IMG/VR virus record: IMGVR_UViG_2660238499_000007
Span: 1-10,267 of that record
Direction: 5' to 3' (one strand)
Length of the DNA stretch: 10,267 nt
Source: a virus
Taxonomy: Duplodnaviria > Heunggongvirae > Uroviricota > Caudoviricetes
In this document: positions 1-10,267 of the stretch, one piece after another
How positions within the stretch are numbered: position 1 is the stretch's first letter
Layout: each line of letters begins with the position of its first letter
Notes under the pieces: generated by a model
Told to the model about the DNA's origin: nothing
Seen by the model: the letters and a program-made list of their open reading frames with translations, nothing else
Database searches by the model: none
Position numbers and translations under genes: made by a program

Positions 1-204
1 TCACAAACTCACAAACCAGCAATGAGCCATCACAGGGGGGGGTAGCGACGAGTCGATGACCAGCAGCGCATCTTTCATAATGCCGAAGCGATAGATTGTC
101 TCTGACGCTTTCATGTAGTAGGTAGCATACGGTTTGTGGATGAATCTCTCATCAAGCGACAGGCGGTTCTCAACGTAATCAGCAGCCGGGCTCGGTAATC
201 CCAT
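1..204 (-). CDS. UmuD'-like (LexA/peptidase S24 family) N-terminal fragment; probably frameshifted or a pseudogene at the window edge
   Basis: 67-aa ORF MGLPSPAADYVENRLSLDERFIHKPYATYYMKAS...LLVIDSS aligns with E. coli UmuD from about residue 25 (GFPSPAADYVEQRIDLNQLL..ATYFVKAS..DLLIVDSA), i.e. it starts where UmuD is cleaved to UmuD'. GGAGG lies 6-8 nt upstream of ATG(204) and a LexA box sits just beyond. The frame terminates right after a G8 run (35-42); one alternative frame stays open to position 1. Confidence 0.55.
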   Translation of the reverse strand: MGLPSPAADYVENRLSLDERFIHKPYATYYMKASETIYRFGIMKDALLVIDSSLPPPVMAHCWFVSL

Positions 205-221
205 AACTCACCTCCGATAGT

Positions 222-241
222 TACTGTATATGAACACAGCA
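222..241. promoter_or_regulatory. LexA (SOS) box-like palindrome upstream of the umuD'-like ORF
   Basis: TACTGTATATGAACACAGCA has CTG-N10-CAG with an AT-rich centre, close to the consensus TACTGTATATATATACAGTA; it sits in the promoter position of the minus-strand ORF. Confidence 0.55.
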
Positions 242-404
242 TTGTCGATCGGTGGTGTCGATCAATAGAGATTTGAGTGATAAACTCAGATAATTACGGA
301 AACCTCTGATTGCTCAGCGTTTAGTTACACGTGCTATCTGTTATGCAAGTAGGGGTATTATCTTTTATTAATGCACACTAACTTTGTGCATATACGGAAA
401 TTAT

Positions 405-1553
405 ATGAATAAGATTGATGGTGGCAAGGTTCTTTCGGTCGAGGGTGTGAGGGGGTTGGCCTGCTTGATGGTAGTGCTTTCTCATCTATCAATAATTTTT
501 TTCCCTTACCTGCATACTGGAGACACAAAGATAATTAAGTCTTCTTTTGATGCGGTGACAAGAGATTTACCAATAGGCTTCACTTACTCTGGAACTTCAG
601 CTGTATATATATTCTTTGTATTAAGCGGATATATACTTACAAGTGTTATTTTCAGGTCTGGTTGTATATCTAAGAAGTCCGCAAAGATGCTGCTAGAAAG
701 GTATGTAAGATTATTAATACCAGTTTCGGCATCGATTATTATTTGCGCAATTGTTGTAAATTACTTCCCTTTCAATAAGTATTGGGTTCCGTGGATTTGG
801 TCATTGGGTAAAGATGGTGATTTATCTGTGATAGGAGTTTTAAAAAACTCACTATATGGCTCCATACTCAAAGGTGACTCTTCAATAAATATGGTTACAT
901 GGACTATGCAGGTTGAGTTTTATGGTTCTCTCCTTGTCTTTTTGATATCTCCTATTTCTATCTTTATTAAAAAAGCACCGCTAATATTATCTTTAATCGC
1001 AGTTTTAATCATAATTAACTTTAATGATAAAAATGCATATGGGTACGCATCATTCCTTTTTGGTATGGCTATATGTTTATGCGGATCATATAAGAATAAG
1101 GTTATTGGATATGCAATTCTTATTGCATCACTTTACTTGGCTGGATTTAAATATAATCATTATCTTTACGCATGGTTAAAAGAATTTTCATTATCTATTA
1201 ACAGCATTGAGAAAATAAATTTATACTTGCTTTTCAATCTATTATCTGGAATTGGAGTGGTATATTCCCTATGTAAGATTGGGGTTATGTCATGGTTTTC
1301 TGAATCAAAAATCATGGTCTTTTTAGGAAAGTTATCATTCTCGGCATACTTAATTCAAATGCCTGTATTTTATTGCTTATCAGGGCCAGTTTATCATGAA
1401 TCAAGGAAAATCATGAGCGACTCCAGCGCATGTTTATCAGCTGTTTTAATATCAGTGGTGATGCTTTATGCATGTTCTTACATCTTTTATTTGCTCATCG
1501 ACAGAAAAAGCATCGAGGTTTCCCATAGATTTGCCGCGATCTTTTCAAAGTAA
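405..1553 (+). CDS. Integral-membrane acyltransferase family 3 protein, O-antigen acetyltransferase (Oac/OafA)-like, probable serotype-conversion gene
   Basis: 382 aa from ATG 405 (the track uses an upstream in-frame TTG at 384). N-terminal motif VLSVEGVRGLACLMVVLSHLS matches the family-3 R-x10-H signature; the protein is very hydrophobic with many predicted TM segments; the gene is strongly AT-rich relative to its neighbours and sits next to a tailspike gene as in seroconverting P22/Sf6-type phages. Confidence 0.8.
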   Translation: MNKIDGGKVLSVEGVRGLACLMVVLSHLSIIFFPYLHTGDTKIIKSSFDAVTRDLPIGFTYSGTSAVYIFFVLSGYILTSVIFRSGCISKKSAKMLLERYVRLLIPVSASIIICAIVVNYFPFNKYWVPWIWSLGKDGDLSVIGVLKNSLYGSILKGDSSINMVTWTMQVEFYGSLLVFLISPISIFIKKAPLILSLIAVLIIINFNDKNAYGYASFLFGMAICLCGSYKNKVIGYAILIASLYLAGFKYNHYLYAWLKEFSLSINSIEKINLYLLFNLLSGIGVVYSLCKIGVMSWFSESKIMVFLGKLSFSAYLIQMPVFYCLSGPVYHESRKIMSDSSACLSAVLISVVMLYACSYIFYLLIDRKSIEVSHRFAAIFSK

Positions 1554-1560
1554 AATTAGA

Positions 1561-1582
1561 AGCCATGCGTTAGCGCATGGCT
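1561..1582. terminator. Bidirectional intrinsic terminator between convergent acyltransferase and tailspike genes
   Basis: 9-bp perfect stem AGCCATGCG/CGCATGGCT with a 4-nt loop, flanked by T-rich sequence on the tailspike strand (TCTAATTTTA) and CTTGACCTTT on the plus strand. Confidence 0.6.
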
Positions 1583-1588
1583 TGACCT

Positions 1589-3835
1589 TTAGTAAGAGAT
1601 AGGTATTTCTCCTGTAGAGAAGTTGCCTGCTGCACCTTCCCTGCTGCATAAAGCGAACTTCTTATCAACCACATCCCTTGAGTCTGTAGCAATAATTTCA
1701 TGGCAAATATTATTTGCAGATCTGTGCACGAATGTATTTACAACAGGCTTACTGGACGATGTTCCTTTGGCCCTCGTTCCGTCTATAAGGCAATCAGACA
1801 CCGACATAAGTCCTGAAACTAGGTTATTGCTTGAATCCCAATCTATCAACGACTTATCAAAATACACGCTTCCTAACATATAGGTTGTCCCTCCGGAGTA
1901 ACCAACAAACCTGCGCAGCACTCCACCTTCCAGCCTAATATAGCTGCGAGACATTCCAGACGTAAAGTTCATGAAAGTTATGTCCATATTGCTCTCAAGA
2001 CCATAAAGGCATGATGCATACTCATTCAGGTATCCAATATAAGCTAAAACCTTACAACCAATTGATTTCGCAGGTGTCAGTTTGACTATTGATATTTCTC
2101 TGGAAGTTGAATCATGGTAAGAGATGGCCCACTCAAATCTTGCATTTTTACCATTAAAGGTGCTTCCGGAGAAATCTATAACGCCAGGCATAATGAAATC
2201 ACGAATAATGCTATTTTGTGTCTTAAAATTATTTTTAAATGAAACAATGTTAAGTGTGACTGCGTCAGGCCAGTAGATATTTGTAGATATAATTACATTT
2301 TTTGGCAGATTTAATGCTCTTGGCTGAACAGGGCTACCAGTGGAAACAACATTATCACACCTGCATGTGAAGAGATCTACAAGCCCAGTTTTGTCCGATG
2401 ATATTCTTACCGAACCCCCTTTGACAATAAAATCCCCCTTATGCTCTCCATAGTCAGTGCGAATCCCAAAGGGACCAATATCTGAGTTTATAATCTGCGT
2501 TGATTCATCAAAAGCGCCAGTACCAAAAGCCGCGCCATTAATTATCCTGCAATTGTCTATCAAAACCTTAGACGATCCATAATGAAGATTGAAGCTATCA
2601 ACAGTGCAATCTCTTACCACAGTGTCACGGCTATAATTACCATCAATAGAACGCCACCCTTTCCCAACAACAGTGCTAAAAAAAGAATGCTTCAGAGTAA
2701 ACTCTAGAGTCAATGTGTAGCGAGATTCAGAATCAGGTTGTGTCATCCCCGATGAGCACAAATACCAATTAACACCGTATGTATTACTACTACCAAAAAT
2801 TGCAGAGTTGATGGGTATTACGCCTAAGGTATTATCATAATTAACCCTTACATCAACCATAGACCTTTTGATATCAACAGCCGTGCCAGTAAACGTCCCT
2901 GATAACTTAGGCAATACAGTGACAGTCCTTCGCACAGGCAGCTTATATAAAGTACAGATAAGTGAAGAGTTGTATGTATTCTTAAATGTATACGCTAAAT
3001 CACTTCCTTTGGTTAGTAGGTTAACTTCACCTTTGTATTTTGGCGTGAAAGTGCTGCCAAGCAATCGGTACAAGTCAATTTCAGTACCAGACATCTTAAC
3101 TAAGGAATTATCCCATCCAGTGGTTGACTCTGTAAATGTTAGCGCGGAAGTTAGCTCGTTTAATGGATATGCTGATGGTGTAAAATCTTTAATGTATGTA
3201 GATGCGTCTCTCTCATCAGCATAAACAATCTTACCGCCAGCCAGGTTGAACGTGCAATTGCTGAGATCAAAATCTCCGTATAACGTTGTCTCTTTGTCGA
3301 TAGTGAAAGTCAGTGGCATAGTTGAGTAGATTTTCACTGGAGTTCCTTTAAACTCAGCAAAAACAGAATTCAACTGATCGCTATTTCTTTCACCATCAGC
3401 AGCAGCTATATCGTATACAGAAAGCCTGACCTCTAACCCCCCTATTATTTTGTAACCGTCTGGCGAACTAATTTCATCCATGAACCTTTGCTCAAACTGG
3501 TCAGGGTCATACTTCAGCACATTCGGAAAATAGAACTGCTGAGAACCGTACGCATCGTATACAGCCATAGAATGGCCTTGCACAGTTACGAATTTGGCAA
3601 TCTGTCCGTTATATACAGGATACCCGCCAGCGTTAATGATGATTGGCTGTGCAACAGGAACGTGAGAACCGTCTTCGTTTTCCACATAAACCTGAATCTG
3701 GTTTTCAGGATTTACCGGGTCAGTGCCAATTTTACCGATATAAATTTTGCCATTGGCTACGGCTTTAAAAGAACGAGCCATAGTGAAGAGTTGCGAAGGC
3801 ATGCTTACCACAACATTTGCGGTGATATCTGACAT
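1589..3835 (-). CDS. P22-type tailspike protein (gp9 family) with conserved head-binding N-terminal domain and divergent receptor-binding/enzymatic body
   Basis: 748 aa from ATG at 3835 (CTGGAGCAATGAAATG, GGAG RBS); the track ORF starts 16 codons upstream. The first ~120 aa ([56 protein letters not shown]...[17 protein letters not shown]...[10 protein letters not shown]) match the P22 gp9 head-binding domain as recalled; the rest is Ser/Thr/Gly/Asn-rich as in beta-helix tailspikes but not recognisably P22, Sf6 or HK620. Confidence 0.9.
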
Positions 3836-3956
3836 TTCATTGCTCCAGACGAATGATATGATGCAACCATGATGTGATTGCATACCGAAATGGTACTATT
3901 GAGTATTTATCCAGTAGGTTACGATGCCATTCCACCCAACTGGTGAGGCATCAAGG
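3836..3956. promoter_or_regulatory. Divergent intergenic control region between tailspike and mnt; possible Mnt operator
   Basis: 121-bp spacer between divergent starts. It contains TCCACCCAACTGGTGAGG (about 3931-3948), an imperfect inverted repeat (CACC...GGTG) reminiscent of the P22 Omnt core (GGTCCACGGTGGACC). Promoter hexamers not assigned with confidence. Confidence 0.3.
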
Positions 3957-4217
3957 ATGTACAGCAAATACGACGAGGCGCAGTTTCACTTGAGACTTCC
4001 GCATGAACTTCACGCGAAAATTAAACAGCGTGCGAAGATGAATAACAGGTCGCTGAACTCAGAGATAATTGCAGCGATTGAAGAATCATTGACTAAACAA
4101 AGCTCTGCATCAGTTTACATTGACGATGCAGAGCGTATGGCAGAACAACAATCCGATATGGTAAAGAAAATTGTCTTTGATACGCTCAAAGAGCTATATA
4201 AAAAAGACAGCAGCTAA
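3957..4217 (+). CDS. mnt: Mnt-like ribbon-helix-helix repressor (Arc/Mnt family)
   Basis: 86 aa from ATG 3957 (AGGA RBS; the track ORF begins at an upstream ATG 3924). FHLRLPHELHAKIKQRAKMNNRSLNSEII..IEESL and the C-terminal ERMAEQQSDMVKKIVFDTLKELYKK closely resemble P22 Mnt (FNFRMPMEVREKLKFRAEANGRSMNSELLQIV...ERLADEQSELVKKMVFDTLKDLYKK) as recalled. Confidence 0.8.
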   Translation: MYSKYDEAQFHLRLPHELHAKIKQRAKMNNRSLNSEIIAAIEESLTKQSSASVYIDDAERMAEQQSDMVKKIVFDTLKELYKKDSS

Positions 4218-4224
4218 CTATCAG

Positions 4225-4728
4225 TTACGGAGGATTCCCGATAGGGGGTAAGGGGGTATTTGTATTTATTGTCTTTTGTATATTGTCTTTTGTGTTTGAC
4301 TGATTCGGTAAATTGCTTTTTACCGATTTGGTGAAGGTTTGTTTTACCGAATTGGTAAATGTTTTACCGAATCCGTTAACTTTCGTTTTCCACTCGGAAA
4401 TGTTTGTATTCATACCAACTTGACGCCCCACCTGAATGAGAACTCCCATTCTGATAAGCTCGTTTTTGGCGGTAGAGCATTTGGTTGGTGCCATGCCAGT
4501 GAGTTCAGCGAACTGTTCGTTTCCGATCCAATCTATTTTTTTGTTGTAACCGTATGTCTTGCGCCACACAGCCATAACAATCAGTAACTGATGTAGAGTA
4601 AGTCCAGAAAGCATGGCGGCTTCTAACAGTGTGTTTGCAGTCCGAGTGTAGCCATCTTCGAGTTCTGCCACGCGATGCTCCACGACCTCCAGTTGAGGCC
4701 TGTAATCAGCTAACTTAACGACGCCCAT
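4225..4728 (-). CDS. Lambda-O-like replication initiator, N-terminal iteron-binding domain only (truncated, C-terminal domain absent)
   Basis: 167 aa; residues 20-110 (AELEDGYTRTANTLLEA...LIVMAVWRKTYGYNKKIDWIGNEQFAELTGMAPTKCSTAKNELIRMGVLIQ...GMNTNISEW) parallel lambda O N-terminus (ADLDDGYARLSNMLLEA...LAILRKTYGWNKPMDRITDSQLSEITKLPVKRCNEAKLELVRMNIIKQ...GPNKNISEW). AGGAG RBS before ATG 4728. The ORF runs through the iteron and AT-rich region and stops at 4225, 7 bp from the mnt stop; lambda O is about 299 aa. Confidence 0.75.
   Translation of the reverse strand: MGVVKLADYRPQLEVVEHRVAELEDGYTRTANTLLEAAMLSGLTLHQLLIVMAVWRKTYGYNKKIDWIGNEQFAELTGMAPTKCSTAKNELIRMGVLIQVGRQVGMNTNISEWKTKVNGFGKTFTNSVKQTFTKSVKSNLPNQSNTKDNIQKTINTNTPLPPIGNPP
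4300..4381. repeat. ori-type iterons (four ~18-bp repeats) followed by AT-rich tract, embedded in the O-like gene
   Basis: Four copies of TTTACCGAAT-NN-GGTAAA-like repeats at about 22-bp spacing (ATTCGGTAAATTG; TTTACCGATTTGGTGAA; TTTACCGAATTGGTAAA, a perfect palindrome; TTTACCGAATCCGTTAA), mirrored in the protein as KTFTNSVKQTFTKSVK. An AT-rich AAAGACAATA-repeat stretch lies immediately 3' on the coding strand (about 4255-4300), matching lambda ori organisation. Confidence 0.7.
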
Positions 4729-4876
4729 GTTTCACTCCTGCTTTGGCTAGTCTGTAAACACCAACAAGGCGCTCTGCGAACGCCCTGTTATTTGCTGCGG
4801 CTACCACTAATCCCTCAGGTGAATCAGGGTGTCGAATCTCTTCTTTTTCCTGGTATTTCTTACGACGTTTTGTCAT
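4715..4876 (-). CDS. Small basic hypothetical protein (53 aa) between cII and the O-like gene
   Basis: ATG at 4876 preceded by AGGAG (CTACAGGAGTAATTATG); translation MTKRRKKYQEKEEIRHPDSPEGLVVAAANNRAFAERLVGVYRLAKAGVKHGRR; its stop overlaps the O-like start by about 14 nt. Below the ORF-track size cutoff; no family recognised. Confidence 0.35.
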   Translation of the reverse strand: MTKRRKKYQEKEEIRHPDSPEGLVVAAANNRAFAERLVGVYRLAKAGVKHGRR

Positions 4877-4908
4877 AATTACTCCTGTAGATTGATCCAG
4901 TAATTCCC

Positions 4909-5205
4909 TCAGAATTGCATATCAATTTGCTTAAAATCCTCGGTGGCGGCCGGGGATTTTTTCTTTGTGATTCCATCCAATGCATACTTAAAAGCCCTGC
5001 TAATCGGACTGATGTCTGATGCCATTCCGAAAGCACACAAGACCGAAGCAATAAACCTCCAGTCCGTTCTGCTTATCTTCGATTCATGACAGCCAATCAT
5101 CTTTGCCAGACCGCGCTGGGTAAGCGTTGACAGGTTGATGAGTAAATCAGTTTCAGCGCGATCAATTTCTCGCTGTGTTGGCTTGCTATAACTTGCTTGT
5201 GTCAT
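4909..5205 (-). CDS. cII: CII-family transcriptional activator (lysogeny establishment)
   Basis: 98 aa; the central HTH and C-terminus (..ISR.....L..G......KKSPAATEDFKQIDMQF) align with lambda CII (..KSQISRWKRDW....NKKRPAATERSEQIQMEF) at roughly 35-40 percent identity. It sits downstream of cro on the pR strand as in lambda. Confidence 0.8.
   Translation of the reverse strand: MTQASYSKPTQREIDRAETDLLINLSTLTQRGLAKMIGCHESKISRTDWRFIASVLCAFGMASDISPISRAFKYALDGITKKKSPAATEDFKQIDMQF
5183..5196 (+). promoter_or_regulatory. pRE-like CII-binding direct repeat (TTGC-N6-TTGC) overlapping the 5' end of cII, oriented toward cI
   Basis: TTGCTATAACTTGC on the plus strand inside the first codons of cII, the position and orientation of lambda pRE -35 (TTGC-N6-TTGC). 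Confidence 0.45.
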
Positions 5206-5289
5206 TTGTTAATTTTCCAATAGTGAATAGTTAGTTGAAAGGTATGCGTGGAAACGCATATGGCCTTAGTTGGTCAGATATCTTGGGGC

Positions 5290-5336
5290 TCGCTTTGTCA
5301 GCGACGTAGGACGAATGTCCATTGTGAAAAGAGCGG
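5290..5336 (-). promoter_or_regulatory. nutR-like site (boxA-like plus boxB hairpin) between cro and cII
   Basis: On the pR-transcribed strand: CGCTCTTTTCACA (boxA-like, about 5325-5337) followed by the hairpin TCGCTGACAAAGCGA (about 5290-5304), which resembles the P22-type boxB GCGCUGACAAAGCGC rather than lambda boxB GCCCUGAAGAAGGGC. Confidence 0.5.
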
Positions 5337-5342
5337 TGTTAC

Positions 5343-5543
5343 TTATGCAGTTGTTTTTTTGTTACTTGGGAAGGGCTTTATTTCTTCCGCATAAACGCTT
5401 CCATCAGCGTTTATAGTTAAAAAAATCTTTCGGCCTGCATGAATGGCCTTGTTAATCGCGCTTTGATATACGCCGAGATCTTTAGCCGTCTTGGTTTGCC
5501 CAAAGCGTATTGCATAATCTTTCAGGGTTATGCGTTGTTCCAT
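5343..5543 (-). CDS. cro: Cro repressor, lambda-type
   Basis: 66 aa [66 protein letters not shown], essentially lambda Cro with about two conservative substitutions versus my recall; AGGAGG RBS before the ATG. Confidence 0.95.
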
Positions 5544-5569
5544 ACAACCTCCTTAGTACAGGCAACCAC

Positions 5570-5633
5570 TATCACCGCTAGAGGTAAAATAGCCAACACG
5601 CACGGTGTTAGAAGTTTATCCCTTGCGGTGATA
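5570..5633. promoter_or_regulatory. Lambda-type right operator OR1-OR2-OR3 with divergent pR (toward cro) and pRM (toward cI)
   Basis: OR1 TATCACCGCTAGAGGTA (5570-5586, one G-to-A change versus lambda), OR2 CAACACGCACGGTGTTA (5594-5610, lambda wild type), OR3 TATCCCTTGCGGTGATA (5617-5633), placed between divergent cro and cI exactly as in lambda. Confidence 0.9.
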
Positions 5634-5640
5634 GATTTAA

Positions 5641-6357
<717 letters not shown>

Positions 6358-6388
6358 TTGTTTTATTTTTCACGTAATAGGATGATTT

Positions 6389-6730
6389 ATGACACAATTT
6401 CAACTTGCATTAATCGCTAGAGAAGTTGATGGAGAAGTCATCCATCTTCGCACCAAAGACGGATACATCAATGCCACCGCGATGTGCAAGTCTGCGGGGA
6501 AGCTACTTGCTGACTATACACGACTAAAAACAACACAAGATTTTTTTGATGAATTATCACGCGATATGGGGATTCCCATATCGGAGTTAATTCAATCATT
6601 TAAAGGCGGAAGAGCAGAGAATCAAGGGACTTGGGTTCATCCAGACATCGCAATTAATTTAGCTCAGTGGCTATCTCCAAAATTTGCAGTGCAAGTATCG
6701 AGATGGGTGCGTGAGTGGATGTCAGGTTAA
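6389..6730 (+). CDS. KilA-N domain protein (113 aa) in the cI-downstream accessory locus
   Basis: YINATAMCKSAGKLLADYTRLKTTQDFFDELS...GTWVHPDIAINLAQWLSPKFAVQVSRWV matches the KilA-N/APSES-type DNA-binding signature (NATxxCKxxGK ... GTWVHPxxAxxLAxWxSPxF) as I recall it. It occupies the locus lambda uses for rexAB. An in-frame TAA at 6728-6730 separates it from the next ORF. Confidence 0.55.
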   Translation: MTQFQLALIAREVDGEVIHLRTKDGYINATAMCKSAGKLLADYTRLKTTQDFFDELSRDMGIPISELIQSFKGGRAENQGTWVHPDIAINLAQWLSPKFAVQVSRWVREWMSG

Positions 6731-6769
6731 AGAGCGCCTGCCGAACTCCCTATCCACCTTAAGCGGTAT

Positions 6770-7148
6770 ATGACAAACCGAGGCAGAGTTCCTCATACGC
6801 ACTTTTCTATGCTTAATGAACTGACGTTTAACTTGGTTGCGCCACTTGAACAGGCCGGATATACGCTGCCAGAAAAAATGGTCCCTGATATTTCAGAGGG
6901 TAGGGTTTTCTCGCAATGGCTCCGTGACAACCGGGGGGTTGAGCCGAAGACATTCCCAACATATAACCATGAGTACCCAGATGGCCGGACATTCCCGGTA
7001 CGTCTATACCCAAACGAATATTGCAGATTTCAAACAATACTTCAACGAAGTGTGGCTGCCTCAGTACGCTCCTAAATATTTTGCTGAACGAGACCAAAGG
7101 GCATTGACGTTGATTGAGAAAATCATGCTACCTGACCTTGATTCCTAA
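6770..7148 (+). pseudogene. Hypothetical gene downstream of KilA-N, apparently disrupted by a frameshift near 7000-7025 (possible original C-terminal part of the KilA-N protein)
   Basis: The frame opening at 6770 (MTNRGRVPHTHFSMLNELTFNLVAPLEQAGY...YPDGRTFPVRLYPNEY) is the same frame as the KilA-N ORF, separated by one stop. It ends at 7075, but a second frame continues with protein-like sequence (..IADFKQYFNEVWLPQYAPKYFAERDQRALTLIEKIMLPDLDS) to a stop at 7146-7148 that is followed directly by an intrinsic terminator. Confidence 0.4.
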
Positions 7149-7156
7149 ATGTTATT

Positions 7157-7182
7157 CCCGGCCACAGAGCCGGGTTTTCTTT
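7157..7182 (+). terminator. Intrinsic terminator closing the cI-operon accessory region
   Basis: CCCGGC-CACAGA-GCCGGG stem-loop followed by TTTTCTTT. Confidence 0.7.
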
Positions 7183-7334
7183 GCCTCACGATCCCCCTCA
7201 CCCAAGAACACATAACCAATTGTATCTATTTGAAAATAAATAGATACAACTCACTAAACATAGCAGTTCAGATCTCTCACCTACCAAACAATGCACCACT
7301 GCAAAAAATAAATTCATATAAAAAACATACAGAT

Positions 7335-10267: not shown

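Follow-up and report, generated by a model that had tools for sequence, protein, structure and literature searches.

Genes of the window and their prophage setting

The stretch of DNA analysed here as a whole, to which we refer as the window, is 10,267 nucleotides long. The host is E. coli, with 99.9% identity to this species in the dacD flank. The window belongs to a defective (cryptic), deleted remnant of a P22-like/lambdoid prophage that lies between sbcB and dacD, at a site which measures 209 bp when empty. The left end of the window carries, on the minus strand, the beginning of a umuD-like gene behind a LexA box, which is the subject of this study. Next to it lies the gene for an acyltransferase-3 family membrane protein of 382 aa (405-1553), placed between the tailspike gene and the umuD-like gene where P22-like phages carry their O-antigen modification genes, and then the tailspike gene itself (1589-3835), whose product has the P22 head-binding domain. 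For the receptor-binding part of the tailspike and the acyltransferase gene, no close match was found in 5,426 complete E. coli genomes.

An Mnt/Arc-type repressor gene (3924-4217) directly abuts a truncated replication-O gene (4225-4728), whose 167 aa represent the N-terminal domain only. Positions 4217-4228 are the junction of a deletion, in which the remainder of the replication region was lost together with the lysis genes and every head and tail gene; two related loci (L007 and L011) retain P22-type injection and tail genes at this position. In the order of genes, the replication-O gene is followed by CII, a CI-type repressor (5644-6357) and a KilA-N protein. That the prophage is defective can also be seen from RecT, of which a fragment is left (7741-8076; 73 of the 198 profile positions matched), and from the integrase, which is divided between two frames (9433-10121).

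Regulatory region and translation start

The LexA (SOS) box of the umuD-like gene occupies positions 222-241 on the minus strand (plus strand TACTGTATATGAACACAGCA, gene strand TGCTGTGTTCATATACAGTA). Its CTGT-N8-ACAG core, at 224-239, is the sole match in the 10.3-kb window, where 0.15 matches are expected; at least one such core was present in 26 of 200 shuffles. The 20-mer of the box and the ATG of the gene are separated by 17 nt. The box of the intact relatives is equally far from their ATG, and the box of the window differs from it by two substitutions, both A to G, at gene-strand positions 2 and 7; in the P1 record, a LexA binding site is annotated 19 nt before the ATG of humD. The canonical LexA box described in the first-pass annotation is present, in other words, and its position is conserved in P1 and other relatives. 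Both the motif and its conserved position suggest that the copy in the window would be under LexA control.

The same annotation had noted a good ribosome-binding site and a start at the N-terminus of UmuD', and both were found. The ribosome-binding site GGAGGTGA (215-208, minus strand), as read from the sequence, lies 3 bases before the ATG and is invariant in the relatives. The ATG (204-202, minus strand) aligns with Cys24/Gly25 of UmuD, and the alignment with UmuD' runs from Gly25. A mis-called start, with the full 24 N-terminal residues of UmuD lying upstream, was considered and excluded, because a TAA stands in frame two codons before the ATG and rules out a longer N-terminus.

On its upstream side, the LexA box adjoins two direct repeats GATCGAC(A) (242-265, minus strand; GTCGATC), each with a Dam GATC site, and a possible -35 sequence (TTGATC) lies inside this element. 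It is kept in the E. coli, Enterobacter and BTP1 copies of the gene, while the DNA further upstream diverges, and it is absent from P1 humD. The repeats may represent a promoter -35 or sites for a regulator, and the element is to be regarded as a putative promoter; a sigma-70 scan gave no promoter on the gene strand at the scan threshold.

Assignment to the HumD family

Codons 1-54 of the gene (MGLPSPAADY...VIDSSL; 43-204, minus strand) are in frame and match the NCBIfam equivalog model NF051876, HumD. The actual 67-aa product scored 81 bits on this model over profile positions 1-55, as expected, since less than half of the HumD protein is present. The N-terminal 67 residues corrected for the poly-C tract described below scored 102 bits (positions 1-65), and the ORF repaired by removal of two C's and of an 8-bp duplication, which encodes 126 aa, scored 183 bits over positions 1-129, the curated cutoff being 120 bits. 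The UmuD model NF007621 was not reached by the reconstruction (75.8 bits as compared to a cutoff of 110).

DNA searches retrieved E. coli prophage homologues labelled 'HumD family translesion DNA polymerase' or 'S24 family peptidase', together with 'UmuD' genes in Enterobacter phages and in P22-like Salmonella phages, for example BTP1. When the intact 129-aa protein of an Enterobacter phage was used in tblastn, full-length homologues were obtained in P1 and P7 (humD in both), N15 (gp26), phiKO2 (gp23), HK639 and HK140. The intact homologues (P1 humD and those of N15, phiKO2, HK639, HK140 and Enterobacter phages) are 127-129 aa long. A large protein collection contains 338 homologous clusters, mostly of 127-129 aa and many of them named HumD family, which come from Enterobacter, Escherichia, Citrobacter, Klebsiella and Salmonella. 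Bacteriophage P1 HumD is reportedly the subject of McLenigan et al. 1999 (J Bacteriol 181:7005). An ORF of about 125-130 codons is usual in this family, and the copy in the window stops at 67; because its ORF is interrupted, it is filed as a HumD-family pseudogene and not as a functional member. We assign a probability of about 0.88 to the reading that positions 1-241 are the regulatory region and the 5' half of a HumD-family pseudogene, that is, of an ordinary and already known gene.

The features of the family were read from an alignment of 120 representatives with UmuD. Met occupies the column of UmuD Cys24 in all 120 and the protein starts with MGFPSP in 112, while a one-residue gap before the position of the nucleophile is universal. 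The position of UmuD Ser60, in the stretch that corresponds to codons 34-38 of the gene in the window, is Thr in 89 representatives, Ser in 29, Ile in one and Ala in one, and that of UmuD Lys97 is Lys in 113. These features change the interpretation of the motif KASETIYRFG, which had been taken for damage by local indels at the Ser nucleophile. That explanation was rejected: the intact, 91%-identical relatives read KASETIYRCG, KA-SETIY occurs in intact members and the gap of one residue with respect to UmuD is found family-wide. The motif is a normal HumD motif, with Thr at the place of UmuD Ser60. A Ser-Lys dyad of the UmuD type (GDSM ... VK) was not found in the copy in the window, which has Thr at Ser60 and in which the Lys codon lies beyond both frameshifts.

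As a separate observation, the family retains a Thr/Ser-Lys pair (Thr or Ser in 118 of 120) although its members have no tail of their own to cleave. Whether this pair is kept for structure or for cleavage of another substrate is perhaps worth a specialist's look.

No umuC-type gene lies downstream of humD in any of the related loci examined. In L007 and L011 the next gene is an integrase, while in L005 and others a second humD remnant comes next and dacD after it. The missing umuC partner, which had been proposed as a ground for refuting the original reading, does not count against it, HumD genes normally standing alone.

The second humD-like remnant is a 3' one (…ADASLSHGDGSLLVC… and …VVITYIINDARYGEFDDYPLK, with a stop at its end), seen in the sbcB-dacD context at 10440-10700 of L005, about 240-500 bp past the left edge of the window, and it shares 96.6% identity with the end of Stx phage 2851. 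In the annotation of HK140, attP overlaps the 3' end of a UmuD-like gene. It thus seems that phages of the sbcB-dacD site have humD beside attP and that fragments of it stay behind.

Lesions of the reading frame

To call lesions, the DNA was aligned with that of P0001 and P0002 (127 aa, from loci L030 and L033), the closest intact relatives, which are 91% identical; DNA beyond the edge of the window was taken from related loci that carry the exact 67-aa product. The ORF in the window reads MGLPSPAADYVENRLSLDERFIHKPYATYYMKASETIYRFGIMKDALLVIDSSL, enters a run of eight C's and terminates at a TGA (3-1), with 67 codons in all, which agrees with the G8 run and early stop reported at first. The poly-C tract (35-42, minus strand; G8 on the plus strand) represents the first frameshift, being two bases longer than the corresponding site of the intact relatives. 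This site reads CTACCCCCCCCTGT in the lineage of the window, as compared to CTA AAT CCC TGT or CTA AAC CCT TGC in the intact relatives, where a homopolymer is missing.

The second frameshift, about 12 codons downstream of the tract, is a tandem 8-bp duplication, TTTGTGAG followed by TTTGTGA(G) (1-15, minus strand), which is an insertion with respect to three relatives and is cut by the edge of the window. Its copies lie at window positions 8-15 and 0-7, and the TGA that ends the 67-codon ORF falls in the second of them. A third lesion, a 3-bp deletion, is located further downstream, outside the window. The second reading frame (PPCDGSLLVCEFV) had been described as staying open; it does so up to the edge of the window, but stops at a TAG three codons past it.

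The effect of the tract on the product was simulated for both states of the duplication. In its presence, tracts from C5 to C13 gave products of 57-70 aa only, whereas in its absence C6, C9 and C12 gave 126-128 aa.

Distribution of the allele and length of the poly-C tract

A near-identical copy was not found in the E. coli complete-genome collection, where the best match was 87% identical; for this reason, the population data come from encoding contigs and cluster members. In the assembly collection, 119 blocks contain the exact 67-aa product, which was found in isolate genomes and gut metagenomes and in two chromosomal contexts. In the argW/intS context, the P22-like prophage appears to be complete and has intS and yfdC as neighbours (L007 and L011); the sbcB-dacD context holds a deleted remnant as in the window, next to dacD and sbmC (L005, L006 and others).

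When exact products were looked up, the duplication combined with C8 was found on 65 contigs, with C6 on 14 and with C7 on 11. The C9 product was found on a single contig, near-identical 69-aa variants being present on 19 more, and the C10 product on 4, with a near-identical 58-aa variant on 8 more. No product of C11 or C12 with the duplication was found by exact look-up in the protein collection, nor any product of a duplication-free allele among its 15 billion proteins. Exact-pattern scans for a tract of variable length gave no match in genome_contigs or viral_contigs and two C8 copies in metagenome_contigs. A sample of loci independent of the tract, and in this respect unbiased, was retrieved via the neighbouring acyltransferase protein; it comprised C8 in 3 loci, C9 in 3 and C10 in 4, with more than one tract length within each chromosomal context and with the duplication in 10 of 10. 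Overall, the duplication was present in 22 of the 22 related loci examined.

These data bear on two explanations in which the gene would be functional. According to the first, cells would carry an intact gene, and the G8/C8 frameshift in the window would be due to a homopolymer error of sequencing or assembly. The tract does vary between otherwise identical assemblies (C8, C9 and C10 in the unbiased sample, C6 to C10 overall) as homopolymer miscalls would, and differences between assemblies could in part be sequencing or assembly artefacts. However, the C8 product occurs on 65 contigs from independent sources and, owing to the duplication in all 22 loci, any tract length still ends at 70 aa or less; the 15-billion-protein collection, moreover, holds no duplication-free product. 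As the whole explanation, an error was rejected on account of this second, invariant lesion downstream of the tract, and we judge it highly improbable that the gene is intact.

The second explanation, also put forward in the first-pass annotation, is that the tract acts as a phase-variation (contingency) switch of a functional HumD via slipped-strand mispairing. A tract of this kind is long enough to slip, its length varies among strains and also within each of the two chromosomal contexts, and lengths that are in frame (C6 and C9) do occur. These in-frame tracts, however, give only 68-69 aa, since the duplication creates a TAG 12 codons further on, and the tract is not a conserved design of the family, as the intact relatives have CTA AAT CCC TGT there and no homopolymer. 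With no tract length from C5 to C13 restoring a full-length product in the presence of the duplication and no duplication-free allele found, the proposal of a homopolymer-switched gene fails, and we give it hardly any credence. The variation of the tract is the outcome of slippage and/or homopolymer miscalls, and every state of it is truncated.

Selection and decay

Substitutions were assigned by parsimony, the outgroup being the copy of E. coli LCP17S3. The lineage of the window has 10 nonsynonymous and 11 synonymous unique substitutions, as compared to 3 and 12 in the two intact relatives together; these are small numbers, and in absolute terms the apparent excess of replacements is slight. 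Replacements at otherwise conserved positions include F3L, S26Y, C40F, P81L and P125Q. The overall dN/dS of the copy in the window with respect to the intact relatives is 0.08, which indicates that inactivation is recent relative to the divergence from them; with respect to P1, dN/dS has no value, because synonymous sites are saturated. Of the interpretations offered at first, that of a decaying pseudogene is the one that is borne out, by the two additional bases in the C-run, the 8-bp duplication, the 3-bp deletion and the replacements at conserved residues. Judged from its sequence, the copy in the window has probably lost its function, and its tract would be neutral. This allele is not expected to stand in for UmuD' in SOS mutagenesis with the UmuC of the host.

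The LexA core, the ribosome-binding site and the start codon are intact, so that a short product may still be made. This leads to a third explanation, according to which the truncated N-terminal HumD peptide of 57-70 aa, under LexA control, has a function of its own, for example interference with UmuD'/UmuC or RecA. It would agree with the preservation of these three elements, with the first 54 codons being in frame in every allele seen and with the frequency of the allele in E. coli samples; being widespread, the allele could have been retained and need not have spread by hitch-hiking with the prophage. Against this, more than half of the S24 fold is missing, including the conserved Lys and the C-terminal strands, and conserved N-terminal residues have been replaced (F3L, S26Y and C40F). 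Furthermore, the C-terminal tail differs with each tract length, which argues against selection on the product, and the BTP1 and E. coli LCP17S3 copies are broken elsewhere, as simple decay predicts. A function of the peptide is therefore very unlikely, if slightly less so than an intact or a switched gene, and the peptide is presumed to be inactive. Even more speculative is a variant in which the 5' half with its hypervariable tract (C6 to C10) would be a contingency locus, producing alternative short peptides by which the assembly of Pol V or the interactions of RecA would be modulated in the SOS response; we regard it as very doubtful.

Comparison with P1 HumD, UmuD and other prophage copies

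Returning to the HumD pseudogene as the preferred reading, the closest known system is HumD of P1. The HumD of P1 is described as a shorter form of UmuD that is activated from the outset (PMC7092418), and the note on humD in the P1 record states that it 'functionally complements E. coli UmuD''. The gene in the window shares with it a start directly at the N-terminus of UmuD' (MGFPSPAADY in P1), a LexA box just upstream, the lack of a umuC partner, a family-specific deletion of one residue before the position of the nucleophile and, in the downstream part, the C-terminal extension INDARxGEFDDCPVM; the reconstructed protein is 60% identical to P1 HumD. Unlike P1 humD, the copy in the window is a pseudogene, in which two insertions shift the frame and 3 bp are deleted, and it has Thr instead of Ser at the position of UmuD Ser60, Thr being the majority state of the family (89 of 120). 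The surroundings differ as well: P1 humD lies beside phd/doc in a plasmid prophage, whereas the copy in the window lies in a P22-like prophage beside the tailspike and O-antigen acyltransferase genes.

With E. coli UmuD/UmuD' (PDB 1UMU, 1AY9, 1I4V and 8GMT) and the plasmid proteins MucA, RumA and ImpA there is a homologous S24-type fold. For the intact relative from Enterobacter phage MII_001, the match to UmuD' has an E value of 4.5e-18 over chain residues 1-113. By analogy, HumD and the UmuD/MucA/RumA/ImpA proteins would also have in common regulation through a LexA box and the role of accessory subunit for a Y-family polymerase. The gene in the window differs from UmuD in that the 24-residue N-terminal tail and the Cys-Gly cleavage site are both missing and the GDSM nucleophile motif is replaced (SETI). 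In contrast to UmuD, MucA and RumA, no gene of the umuC/mucB/rumB type follows, and the HumD family has an extra C-terminal extension of about 10 residues with respect to UmuD.

The copies of Salmonella phage BTP1 and of E. coli LCP17S3 (argW) are humD pseudogenes like that of the window. They likewise lie between tailspike/O-antigen-modification genes and an integrase or att site, and their LexA box and ribosome-binding site match those of the copy in the window. In BTP1 (L003, 3780-4195), an in-frame stop at codon 29 is accompanied by a frameshift; the LCP17S3 copy (L001, 3812-4196) has a 1-bp insertion and is described as 'frameshifted' in RefSeq. These lesions are independent and at other sites, the expanded poly-C tract and the 8-bp duplication being confined to the lineage of the window. 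Independent lesions at different sites in the three copies indicate a recurrent decay of humD in P22-like prophages.

Proposed origin and significance

We propose that the ancestral gene would have encoded a LexA-controlled, pre-activated analogue of UmuD' acting with the UmuC of the host, as shown for P1 HumD and extended here by orthology. HumD proteins, of about 129 aa, are synthesised directly in the UmuD' form, and their genes follow a LexA box; since UmuD Cys24 is replaced by Met, they do not depend on RecA-stimulated self-cleavage. The earlier suggestion of a naturally pre-activated UmuD' variant thus stands for the HumD family, as represented by phage P1 HumD, but not for the broken copy in the window. 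This copy, at the tailspike/O-antigen-acyltransferase end of a P22-like prophage, would owe its inactivation to three indels or more. It may still be transcribed on SOS induction, but nothing longer than a peptide of about 57-70 aa would then be made, in which the C-terminal half, the conserved Lys and much the greater part of the beta-sheet core would be missing. The poly-C tract would now drift in length without consequence, either by slippage or as sequencing noise.

The observation that started this analysis was correct and its explanation is ordinary: the gene is a decayed member of an already known family and no new kind of switch. In itself, the copy in the window matters little, as a case of correct annotation of a HumD pseudogene in a cryptic E. 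coli prophage. More generally, a 'UmuD starting at the cleavage site' is nothing peculiar to this locus; it represents a recognised, widespread family of phage genes, and HumD genes have been lost repeatedly in P22-like prophages, as seen in the window, BTP1 and E. coli LCP17S3.

Follow-up and report, generated by a model that had tools for sequence, protein, structure and literature searches.

The window analysed here is a stretch of viral DNA of 10,267 nucleotides in which two intact genes were confirmed: an AT3-family acyltransferase gene on the plus strand and, convergent with it, a tailspike gene on the minus strand (Table 1). The remaining reading frames comprise mnt, a truncated O, cII, cro, cI, a split BstA, a truncated RecT, small early-region ORFs, an excisionase-like gene and integrase fragments; a tRNA scan of the window returned none. 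The tailspike is the sole virion gene found in the window, as a sequence-only reading of the DNA had already noted. Its protein is on record in identical form in E. coli GCA_001484475.1, on contig LLYL01000055.1, which matches the window at 100%. The host of the window, ccpm5172 (AZ72), is a commensal E. coli isolated from a healthy student (PMC7133007), and the O-antigen cluster is absent from its 19-kb contig. At one edge lies a HumD/UmuD-like fragment that accompanies the acyltransferase gene and adjoins it in four of the loci compared (L001, L002, L007 and L029); a G8 tract inside this fragment, at 35-42, reads G8 or G9 among the copies compared. On the far side of the tailspike, the mnt ORF is extendable to an ATG at 3924, and the loci L001, L002 and L004, which carry the same module, call a protein of 86 aa.

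Table 1. Features of the acyltransferase/tailspike segment, with positions in the window.
Feature	Position	Strand	Evidence or description
Truncated HumD/UmuD-like gene fragment, 67 aa	1..204	-	NF051876, E 7.1e-23, profile positions 1-55 of 129
AT3-family integral-membrane acyltransferase, 382 aa	405..1553	+	PF01757, E 2.2e-25, 323/326 profile positions
Hairpin between the convergent stop codons	1560..1583	.	10-bp stem, 6 GC pairs, loop of 4
Tailspike receptor-binding body, ~residues 131-748	1589..3445	-	Predicted right-handed parallel beta-helix depolymerase, uncharacterised family
Tailspike N-terminal P22/Sf6-type head-binding domain, residues 1-113	3497..3835	-	PF09008, E 2.7e-66
Spacer between the divergent tailspike and mnt genes, 121 nt	3836..3956	.	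9-nt inverted repeat 3861-3883
mnt-type Arc/Mnt repressor, 86 aa	3957..4217	+	PF03869, E 8.6e-15; PF11423, E 3.4e-14
Replication protein O, N-terminal fragment, 167 aa	4225..4728	-	PF04492, E 1.4e-36

The longest reading frame of the acyltransferase gene (384-1553) opens at a TTG and encodes 389 aa, while homologues and database gene calls start at the ATG at 405 and give a protein of 382 aa. PF01757, the sole Pfam match, spans residues 18-361 of the 389-aa ORF and profile positions 3-325 of 326, i.e., a full-length Acyl_transf_3 domain that lacks a fused SGNH domain. The gene has a GC content of 34.1%, against 40-45% in the adjacent phage genes, which agrees with its earlier description as a convergent, AT-rich family-3 acyltransferase. 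The protein carries the motifs R16-X10-H27 and FFVLSGY (70-76), and residues R16, H27, F70, F71, S74, G75, R99, R102, W166, T167 and E171 are conserved without exception in 21 homologues, Sf6 Oac among them. In mutagenesis studies of Oac and OafA, R/K-X10-H, FFxxSG[YF] and the arginines that follow are reportedly the functional motifs. A simple hydropathy scan gave ~7-8 clear peaks, where ~10 transmembrane helices are expected of an Oac-type AT3 protein. The NCBIfam search yielded no equivalog match, and the sequence search for solved structures found no relative. The identical 382-aa protein is present on at least 24 contigs; in L001, where the neighbouring virion genes are intact, the gene is frameshifted at a T tract.

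The acyltransferase and tailspike genes end 35 nt apart, and the hairpin between their stop codons (dG -17.4 kcal/mol, z -4.17) is more stable than all of 200 shuffled sequences. With its T-rich tail on the tailspike strand, it is probably an intrinsic terminator shared by both genes. In the 121-nt spacer upstream of the tailspike, no sigma-70-like site faces that gene on the minus strand, and one weak site of this type lies on the plus strand at 3829-3857; the inverted repeat of this spacer is a possible operator.

The tailspike reading frame extends over 1589-3883 (764 aa), but the true start is the ATG at 3835, which gives 748 aa (MSDITANVV...), as in every homologue. In the PDB sequence search, Sf6 gp14 aligned to residues 1-126 (E 5.4e-64) and P22 gp9 at E ~1e-49, the Sf6 and P22 chains together matching the N-terminus at E 5e-64 to 1e-44. 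These alignments and the PF09008 domain bear out the P22-like head-binding domain proposed from the sequence. The domain, the predicted right-handed parallel beta-helix of the body and the position of the gene are those of a P22-like (Lederbergvirus) tailspike; in relatives, the tailspike gene closes the virion block, following the ejection genes and mnt, with the conversion genes and int beside it.

Beyond the head-binding domain, the sequence resemblance to characterised tailspikes ends. Matches in Pfam, PHROGs, NCBIfam, and PDB sequence and profile searches are confined to the N-terminal part, and the tblastn matches of HK620, Sf101, CUS-3 and IME10 stop at residues 116-134. The PDB searches and tblastn thus found no homology of the body to the characterised enzymes of P22, Sf6, HK620 or CUS-3, so that the sequence-only reading was right not to recognise the body as the P22, Sf6 or HK620 enzyme. 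Structure prediction, which that reading had proposed as a check, returned a right-handed beta-helix in a monomer model. The structural neighbours of the modelled body are Acinetobacter AP22 gp54, Klebsiella K64-ORF41, Pseudomonas LKA1 gp49, phi297 gp61 and a K1 lyase; most of the best ones (AP22 gp54, K64-ORF41 and the K1 lyase) degrade capsules. Because these neighbours include both lyases and hydrolases, the fold alone does not fix the chemistry of the body. AP22 gp54, K64-ORF41, LKA1 gp49 and phi297 gp61 have only 9-12% sequence identity to the body, and their substrates are capsules or Pseudomonas O-antigen. One of these top neighbours, LKA1 gp49, is known as an O-antigen-specific enzyme.

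True sequence homologues of the body are found in the spikes of phages vB_EcoM_ECO1230-10 (67% identity), P433.1 (59%), Paul (54%) and Proteus phage PM16 (41%), over ~80-85% of the protein. They share invariant motifs with it, and the invariant residues are concentrated at positions 393-467, among which candidate active-site residues may lie, judging from this conservation. These spikes differ from the one described here in their N-terminal adaptors (e.g., PF18668), in belonging to other phage types, some of them lytic, and in having no acyltransferase. No published biochemical activity or receptor was found in the literature for any of the four, none of which is mentioned in the main text or supplements of Pas et al. 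2023; the high identity to a characterised tailspike that could have overturned the earlier view of the body was therefore not observed. Two assayed or named depolymerases were considered as characterised homologues and set aside. Dpo42 of vB_EcoM_ECOO78, a phage related to ECO1230-10 at the genome level, has been expressed and assayed, but its C-terminus, read from the published reverse primer, is ...AIYGLI instead of ...GEIPISY, and ECOO78 is not among the body matches; the depolymerase described from Proteus phage vB_PmiS_PM-CJR is not the same protein. In the whole database, the body family comprises only 41 clusters; its members occur in E. coli, Enterobacter and Proteus and are joined to four or more types of adaptor. 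No relative of the body was confirmed when species-representative genomes were scanned. Neither the window's body allele nor its acyltransferase was found by megablast and blastn in 5,426 complete E. coli genomes, where a sister body allele (69% nucleotide identity) turned up in three records only, from two strains.

The arrangement of the segment is that of Shigella phage Sf6 (gene 14/oac), whose tailspike has the same head-binding domain over residues 1-126. Sf6 and the relatives L001, L007 and L029 (at argW) share the order of tailspike, short spacer with terminator, convergent AT3 acyltransferase, then integrase and attP, and a terminator is annotated in Sf6 at the position matching the hairpin described above. 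The layout of a seroconverting phage, suggested from the sequence, is indeed found here, and the acyltransferase is a putative lysogenic-conversion moron in the oac position of Sf6. Both Sf6 Oac and the present acyltransferase carry the R-X10-H, FFxxSG and arginine motifs. However, Oac has 333 aa and only 30% identity to the 382-aa protein over 99 residues, the Sf6 endorhamnosidase is unrelated in sequence to the body, and, unlike in Sf6, the truncated HumD-like fragment lies between the acyltransferase gene and int.

In the case of Salmonella phage P22, the shared features are the gp9 head-binding domain, mnt upstream of the tailspike, a right-handed beta-helix body (here predicted) and a downstream module for surface-glycan modification (here putative). 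The bodies cannot be aligned by sequence, and the modifying enzyme of P22 is a gtrABC glucosylation cassette instead of an acyltransferase. The immI region of P22 consists of mnt-arc-ant; arc and ant are missing here, so that mnt is directly divergent from the tailspike. Another P22-like temperate coliphage, Kapi1 (a Lederbergvirus at argW of host MP1), uses the O-antigen as its receptor and alters the LPS of its host, and its tailspike also joins a conserved head-binding domain to a body that has no database relatives (PMC8787464). The Kapi1 tailspike is 68% identical to the present one over the N-terminal 165 residues, and the bodies are unrelated; in Kapi1, no gene could be recognised as a conversion gene, in contrast to the clear AT3 gene here.

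The history of the segment can be read from its relatives. Positions 1-4236 of the window are 99.6-99.7% identical to L001 and L002, prophages that keep the neighbouring head and tail genes and have coat, tail-accessory and ejection genes upstream of mnt. In L001, L002 and L007, the gene order is coat, then homologues of gp4, gp10, gp26, gp14, gp7, gp20 and gp16, followed by mnt, tailspike and acyltransferase; int comes next in L001 and L007. Homology to L001 and L002 stops at 4236, with divergence from 4237 exactly. A deletion at this point joins the mnt flank to the truncated replication gene O, everything upstream of mnt being gone, and given this junction the last codons and the stop of the O fragment derive from the mnt flank. 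The same junction is present in L005 and L011, which places the deletion derivative in at least three samples. Since the identity among 11 copies of the module ranges from 98.8 to 99.95%, the remnant falls inside the diversity of circulating phages. The deletion is young, because the module is still 99.7% identical to copies in prophages with adjacent virion genes. As the late-operon side upstream of mnt is deleted, the late promoter and its activator have presumably been lost as well.

The tailspike body and the acyltransferase also recur together outside this lineage. The acyltransferase of L029 is the same (380/382 aa, ~99.5% at the nucleotide level), yet it stands beside a body only 72% identical; relative to the window, identity breaks at ~1650 and ~3300. 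In L017, from E. hormaechei, an acyltransferase of 70% identity is convergent with an 843-aa spike whose body aligns over 663 residues at 82% identity, or at 86-88% when the body alone is compared. The phage that carries this pair has another N-terminal adaptor and a lysis cassette nearby. Because the same acyltransferase goes with a 72% body in one case and a 70% homologue with an 82-88% body in the other, the pair moves as a cassette. The association thus extends to independent backbones, since it occurs with two body alleles in P22-like phages of E. coli and again in a phage of E. hormaechei, and it is not obligatory: the acyltransferase is absent beside the sister body allele in L006 and L032 and beside an 844-aa form in L028, and in another E. 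hormaechei locus (L030) the corresponding place beside a 57% body is taken by a convergent gtrABC-type cassette. A 43% acyltransferase homologue in Proteus was rejected as a third example, as the spike next to it is unrelated. By sequence comparison, body and acyltransferase thus appear to pass between phage backbones as a loosely linked cassette.

Altogether, these findings make it probable that the receptor module of a P22/Sf6-like temperate phage (Lederbergvirus) survives in this segment, that a likely glycan-cleaving tailspike is paired in it with a masking acyltransferase, and that the tailspike has become a silent passenger after a recent deletion. In this model, tailspike residues 1 to ~115 would form the conserved adaptor that plugs into a P22-type tail, and residues ~130-748 an interchangeable right-handed beta-helix whose most probable role is to bind and cleave a polysaccharide of the host surface, with the O-antigen as the likeliest target. 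The AT3 membrane enzyme resembles Oac and retains every motif of its family; most probably it is made in the lysogen and acylates the same glycan, which would impair the adsorption of phages with this type of body, as receptor masking or seroconversion. A single deletion would recently have removed the replication, lysis and morphogenesis genes of the prophage. In the resulting remnant, the acyltransferase may still act, while the tailspike is most probably silent and has had too little time to decay.

It could be objected that the two genes are neighbours by accident, the acyltransferase being a generic moron that occupies the customary insertion site between the tailspike and integrase genes and is functionally unconnected to the body. 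Its absence in L006, L032 and L028, the gtrABC genes that fill the slot in L030 and the Proteus homologue beside an unrelated spike would fit such an account, as would the discordant phylogenies of acyltransferase and body. However, every placeable acyltransferase of at least 70% identity adjoins a body of the same family, on two unrelated backbones and in two host genera; such pairing is hard to explain without a link when the body family has so few clusters, and incidental adjacency is quite improbable. If a link is accepted, the shared glycan need not be serogroup-specific: spike and acyltransferase may act on enterobacterial common antigen, colanic acid, capsule or the LPS core, in which case the module would fall short of a strict seroconversion pair. 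The receptor-binding allele did not track host O-serogroup in the two typed hosts, both of which carry the sister allele. Sister spikes 97% identical to each other occur in an O54 and an O174 host, whose O-antigen gene clusters differ in sugar-pathway genes (rmlBDAC is present in the O54 cluster and missing from that of O174), which sits ill with strict O-serogroup specificity, and the colanic acid clusters of both hosts are complete or nearly so. Pas et al. (PMC10408124) regard receptor-binding subtypes that recur in several serogroups as probably not specific for O-antigen. The spread of the body family over E. coli, Enterobacter and Proteus, and its capsule-depolymerase neighbours, point the same way. 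Against this, only two hosts are typed, their sister allele is just 72% identical to that of the window, O-antigen clusters are often exchanged after lysogeny, and the characterised P22-like phages with a convergent modifying gene, Sf6 and P22, use the O-antigen; the O-antigen specificity of LKA1 gp49 also runs counter to a non-serogroup glycan, which has a modest chance of being the target. A more definite version, in which the body family targets a glycan common to Enterobacterales serogroups and genera (e.g., enterobacterial common antigen or colanic acid) and the AT3 protein is the acetylase that masks it, seems unlikely. In a related reading, the two body alleles found beside the same acyltransferase may be an arms-race pair, one of them recognising the acylated form.

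It has also been suggested, in the sequence-only reading, that retention of a tailspike in a prophage unable to build particles is unexpected and may reflect a cell-associated role. Selection could keep the gene for polysaccharide trimming or biofilm functions, or for donation of the protein to a co-resident P22-like phage whose host range it would alter. The reading frame is indeed full length and undamaged, whereas O, BstA, RecT and int of the same remnant are truncated or frameshifted, and the deletion derivative recurs in several samples. Moreover, Pantoea WceF (PDB 6tgf), to which the N-terminal domain is matched at E 1.1e-12, is a precedent for an enzyme of tailspike fold that serves the cell. 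Yet the near-identity to copies with adjacent virion genes leaves little time for decay, so that retention needs no special explanation, and another remnant (L010) has kept the acyltransferase and lost all of the tailspike but its last 66 codons. The deletion lineage has acquired four substitutions, each of them non-synonymous, two in the tailspike and one (R99M, in the acyltransferase of L005) at an invariant residue; this excess is counted over just four changes, of which two are G-to-T in one metagenome scaffold and could be errors. The first 26 tailspike residues, judged by eye, do not resemble a signal peptide; the late-gene region is deleted, the spacer holds no promoter-like site facing the tailspike, and an intact Mnt repressor gene adjoins it. 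Judging from the sequence, the tailspike could be transcribed by one path only, SOS-dependent read-through that would start at the rightward early promoter and pass through cro, cII and the truncated O. Nothing found here points to a cellular role, which is very improbable, and the evidence favours simple recency of the deletion over a tailspike kept for the cell's own use.

As the receptor module of a P22/Sf6-like phage, the tailspike/acyltransferase pair is ordinary in kind, while its body family is itself uncharacterised. Had a defective prophage kept a tailspike for its cell, this would have been the interesting part, if true. The segment adds an uncharacterised receptor-binding family and a likely masking enzyme to the catalogue from which coliphage host range is predicted or engineered. 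Because the family is small and combines its several adaptor types with a range of three genera, it offers a tidy case for module exchange. A near-identical acyltransferase stands beside two body alleles that have diverged, and one allele occurs in both O54 and O174 hosts; these observations raise concrete questions about the receptor that these phages use.

The window is identical to contig LLYL01000055.1 of E. coli GCA_001484475.1, the assembly of strain ccpm5172 (AZ72), which a healthy student carried as a commensal (PMC7133007). Positions 384-3883 are occupied by two long, convergent ORFs whose stop codons are spaced by 35 nt. The sequence-only reading had described them as an AT-rich family-3 acyltransferase convergent with a tailspike carrying a P22-like head-binding N-terminus, and the domain matches tabulated here bear out both descriptions. 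The acyltransferase, started at ATG 405 as in database entries and gene calls, has a GC content of 34.1%, against 40-45% in the phage genes around it. The layout is that of Sf6, where the tailspike, an annotated terminator and the convergent oac are followed by int. The arrangement is thus of the same kind as in Sf6 and P22, namely a modular tailspike with a surface-glycan-modifying moron downstream. Kapi1 offers a comparable E. coli case, with an unrecognised tailspike body (PMC8787464).

Features of the module and of the decayed regions (positions in the window unless given as residues)
Feature	Position	Strand	Details
AT3 acyltransferase	start ATG 405; longest ORF from 384	+	382 aa; PF01757, E 2.2e-25, 323/326 profile positions
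Hairpin between the stop codons	1560-1583		T-rich tail on tailspike strand; 10-bp stem, dG -17.4 kcal/mol, z -4.2
Tailspike	start ATG 3835; ORF extendable to ATG 3883	-	748 aa; start as in all homologues and the Pfam domain
Tailspike head-binding domain, P22-type	residues 1-113	-	PF09008, E 2.7e-66; Sf6 gp14 aligned over residues 1-126
O fragment	stop at 4225	-	167 aa, read across the junction; PF04492, E 1.4e-36
Inverted repeat inside truncated O	4319-4359		18-bp stem; TTTACCGA(A/T)TTGGT(A/G)AA-like units; flagged terminator-like
KilA-N ORF and two overlapping ORFs	6389-6730; 6770-7075, 6837-7148		jointly match one BstA (phrog_6287, profile positions 164-301/304)
RecT-like recombinase	7741-8076		cut to 111 aa; phrog_148, profile positions 28-132/387
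Split integrase	9433-10267		overlapping ORFs 9870-10121 and 9433-9906

Searches of the tailspike in Pfam, NCBIfam, PHROGs, PDB sequences and PDB profiles (the last with a profile from 29 homologues) matched its N-terminal part only, so that the body was correctly described as not recognisable as the P22, Sf6 or HK620 enzymes. Nor is the body an orphan. It is found by tblastn in four phages, vB_EcoM_ECO1230-10 (67%, annotated as a tail spike), vB_EcolP_P433.1 (59%), Paul (54%) and Proteus phage PM16 (41%). Across 5.8 billion proteins, a search with the body alone returned only 41 clusters at 90% identity, with E. coli, Enterobacter hormaechei and Proteus mirabilis as hosts and distant matches in Vibrio, and at least four types of N-terminal adaptor are fused to this family. 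No biochemical characterisation of any member was found in the literature. In an AlphaFold2 model from a 29-sequence alignment, the body is confident (pLDDT mostly 80-97 from residue 140), while the N-terminal domain scores low because adaptors are mixed in the alignment. The model predicts a right-handed parallel beta-helix of the depolymerase type, the fold that the sequence-only reading had proposed to look for. Since lyases and hydrolases alike occur among its structural neighbours, the fold does not fix the chemistry. Invariant residues, D398, R403, H418, Y419, E444, R459, D461, Y462, E464 and K466 among them, cluster at 393-467, a candidate active-site groove region. The protein has the adaptor, fold and position of a P22-type tailspike, with a body that shows no homology to any characterised one.

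The acyltransferase (ACYLTRANSFERASE) has both the domain and the motifs of an Oac-type AT3 protein. R16-X10-H27 and FFVLSGY (70-76) are present, and R16, H27, F70, F71, S74, G75, R99, R102, W166, T167 and E171 are invariant in 21 homologues, including Sf6 Oac. Mutagenesis of Oac and OafA has established a histidine and arginines as functionally critical positions; as these are kept, the enzyme looks active. Its relationship to Sf6 Oac is distant (30% over 99 residues), GenBank phages give a single weak match (Pantoea PA-1, 29%), and no solved structural relative was found. A search of 5,426 complete E. coli genomes turned up neither the acyltransferase nor the tailspike allele of the window; the identical acyltransferase protein is found in 139 indexed blocks of a larger assembly collection, on at least 24 contigs.

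How tightly the two genes belong together can be judged from their relatives, three of which speak for a functional link. In L029, which carries a sister allele of the tailspike, the acyltransferase is identical at 380/382 residues (about 99.5% in nucleotides) and the head-binding domain at about 95%, with a body at 72% protein identity. Nucleotide identity to the window drops to 59-75% between about 1650 and 3300. The boundaries are sharp, with 97-100% over the last 20 or so tailspike codons, the terminator and the acyltransferase, and 93-97% over the head-binding domain. We read this difference as a clean cassette swap with conserved flanks on either side. In E. hormaechei L017, an acyltransferase 70% identical to that of the window is convergent with an 843-aa spike, whose body aligns over 663 residues at 82% identity (86-88% for the body alone); this spike is on a different adaptor and adjoins a holin/endolysin cassette. 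In L030, an E. hormaechei prophage, a 57% identical body accompanies a myovirus-type baseplate and is convergent with a gtrA, gtrB, gtrC-like glucosylation cassette. Against such a link, no modifying gene accompanies the sister allele in either of the complete genomes L006 (bio site) and L032 (argW), and none accompanies the 844-aa E. coli form of the spike. Also counter to a functional link, the acyltransferase of L001, an E. coli prophage with a near-identical module, is frameshifted (T6 against T7 at 496-502), and a Proteus acyltransferase, 43% identical, adjoins an unrelated spike. We read the pair as a cassette with loose linkage, placed where morons usually insert; this would fit receptor masking without proving it.

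Several further observations concern this slot. The frameshifted L001 acyltransferase is called as 332 aa, without the first helix that bears the conserved histidine. The G8 run (35-42) of the HumD fragment, a truncated HumD/UmuD-like gene, is G9 in L001; both run-length differences could be slipped-strand variation or assembly errors. In L030 (7320-10699), a full-length 129-aa S24-peptidase (HumD-like) gene follows the gtrA, gtrB and gtrC-like genes and is 77% identical in nucleotides to the HumD fragment (window 9-290); the proximity of a HumD-like gene to the modification slot seems to be conserved. Judging by accession series in the cluster of P0011, some E. coli assemblies may have 844-aa and 749-aa tailspikes of one 90% body cluster on a single 687-kb contig. 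If so, two prophage types would share a receptor-binding body in one host.

Two E. coli prophages, L001 and L002, match window 1-4236 at 99.6-99.7% identity and have scaffold, coat, gp4, gp10, gp26, gp14, gp7, gp20 and gp16 homologues upstream of mnt; the flanks covered extend as far as this block, short of where terminase, lysis and replication genes would lie. Homology ends exactly at 4236. Past this point, mnt is followed in L001 and L002 by a ribosome-binding site and an ORF for a small membrane protein, and in the window by the interior of replication gene O. A single deletion would have taken the rest of O and of the replication block, the lysis genes, late regulation and every virion gene but the tailspike, an extent drawn from normal P22-like gene order rather than a sequenced full-length parent. 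The tailspike is indeed the only virion gene in the window.

Its persistence had been called unexpected, raising the question of whether it is expressed and has a cell-associated role; the comparisons support neither selective retention nor such a role. The identical junction is also found in metagenome scaffold L005 and contig L011. Since 11 copies of the module are 98.8-99.95% identical to the window, the remnant falls within the range of variation among phages in circulation, and its deletion is young. The four substitutions of the deletion lineage are all non-synonymous: tailspike A319V (L011) and I306T (window and L005), and acyltransferase C87F and R99M (L005), the last at an invariant arginine. 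Changes in copies outside this lineage are mostly synonymous. The pattern leans towards relaxed constraint rather than selection, on counts too small for a test. L010 (4596-7745), a second, independent remnant at argW, contains intS, the HumD fragment, an intact acyltransferase, two small ORFs, torI and dsdC. Of the tailspike it retains no more than the final 199 nt, which indicates that this gene is dispensable in remnants.

As regards expression, the late promoter and activator would have been lost with the region deleted upstream of mnt. A consensus scan of the 121-nt spacer between tailspike and mnt gave nothing sigma-70-like on the tailspike strand, and mnt, directly divergent from the tailspike, encodes an intact Mnt-type repressor. 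The sole evident route to tailspike transcription is predicted to be read-through from the cI-repressed rightward early promoter, which would pass cro, cII and the O fragment, then run antisense to mnt into the tailspike.

Decay extends elsewhere. The ORFs at 6389-7148 appear to be one frameshifted bstA, which immediately follows the cI repressor gene; BstA is an abortive-infection protein. Window 10123-10267 is 98% identical to L003 (strain EC2641) 9001-9145, just upstream of and into an annotated IS3-family transposase gene, and the integrase appears both frameshifted and interrupted by an IS. The contig continues for about 295 bp beyond the window and then ends. The inverted repeat in O, just past which the deletion endpoint lies, more probably represents origin iterons than a terminator. 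No N-type antiterminator ORF was noticed in passing between the BstA remnant and the RecT fragment, and the early-left region may have undergone further deletions.

As for the receptor, O-typing covered the only complete genomes with a body-family member, those of two strains (L006, NZ_CP141863.1, and L032, NZ_CP149449.1), whose sister-allele tailspikes are 97% identical to each other. In strain numer 3, from a pigeon, wzx and wzy carry O54-family annotations and are accompanied by rmlBDAC; in strain JX21CE33, from a chicken, both genes carry O174-family annotations and rml genes are absent. The 14 genomes with the O54 wzy do not include JX21CE33. Either the O-antigen cluster was swapped after lysogeny, or the body family reads something besides the serogroup-specific repeat; the latter is what Pas et al. 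conclude, as probable, for receptor-binding subtypes that occur in several serogroups (PMC10408124). With two hosts and an allele 72% identical to that of the window, the mismatch bears on the window's own allele only as a caution. In L004 and L031, the remnant adjoins dacD, with sbmC, yeeA and cob genes further on; a reference layout puts the start of dacD some 18.6 kb from the end of gnd, which lies at the edge of the O-antigen gene cluster. From a place near dacD, a prophage that modifies the receptor could be transferred together with the O-antigen locus.

Altogether, the module is of the known Sf6/P22 kind, and neither selective retention nor a cellular role is supported. Its interest lies mainly in the small, uncharacterised family to which the body belongs, in how neatly cassettes have been exchanged, and in the O54/O174 puzzle.

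Follow-up and report, generated by a model that had tools for sequence, protein, structure and literature searches.

In phage P22, the immI region has the order mnt – Omnt/Pmnt/Pant/Oarc – arc – sar – ant – gene 9, and the role of the Mnt protein is in immI immunity (PMC2629481, PMC11016777). An arrangement without arc and ant is common and has already been described for phages L, ST64T and ST104: these phages, as well as ST160, carry mnt alone beside the tailspike gene. The literature asks whether such an orphan mnt serves some other purpose or is a remnant (PMC2629481, PMC8022706). Moreover, Villafane et al. (2008) suggested that the ant moron may affect the frequency with which late transcripts enter the tailspike gene, and that Mnt and Arc may take part (PMC2629481).

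Here, we analyzed a 10,267-nucleotide stretch of phage DNA (the window), in which an mnt gene is found next to a tailspike gene at positions 3836-4217. According to the original prediction, Mnt may either have been rewired to control tailspike expression or just mark the footprint of a lost immI region, the same two alternatives that Zaworski et al. pose. The window is a ~10-kb remnant of a P22-like (Lederbergvirus-type) prophage, strongly decayed and located between sbcB and dacD, with the following features:

384-1553, plus strand: acyltransferase_3 gene of the O-antigen acetylase type (Pfam)
1589-3835, minus strand: tailspike gene, 748 aa, with a P22-type head-binding N-domain (Pfam Head_binding, 2.5e-66, residues 1-113) and a variable receptor-binding C-domain
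3957-4217, plus strand: mnt, 86 aa, with a ribbon-helix-helix N-domain and a C-terminal tetramerisation coil (Pfam and PDB matches)
4218-4236, no strand assigned: final 19 bp of mnt-side phage DNA before the deletion joint 4236/4237, terminating in GGAGGATT
4225-4728, minus strand: truncated replication gene O', 167 aa (Pfam Phage_rep_O), with four ori iterons (4296-4379); the reading frame spans the deletion joint
4909-5205, minus strand: cII
5343-5543, minus strand: cro
5644-6357, plus strand: cI
6389-7148, plus strand: bstA-like gene in three fragments
7741-8076, plus strand: truncated recT
9261-9452, plus strand: xis
9433-10121, minus strand: broken integrase gene

As predicted, mnt is intact. 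Its product is full-length, belongs to the same family as P22 Mnt and has both domains of that protein. The N-domain is matched by Pfam PF03869 (Arc, 6.3e-15) and by the solved N-domain of Mnt (PDB 1mnt, 3.2e-19, residues 6-79), the C-terminal coiled-coil tetramerisation domain by Pfam PF11423 (Repressor_Mnt, 3.5e-14) and PDB 1qey (1.5e-8, residues 56-84). Gene 14 of Shigella phage Sf101 and an unannotated equivalent in coliphage IME10 encode proteins 97.7% identical to the Mnt of the window. The label "partition protein ATPase", which such proteins carry in RefSeq and PHROG, is a misnomer.

Both phages share the junction with the window at 94.5-96% DNA identity. The spacer between mnt and the tailspike gene is identical over its 121 bp in Sf101 and differs by one base in IME10, and it is flanked by the same tailspike N-domain; in Sf101, an O-acetyltransferase gene also adjoins the tailspike gene. 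Unlike the window, Sf101 and IME10 are complete, viable phages, and Sf101 differs in its tailspike C-domain (581 aa) and in its replication module. DNA homology to both extends from the interior of the tailspike N-domain to position 4236, and homology to P22 gene 18 (O) begins at 4237. This switch indicates a single deletion, which spans from the middle of O through the end of gene 16 and has brought the 3' flank of mnt up against the remainder of O. Lost with it were P, nin and Q, the genes for lysis, head, tail and ejection proteins, and the late promoter; the tailspike side of mnt was left unaltered. Comparison with a related locus (L009) identifies GGAGGATT as the ribosome-binding site of a 25-aa open reading frame that is itself deleted in the window.

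The O' fusion reading frame is present in 58 blocks of the sequence collection. Six copies were read; each is flanked by sbcB and dacD-sbmC-yeeA, and their identity to the window is 99.8-99.97%, too high for an estimate of selection within the remnant lineage. The tailspike gene is split (393 + 343 aa) in two of the six (L222 and L225) and the acyltransferase gene in one (L227), while mnt is intact in all six; the same 748-aa tailspike product is called in L012, L223, L224 and L226. A full-length match of the whole window was not found among complete E. coli genomes.

We then compared the locus with immI. The absence of arc and ant was confirmed by tblastn searches with P22 Arc and Ant, in which neither had a homologue in the window apart from the match of Arc to Mnt itself. 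The Oarc sequence does not occur in the spacer, and the window yielded no Rfam match, sar included, at gathering thresholds in a release that may not include a sar model. Thus, in contrast to P22, the window has no ant under Mnt, no arc or Oarc, no Pant overlapped by Omnt and no match to sar. The gene order is that of P22: mnt is located between gene 16 and the tailspike gene and is oriented against the late operon in Sf101, IME10 and the class A and B loci described below.

The predicted distance of 121 bp between mnt and the tailspike gene also held. The alignment with Pfam Head_binding covers the version beginning MSDITANV from its first residue, and we therefore place the true tailspike start at 3835, which is preceded by GGAG, instead of at 3883, where the program-made reading frame begins. 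The spacer accordingly comprises positions 3836-3956, compared to 90 bp between mnt and arc in P22. Within the spacer and mnt, we distinguish five elements:

3843-3846, minus strand: tailspike ribosome-binding site GGAG, read from the sequence; CTGGAGCA is conserved in nearly all tailspike leaders
3861-3883, minus strand: inverted repeat with 9-nt arms (3861-3869 and 3875-3883), 89% complementary
3882-3896, no strand assigned: predicted Mnt operator ATACCGAAATGGTAC with the core TACC-N5-GGTA (3883-3895), at the position of P22 Omnt
3899-3925, plus strand: Pmnt homologue TTGAGT-15-TACGAT (–35 at 3899-3904, –10 at 3920-3925), from the alignment with P22 Pmnt
4093-4134, minus strand: terminator-like hairpin antisense to mnt, GCUCUGCAUC-N13-GAUGCAGAGC followed by UUUGUUUAG (arms 4102-4111 and 4125-4134)

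To locate the operator, the spacers were oriented as in P22, for which Omnt, Pmnt, Pant and Oarc are annotated. In every aligned spacer, a palindrome precedes an invariant ATTG (–35) by 2 nt and an invariant TAnnAT (–10) by ~20 nt; both motifs are without exception in a 12-sequence alignment that includes P22 with its annotated Pmnt. In the window, it is ATACCGAAATGGTAC that occupies the Omnt position, preceding the ATTG of the Pmnt –35 region by 2 nt. The locus therefore resembles P22 in having a putative operator that abuts the –35 region of the promoter of mnt itself, whereas the palindromes differ, with TACC-N5-GGTA in the window and GGTCCAC-N-GTGGACC in P22. Allowing up to two mismatches, the predicted operator is single-copy in the complete Sf101 genome. 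The hexamers of the Pmnt homologue are separated by 15 nt in the 121-bp spacer, 2 nt less than in the 135-bp spacer type. Such a spacing normally predicts a weak promoter, which counts against the interpretation that we favor below. An upstream in-frame ATG at 3924 was rejected as the start of mnt because it overlaps the predicted –10 region and because its counterpart in class B is not in frame.

We collected 98 mnt loci from phage records, genomes and viral contigs, 96 of which belong to two classes (71 to class A and 25 to class B) that are distinct from the P22 class in the recognition strand of the ribbon-helix-helix domain; a further set of 80 Arc-anchored loci represents the P22 class. 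The locus samples comprise the best 80 matches of the searches. Each of the three recognition-strand classes has its own palindrome, at the same position:

P22 class: strand RDDPHFNFRM; palindrome GGTCCAC-N-GTGGACC, exact in most of the best 80 Arc-anchored loci and with one base changed in a few; ant present in 79 of these 80
Class B (L, ST64T, ST160, Gally): strand RDDPQFNLRL; palindrome GACCAC-N-GTGGTC in 25 of 25; arc and ant absent
Class A (window): strand YDEAQFHLRL; palindrome TACC-N5-GGTA, exact in 66 of 71; arc and ant absent

The class A palindrome is located at –74 relative to the mnt ATG in those 66 loci, and the five exceptions have a single base changed in one arm. At the operator position, the class A and class B palindromes never replace each other. 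The rule also extends to species-level genomes (Escherichia sp., Buttiauxella and Serratia), and a Citrobacter locus combines a truncated mnt with a mutated operator arm. According to the studies of Knight and Sauer, Arg2, His6, Asn8 and Arg10 of P22 Mnt contact operator bases. The aligned residues of the window protein are Tyr, Gln, His and Arg; hence, three of the four differ and only the last arginine is kept, and the window palindrome likewise differs from the P22 operator AGGTCCACCGTGGACCT. The Mnt proteins of L, ST64T, ST104 and ST160 have the class B strand, the palindrome AGACCACGGTGGTCT and a 135-bp spacer, and are ~49-58% identical to the window protein. From position and co-variation, we infer that Mnt of the window binds 3882-3896.

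Between mnt and the tailspike gene, arc or ant is present in none of the 96 class A and B loci, and no Ant homologue was detected there. Conversely, all of the best 80 Arc-anchored loci have P22-class Mnt and P22-class operators, with a 90-bp spacer in 79. Since these samples comprise the best 80 matches, the split between orphan classes A and B and an arc-ant P22 class may fail more widely. Phlomobacter has a class-B-like Mnt together with arc.

The layout that the original prediction treated as a peculiarity is thus the standard one in a large group of P22-like phages. Isolated, viable phages in which mnt is divergent from the tailspike gene without arc and ant include Sf101, IME10, Gally, ST160, L and Proteus phage Brookers; JEP4 also lacks both genes at this place, with a longer spacer and a different tailspike start. 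Spacers in the collected loci measure 109-148 bp, mostly 120-148 bp; in about ten loci, the gap is longer or the tailspike start differs. A protein identical to the Mnt of the window occurs in at least 275 blocks of the collection. In nine of the ten contexts of this protein that were read, the tailspike start is exactly 121 bp away (135 bp in L016), while the tailspike C-domains and the neighboring gtrABC or acyltransferase genes vary. A separate search of genome contigs with a 4-sequence alignment returned ten loci.

The exact 15-mer operator was also searched in viral contigs. Among the 119 matches listed, 54 lie beside mnt, and no P22-like Mnt, Arc or Ant was detected at the remaining 65, with only the P22-type Ant as probe for the latter; by our own rough estimate, ~65 chance matches are expected for a 15-mer. 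Five or six of the loci unrelated to mnt carry two copies 515 bp apart.

Orphan mnt genes are under purifying selection, and a single one of the 98 collected genes is truncated. The pN/pS values are 0.18 for window-type class A, 0.22 for JEP4-type class A and 0.14 for class B, and 0.11 for the DNA-binding N-domain of class A. Values of 0.11-0.22 indicate a module that is maintained and not decaying. The proposal of a lost-immI footprint is hard to reconcile with these values, with the same junction in Sf101, IME10, Gally, L and ST160 and with the co-variation of recognition strand and palindrome. Judged by these sequence comparisons, co-variation and low pN/pS argue that orphan mnt is functional rather than a remnant, and, at least for phages, they speak against the view that a lost immI region is simply decaying. 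In addition, mnt survives in the independently deleted remnants L003, L014, L015 and L017.

The original prediction further described an imperfect palindrome resembling Omnt within the spacer. An imperfect repeat is present at 3861-3883, and this is most likely the palindrome that was meant. However, it is unlike P22 Omnt and does not lie at the Omnt position, which is occupied by ATACCGAAATGGTAC. In the tailspike-sense RNA, 3861-3883 reads AUGCAAUCA-CAUCA-UGGUUGCAU and forms nine pairs including one G.U. P22 gene 9 and the CUS-3 tailspike gene are preceded by the hairpin CCGUAGC-CAU-GCUGCGG at the same distance from the start codon; in CUS-3, it lies within an element annotated as "boundary sequence". 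Because of this shared position, and because the P22 equivalent sits 1.4 kb from Omnt, 3861-3883 is probably an element of the tailspike leader and not an Mnt site.

The repeat is confined to the 121-bp spacer type, and class A loci with a 135-bp spacer differ there. Its variants replace U.G with U-A or C-G and C-G with U.G, and an Escherichia sp. copy has a compensating change from G-C to U-A. The minimum-energy fold of the minus strand holds the central seven pairs (z = –1.35). RNAalifold gave no consensus structure on mixed leader types, in which the hairpins are out of register. In the bsq-type subset of 12 leaders, the stem is 97.6% paired, and several G.U states would be mismatches on the other strand; a shuffle control of this stem was not significant (139/500). 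In view of this control and the z value, it is positional conservation and G.U asymmetry that speak for a leader hairpin.

We next considered how the tailspike gene is transcribed. A consensus scan of 3700-4400 detected no σ70-like site on the tailspike strand, nor was a tailspike promoter found at the Pant-homologous bases in any of the three spacer types. In our reading, these bases are ATGGCA-15-TAAATA in the window, with a –10 region that lacks the invariant T, compared to TTGACA-17-TATATT in P22; the 135-bp and class B spacers have yet other bases there. The distance of the operator from the Pmnt –35 region is fixed at 2 nt, whereas its distance from the tailspike gene varies with the spacer (109-148 bp). 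Taken together, these results do not support a Mnt-repressed tailspike promoter. The most fitting view is that the tailspike gene stands at the end of the late operon, whose transcripts cross mnt in the antisense direction before reaching it.

The geometry noted in the original prediction, in which read-through from pR would run antisense through mnt into the tailspike gene, is correct: cro, cII, O', the antisense strand of mnt and the tailspike gene all lie on the minus strand. Such read-through only copies the route of late-operon transcription in intact relatives. In the window it is the only possible transcription into the tailspike gene, which has no virion to join; as the window lacks any late gene, tailspike control has no role here.

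Any leftward transcript on this path, pR read-through included, would pass the terminator-like hairpin at 4093-4134. This hairpin has perfect 10-nt arms and a folding energy of –18 kcal/mol. Across 14 window-type variants, each of the 140 stem cells is paired, and where the stem changes, the result is G.U in the minus sense. The hairpin is limited to the window-type linker sequence, and the JEP4-type, class B and P22 versions of mnt lack it. From cII to the tailspike gene, prediction yielded no further terminator-like site on the minus strand. The hairpin may act as a terminator; because Q is deleted and no N-type antiterminator gene was identified in the window, pR transcripts might stop there.

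Based on these observations, we think it rather probable that 3836-4217 represents the regulatory end of the ant moron of a Sf101/IME10-type P22-like phage, in a version that never carries arc or ant, and that it is a self-contained, probably autoregulated Mnt module. Mnt would be produced from the Pmnt-type promoter, presumably active despite its 15-nt spacing, and the Mnt tetramer would bind its own class-specific operator abutting the –35 region. Together they would form a repressor-operator pair expressed from the prophage. With Pant not conserved and no tailspike promoter found, the tailspike gene would depend on read-through from upstream. In intact relatives, antiterminated late transcripts would run antisense through mnt and its hairpin, across the operator and the leader hairpin at 3861-3883, and into the tailspike gene. 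The module would have been inherited intact from a Sf101/IME10-like phage and now resides in a remnant. Two points weigh against this interpretation: it leaves the universal adjacency of mnt and the tailspike gene as a matter of linkage and not of function, and an autoregulated repressor without another target needs an additional function. A candidate role is the control of small downstream genes: a 25-aa hydrophobic reading frame follows mnt on its 3' side in 35 of 71 class A loci, but Sf101 lacks it.

The original observation is mostly correct. Neither of the two readings originally proposed fits the locus well. The closest viable form of control of the tailspike by Mnt is one in which Mnt bound at 3882-3896 acts as a roadblock and, together with the antisense hairpin, stops leftward transcription that is not antiterminated, so that the tailspike would be made only from Q-modified late transcripts. 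The operator indeed lies on the sole transcriptional route to the tailspike gene in every locus examined, a same-sense terminator-like hairpin is kept with only G.U-compatible changes in 14 of 14 window-type variants, a terminator is annotated between ant and gene 9 in P22, and the suggestion on late transcripts by Villafane et al. (2008) points the same way (PMC2629481). Yet we consider this unlikely, given that it is the distance to Pmnt and not that to the tailspike gene which is conserved and that JEP4-type, class B and P22 mnt lack the hairpin. Moreover, repressor roadblocks are usually leaky against antiterminated polymerase. Direct repression of a promoter in the 121-bp spacer, as if Pant had been fused to the tailspike gene, is very improbable: in P22, Pant is directed toward the tailspike side and has a start region overlapped by Omnt, and the window operator is at the homologous place, but the minus strand has no promoter-like site there and the Pant-homologous hexamers have diverged in each spacer type.

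A prophage mnt could alternatively act in trans, repressing the antirepressor gene in any incoming relative whose operator has matching specificity, and thereby preventing induction by superinfecting Ant. This would retain the role of Mnt in P22, immI immunity (PMC2629481, PMC11016777), and would suit a gene that is under purifying selection and expressed from the prophage. However, a class A operator in front of ant or arc was not found among the 119 operator matches listed, as judged with a P22-type Ant probe, and the best 80 Arc-anchored loci all have P22-class operators, so that we regard this role as quite unlikely. We attach equally little weight to the view that mnt and its site are functionless leftovers in the remnant, intact because they are a small target and the deletion is recent. 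Decay is evident around them, in the fragmented bstA, the truncated recT and integrase genes, the lack of an identifiable N-type antiterminator gene and the broken tailspike or acyltransferase genes of nearly identical sister copies, and in the Citrobacter locus both mnt and an operator arm are impaired. On the other hand, mnt is intact in every remnant copy read and kept in the four independently deleted remnants, and the module is clearly maintained across phages; the near-identity of the remnant copies precludes an estimate of selection within this lineage.

The value of the analysis is mainly corrective: a layout without arc and ant is normal in many P22-like phages and is thus no sign of rewiring, and the locus in the window is largely ordinary. 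What it adds is a predicted operator for class A Mnt and evidence that orphan Mnt is maintained, which bears on the question raised in the phage L genome paper of whether orphan mnt is functional or a remnant. A bolder view would see in orphan Mnt a distinct, long-lived regulatory device with its own operator in each class that gates the tailspike gene with an antisense terminator and might also bind P22-type origins, which we find improbable. The latter idea is a speculation from the operator core, which is identical in 12 of 13 positions to the P22-type ori iteron TACCGAATTGGTA at 4345-4357, brought beside mnt by the deletion; binding of this kind would interfere with the replication of resident or incoming phages. 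Two or more such sites arose in 6 of 200 shuffles, and the likeness between operator and iteron is probably due to chance.

Within its coding sequence, the Mnt-type repressor gene mnt contains a perfect 10-bp inverted repeat, the antisense strand of which reads GCUCUGCAUC-N13-GAUGCAGAGC-UUUGUUUAG. This element looks like a terminator antisense to mnt, and it is positioned on the path toward the tailspike gene. This repeat and a group of palindromes in O', the truncated replication gene O, are located as follows:

Window 4093-4134, minus strand: terminator-like inverted repeat inside mnt, with perfect 10-bp arms
Window 4296-4379: four palindromic ori iterons within the truncated O gene

All window-type variants (14 of 14) retain the terminator-like repeat with G.U-compatible changes only, and it is missing from mnt types other than the window type. 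The mnt leader is bracketed by another inverted repeat, GATGCC (window 3923-3928) and GGCATC (3947-3952), which overlaps the –10 element at one end and the mnt ribosome-binding site at the other. Both orphan specificity classes of Mnt (A and B) keep this leader repeat, which P22 does not share. Among the iterons, TACCGAATTGGTA (window 4345-4357) matches the core of the predicted Mnt operator at all but one central base; it is now situated 128 bp 3' of the mnt stop codon.

Downstream of mnt, intact relatives have a strong ribosome-binding site, GGAGGA, and then a conserved hydrophobic ORF of 25 amino acids, MQRDMLNIAFYIFGFCTFLVFAKLF; this arrangement is seen in locus L009 (6262-6350) and in a further 34 class A loci. 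Comparison of this ORF with PHROG gave no match. In the window, this flank of mnt is represented by 4218-4236, and the deletion joint falls directly 3' of the ribosome-binding site.

Six independent samples (L222-L227) carry the same whole-window remnant at 99.8-99.97% identity, flanked by sbcB and dacD; 58 blocks of the sequence collection list its O' fusion ORF. Some copies among the six show an IS in the integrase gene, a split tailspike gene or a split acyltransferase gene. In the window itself, the BstA-type abortive-infection gene downstream of cI (window 6389-7148) is broken into three fragments matching positions 6-121, 164-253 and 245-301 of PHROG 6287. Decay extends to the early-left region (window 7149-10121), where recT is shortened to 111 amino acids, the integrase gene is divided among two or more ORFs, and no N-type antiterminator gene was identified. 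Four other E. coli prophage remnants, located at the argW/yfdC site (L003, L014, L015 and L017), each carry different deletions; all keep the integrase, the tailspike gene or pieces of it, mnt and the O-antigen modification genes, the latter being unannotated in L003. The prophage end with these genes seems to outlast decay repeatedly.

Some phages whose mnt adjoins the tailspike gene (L005, which is JEP4; L007, which is CUS-3; L062, L064, L068, L070 and L073) have Arc-, Ant-, Rha- or KilA-like genes beyond that mnt. Because these genes come with their own regulator, the tailspike-proximal mnt is not always the regulator of an antirepressor. CUS-3 carries two mnt-like genes in tandem.

Six unrelated viral contigs (L103, L108, L132, L143, L171 and L180) contain two exact copies of the predicted operator 15-mer ATACCGAAAYGGTAC, exactly 515 bp apart, and the surrounding DNA has no homologue of Mnt, Arc, Ant or the tailspike.

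Both RefSeq phage records and PHROG 795 label Mnt homologues as "partition protein ATPase", a propagating annotation error. The mislabeled entries are:

NC_027398: Sf101 gp14
NC_002371: P22 mnt
PHROG 795: protein family containing Mnt homologues

Follow-up and report, generated by a model that had tools for sequence, protein, structure and literature searches.

The stretch of viral DNA analysed here (10,267 nucleotides, referred to below as the window) is part of an ordinary defective prophage of Escherichia coli, which very probably arose through the loss of around 23.5 kb from a P22-like prophage integrated at the sbcB site. The ancestor would have been a temperate phage of the Lederbergvirus group that combined a Sf101/IME10-type architecture with a lambda-type immunity region and used the att site of sbcB, beside dacD, to enter the chromosome. 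The DNA would have been lost while the phage was integrated, most simply in a single illegitimate recombination without need for homology. One endpoint of this deletion would fall within a small G/C palindrome of gene O that follows closely on the AT-rich stretch of ori, and the other 19 nt downstream of mnt. The segment so removed would have included the helicase-recruiting C-terminal domain of O, the helicase gene, the nin region, Q and the lysis genes, together with the terminase, portal, coat, tail-hub and ejection genes. What was left, presumably incapable of replication, host lysis, DNA packaging or excision, would then have passed down a single lineage as part of the chromosome. The features of the window are collected in Table 1.

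Table 1. Features of the window, in order of position
Feature	Position	Strand	Evidence and remarks
UmuD/HumD-like gene fragment, attR-proximal prophage end	1-204	-	phrog_811 UmuD-like, profile positions 21-77 of 140
AT3-family acyltransferase, 382 aa	405-1553	+	Pfam Acyl_transf_3 (PF01757), E=2e-25; phrog_3333 O-acetyltransferase
Tailspike, 748 aa, intact in window	1589-3835	-	Pfam Head_binding, E=2.5e-66, residues 1-113
mnt-like repressor, 86 aa	3957-4217	+	Pfam Arc and Repressor_Mnt; divergent from tailspike
Last 19 nt of mnt-side DNA	4218-4236	+	ends in GGAGGATT, a Shine-Dalgarno sequence
Truncated replication initiator O'	4225-4728	-	O residues 1-164 (with N163I), then Asn-Pro-Pro-stop read from mnt-side DNA
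Deletion junction	4236/4237		0 bp microhomology; window compared with mnt-side parent (L023, L024) and O-side relatives (BTP1, L027, L032)
Presumed ori, inside O'	4258-4379	-	four ~17-bp iterons and adjoining AT-rich stretch 4258-4292
orf53, conserved small ORF between cII and O	4715-4876	-	phrog_1331, full length
cII	4909-5205	-	Pfam Phage_CII, E=2e-33
Presumed oop-like terminator, antisense to cII	4933-4960	+	terminator-like hairpin
cro, lambda type, intact in window	5343-5543	-	Pfam Cro, E=8e-34
Lambda-type OR region (operator names presumed)	5568-5633	-	OR1 5570-5586, OR2 5594-5610, OR3 5617-5633
cI repressor, lambda type, 237 aa	5644-6357	+	Pfam HTH_3 and Peptidase_S24; intact
bstA-like pseudogene (KilA-N and BstA_C)	6389-7150	+	E114* at 6728; 2-bp deletion near 7020
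Eroded early-left operon	7544-8076	+	BLAST breakpoints against HK140, mEp234 and L032
AlpA-type excisionase gene	9261-9452	+	phrog_66; syntenic with Sf101 gp19 and HK544 gp27
C-terminal part of integrase, residues ~159-392	9433-10124	-	1-bp deletion in C6 run 9899-9904
End of IS3-family insertion sequence splitting int	10125-10267		97.9% identical to IS3-family element in EC2641

The initial annotation had placed a deletion junction at 4200-4240, where the stop codons of mnt and of a truncated O gene were said to converge 7 bp apart. The two convergent reading frames do end in this way, with TAA codons at 4215-4217 on the plus strand and 4225-4227 on the minus strand and a spacer at 4218-4224. 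Alignment with complete genomes, which had been proposed as a check, now locates the true breakpoint to the base within that range, between 4236 and 4237. BLAST matches to the mnt side end uniformly at 4236 in IME10 and in 93 complete E. coli genomes, and matches to gene O begin uniformly at 4237 in BTP1, Salmonella phage P6, HK97 and HK544. The mnt-tailspike arm is 100% identical up to 4236 in five intact-looking prophages (L017, L018, L021, L022 and L023), all of which run on past the equivalent position into gene 16. The GGAGGATT that closes the mnt-side DNA is the Shine-Dalgarno sequence of a small ORF for a hydrophobic 22-aa product, and this ORF was removed by the deletion; in L023 (13814-13903) GGAGGATT is followed directly by TATGCAAAGAGATATGCTG, and the reading continues to a TGA codon. 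Comparison with BTP1 and L027 puts the O-side break inside a small palindrome, CCCCCGTTAGGGGG, next to ori.

Microhomology, an IS scar and a repeat were sought at the junction as marks of a specific deletion mechanism, and sequence comparison revealed none of them. Both flanks go straight into parent-like sequence without an IS remnant, filler DNA or a duplicated target. The best O-side parent is BTP1, at 93.7% identity, and the A at 4241, only 5 bp from the junction, is a lineage-specific base. Since an O-side parent with 100% identity was not found, a parent that carried this A, or a multi-step origin, is possible. The latter, in which the junction is the end of several successive events (deletions nested within one another, say, or a deletion caused by an IS that was itself lost later), would suit an element whose interior contains an IS and no fewer than two further breakpoints, as well as the base at 4241. 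As for the intermediate deletion states that had been proposed as a check, same-locus relatives with several smaller deletions exist, such as L025 (a 4.95-kb loss and others), but no intermediate with either endpoint is present among the loci fetched. Given also that the flanks are clean right up to the junction, a multi-event history appears quite improbable.

In complete genomes the interval that corresponds to the deletion measures 23.2 kb (P22), 23.4 kb (BTP1) and 23.7 kb (both Sf101 and IME10), and the initial figure of about 30 kb between ori and mnt was therefore too high. The accompanying claim that the virion-making genes had been lost was correct, as nothing is left of the span from the C-terminal domain of O to gene 16. 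Relatives L023 and L024 have the full set of genes for morphogenesis, lysis and replication, and no gene of this set is found between the att cores of the remnant. Prophage L023, which adjoins dacD, is 99.7% identical over window positions 1-4236 and then carries genes 16, 20, 7, 14, 26, 10 and 4. It is this combination of lost essential functions, including a truncated O, with near-identical intact relatives (99.7-100% identity to L023 or L017 up to the breakpoint) that identifies a defective prophage. Its P22-like nature is apparent from the P22-type tailspike head-binding domain (PF09008) with an adjacent mnt-type repressor (PF03869 and PF11423), and its placement in Lederbergvirus from a gene order that matches Sf101, IME10 and BTP1 in an element flanked by attL and attR.

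The whole remnant is found on one contig, L004, where 12.76 kb lies between two copies of a 13-bp att core, CGTAATCGTGAAA, at 2551 and 15310, with sbcB on one side and dacD on the other. This core is the published attP of Sf101 and phage 2851 (PMC4159516). Base 1 of the window corresponds to L004 position 14728, with attR about 580 bp to the left of the window, and the UmuD-like fragment at this end has a counterpart in HK140, where a UmuD-like gene adjoins attP. The fact that a single contig holds the entire remnant argues against an assembly artefact, in which two prophage regions would have been joined through a repeat. Most carriers are short-read assemblies, and the junction-bearing contigs L008 and L043 may be chimeric elsewhere, at conserved phage modules; against this, the junction has neither homology nor a repeat, contigs reach from sbcB to dacD, and 58 blocks of public assemblies encode the exact fusion protein, with an identical junction in contigs from four data sources (NCBI, ENA, Logan and JGI) and different assemblers. 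An artefact is thus extremely improbable. The carriers are draft genomes and metagenome contigs; among 5,426 complete E. coli genomes, not one has the exact fusion protein. The junction 32-mer is absent from 185,579 species-representative genomes, and its search matched only one short JGI metagenome contig. The copies of the remnant are approximately 99.9% identical to each other.

The truncated initiator retains the N-terminal domain only, matching Pfam Phage_rep_O (PF04492) over profile positions 1-95 of 95. Its alignment to O proteins of 273-277 aa ends at residue 164, with about 110 C-terminal residues gone, and its final three sense codons (AAT CCT CCG) and stop belong to the mnt-side DNA. 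As in lambda O and P22 gp18, the iteron-binding domain is encoded by a gene that itself contains the iterons, which are found at 4296-4312, 4319-4335, 4343-4359 and 4363-4379 (repeat families D1, D2 and I1-I3); we take this region to be ori by analogy with lambda and P22. The C-terminal domain of O and its partner helicase or loader are both missing, no helicase gene being present in the window. The neighbouring orf53 is present in 40,631 blocks, and in nine of ten sampled independent contexts a 273-aa O and then a DnaB-type helicase accompany it, the tenth (L035) having a 362-aa replication gene and a 478-aa helicase. O is hence full length in the sampled orf53 relatives, and the initial reading of a truncated gene holds, as intact relatives do not end O after ori.

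A replication module with a naturally short O, or a phage satellite that never underwent a deletion, would also keep int, xis, a repressor, ori and an initiator DNA-binding domain, but this resemblance is superficial. Ordinary prophages that run into full genes match each arm at 99-100% identity, O' ends in three foreign codons, and genes for redirecting packaging are lacking. A PICI-like satellite would have a functional integrase, a replication module and helper-packaging genes, whereas here int is broken, O is truncated and no packaging genes are found. Such an origin has a practically negligible probability. The remnant does share features with plasmid-borne lambda oop-ori fragments, which inhibit rep-lambda phages by blocking the initiation of lambda replication, the 'inhibition phenotype' (PMC3349717). 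Like them, it has retained an oop-like terminator and the beginning of O, and none of the four iterons is missing; those fragments, however, are multicopy and have lambda-specific iterons, whereas the fragment in the remnant is single-copy and P22-type.

On the other side of the junction, the receptor-binding part of the tailspike is 67% identical to the ECO1230-10 tailspike, and the mnt-like gene has an alternative start at 3924 that would give a product of 97 aa. The acyltransferase gene occupies the slot of oac and oacB, between the tailspike and attP, and its product is therefore a putative O-antigen O-acetyltransferase. Both the AT3 membrane acyltransferase type and the position agree with the Oac/OacB group, including synteny with Sf101 oacB, and intact P22-like prophages, both at argW and at dacD, encode an identical protein. 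A sequence relationship to Oac or OacB was not detected by tblastn against 50,697 phage records, where the sole match was Pantoea phage PA-1 at 29% identity. The enzyme of the remnant could still acetylate O-antigen. The gene differs from the intact copies only synonymously, and this was rejected as a sign of constraint: those loci were retrieved by exact protein match, and the pattern therefore reflects ascertainment bias. The same bias applies to the presence of the gene in L016-L025, which were retrieved via the acyltransferase protein itself.

The remainder of the remnant is eroded. In all copies examined int is split by the IS, and in most it is also frameshifted; a tblastn search with Sf101 Int matches in two frames in the window and in a single frame in L006, L047 and L010. 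In L004 and L007, int residues 1-165 lie beyond the IS, which bears HTH_Tnp_1 and rve ORFs. The remnant is predicted to be unable to excise, because int is both split and frameshifted, or to form particles. At a second junction, at about 7554/7555, the pL region runs into the interior of a gp42-like ORF and N is consequently absent, and a recT fragment is cut at about 8030; the early-left fragments match phrog_3486 (positions 40-102 of 102) and phrog_148 (positions 28-132 of 387). The bstA-like gene, which adjoins cI, has weak similarity to BTP1 BstA, and its lesions were called against the 253-aa intact allele of E. coli ML35. Its nonsense codon at 6728 is common to L003 and L041, relatives that do not have the junction, and is therefore older than the deletion; it was accordingly rejected as an example of post-deletion decay.

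The initial annotation had described a grounded prophage that keeps the immunity region, ori, mnt, tailspike and acyltransferase, and this description is supported. Its further suggestion, that the retained genes form an intact beneficial set held by selection, fares less well, with int split, the N region missing, recT truncated and two lesions in the bstA-like gene. The changes can be ordered: the int frameshift and the pR -10 change follow the IS and the deletion, and precede lesions in the pR -35, cro, the tailspike and the acyltransferase. After the deletion, nonsense codons arose in sublineages in the tailspike (W394*), the acyltransferase (W166*) and cro (Q16*, in L012, L050 and L053). 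The post-deletion spectrum consists of 6 non-synonymous or nonsense changes to 2 synonymous ones, compared with 5 and 15, respectively, for intact copies (Fisher p=0.03), and this ratio indicates that constraint has been relaxed since the deletion. Two further contigs, L008 with another immunity region to the right of window position 5336 and L043 with another tailspike receptor-binding domain, were considered as cases of post-deletion recombination and dropped; they may be assembly chimeras formed via conserved modules, since L053, from the same sample as L008, has the lambda-type immunity part.

It could be argued that the immunity switch, ori, tailspike and acyltransferase are each kept by positive or purifying selection for a benefit to the host. 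Consistent with this, cI, mnt and O' are unchanged in about 18 copies where some 2.9 changes would be expected, a weak signal (P(0)=0.045); remnants with the acyltransferase only exist, as in L019; and the derived pR and cro mutations could reflect selection locking cI on. Such selection nevertheless appears unlikely, and the data give it little support, as the nonsense codons postdate the deletion, the mutational spectrum points the other way, the recurrence of the acyltransferase stems from how the loci were retrieved, and copies this similar leave little power to detect constraint. To our knowledge, a tailspike without a virion has no role.

Selection against killing functions accounts for the pattern no less well than selection in favour of what was retained, since independent deletions in L025 and in the related argW remnants of cryptic-prophage type, L001, L003 and L019, have differing endpoints but share the loss of the central lethal genes. 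The likeliest reason for the persistence of the deletion in the sbcB remnant would be that it took away lysis and the replicative killing exerted by a non-excisable prophage; selection favouring the retained genes is a less likely reason. In laboratory work, non-excisable inducible lambda prophages kill by in-situ replication, and survivors have lesions in O, P or ori (PMC6022878). The remnant likewise has O cut directly after ori and the helicase gene gone. These RK- survivors are laboratory selections, mostly with point mutations or small indels, whereas the remnant has a natural 23.5-kb deletion that extends to the lysis and morphogenesis genes, and we infer a causal tie to the replicative-killing route by analogy.

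IS-disrupted Sf101-like remnants at sbcB have been reported in S. flexneri genomes by the describers of Sf101 (PMC4159516). This Shigella phage, a Lederbergvirus that integrates at sbcB and carries oacB, has the same order of ejection genes, mnt-like gene, tailspike, acyltransferase, attP, int and xis, and shares with the remnant the 13-bp att core, the integration site and an int that is about 98% identical at the nucleotide level. Unlike the remnant, Sf101 is an intact phage of 38.7 kb, and its OacB, tailspike receptor-binding domain, immunity region and replication genes have no nucleotide-level similarity to those found here.

The cryptic prophages CPS-53/KplE1, Rac, DLP12 and Qin of E. 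coli K-12 are fixed remnants that have kept prophage ends and cargo and lost virion genes, the cargo including, for example, O-antigen modification genes adjoining the integrase. The present remnant resembles these lambdoid elements in all three respects, but it lies at the sbcB-dacD site, has an AT3 acyltransferase instead of gtrABC, still has an intact lambda-type immunity region and is, judging from the identity of its copies, much younger. Its junction is a textbook example of a temperate phage becoming a fixed chromosomal remnant, a well-documented phenomenon. What it usefully adds is a base-exact, homology-free breakpoint and an intact sister prophage at the same locus, a pairing that makes the event reconstructable in the laboratory, together with a small natural data set of copies in which the changes that follow grounding can be ordered.

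The lambda-type switch is recognized from a cI with HTH and S24 domains, Cro and a tripartite OR, the names OR1, OR2 and OR3 and the oop assignment of the hairpin within cII presumably carrying over from lambda. The lambda pR (TTGACT, a 17-nt spacer and GATAAT) is not found in the window, where both hexamers are mutated, the -35 to TTGGCT (5591-5596) and the -10 to GATAGT (5568-5573); six of six outgroups keep both lambda hexamers. There are 0 differences in cI in every copy examined, and the protein could still repress lambda-immunity phages that enter the cell. It may tentatively be proposed, as a rather doubtful reading, that selection after grounding reshaped the switch into a permanently cI-ON immunity module or stopped pR read-through across the new junction, which would be antisense to mnt and the acyltransferase. 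A consensus scan for promoters and terminators around the junction found no minus-strand terminator between O' and the tailspike, and an Rfam scan of the whole window gave no match. Across the copies, four independent derived mutations hit cro or a hexamer of pR (the -10, and on two occasions the -35), with the operators and cI unaltered. Should this clustering, which was unexpected, hold in more genomes, it would be direct evidence of how a leftover immunity switch is domesticated.

The reading of this P22-like element as a prophage grounded by a deletion, proposed in the initial annotation, is borne out: prophages that share its arm run on into virion genes, its junction is exact to the base, and its flanks are native. 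The mnt stop (4215-4217) and the stop of the O-like ORF (4225-4227) are, as originally described, convergent with 7 bp between them. In BLAST searches of 50,697 phage records and 5,426 complete E. coli genomes, the mnt-side matches (phage IME10 and 93 E. coli genomes) all stop at 4236, the O-gene matches (BTP1, P6, HK97 and HK544) all begin at 4237, and the match to P22 gene 18 begins at 4242; none of the 5,426 complete genomes spans the join. A three-way comparison places the breakpoint, which the annotation had proposed to locate to the base, between 4236 and 4237 with zero shared bases. With the break marked by a slash, the sequence is ...GGAGGATT/TATGCAAAG in the mnt-side parent, ...GCCGCC/CCCGTTAGGGGG in the O-side relatives and ...GGAGGATT/CCCGATAGGGGG in the window. 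The A at 4241 is unlike all O-side relatives and is found in every junction-bearing copy.

The fused ORF begins with O residues 1-164, which include the change N163I, and then reads Asn-Pro-Pro-stop from the mnt-side DNA. It contains four iterons (4296-4379) and an AT-rich stretch (4258-4292), and the break comes next after these, inside a small palindrome, CCCCCGTTAGGGGG, so that ori appears to have been kept. The ORF is without the ~110-residue C-terminal domain of O, and the helicase gene is also lost. The other end of the break lies 19 nt past the mnt stop, a position that in intact relatives is 71 nt ahead of the gene 16 stop and 2 nt 5' of the ATG start codon of a small ORF, which encodes a hydrophobic peptide of 22 aa and has a strong Shine-Dalgarno sequence. 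The deletion removed this small ORF but left its Shine-Dalgarno sequence. In L023, an intact-looking relative, the small ORF (MQRDMLNIAFYIFGFCTFLVFAKLF) is found at 13827-13903, just beyond the equivalent of window 4236 and immediately 3' of mnt, with the Shine-Dalgarno sequence GGAGG.

Features of the window, from an ORF listing together with Pfam and PHROG scans (coordinates are those of the + strand)
Feature	Position	Strand
UmuD/HumD-like fragment	1-204	-
AT3 acyltransferase	405-1553	+
Tailspike, 748 aa, P22 head-binding domain	1589-3835	-
Arc/Mnt-type repressor (mnt)	3957-4217	+
167-aa protein, N-terminal Phage_rep_O domain only (O')	4225-4728	-
orf53	4715-4876	-
cII	4909-5205	-
cro	5343-5543	-
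cI, 237 aa, HTH and S24 domains	5644-6357	+
KilA-N/BstA_C gene (bstA-like), split	6389-7150	+
gp42-like gene and recT, fragments of both		
Excisionase, AlpA-type	9261-9452	+
Integrase, C-terminal two-thirds	9433-10124	-
IS3-family element, end portion	10125-10267	

Relatives were retrieved by the exact acyltransferase sequence, and the loci so fetched contain this gene by construction. Retrieved prophages with the same acyltransferase-tailspike-mnt arm are 99.4-99.7% identical over window 1-4236 and run on from mnt into genes 16, 20, 7, 14, 26, 10 and 4. They are found both at argW/intS (L016-L022) and at the window's own dacD-side locus (L023 and L024). The interval equivalent to the break measures 23.2 kb in P22, ~23.4 kb in BTP1 and ~23.7 kb in Sf101 and IME10, all complete phages, which makes the loss of about 30 kb originally put forward an overestimate by roughly 6 kb. 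The tailspike allele of the window has a single database record, as an E. coli protein. The acyltransferase has almost no kin in deposited phage genomes, the best being Pantoea phage PA-1 at 29% identity; its 90%-identity cluster also takes in Enterobacter hormaechei chromosomal proteins. In the UmuD-like fragment, a poly-G tract (window 28-35) is longer or shorter by 1-3 G residues between otherwise near-identical copies.

A short O might instead be the natural state, or the join an artefact of assembly. The neighbour of O, orf53, is found in public assemblies in 40,631 blocks. Ten distinct contexts were returned: in nine, it is followed by a 273-aa O and then by a DnaB-type helicase of 458 aa, and in the tenth, L035, the replication gene encodes 362 aa and the helicase 478 aa. 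Relatives with O ending after ori, which the initial annotation had named as evidence against its reading, are thus absent among these ten contexts, and a naturally short O is rejected. As for assembly, 58 indexed blocks drawn from NCBI, ENA and Logan contain a protein identical to the 167-aa fusion, and the junction 32-mer was also found in one JGI contig. The entire element is carried by locus L004, in which yeeE-yeeD-sbcB, the remnant and dacD-sbmC-yeeA-yeeX-cobU follow in order. The 13-bp att core published for Sf101 and phage 2851 (PMC4159516) occurs in L004 at 2551 (the 5' end of sbcB) and at 15310, a spacing of 12.76 kb including the IS. The neighbour genes that flank the remnant at either end are native, which makes a simple internal deletion the straightforward reading. 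Two variant contigs carry the identical junction. In L008 the immunity region right of window-equivalent 5336 differs, as does, in L043, the tailspike receptor-binding domain left of window-equivalent 3245; either the remnant recombined with other lambdoid phages or the metagenome assembly is chimeric. The lambda-type immunity part is present in L053, which comes from the sample that also yielded L008.

Comparison of relatives for intermediate deletion states, also suggested at the outset, returned endpoints that all differ. At the same locus, L025 has mid-mnt (window-equivalent 4044) fused to the tail-needle gene, with a 4.95-kb loss and additional losses among head genes, and at argW, nothing is left of L019 beyond intS, the acyltransferase and the final 200 nt of the tailspike. 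WS4437A-1 has a helicase fragment fused to a gene-16 fragment, and in EC2641 O is fused at about codon 25 to an ejection-protein gene. Because none of these four shares an endpoint with the window, the independent deletions are parallels and not precursors.

The integrase gene is interrupted near codon 160 by an IS3-family element (10124/10125) in every copy, and most copies, the window included, have in addition lost one base of the C6 run at 9899-9904. The 1-bp deletion is confined to the sublineage with the pR -10 mutation, the IS insertion being in all copies. At about 7554/7555 the pL region runs into the middle of the gp42-like ORF, so that no N gene is present, and recT is truncated at about 8030. 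The EC2641 remnant at argW (L003) is 99.6% identical to window 4652-7608 and has the 7554/7555 junction in common with it, the major deletion and integration site being different; the shared left arm could stem either from recombination between resident prophages or from common descent from a phage already without N. Compared with the intact allele of 253 aa in E. coli ML35, the bstA-like gene, which adjoins cI, has been inactivated by E114* (6728 G>T) and by the loss of 2 bp near 7020. E114* is also found in relatives without the junction, the prophages of strains EC2641 and 1008S19, and this nonsense codon is therefore older than the deletion.

The suggestion that the retained genes were kept by selection finds no support in the available variation. 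The junction-bearing contigs, about 18 in number, show roughly 99.9% identity to the window. Their post-deletion changes comprise tailspike W394* (L004, L007 and L044), acyltransferase W166* (L010), cro Q16* (window 5498; L012, L050 and L053) and, in various copies, three missense and two synonymous changes. This spectrum of 6 non-synonymous or nonsense to 2 synonymous, as against 5:15 in tailspike and mnt of intact copies (Fisher p=0.03), is one of small numbers and in part of metagenomic contigs, but points to a relaxation of constraint rather than to maintenance. No changes are seen in cI, mnt and O', where about 2.9 hits were expected (P=0.045), an invariance that is only weakly informative. 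All independent remnants are alike in having lost the central block of replication, lysis and morphogenesis genes, a feature that fits with selection against killing functions. In lambda, non-excisable prophages kill upon induction via in-situ replication, and the survivors bear lesions in O, P or ori (PMC6022878). Since int is broken by an IS, a plausible route would be one in which in-situ replicative killing favoured deletion of O and the helicase gene.

The closest described phage is Sf101, which shares with the remnant the integration site and att core, an integrase of about 98% identity, and the gene order mnt-like gene, tailspike, acyltransferase, attP, int. Unlike the remnant, Sf101 is an intact phage, and it differs in its genes for cargo, immunity and replication. 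That Sf101-like remnants broken by an IS occur at sbcB in Shigella was already noted by its describers (PMC4159516). The oop-like terminator, O start and iterons of the remnant resemble a lambda fragment that inhibits rep-lambda phages, although the lambda fragment was on multicopy plasmids whereas the remnant is single copy (PMC3349717). The remnant belongs to the cryptic or "grounded" prophages, a class that is well known (PMC6379469). Its junction is an ordinary feature of a known kind of element, rightly attributed to deletion.

The immunity region is lambda-type, with OR1, OR2 and OR3 recognisable, and cI and Cro are presumably near-identical to those of lambda. The states of pR (window 5568-5596) and cro (5498) were scored in loci L004-L013 and L044-L053. 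All six outgroups have the pR hexamers TTGACT (-35) and GATAAT (-10), and L006, L047 and L010 retain both together with an intact cro. The remaining thirteen junction-bearing copies, the window included, have GATAGT at -10; among these thirteen, it is accompanied by TTGGCT at -35 in the window and L052 and by TTAACT in L011, all with cro intact, and by TTGACT and cro Q16* in L012, L050 and L053. Four independent derived mutations have thus arisen in pR or cro (-10 once, -35 twice, and Q16*). The three independent hits in the 12 bp of the pR hexamers, out of ~20 events over 10.2 kb, have a nominal P of ~2e-6 in a post hoc test, and two of the three changes fall just outside the operator 17-mers. 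Transcripts from pR now run antisense through mnt, sense through the tailspike and antisense into the acyltransferase, with no terminator predicted along this path. The hits could reflect selection to silence pR, for which possible reasons are a lock on the immune state, less expression of cII or O', or a stop to read-through. The repeated hits in pR and cro are a modestly interesting side observation.

Follow-up and report, generated by a model that had tools for sequence, protein, structure and literature searches.

A truncated lambdoid O initiator in an E. coli prophage remnant is very probably a passive by-product of a single deletion

Results

A truncated initiator gene beside a lambdoid immunity region

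The window, the whole 10,267-nt stretch of DNA analyzed here, holds a decayed prophage in which the front of an O-type replication gene abuts sequence downstream of mnt. We refer to the resulting ORF as O'. The features that frame it are listed by position and strand.

384-3883: acyltransferase (AT3 family) and tailspike; tailspike 748 aa (764 aa as called by the ORF finder)
3924-4217, plus: mnt (Arc/Mnt repressor), convergent with O' and bordering the deletion on the left
4225-4728, minus: O', 167 aa; begins with codons 1-164 of a lambdoid O-type replication initiator and ends with NPP and a stop
4236/4237: deletion junction; up to 4236, P22-like prophage sequence from downstream of mnt; from 4237, the O gene
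4255-4295: AT-rich origin tract, codons 145-158; 24% GC against 43% for the window
4296-4379: four dyad-symmetric 17-bp iterons (4296-4312, 4319-4335, 4343-4359, 4363-4379), codons 117-145
4715-4876, minus: 53-aa ORF in the position of HK97 gp53 and P22 orf48; phrog_1331
4887-4963, plus: putative oop-like antisense RNA, 77 nt, with pO -10 CATAAT (4874-4879) and tO hairpin (4933-4960); overlaps the 3' end of cII
4909-5205, minus: cII, 98 aa; Phage_CII, E = 1.7e-33
5291-5303, minus: nutR boxB-like hairpin of P22 type, CGCTGACAAAGCG; its twin is nutL at 7467-7479 (plus), downstream of pL
5343-5543, minus: cro, 66 aa; first gene of the pR operon, on which O' expression would depend
5568-5633, minus: operators OR1-OR3 and pR, -35 TTGGCT (5596-5591) and -10 GATAGT (5573-5568)
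5644-6357, plus: cI repressor, intact, 237 aa; HTH_3 and Peptidase_S24

O' retains the whole DNA-binding domain of an O protein. Its ATG (4728-4726) follows an AGGAG (4739-4735) by 6 nt, and the start shares 14 nt with the 53-aa ORF on its 5' side, as in HK97. Phage_rep_O (Pfam PF04492) matches residues 19-113 over profile positions 1-95 of 95 (E = 1.4e-36), and the PHROG family 'replication initiation O-like' matches at E = 1e-67. The closest full-length relative is the 276-aa O of E. coli Z1322HEC0003, which is identical over residues 1-163 and differs at residue 164 through one SNP; at the DNA level O' is 99.7% identical to intact O genes elsewhere in E. coli. These results bear out the sequence-only reading of this DNA, which had described an intact start, ribosome-binding site and DNA-binding domain.

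O' cannot initiate replication. Alignment to its 276-aa relatives stops at residue 164, which confirms the earlier claim that the helicase-recruiting C-terminus is gone. The C-terminal 112 residues, including the domain that recruits P or a phage helicase, are missing, and a gene for P or a DnaB-like helicase is absent from the window, lying beyond the breakpoint in relatives. The loss of these residues together with the adjacent helicase gene leaves O' unable to act as an initiator and sets it apart from lambda O, P22 gp18 and HK97 gp54.

Structure prediction agrees with this anatomy. The AlphaFold model of O' is confident only at residues ~26-112 (pLDDT 75-86), where it shows a helix-rich domain with a beta hairpin, and low confidence over 118-167 fits a flexible linker encoded by the origin. 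A PDB sequence search returned no relative of O', only chance matches (E about 0.1). Foldseek of the model against the PDB turned up winged-helix and MarR-like matches, none of them significant (E >= 0.024), so the fold assignment rests on Pfam. Among PADLOC defense-system models, no family matched O' at E <= 0.01.

The truncated gene encloses a lambda-type origin

The origin sequences inside O' follow the lambda plan. Searching for TTTACCGAATTGGTAAA at up to 3 mismatches gave 6 strand-matches where 0.03 were expected, and none of 200 shuffles reached 6. Alignment with lambda places the iterons in codons 117-145 in both genes and ends the AT-rich tract, which lies 3' of the iterons in the direction of the gene, at codon 158/159, with the junction at codon 164. 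By the lambda definition, the predicted cis origin is thus complete, with four iterons and the AT-rich tract. The sequence-only reading had the ORF running through both elements before its stop, as mapped here; its four iterons stand, while its repeat coordinates (4300-4381) were a few bases off the mapped 4296-4379 and it had not given the strand.

The surroundings are equally conventional. Lambda O, P22 gp18 and HK97 gp54 share with O' the N-terminal Phage_rep_O domain and the four iterons plus AT-rich tract in codons 117-158, and lambdoid O genes and O' alike are preceded by cII, oop and a small ORF. O proteins of the O' type are about 50% identical to HK97 O in the N-terminal domain and identical to it in the C-terminus, and iteron specificity is predicted to travel with the N-terminal domain. 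A search of Rfam gave no match for oop or another relevant RNA, and oop was found by alignment to lambda (about 80% identity over 102 nt of oop/pO; fold z = -5.5). From this homology and folding, the window carries a putative intact oop with its pO and tO.

One deletion of about 23 kb produced O'

O' is the product of a single deletion of about 23 kb. All matches to the left part of the window stop at 4236, and all matches to the right part, in phages and in complete E. coli genomes, begin at 4237. Base-by-base alignment resolves a clean switch between the two sources at 4236/4237 with zero microhomology, and the breakpoint falls within the palindrome CCCCCTAACGGGGG, just past the AT-rich tract. 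The single deletion proposed by the sequence-only reading is upheld. Positions 1-4236, with the acyltransferase, the tailspike and mnt, are 99.4-99.7% identical in DNA to intact P22-like prophages, some of which occupy the same dacD-side attachment site. In an intact relative in E. coli W the two breakpoints lie ~23 kb apart, and the interval between them holds a DnaB-like helicase, the nin region, Q, and the lysis, packaging, head and ejection genes. Of the virion genes, the remnant keeps only that for the tailspike.

The intact reading frame of O' follows from where the deletion ended. The sequence-only reading took a truncated initiator preserved in frame to fit co-option. Only three codons (NPP) and a stop follow the breakpoint, which lies downstream of codon 164; a 3' deletion cannot scramble the frame upstream of it. 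The frame is intact by construction and does not serve as a sign of co-option.

The remnant descends from one event in one E. coli lineage

The junction was found only in near-clonal E. coli remnants. It was absent from 50,697 phage records and 5,426 complete E. coli genomes, and none was found in the viral contig collection. The junction 32-mer was likewise absent from GTDB species representatives, among which a looser 20-mer gave only two chance matches, in a Sphingobacterium and a Deltaproteobacteria MAG. A metagenome scan for the junction returned one short contig. Gut metagenomes and one NCBI assembly supplied 28 contigs with the exact 167-aa O' protein, and ten loci were recovered. All ten carry the same remnant, 99.5-99.98% identical to the window over up to 10.3 kb. 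Where chromosomal flank was assembled, the remnant adjoins dacD, sbcB or both, and these flanks match E. coli at up to 99.3% identity. The remnant thus appears to be one recent event inherited within one E. coli lineage.

Conservation of O' must be read in the light of how the copies were found. No copy has a substitution in O', but 10 of the 11 were picked out because their O' protein matched exactly, and the remnant as a whole is near-clonal. Gathering remnants independently of O', with the frameshifted int fragment as query, yielded short contigs only. We also considered whether short O-like clusters of 147-159 aa represent a recurrent N-terminal-only architecture. Among the members listed, most of those bearing a name are marked 'partial', and most members overall are shorter fragments; we rejected this candidate, and these proteins were probably cut off at contig ends.

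Two copies have changed their surroundings. L009 and L010 have the identical O' junction but differ in their immunity module, which has a 217-aa repressor and an HTH_3 Cro, and on their dacD side an ISL3 transposase joins the remnant to hlyE. These arrangements point to recombinational exchange and rearrangement later than the deletion.

The operon that would express O' is apparently being shut down

Repression of pR by CI, as stated by the sequence-only reading, is upheld by the intact cI (237 aa) and OR1-3. OR1-3 and OL1/pL are lambda/HK97-like. On the left, the pL hexamers (TTGACA/GATACT) are intact, as are OL1 and the P22-type nutL boxB (window 7340-7560). Between pL and the next ORF there is no N gene, though nutL and nutR remain. 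That ORF (7544-7744) aligns with its PHROG at positions 40-102 only and so is 5'-truncated; the left operon has undergone a second internal deletion. In lambda, effective passage of tR1, between cro and cII, needs N (PMC6022878). Because N is deleted, the tR1 region here would not be antiterminated.

Mutations in the remnant lineage have struck pR repeatedly. The pR sequence is TTGACT/GATAAT in HK97, in two independent E. coli prophages that share the immunity region and in two copies of the remnant. Among the remnant copies, three independent substitutions fall in the 12 nt of the pR hexamers, at 5569, 5593 and 5594; the window has two of the three and is substituted in both hexamers. Four natural pR haplotypes result: TTGACT/GATAAT, TTGACT/GATAGT, TTGGCT/GATAGT and TTAACT/GATAGT. 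One further copy carries cro Q16* (window position 5498). The probability that at least 3 of about 22 mutational events over 10.3 kb fall in the 12 hexamer nt is 2.4e-6, for a category picked after seeing the data, with a large margin. All four changes postdate the deletion, because the junction is common to all copies.

These changes run against an expressed, useful O'. The remnant lineage appears to have been shutting down the very operon needed for O' expression; a useful decoy protein would predict the reverse. The pattern suggests that, once the killing functions were lost, selection locks the switch in the repressed state. pR is the only recognizable promoter upstream of O'. A promoter scan of both strands of 4150-5700 found no sigma-70-like site, a result that is weak because the scan misses pO too and that is consistent with a weakened pR. 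We expect O' in the window to be essentially silent, because pR is under intact CI, both of its hexamers are substituted and N is absent.

Decay extends across the remnant

The remnant can no longer excise, judging from its integrase gene. A 1-nt deletion near 9904 splits the integrase (9433-10121, minus) into ORFs of 157 and 83 aa. Two copies (L007, L011) have the extra C in int, and in two others (L005, L008) int is further interrupted by an IS3-family element.

A genuine defense gene beside cI has decayed as well. The bstA-like abortive-infection gene directly 3' of cI (6389-7148, plus) is split into three ORFs, a KilA-N part of 113 aa and fragments of 101 and 103 aa, which match consecutive parts of BstA models, and is a pseudogene. 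Two further E. coli prophages that share the immunity region have the same 113-aa truncation. The decayed left operon also holds a 111-aa RecT fragment (7741-8076, plus), whose match is confined to profile positions 4-76 of 198, and a short ORF (8547-8747, plus) with a DNA polymerase III theta (HolE-like) domain.

The left part of the remnant shows the same trend. Nonsense alleles in the lineage interrupt the acyltransferase (W166*, L011) and the tailspike (W394*, L005 and L008), and 3 of 11 coding SNPs are nonsense (P = 0.013). Intact P22-like prophages, integrated at either argW/yfdC or dacD, encode an acyltransferase protein exactly identical to this one. We rejected its identification with Shigella oacB/oacC at an sbcB-integrated Sf101-like phage: oacC sits within an SfII-like prophage (PMC4206707), and tblastn gave no close phage homologue.

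Independent remnants keep the immunity region and drop all or part of the origin

Other prophages with the same immunity and O region have decayed independently, each with its own breakpoint. In E. coli EC2641 (L027), ~25 codons of O are left (break at ~26), joined to an ejection-protein gene. On a contig of SRR32032889 (L029), the break is at O codon ~128, inside the iterons, where O is fused to the scaffold C-terminus in a 215-aa ORF, with the coat gene after the scaffold part. In E. coli 1008S19 (L026), O is absent, and an IS1 stands 3' of cII where gp53 and O would be. The early-side breakpoints of the remnants are spread over about 600 bp, in or just upstream of O. Every remnant keeps the immunity region; the O domain and four iterons are not kept in all, and the three other remnants retain two iterons or none.

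Discussion

The evidence favors a passive origin for O'. It is very probably a by-product, most likely silent, of a deletion that disarmed a prophage. On this account, a P22-like lambdoid prophage lay between sbcB and dacD of E. coli, and one illegitimate deletion of ~23 kb ran from O codon 164 to just downstream of mnt. It took the C-terminal domain of the initiator, the phage helicase, nin, Q, lysis and the virion genes bar the tailspike. What remains is a winged-helix origin-binding domain, an origin-encoded linker and a complete cis origin. The deletion may have spread since a disarmed prophage brings no replicative killing, lysis or excision, and later mutations would have locked the switch in the repressed state. 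Completeness of the origin and the oop module counts against a passive remnant, as a random breakpoint need not have left them. Leaky or SOS-induced transcription of O' may occur.

Precedents for interference by origin fragments come from lambda and from plasmids. In RepA- and pi-type plasmids, a replicon can be inhibited by additional iterons, or by initiator fragments that only bind DNA, when these share its specificity; such incompatibility depends on dosage, and the remnant shows no sign of multicopy dosage or expression. The Hayes plasmids carry inserts made up of elements also found in the window (the end of cII, oop, an O truncated to its N-terminal part, ITN1-4 and the AT tract) and confer a CI-independent, replicon-specific 'inhibition phenotype' (PMC3349717). 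That phenotype requires oop transcription and ITN3-4, with the AT tract dispensable, and was seen only with pBR322-derived, rop-deleted multicopy plasmids; the authors propose that it works through a build-up of many genome copies, and initiator titration and handcuffing have already been discussed for lambda (PMC3349717). The window has oop and iterons 3-4, but at a single chromosomal locus between sbcB and dacD.

We weighed a protein decoy against this background. The co-opted role put forward by the sequence-only reading, as framed here, would have O', made at low level or after SOS, occupy the iterons of same-specificity phages without recruiting helicase and so block their replication. 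The complete DNA-binding domain and intact start and ribosome-binding site would permit this; E. coli harbors intact prophages whose O N-termini and iterons are 99% identical to those here; and derepressed, P-defective cryptic lambda prophages show a replicon-specific 'nonimmune exclusion' (PMC3349717). Those prophages resemble the window in lacking the helicase/P, yet here cI and the operators are intact and pR is weakened, in a lineage repeatedly mutated in pR and cro, with N deleted and the tR1 region not antiterminated (PMC6022878). PADLOC gave zero matches for O', other remnants lost the domain or the iterons, and the frame is intact by construction. We consider the decoy very improbable. 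A broader version, in which the remnant is a natural chromosomal case of nonimmune exclusion or inhibition, with O' and the oop-iteron module blocking theta replication of iteron-matched phages after SOS cleavage of CI or leaky transcription, is similarly hard to credit; if true, a truncated initiator would be excluding superinfecting phages in a replicon-specific way. Linked to this version is the possibility that the O'-containing operon is costly to express, as the repeated pR and cro mutations might then mean.

Interference by the DNA or RNA itself, or firing of the retained origin by an incoming phage, seems more remote still. A chromosomal oop+ pO+ iteron module might titrate or handcuff the initiator of an infecting phage as the Hayes plasmids would, and all cis elements are present: the oop-like RNA, the pO -10, tO and four iterons. 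Yet the same single-copy module sits in every ordinary lysogen, and an imm434 phage, heteroimmune with the same replicon, grows in a lambda lysogen (PMC3349717); four sites are also too few to titrate initiator from a replicating phage. Alternatively, a superinfecting phage of the same replicon could fire the chromosomal origin in trans, causing over-replication and either an abortive-infection-like death or amplification of neighboring genes. The iterons and AT tract are complete by the lambda definition, and firing of a trapped lambda origin is lethal, as in Replicative Killing (PMC3349717, PMC6022878). However, the origin needs pR transcription in cis, and O and P from a heteroimmune phage do not replicate a repressed prophage (PMC6022878); pR here is both repressed and mutated. 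We would be surprised if either mechanism operated at this locus.

A passive remnant, the fallback of the sequence-only reading, is thus the explanation we retain, supported by the junction, the pR and cro mutations, the loss of N and the other remnants; intact cI and operators, mutated pR and cro, absent N and the iterons dropped elsewhere turn the same evidence against co-option. Selection on non-excisable prophages is known to yield replication-defective survivors, the RK- mutants (PMC6022878). Like these survivors and cryptic prophages, the remnant has O/P function deleted and the immunity region kept, with int and other genes decayed. RK- survivors arose in selection experiments, whereas the remnant is a natural lineage in which selection against replicative killing may have fixed the deletion.

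The remnant is ordinary prophage decay of an already known kind. Decaying prophages routinely contain truncated replication genes, and experiments on lambda have already examined how origin fragments interfere with replication. The locus offers a clean example of a P22-like prophage disarmed by one deletion and then locked down further, and the parallel inactivation of pR and cro is its one notable side observation.

Follow-up and report, generated by a model that had tools for sequence, protein, structure and literature searches.

The window, that is, the whole 10,267-nucleotide stretch of phage DNA analysed here, carries at positions 6389-7148, directly after the cI repressor gene, what is with a probability of about 0.9 a single inactivated 253-codon gene of the BstA family, the presumed abortive-infection function of its ancestor being lost in this copy. 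A premature stop codon (E114*) and a 2-bp deletion at codon 211-212 mean that the full-length protein cannot be made and, broken by these two lesions, the copy is a pseudogene of the family that is predicted to yield at most a 113-aa KilA-N fragment. It is a dead copy of a known family in a known hotspot, and as such an ordinary pseudogene of an already known kind. An earlier examination of the letters alone (the sequence-only reading) had left two options, a two-gene, lysogen-expressed module with an uncharacterised partner or a larger single KilA-N protein that a nonsense mutation and a frameshift were putting out of action; the orthologous loci of phage PhiR5_2 and of E. coli ML35, which hold one uninterrupted ORF, speak for the second.

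Structure of the broken gene and its intact orthologs

The gene follows the cI gene of a lambda-type immunity region on the + strand of the window; the annotations of PhiR5_2 and of E. coli genomes name this repressor cI or LexA family. The coordinates of the features are collected in Table 1. The first ORF (6389-6730) encodes 113 aa, which is all that translation from the native start can still yield. Its assignment to the KilA-N domain, made earlier without a profile search, was upheld by Pfam PF04383, which it matches with 95.8 bits against a cut-off of 23.8 bits (E=1.7e-27). Coding in the same frame after the single TAA had also been noticed, and this frame is indeed open again from 6731 to 7075, although translation of codons 115-211 from the native start is lost. 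The frameshift that had been placed near 7000-7025 was narrowed by the ortholog alignment to a 2-bp deletion between 7020 and 7021, after which the natural stop is reachable only in the frame of the ORF at 6837-7148; the frame-2 translation ends in LPQYAPKYFAERDQRALTLIEKIMLPDLDS followed by the stop, the same as the end of the intact protein. The terminator expected after the natural stop was recovered by the terminator scan as a hairpin at 7157-7174 followed by TTTTCTTT; with it the cI operon ends and so, on the right, does the cassette. The same scan gave no terminator-like site in the gap between cI and the gene.

Table 1. Features of the window in and around the gene that follows cI.
Feature	Position	Strand	Basis or remark
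Acyltransferase, Acyl_transf_3	405-1553
Tailspike	1589-3835
cro	5343-5543	-
cI repressor gene, lambda immunity type, 237 aa	5644-6357	+	Pfam HTH_3 and Peptidase_S24; upstream operon gene, left edge of the swappable cassette
cI-to-gene gap, 31 nt	6360-6388	+	Sequence; AGGA, Shine-Dalgarno-like, at 6380-6383
Codons 1-113, KilA-N (APSES-like) DNA-binding domain	6389-6727	+
Premature stop TAA; GAA in intact alleles (E114*, gene position 340 G>T)	6728-6730	+	Alignment with PhiR5_2/ML35
Codons 115-211 in the original frame, linker and first part of the BstA_C domain	6731-7020	+	Identical to intact allele
2-bp deletion (TC or CT of ...GAATATCTTGCAG...), shifts the frame	7020-7021	+	Alignment with intact alleles
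Last 42 codons in the shifted frame, natural stop TAA at 7146-7148	7021-7148	+	Frame-2 translation
Terminator-like intrinsic hairpin CCCGGC-CACAGA-GCCGGG and T-run	7157-7184	+	Terminator scan
pL-like promoter TTGACA, 17 nt, GATACT	7369-7397	+	Promoter scan, 10/12 matches; context, outside the gene

In phage PhiR5_2 (PV340546.1) the same cI is followed, after 31 nt, by a single ORF of 762 bp (253 codons), and E. coli ML35 has an identical intact allele at the corresponding site, immediately behind a lambda-type cI. When the window was aligned base by base with this ORF only four differences were found. The first, A for G at 6397 (gene 9G>A), is synonymous; the second, T for G at 6728 (gene 340G>T), changes GAA to TAA and creates E114*; the third is the loss of two bases (TC) after 7020, corresponding to gene positions 633-634; and the fourth, T for C at 7038 (gene 652C>T), would replace His218 by Tyr in the original protein. 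The pieces into which the coding sequence has been divided match consecutive parts of one profile, phrog_6287, namely its positions 6-121 (window 6389-6727, E=4.3e-28), 164-253 (6770-7072, E=6.6e-30) and 248-301 (6981-7145, E=2.3e-9), and for this reason they are not chance ORFs.

Purifying selection on the intact alleles is strong, in the N-terminal as in the C-terminal half. Alleles that are 2.5-4% apart in DNA are only one or two amino acids apart, with a dN/dS of 0.009 between the A and C haplotypes and of 0.03 between A and B, and the value is again 0.03 against an allele that is 77% identical in DNA; the ratio is equally low in the N-terminal and the C-terminal halves of the intact gene. 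Since selection acts on both halves (dN/dS 0.01-0.03), the functional unit is the full 253-codon ORF. Both domains lie in one uninterrupted polypeptide in PhiR5_2, ML35 and DY612, whereas in the window they do not.

Membership of the BstA family and proposed working of the intact ancestor

The intact protein matches over its full length PHROG 6287, 'BstA abortive infection system, replication inhibitor' (E=1.8e-82), a profile that is also matched by the BstA of the Salmonella prophage BTP1 (E=2.1e-150) and by the 301-aa BstA of E. coli (E=7.8e-133). The BstA model of PADLOC covers residues 120-237, the C-terminal domain only (E=2.5e-20), and BLASTP aligned residues 133-251 with BstA-BTP1 at 29% identity (E=5e-15), whereas the alignment obtained with hhalign between a profile of 40 homologs and BstA-BTP1 (97.8% probability, 186 columns) extends into the KilA-N domain. 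The local Pfam scan returned KilA-N alone and no BstA_C match, although BstA_C (PF26567) does stand in precomputed annotations, and the NCBIfam scan gave no match for the intact protein or for any of the fragments. A BstA_C domain homologous to that of BstA-BTP1 is present in the window, split over two frames.

The two proteins are alike in that each is encoded by a single gene directly after the prophage repressor and with its own terminator, and in that each joins an N-terminal KilA-N-type domain to a C-terminal BstA_C domain and matches PHROG 6287. They differ in length, BstA-BTP1 having 307 aa and the intact form of the window gene 253 aa; in the N-terminal domain, which is a canonical Pfam KilA-N here and has no Pfam match in BstA-BTP1; and in that the window copy is inactivated. 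The position directly after a repressor with a terminator of its own, which the window shares with PhiR5_2, ML35, H6 and DY612, is common but not universal in the family. Distant members of the 253-aa subfamily from Limnobaculum, Shewanella and Paraburkholderia (L052, L053, L055) have no adjoining repressor; one of them lies after a primase-type gene, one among housekeeping genes and one near an Abi_C gene. Stand-alone KilA-N/APSES proteins are also known, such as phage transcriptional regulators, Mbp1 and Bqt4; by contrast, the isolated domain of the window is the truncation product of a two-domain defence protein.

The division of the coding sequence might be taken for a working two-gene module, with a KilA-N protein from 6389-6730 and a partner translated separately from 6770-7148. 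PGAP and other callers do annotate the 113-aa ORF with a small ORF downstream, in E. coli H6 the same stop alone interrupts the gene and leaves its C-terminal ORF unbroken (L018 2501-3262), and BstA homologs with the N domain alone or the C domain alone exist in nature (Owen et al. 2021, PMC8585504). However, the supposed partner is the BstA_C domain of the same protein and is itself cut in the middle of that domain by the 2-bp deletion, no apparent Shine-Dalgarno sequence precedes the ATG at 6770, and all diverged alleles that look functional are fused, single ORFs. Homologs form 2748 clusters in the protein collection, mainly from Proteobacteria, and the best 120 of these are nearly all of about 250 aa, with PF04383 (KilA-N) and PF26567 in their precomputed annotations. 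It had been anticipated that conservation of the same stop and frame arrangement in orthologous loci would argue against a pseudogene. The arrangement proved to be widespread, but it belongs to one identical allele and is not a conserved design, while the diverged intact alleles are single ORFs with the low dN/dS given above. A two-gene module is, on these grounds, very improbable, and the uncharacterised partner that it would have required has been dropped in favour of one broken BstA-family gene.

In BTP1 and in prophages of Klebsiella and E. coli the bstA gene lies just 3' of the repressor gene and is expressed in the lysogen; BstA co-localises with the DNA of the infecting phage, blocks its replication and aborts the infection (Owen et al. 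2021, PMC8585504). The prophage itself escapes BstA by means of aba, a DNA element of 63 bp that comprises 29 bp upstream of bstA and the first 34 bp of the gene and that has this effect when active in high copy (PMC8585504). The layout in the window, with its 31-nt gap, AGGA ribosome-binding site and a terminator only after the gene, agrees with that of BstA (Owen et al. 2021). With so short a gap, no terminator between the genes and one after them, the lysogen probably transcribed the intact ancestor together with cI. By analogy with the characterised proteins, the ancestral product would have been drawn to the DNA of an infecting phage during its replication and would have blocked that replication, aborting the infection, and its own prophage may have been spared by a cognate DNA element of the aba type at the 5' end of the locus. 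Abortive infection by replication block has been demonstrated for the BTP1, Kp and Ec proteins only (PMC8585504); these tested proteins are of about 300 aa, and clear sequence similarity between them and the 253-aa form is confined to the C-terminal half. The function of the 253-aa subfamily, which carries a canonical KilA-N and is widespread in Proteobacteria, is accordingly assigned by comparison with the family and would be that of BstA. The literature search returned no paper on phage PhiR5_2 and no mechanistic BstA paper later than 2021. The sequence-only reading had called the cassette a candidate exclusion module, which holds for the intact gene, a member of the BstA abortive-infection family, and fails for the copy in the window, which would make a KilA-N fragment of at most 113 aa; here the defence function is most likely lost, within a prophage that is itself heavily deleted.

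The gap between cI and the gene is the positional counterpart of the upstream half of the BTP1 aba, the location of which follows Owen et al. (2021). When repeats like those of the BTP1 aba were looked for, no direct repeat of 6 nt or more was detected in the surroundings of the start codon, whereas the same script recovers the CCCGCC repeats of BTP1. A 7-nt inverted repeat, TCAACTT/AAGTTGA, is present at 6400-6406 and 6423-6429.

Spread of the broken allele and other lesions of the gene

Two complete E. coli genomes, EC2641 and 1008S19, contain the allele with both lesions, as do 10 of 10 examined contigs that encode the 113-aa product and 8 of the 9 IMG/VR contigs that have the TAA. It resides in several prophage backbones, of which L007, L012 and L013 have early regions that look intact. 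The exact 113-aa product occurs in at least 1000 contigs, the intact protein of the PhiR5_2 type (A) in 924 and a second intact type in 670; of the 22 complete E. coli genomes that have a close allele, 17 hold an intact and 5 a disrupted gene. The lesions do not stem from a read error in the window, since more than 25 loci, each assembled separately, show the identical allele. Noisy assemblies do exist at this locus, as in strain 81, where extra indels and frameshifted neighbouring genes are seen, and one could suppose either that the lesions are sequencing or assembly errors or that programmed readthrough and frameshifting restore the full-length protein. Both lesions are nevertheless repeated base for base in those independent assemblies and IMG/VR contigs, the intact alleles need no recoding, and two separate recoding events would be required, with no slippery motif evident at 7015-7025; an explanation of this kind has almost nothing left to recommend it.

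The inactivated BstA-family gene has also been broken in other ways. The G>T change at codon 114 is present on a second haplotype that lacks the 2-bp deletion, in H6 and in L022, where the neighbouring base is 339C and not T, and a Klebsiella variant (P0139) ends at 113 aa as well. Other independent truncations leave 69, 81, 93 or 175/176 aa and other independent frameshifts lie near 144 and 239 aa; such further loss-of-function alleles (P0138, P0140, P0142, P0141, P0143, P0137 and P0149) come from E. coli, Klebsiella and Raoultella. The recurrence of E114* may result from recurrent mutation or from very tight recombination. A single-base change can create a nonsense codon in the gene in 109 ways and at least 8 independent lesions were seen, so that some site should be hit twice about 20% of the time; chance recurrence is plausible, and the recurrent E114* is not taken as selection for a product made of KilA-N alone. 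The idea that truncation is favoured precisely at the domain boundary was considered and set aside as unproven.

The abundance of the broken allele raises the question of whether the remnant is retained for a function of its own, either because its 5' DNA keeps an aba-like immunity element or because the 113-aa peptide interferes with full-length BstA. If so, a phage carrying the remnant would grow on lysogens with an intact allele and would be a natural 'cheater' of prophage defence. Several observations are in keeping with this: contigs with the 113-aa product outnumber those with the intact A allele, they represent several backbones, E114* is found on two haplotypes, and the first 339 bp of the broken allele together with the 100 bp before them differ from the intact allele in a single synonymous base. 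In BTP1, moreover, aba works as DNA, and a bstA locus with a nonsense mutation still confers immunity (PMC8585504). Against it stand the failure to find BTP1-like aba repeats around the start codon, the frequency of frameshifts and of truncations within KilA-N (69, 81 and 93 aa), which point to plain loss of function, and the expected rate of a repeat hit; furthermore, none of the observations demands such a role, and hitch-hiking with the common lambda-immunity cI module suffices for the spread. Retention for function is thus improbable, though less so than the two alternatives considered before. The synonymous G>A at 6397 sits inside the counterpart of the BTP1 aba region (-29 to +34).

For a dead gene of the BstA family the consequence lies in annotation: the 'KilA-N domain-containing protein' of 113 aa that is called in many E. 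coli genomes, like the small ORFs that follow it, is a fragment of a single dead gene, and neither a functional defence system nor a new module should be recorded on the strength of these pieces. Tight conservation when intact and repeated loss fit a costly, dispensable accessory function of the prophage.

The slot behind cI and the decayed prophage around it

The sequence-only reading had placed the cassette downstream of cI in the slot equivalent to that of rexAB, and this placement is confirmed. In other lambdoid phages and prophages the matches to the window end at about 6359, just past cI, and restart at 7157 with the terminator, so that the borders of the cassette are sharp; from 7157 to 7250 many lambdoid phages are about 86-95% identical to the window, and in HK542, HK244, mEp332 and HK544 the matching region is annotated as 'immunity region' and 'terminator'. 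The region from cI to N is a known mosaic hotspot (Degnan et al. 2007). One and the same cI protein (WP_021568302.1) is followed, depending on the strain, by the 253-aa gene, by a 301-aa BstA or by rexA, and the slot behind lambda-type cI therefore alternates between at least three abortive-infection cassettes, namely rexAB, the 301-aa BstA and the 253-aa KilA-N/BstA_C gene. The 301-aa protein of E. coli E272 (L005 6475-7380), which is of the BstA-Ec type and 42% identical to BstA-BTP1, occupies exactly the same slot behind this very cI; its identity to the window family is 22% and is limited to the C-terminal domain, which makes it a different cassette for this slot rather than an allele.

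RexAB consists of two proteins and depolarises the membrane, whereas the gene described here encodes a single protein with a DNA-binding domain. The lambda rexA and rexB genes share with it the slot between cI and the terminator before pL, and both RexA/RexB and the BstA-type gene are lysogen-expressed abortive-infection functions, some prophages with this cI carrying rexA; no relationship to RexA or RexB appeared among the Pfam, PHROG and PADLOC profile matches, and position alone is common to them.

The prophage around the pseudogene is itself decayed. Of the replication gene O only the part for the N-terminal 167 aa is left (4225-4728, - strand), and this remnant directly abuts the mnt/arc gene (3924-4217, + strand), from which it follows that the whole late, lysis and nin region has been deleted. 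A further segment of about 1.8 kb with N, cIII and kil is absent at 7554/7555, as judged against L007 (9168-10987). The RecT gene (7741-8076) is truncated to 111 aa and the tyrosine integrase gene, on the - strand, has fallen apart into a pair of overlapping ORFs (9433-9906 and 9870-10121), both of which are further signs of a defective element. A boxB-like hairpin, GCGCTGACAAAGCGC, lies at 7466-7480, after the pL-like promoter, in this stretch from which the N gene is absent; it presumably resembles the nutL boxB of P22.

The left part of the window, 1-4236, is 99.4% identical to a P22-like prophage arm with the order acyltransferase-tailspike-mnt, and in related E. coli contigs this arm stands beside an integrase and close to the dsdC-dsdX-dsdA region. 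For the acyltransferase, a protein record was found for the version with an ATG start and not for that with a TTG start. We would guess that the arm has a role in O-antigen modification. At the other end, positions 10123-10267 match with 97.9% identity the junction between a tailspike remnant and an IS3-family element in E. coli EC2641 (L002 2417-2561), which hints at a further rearrangement at the right edge of the window.
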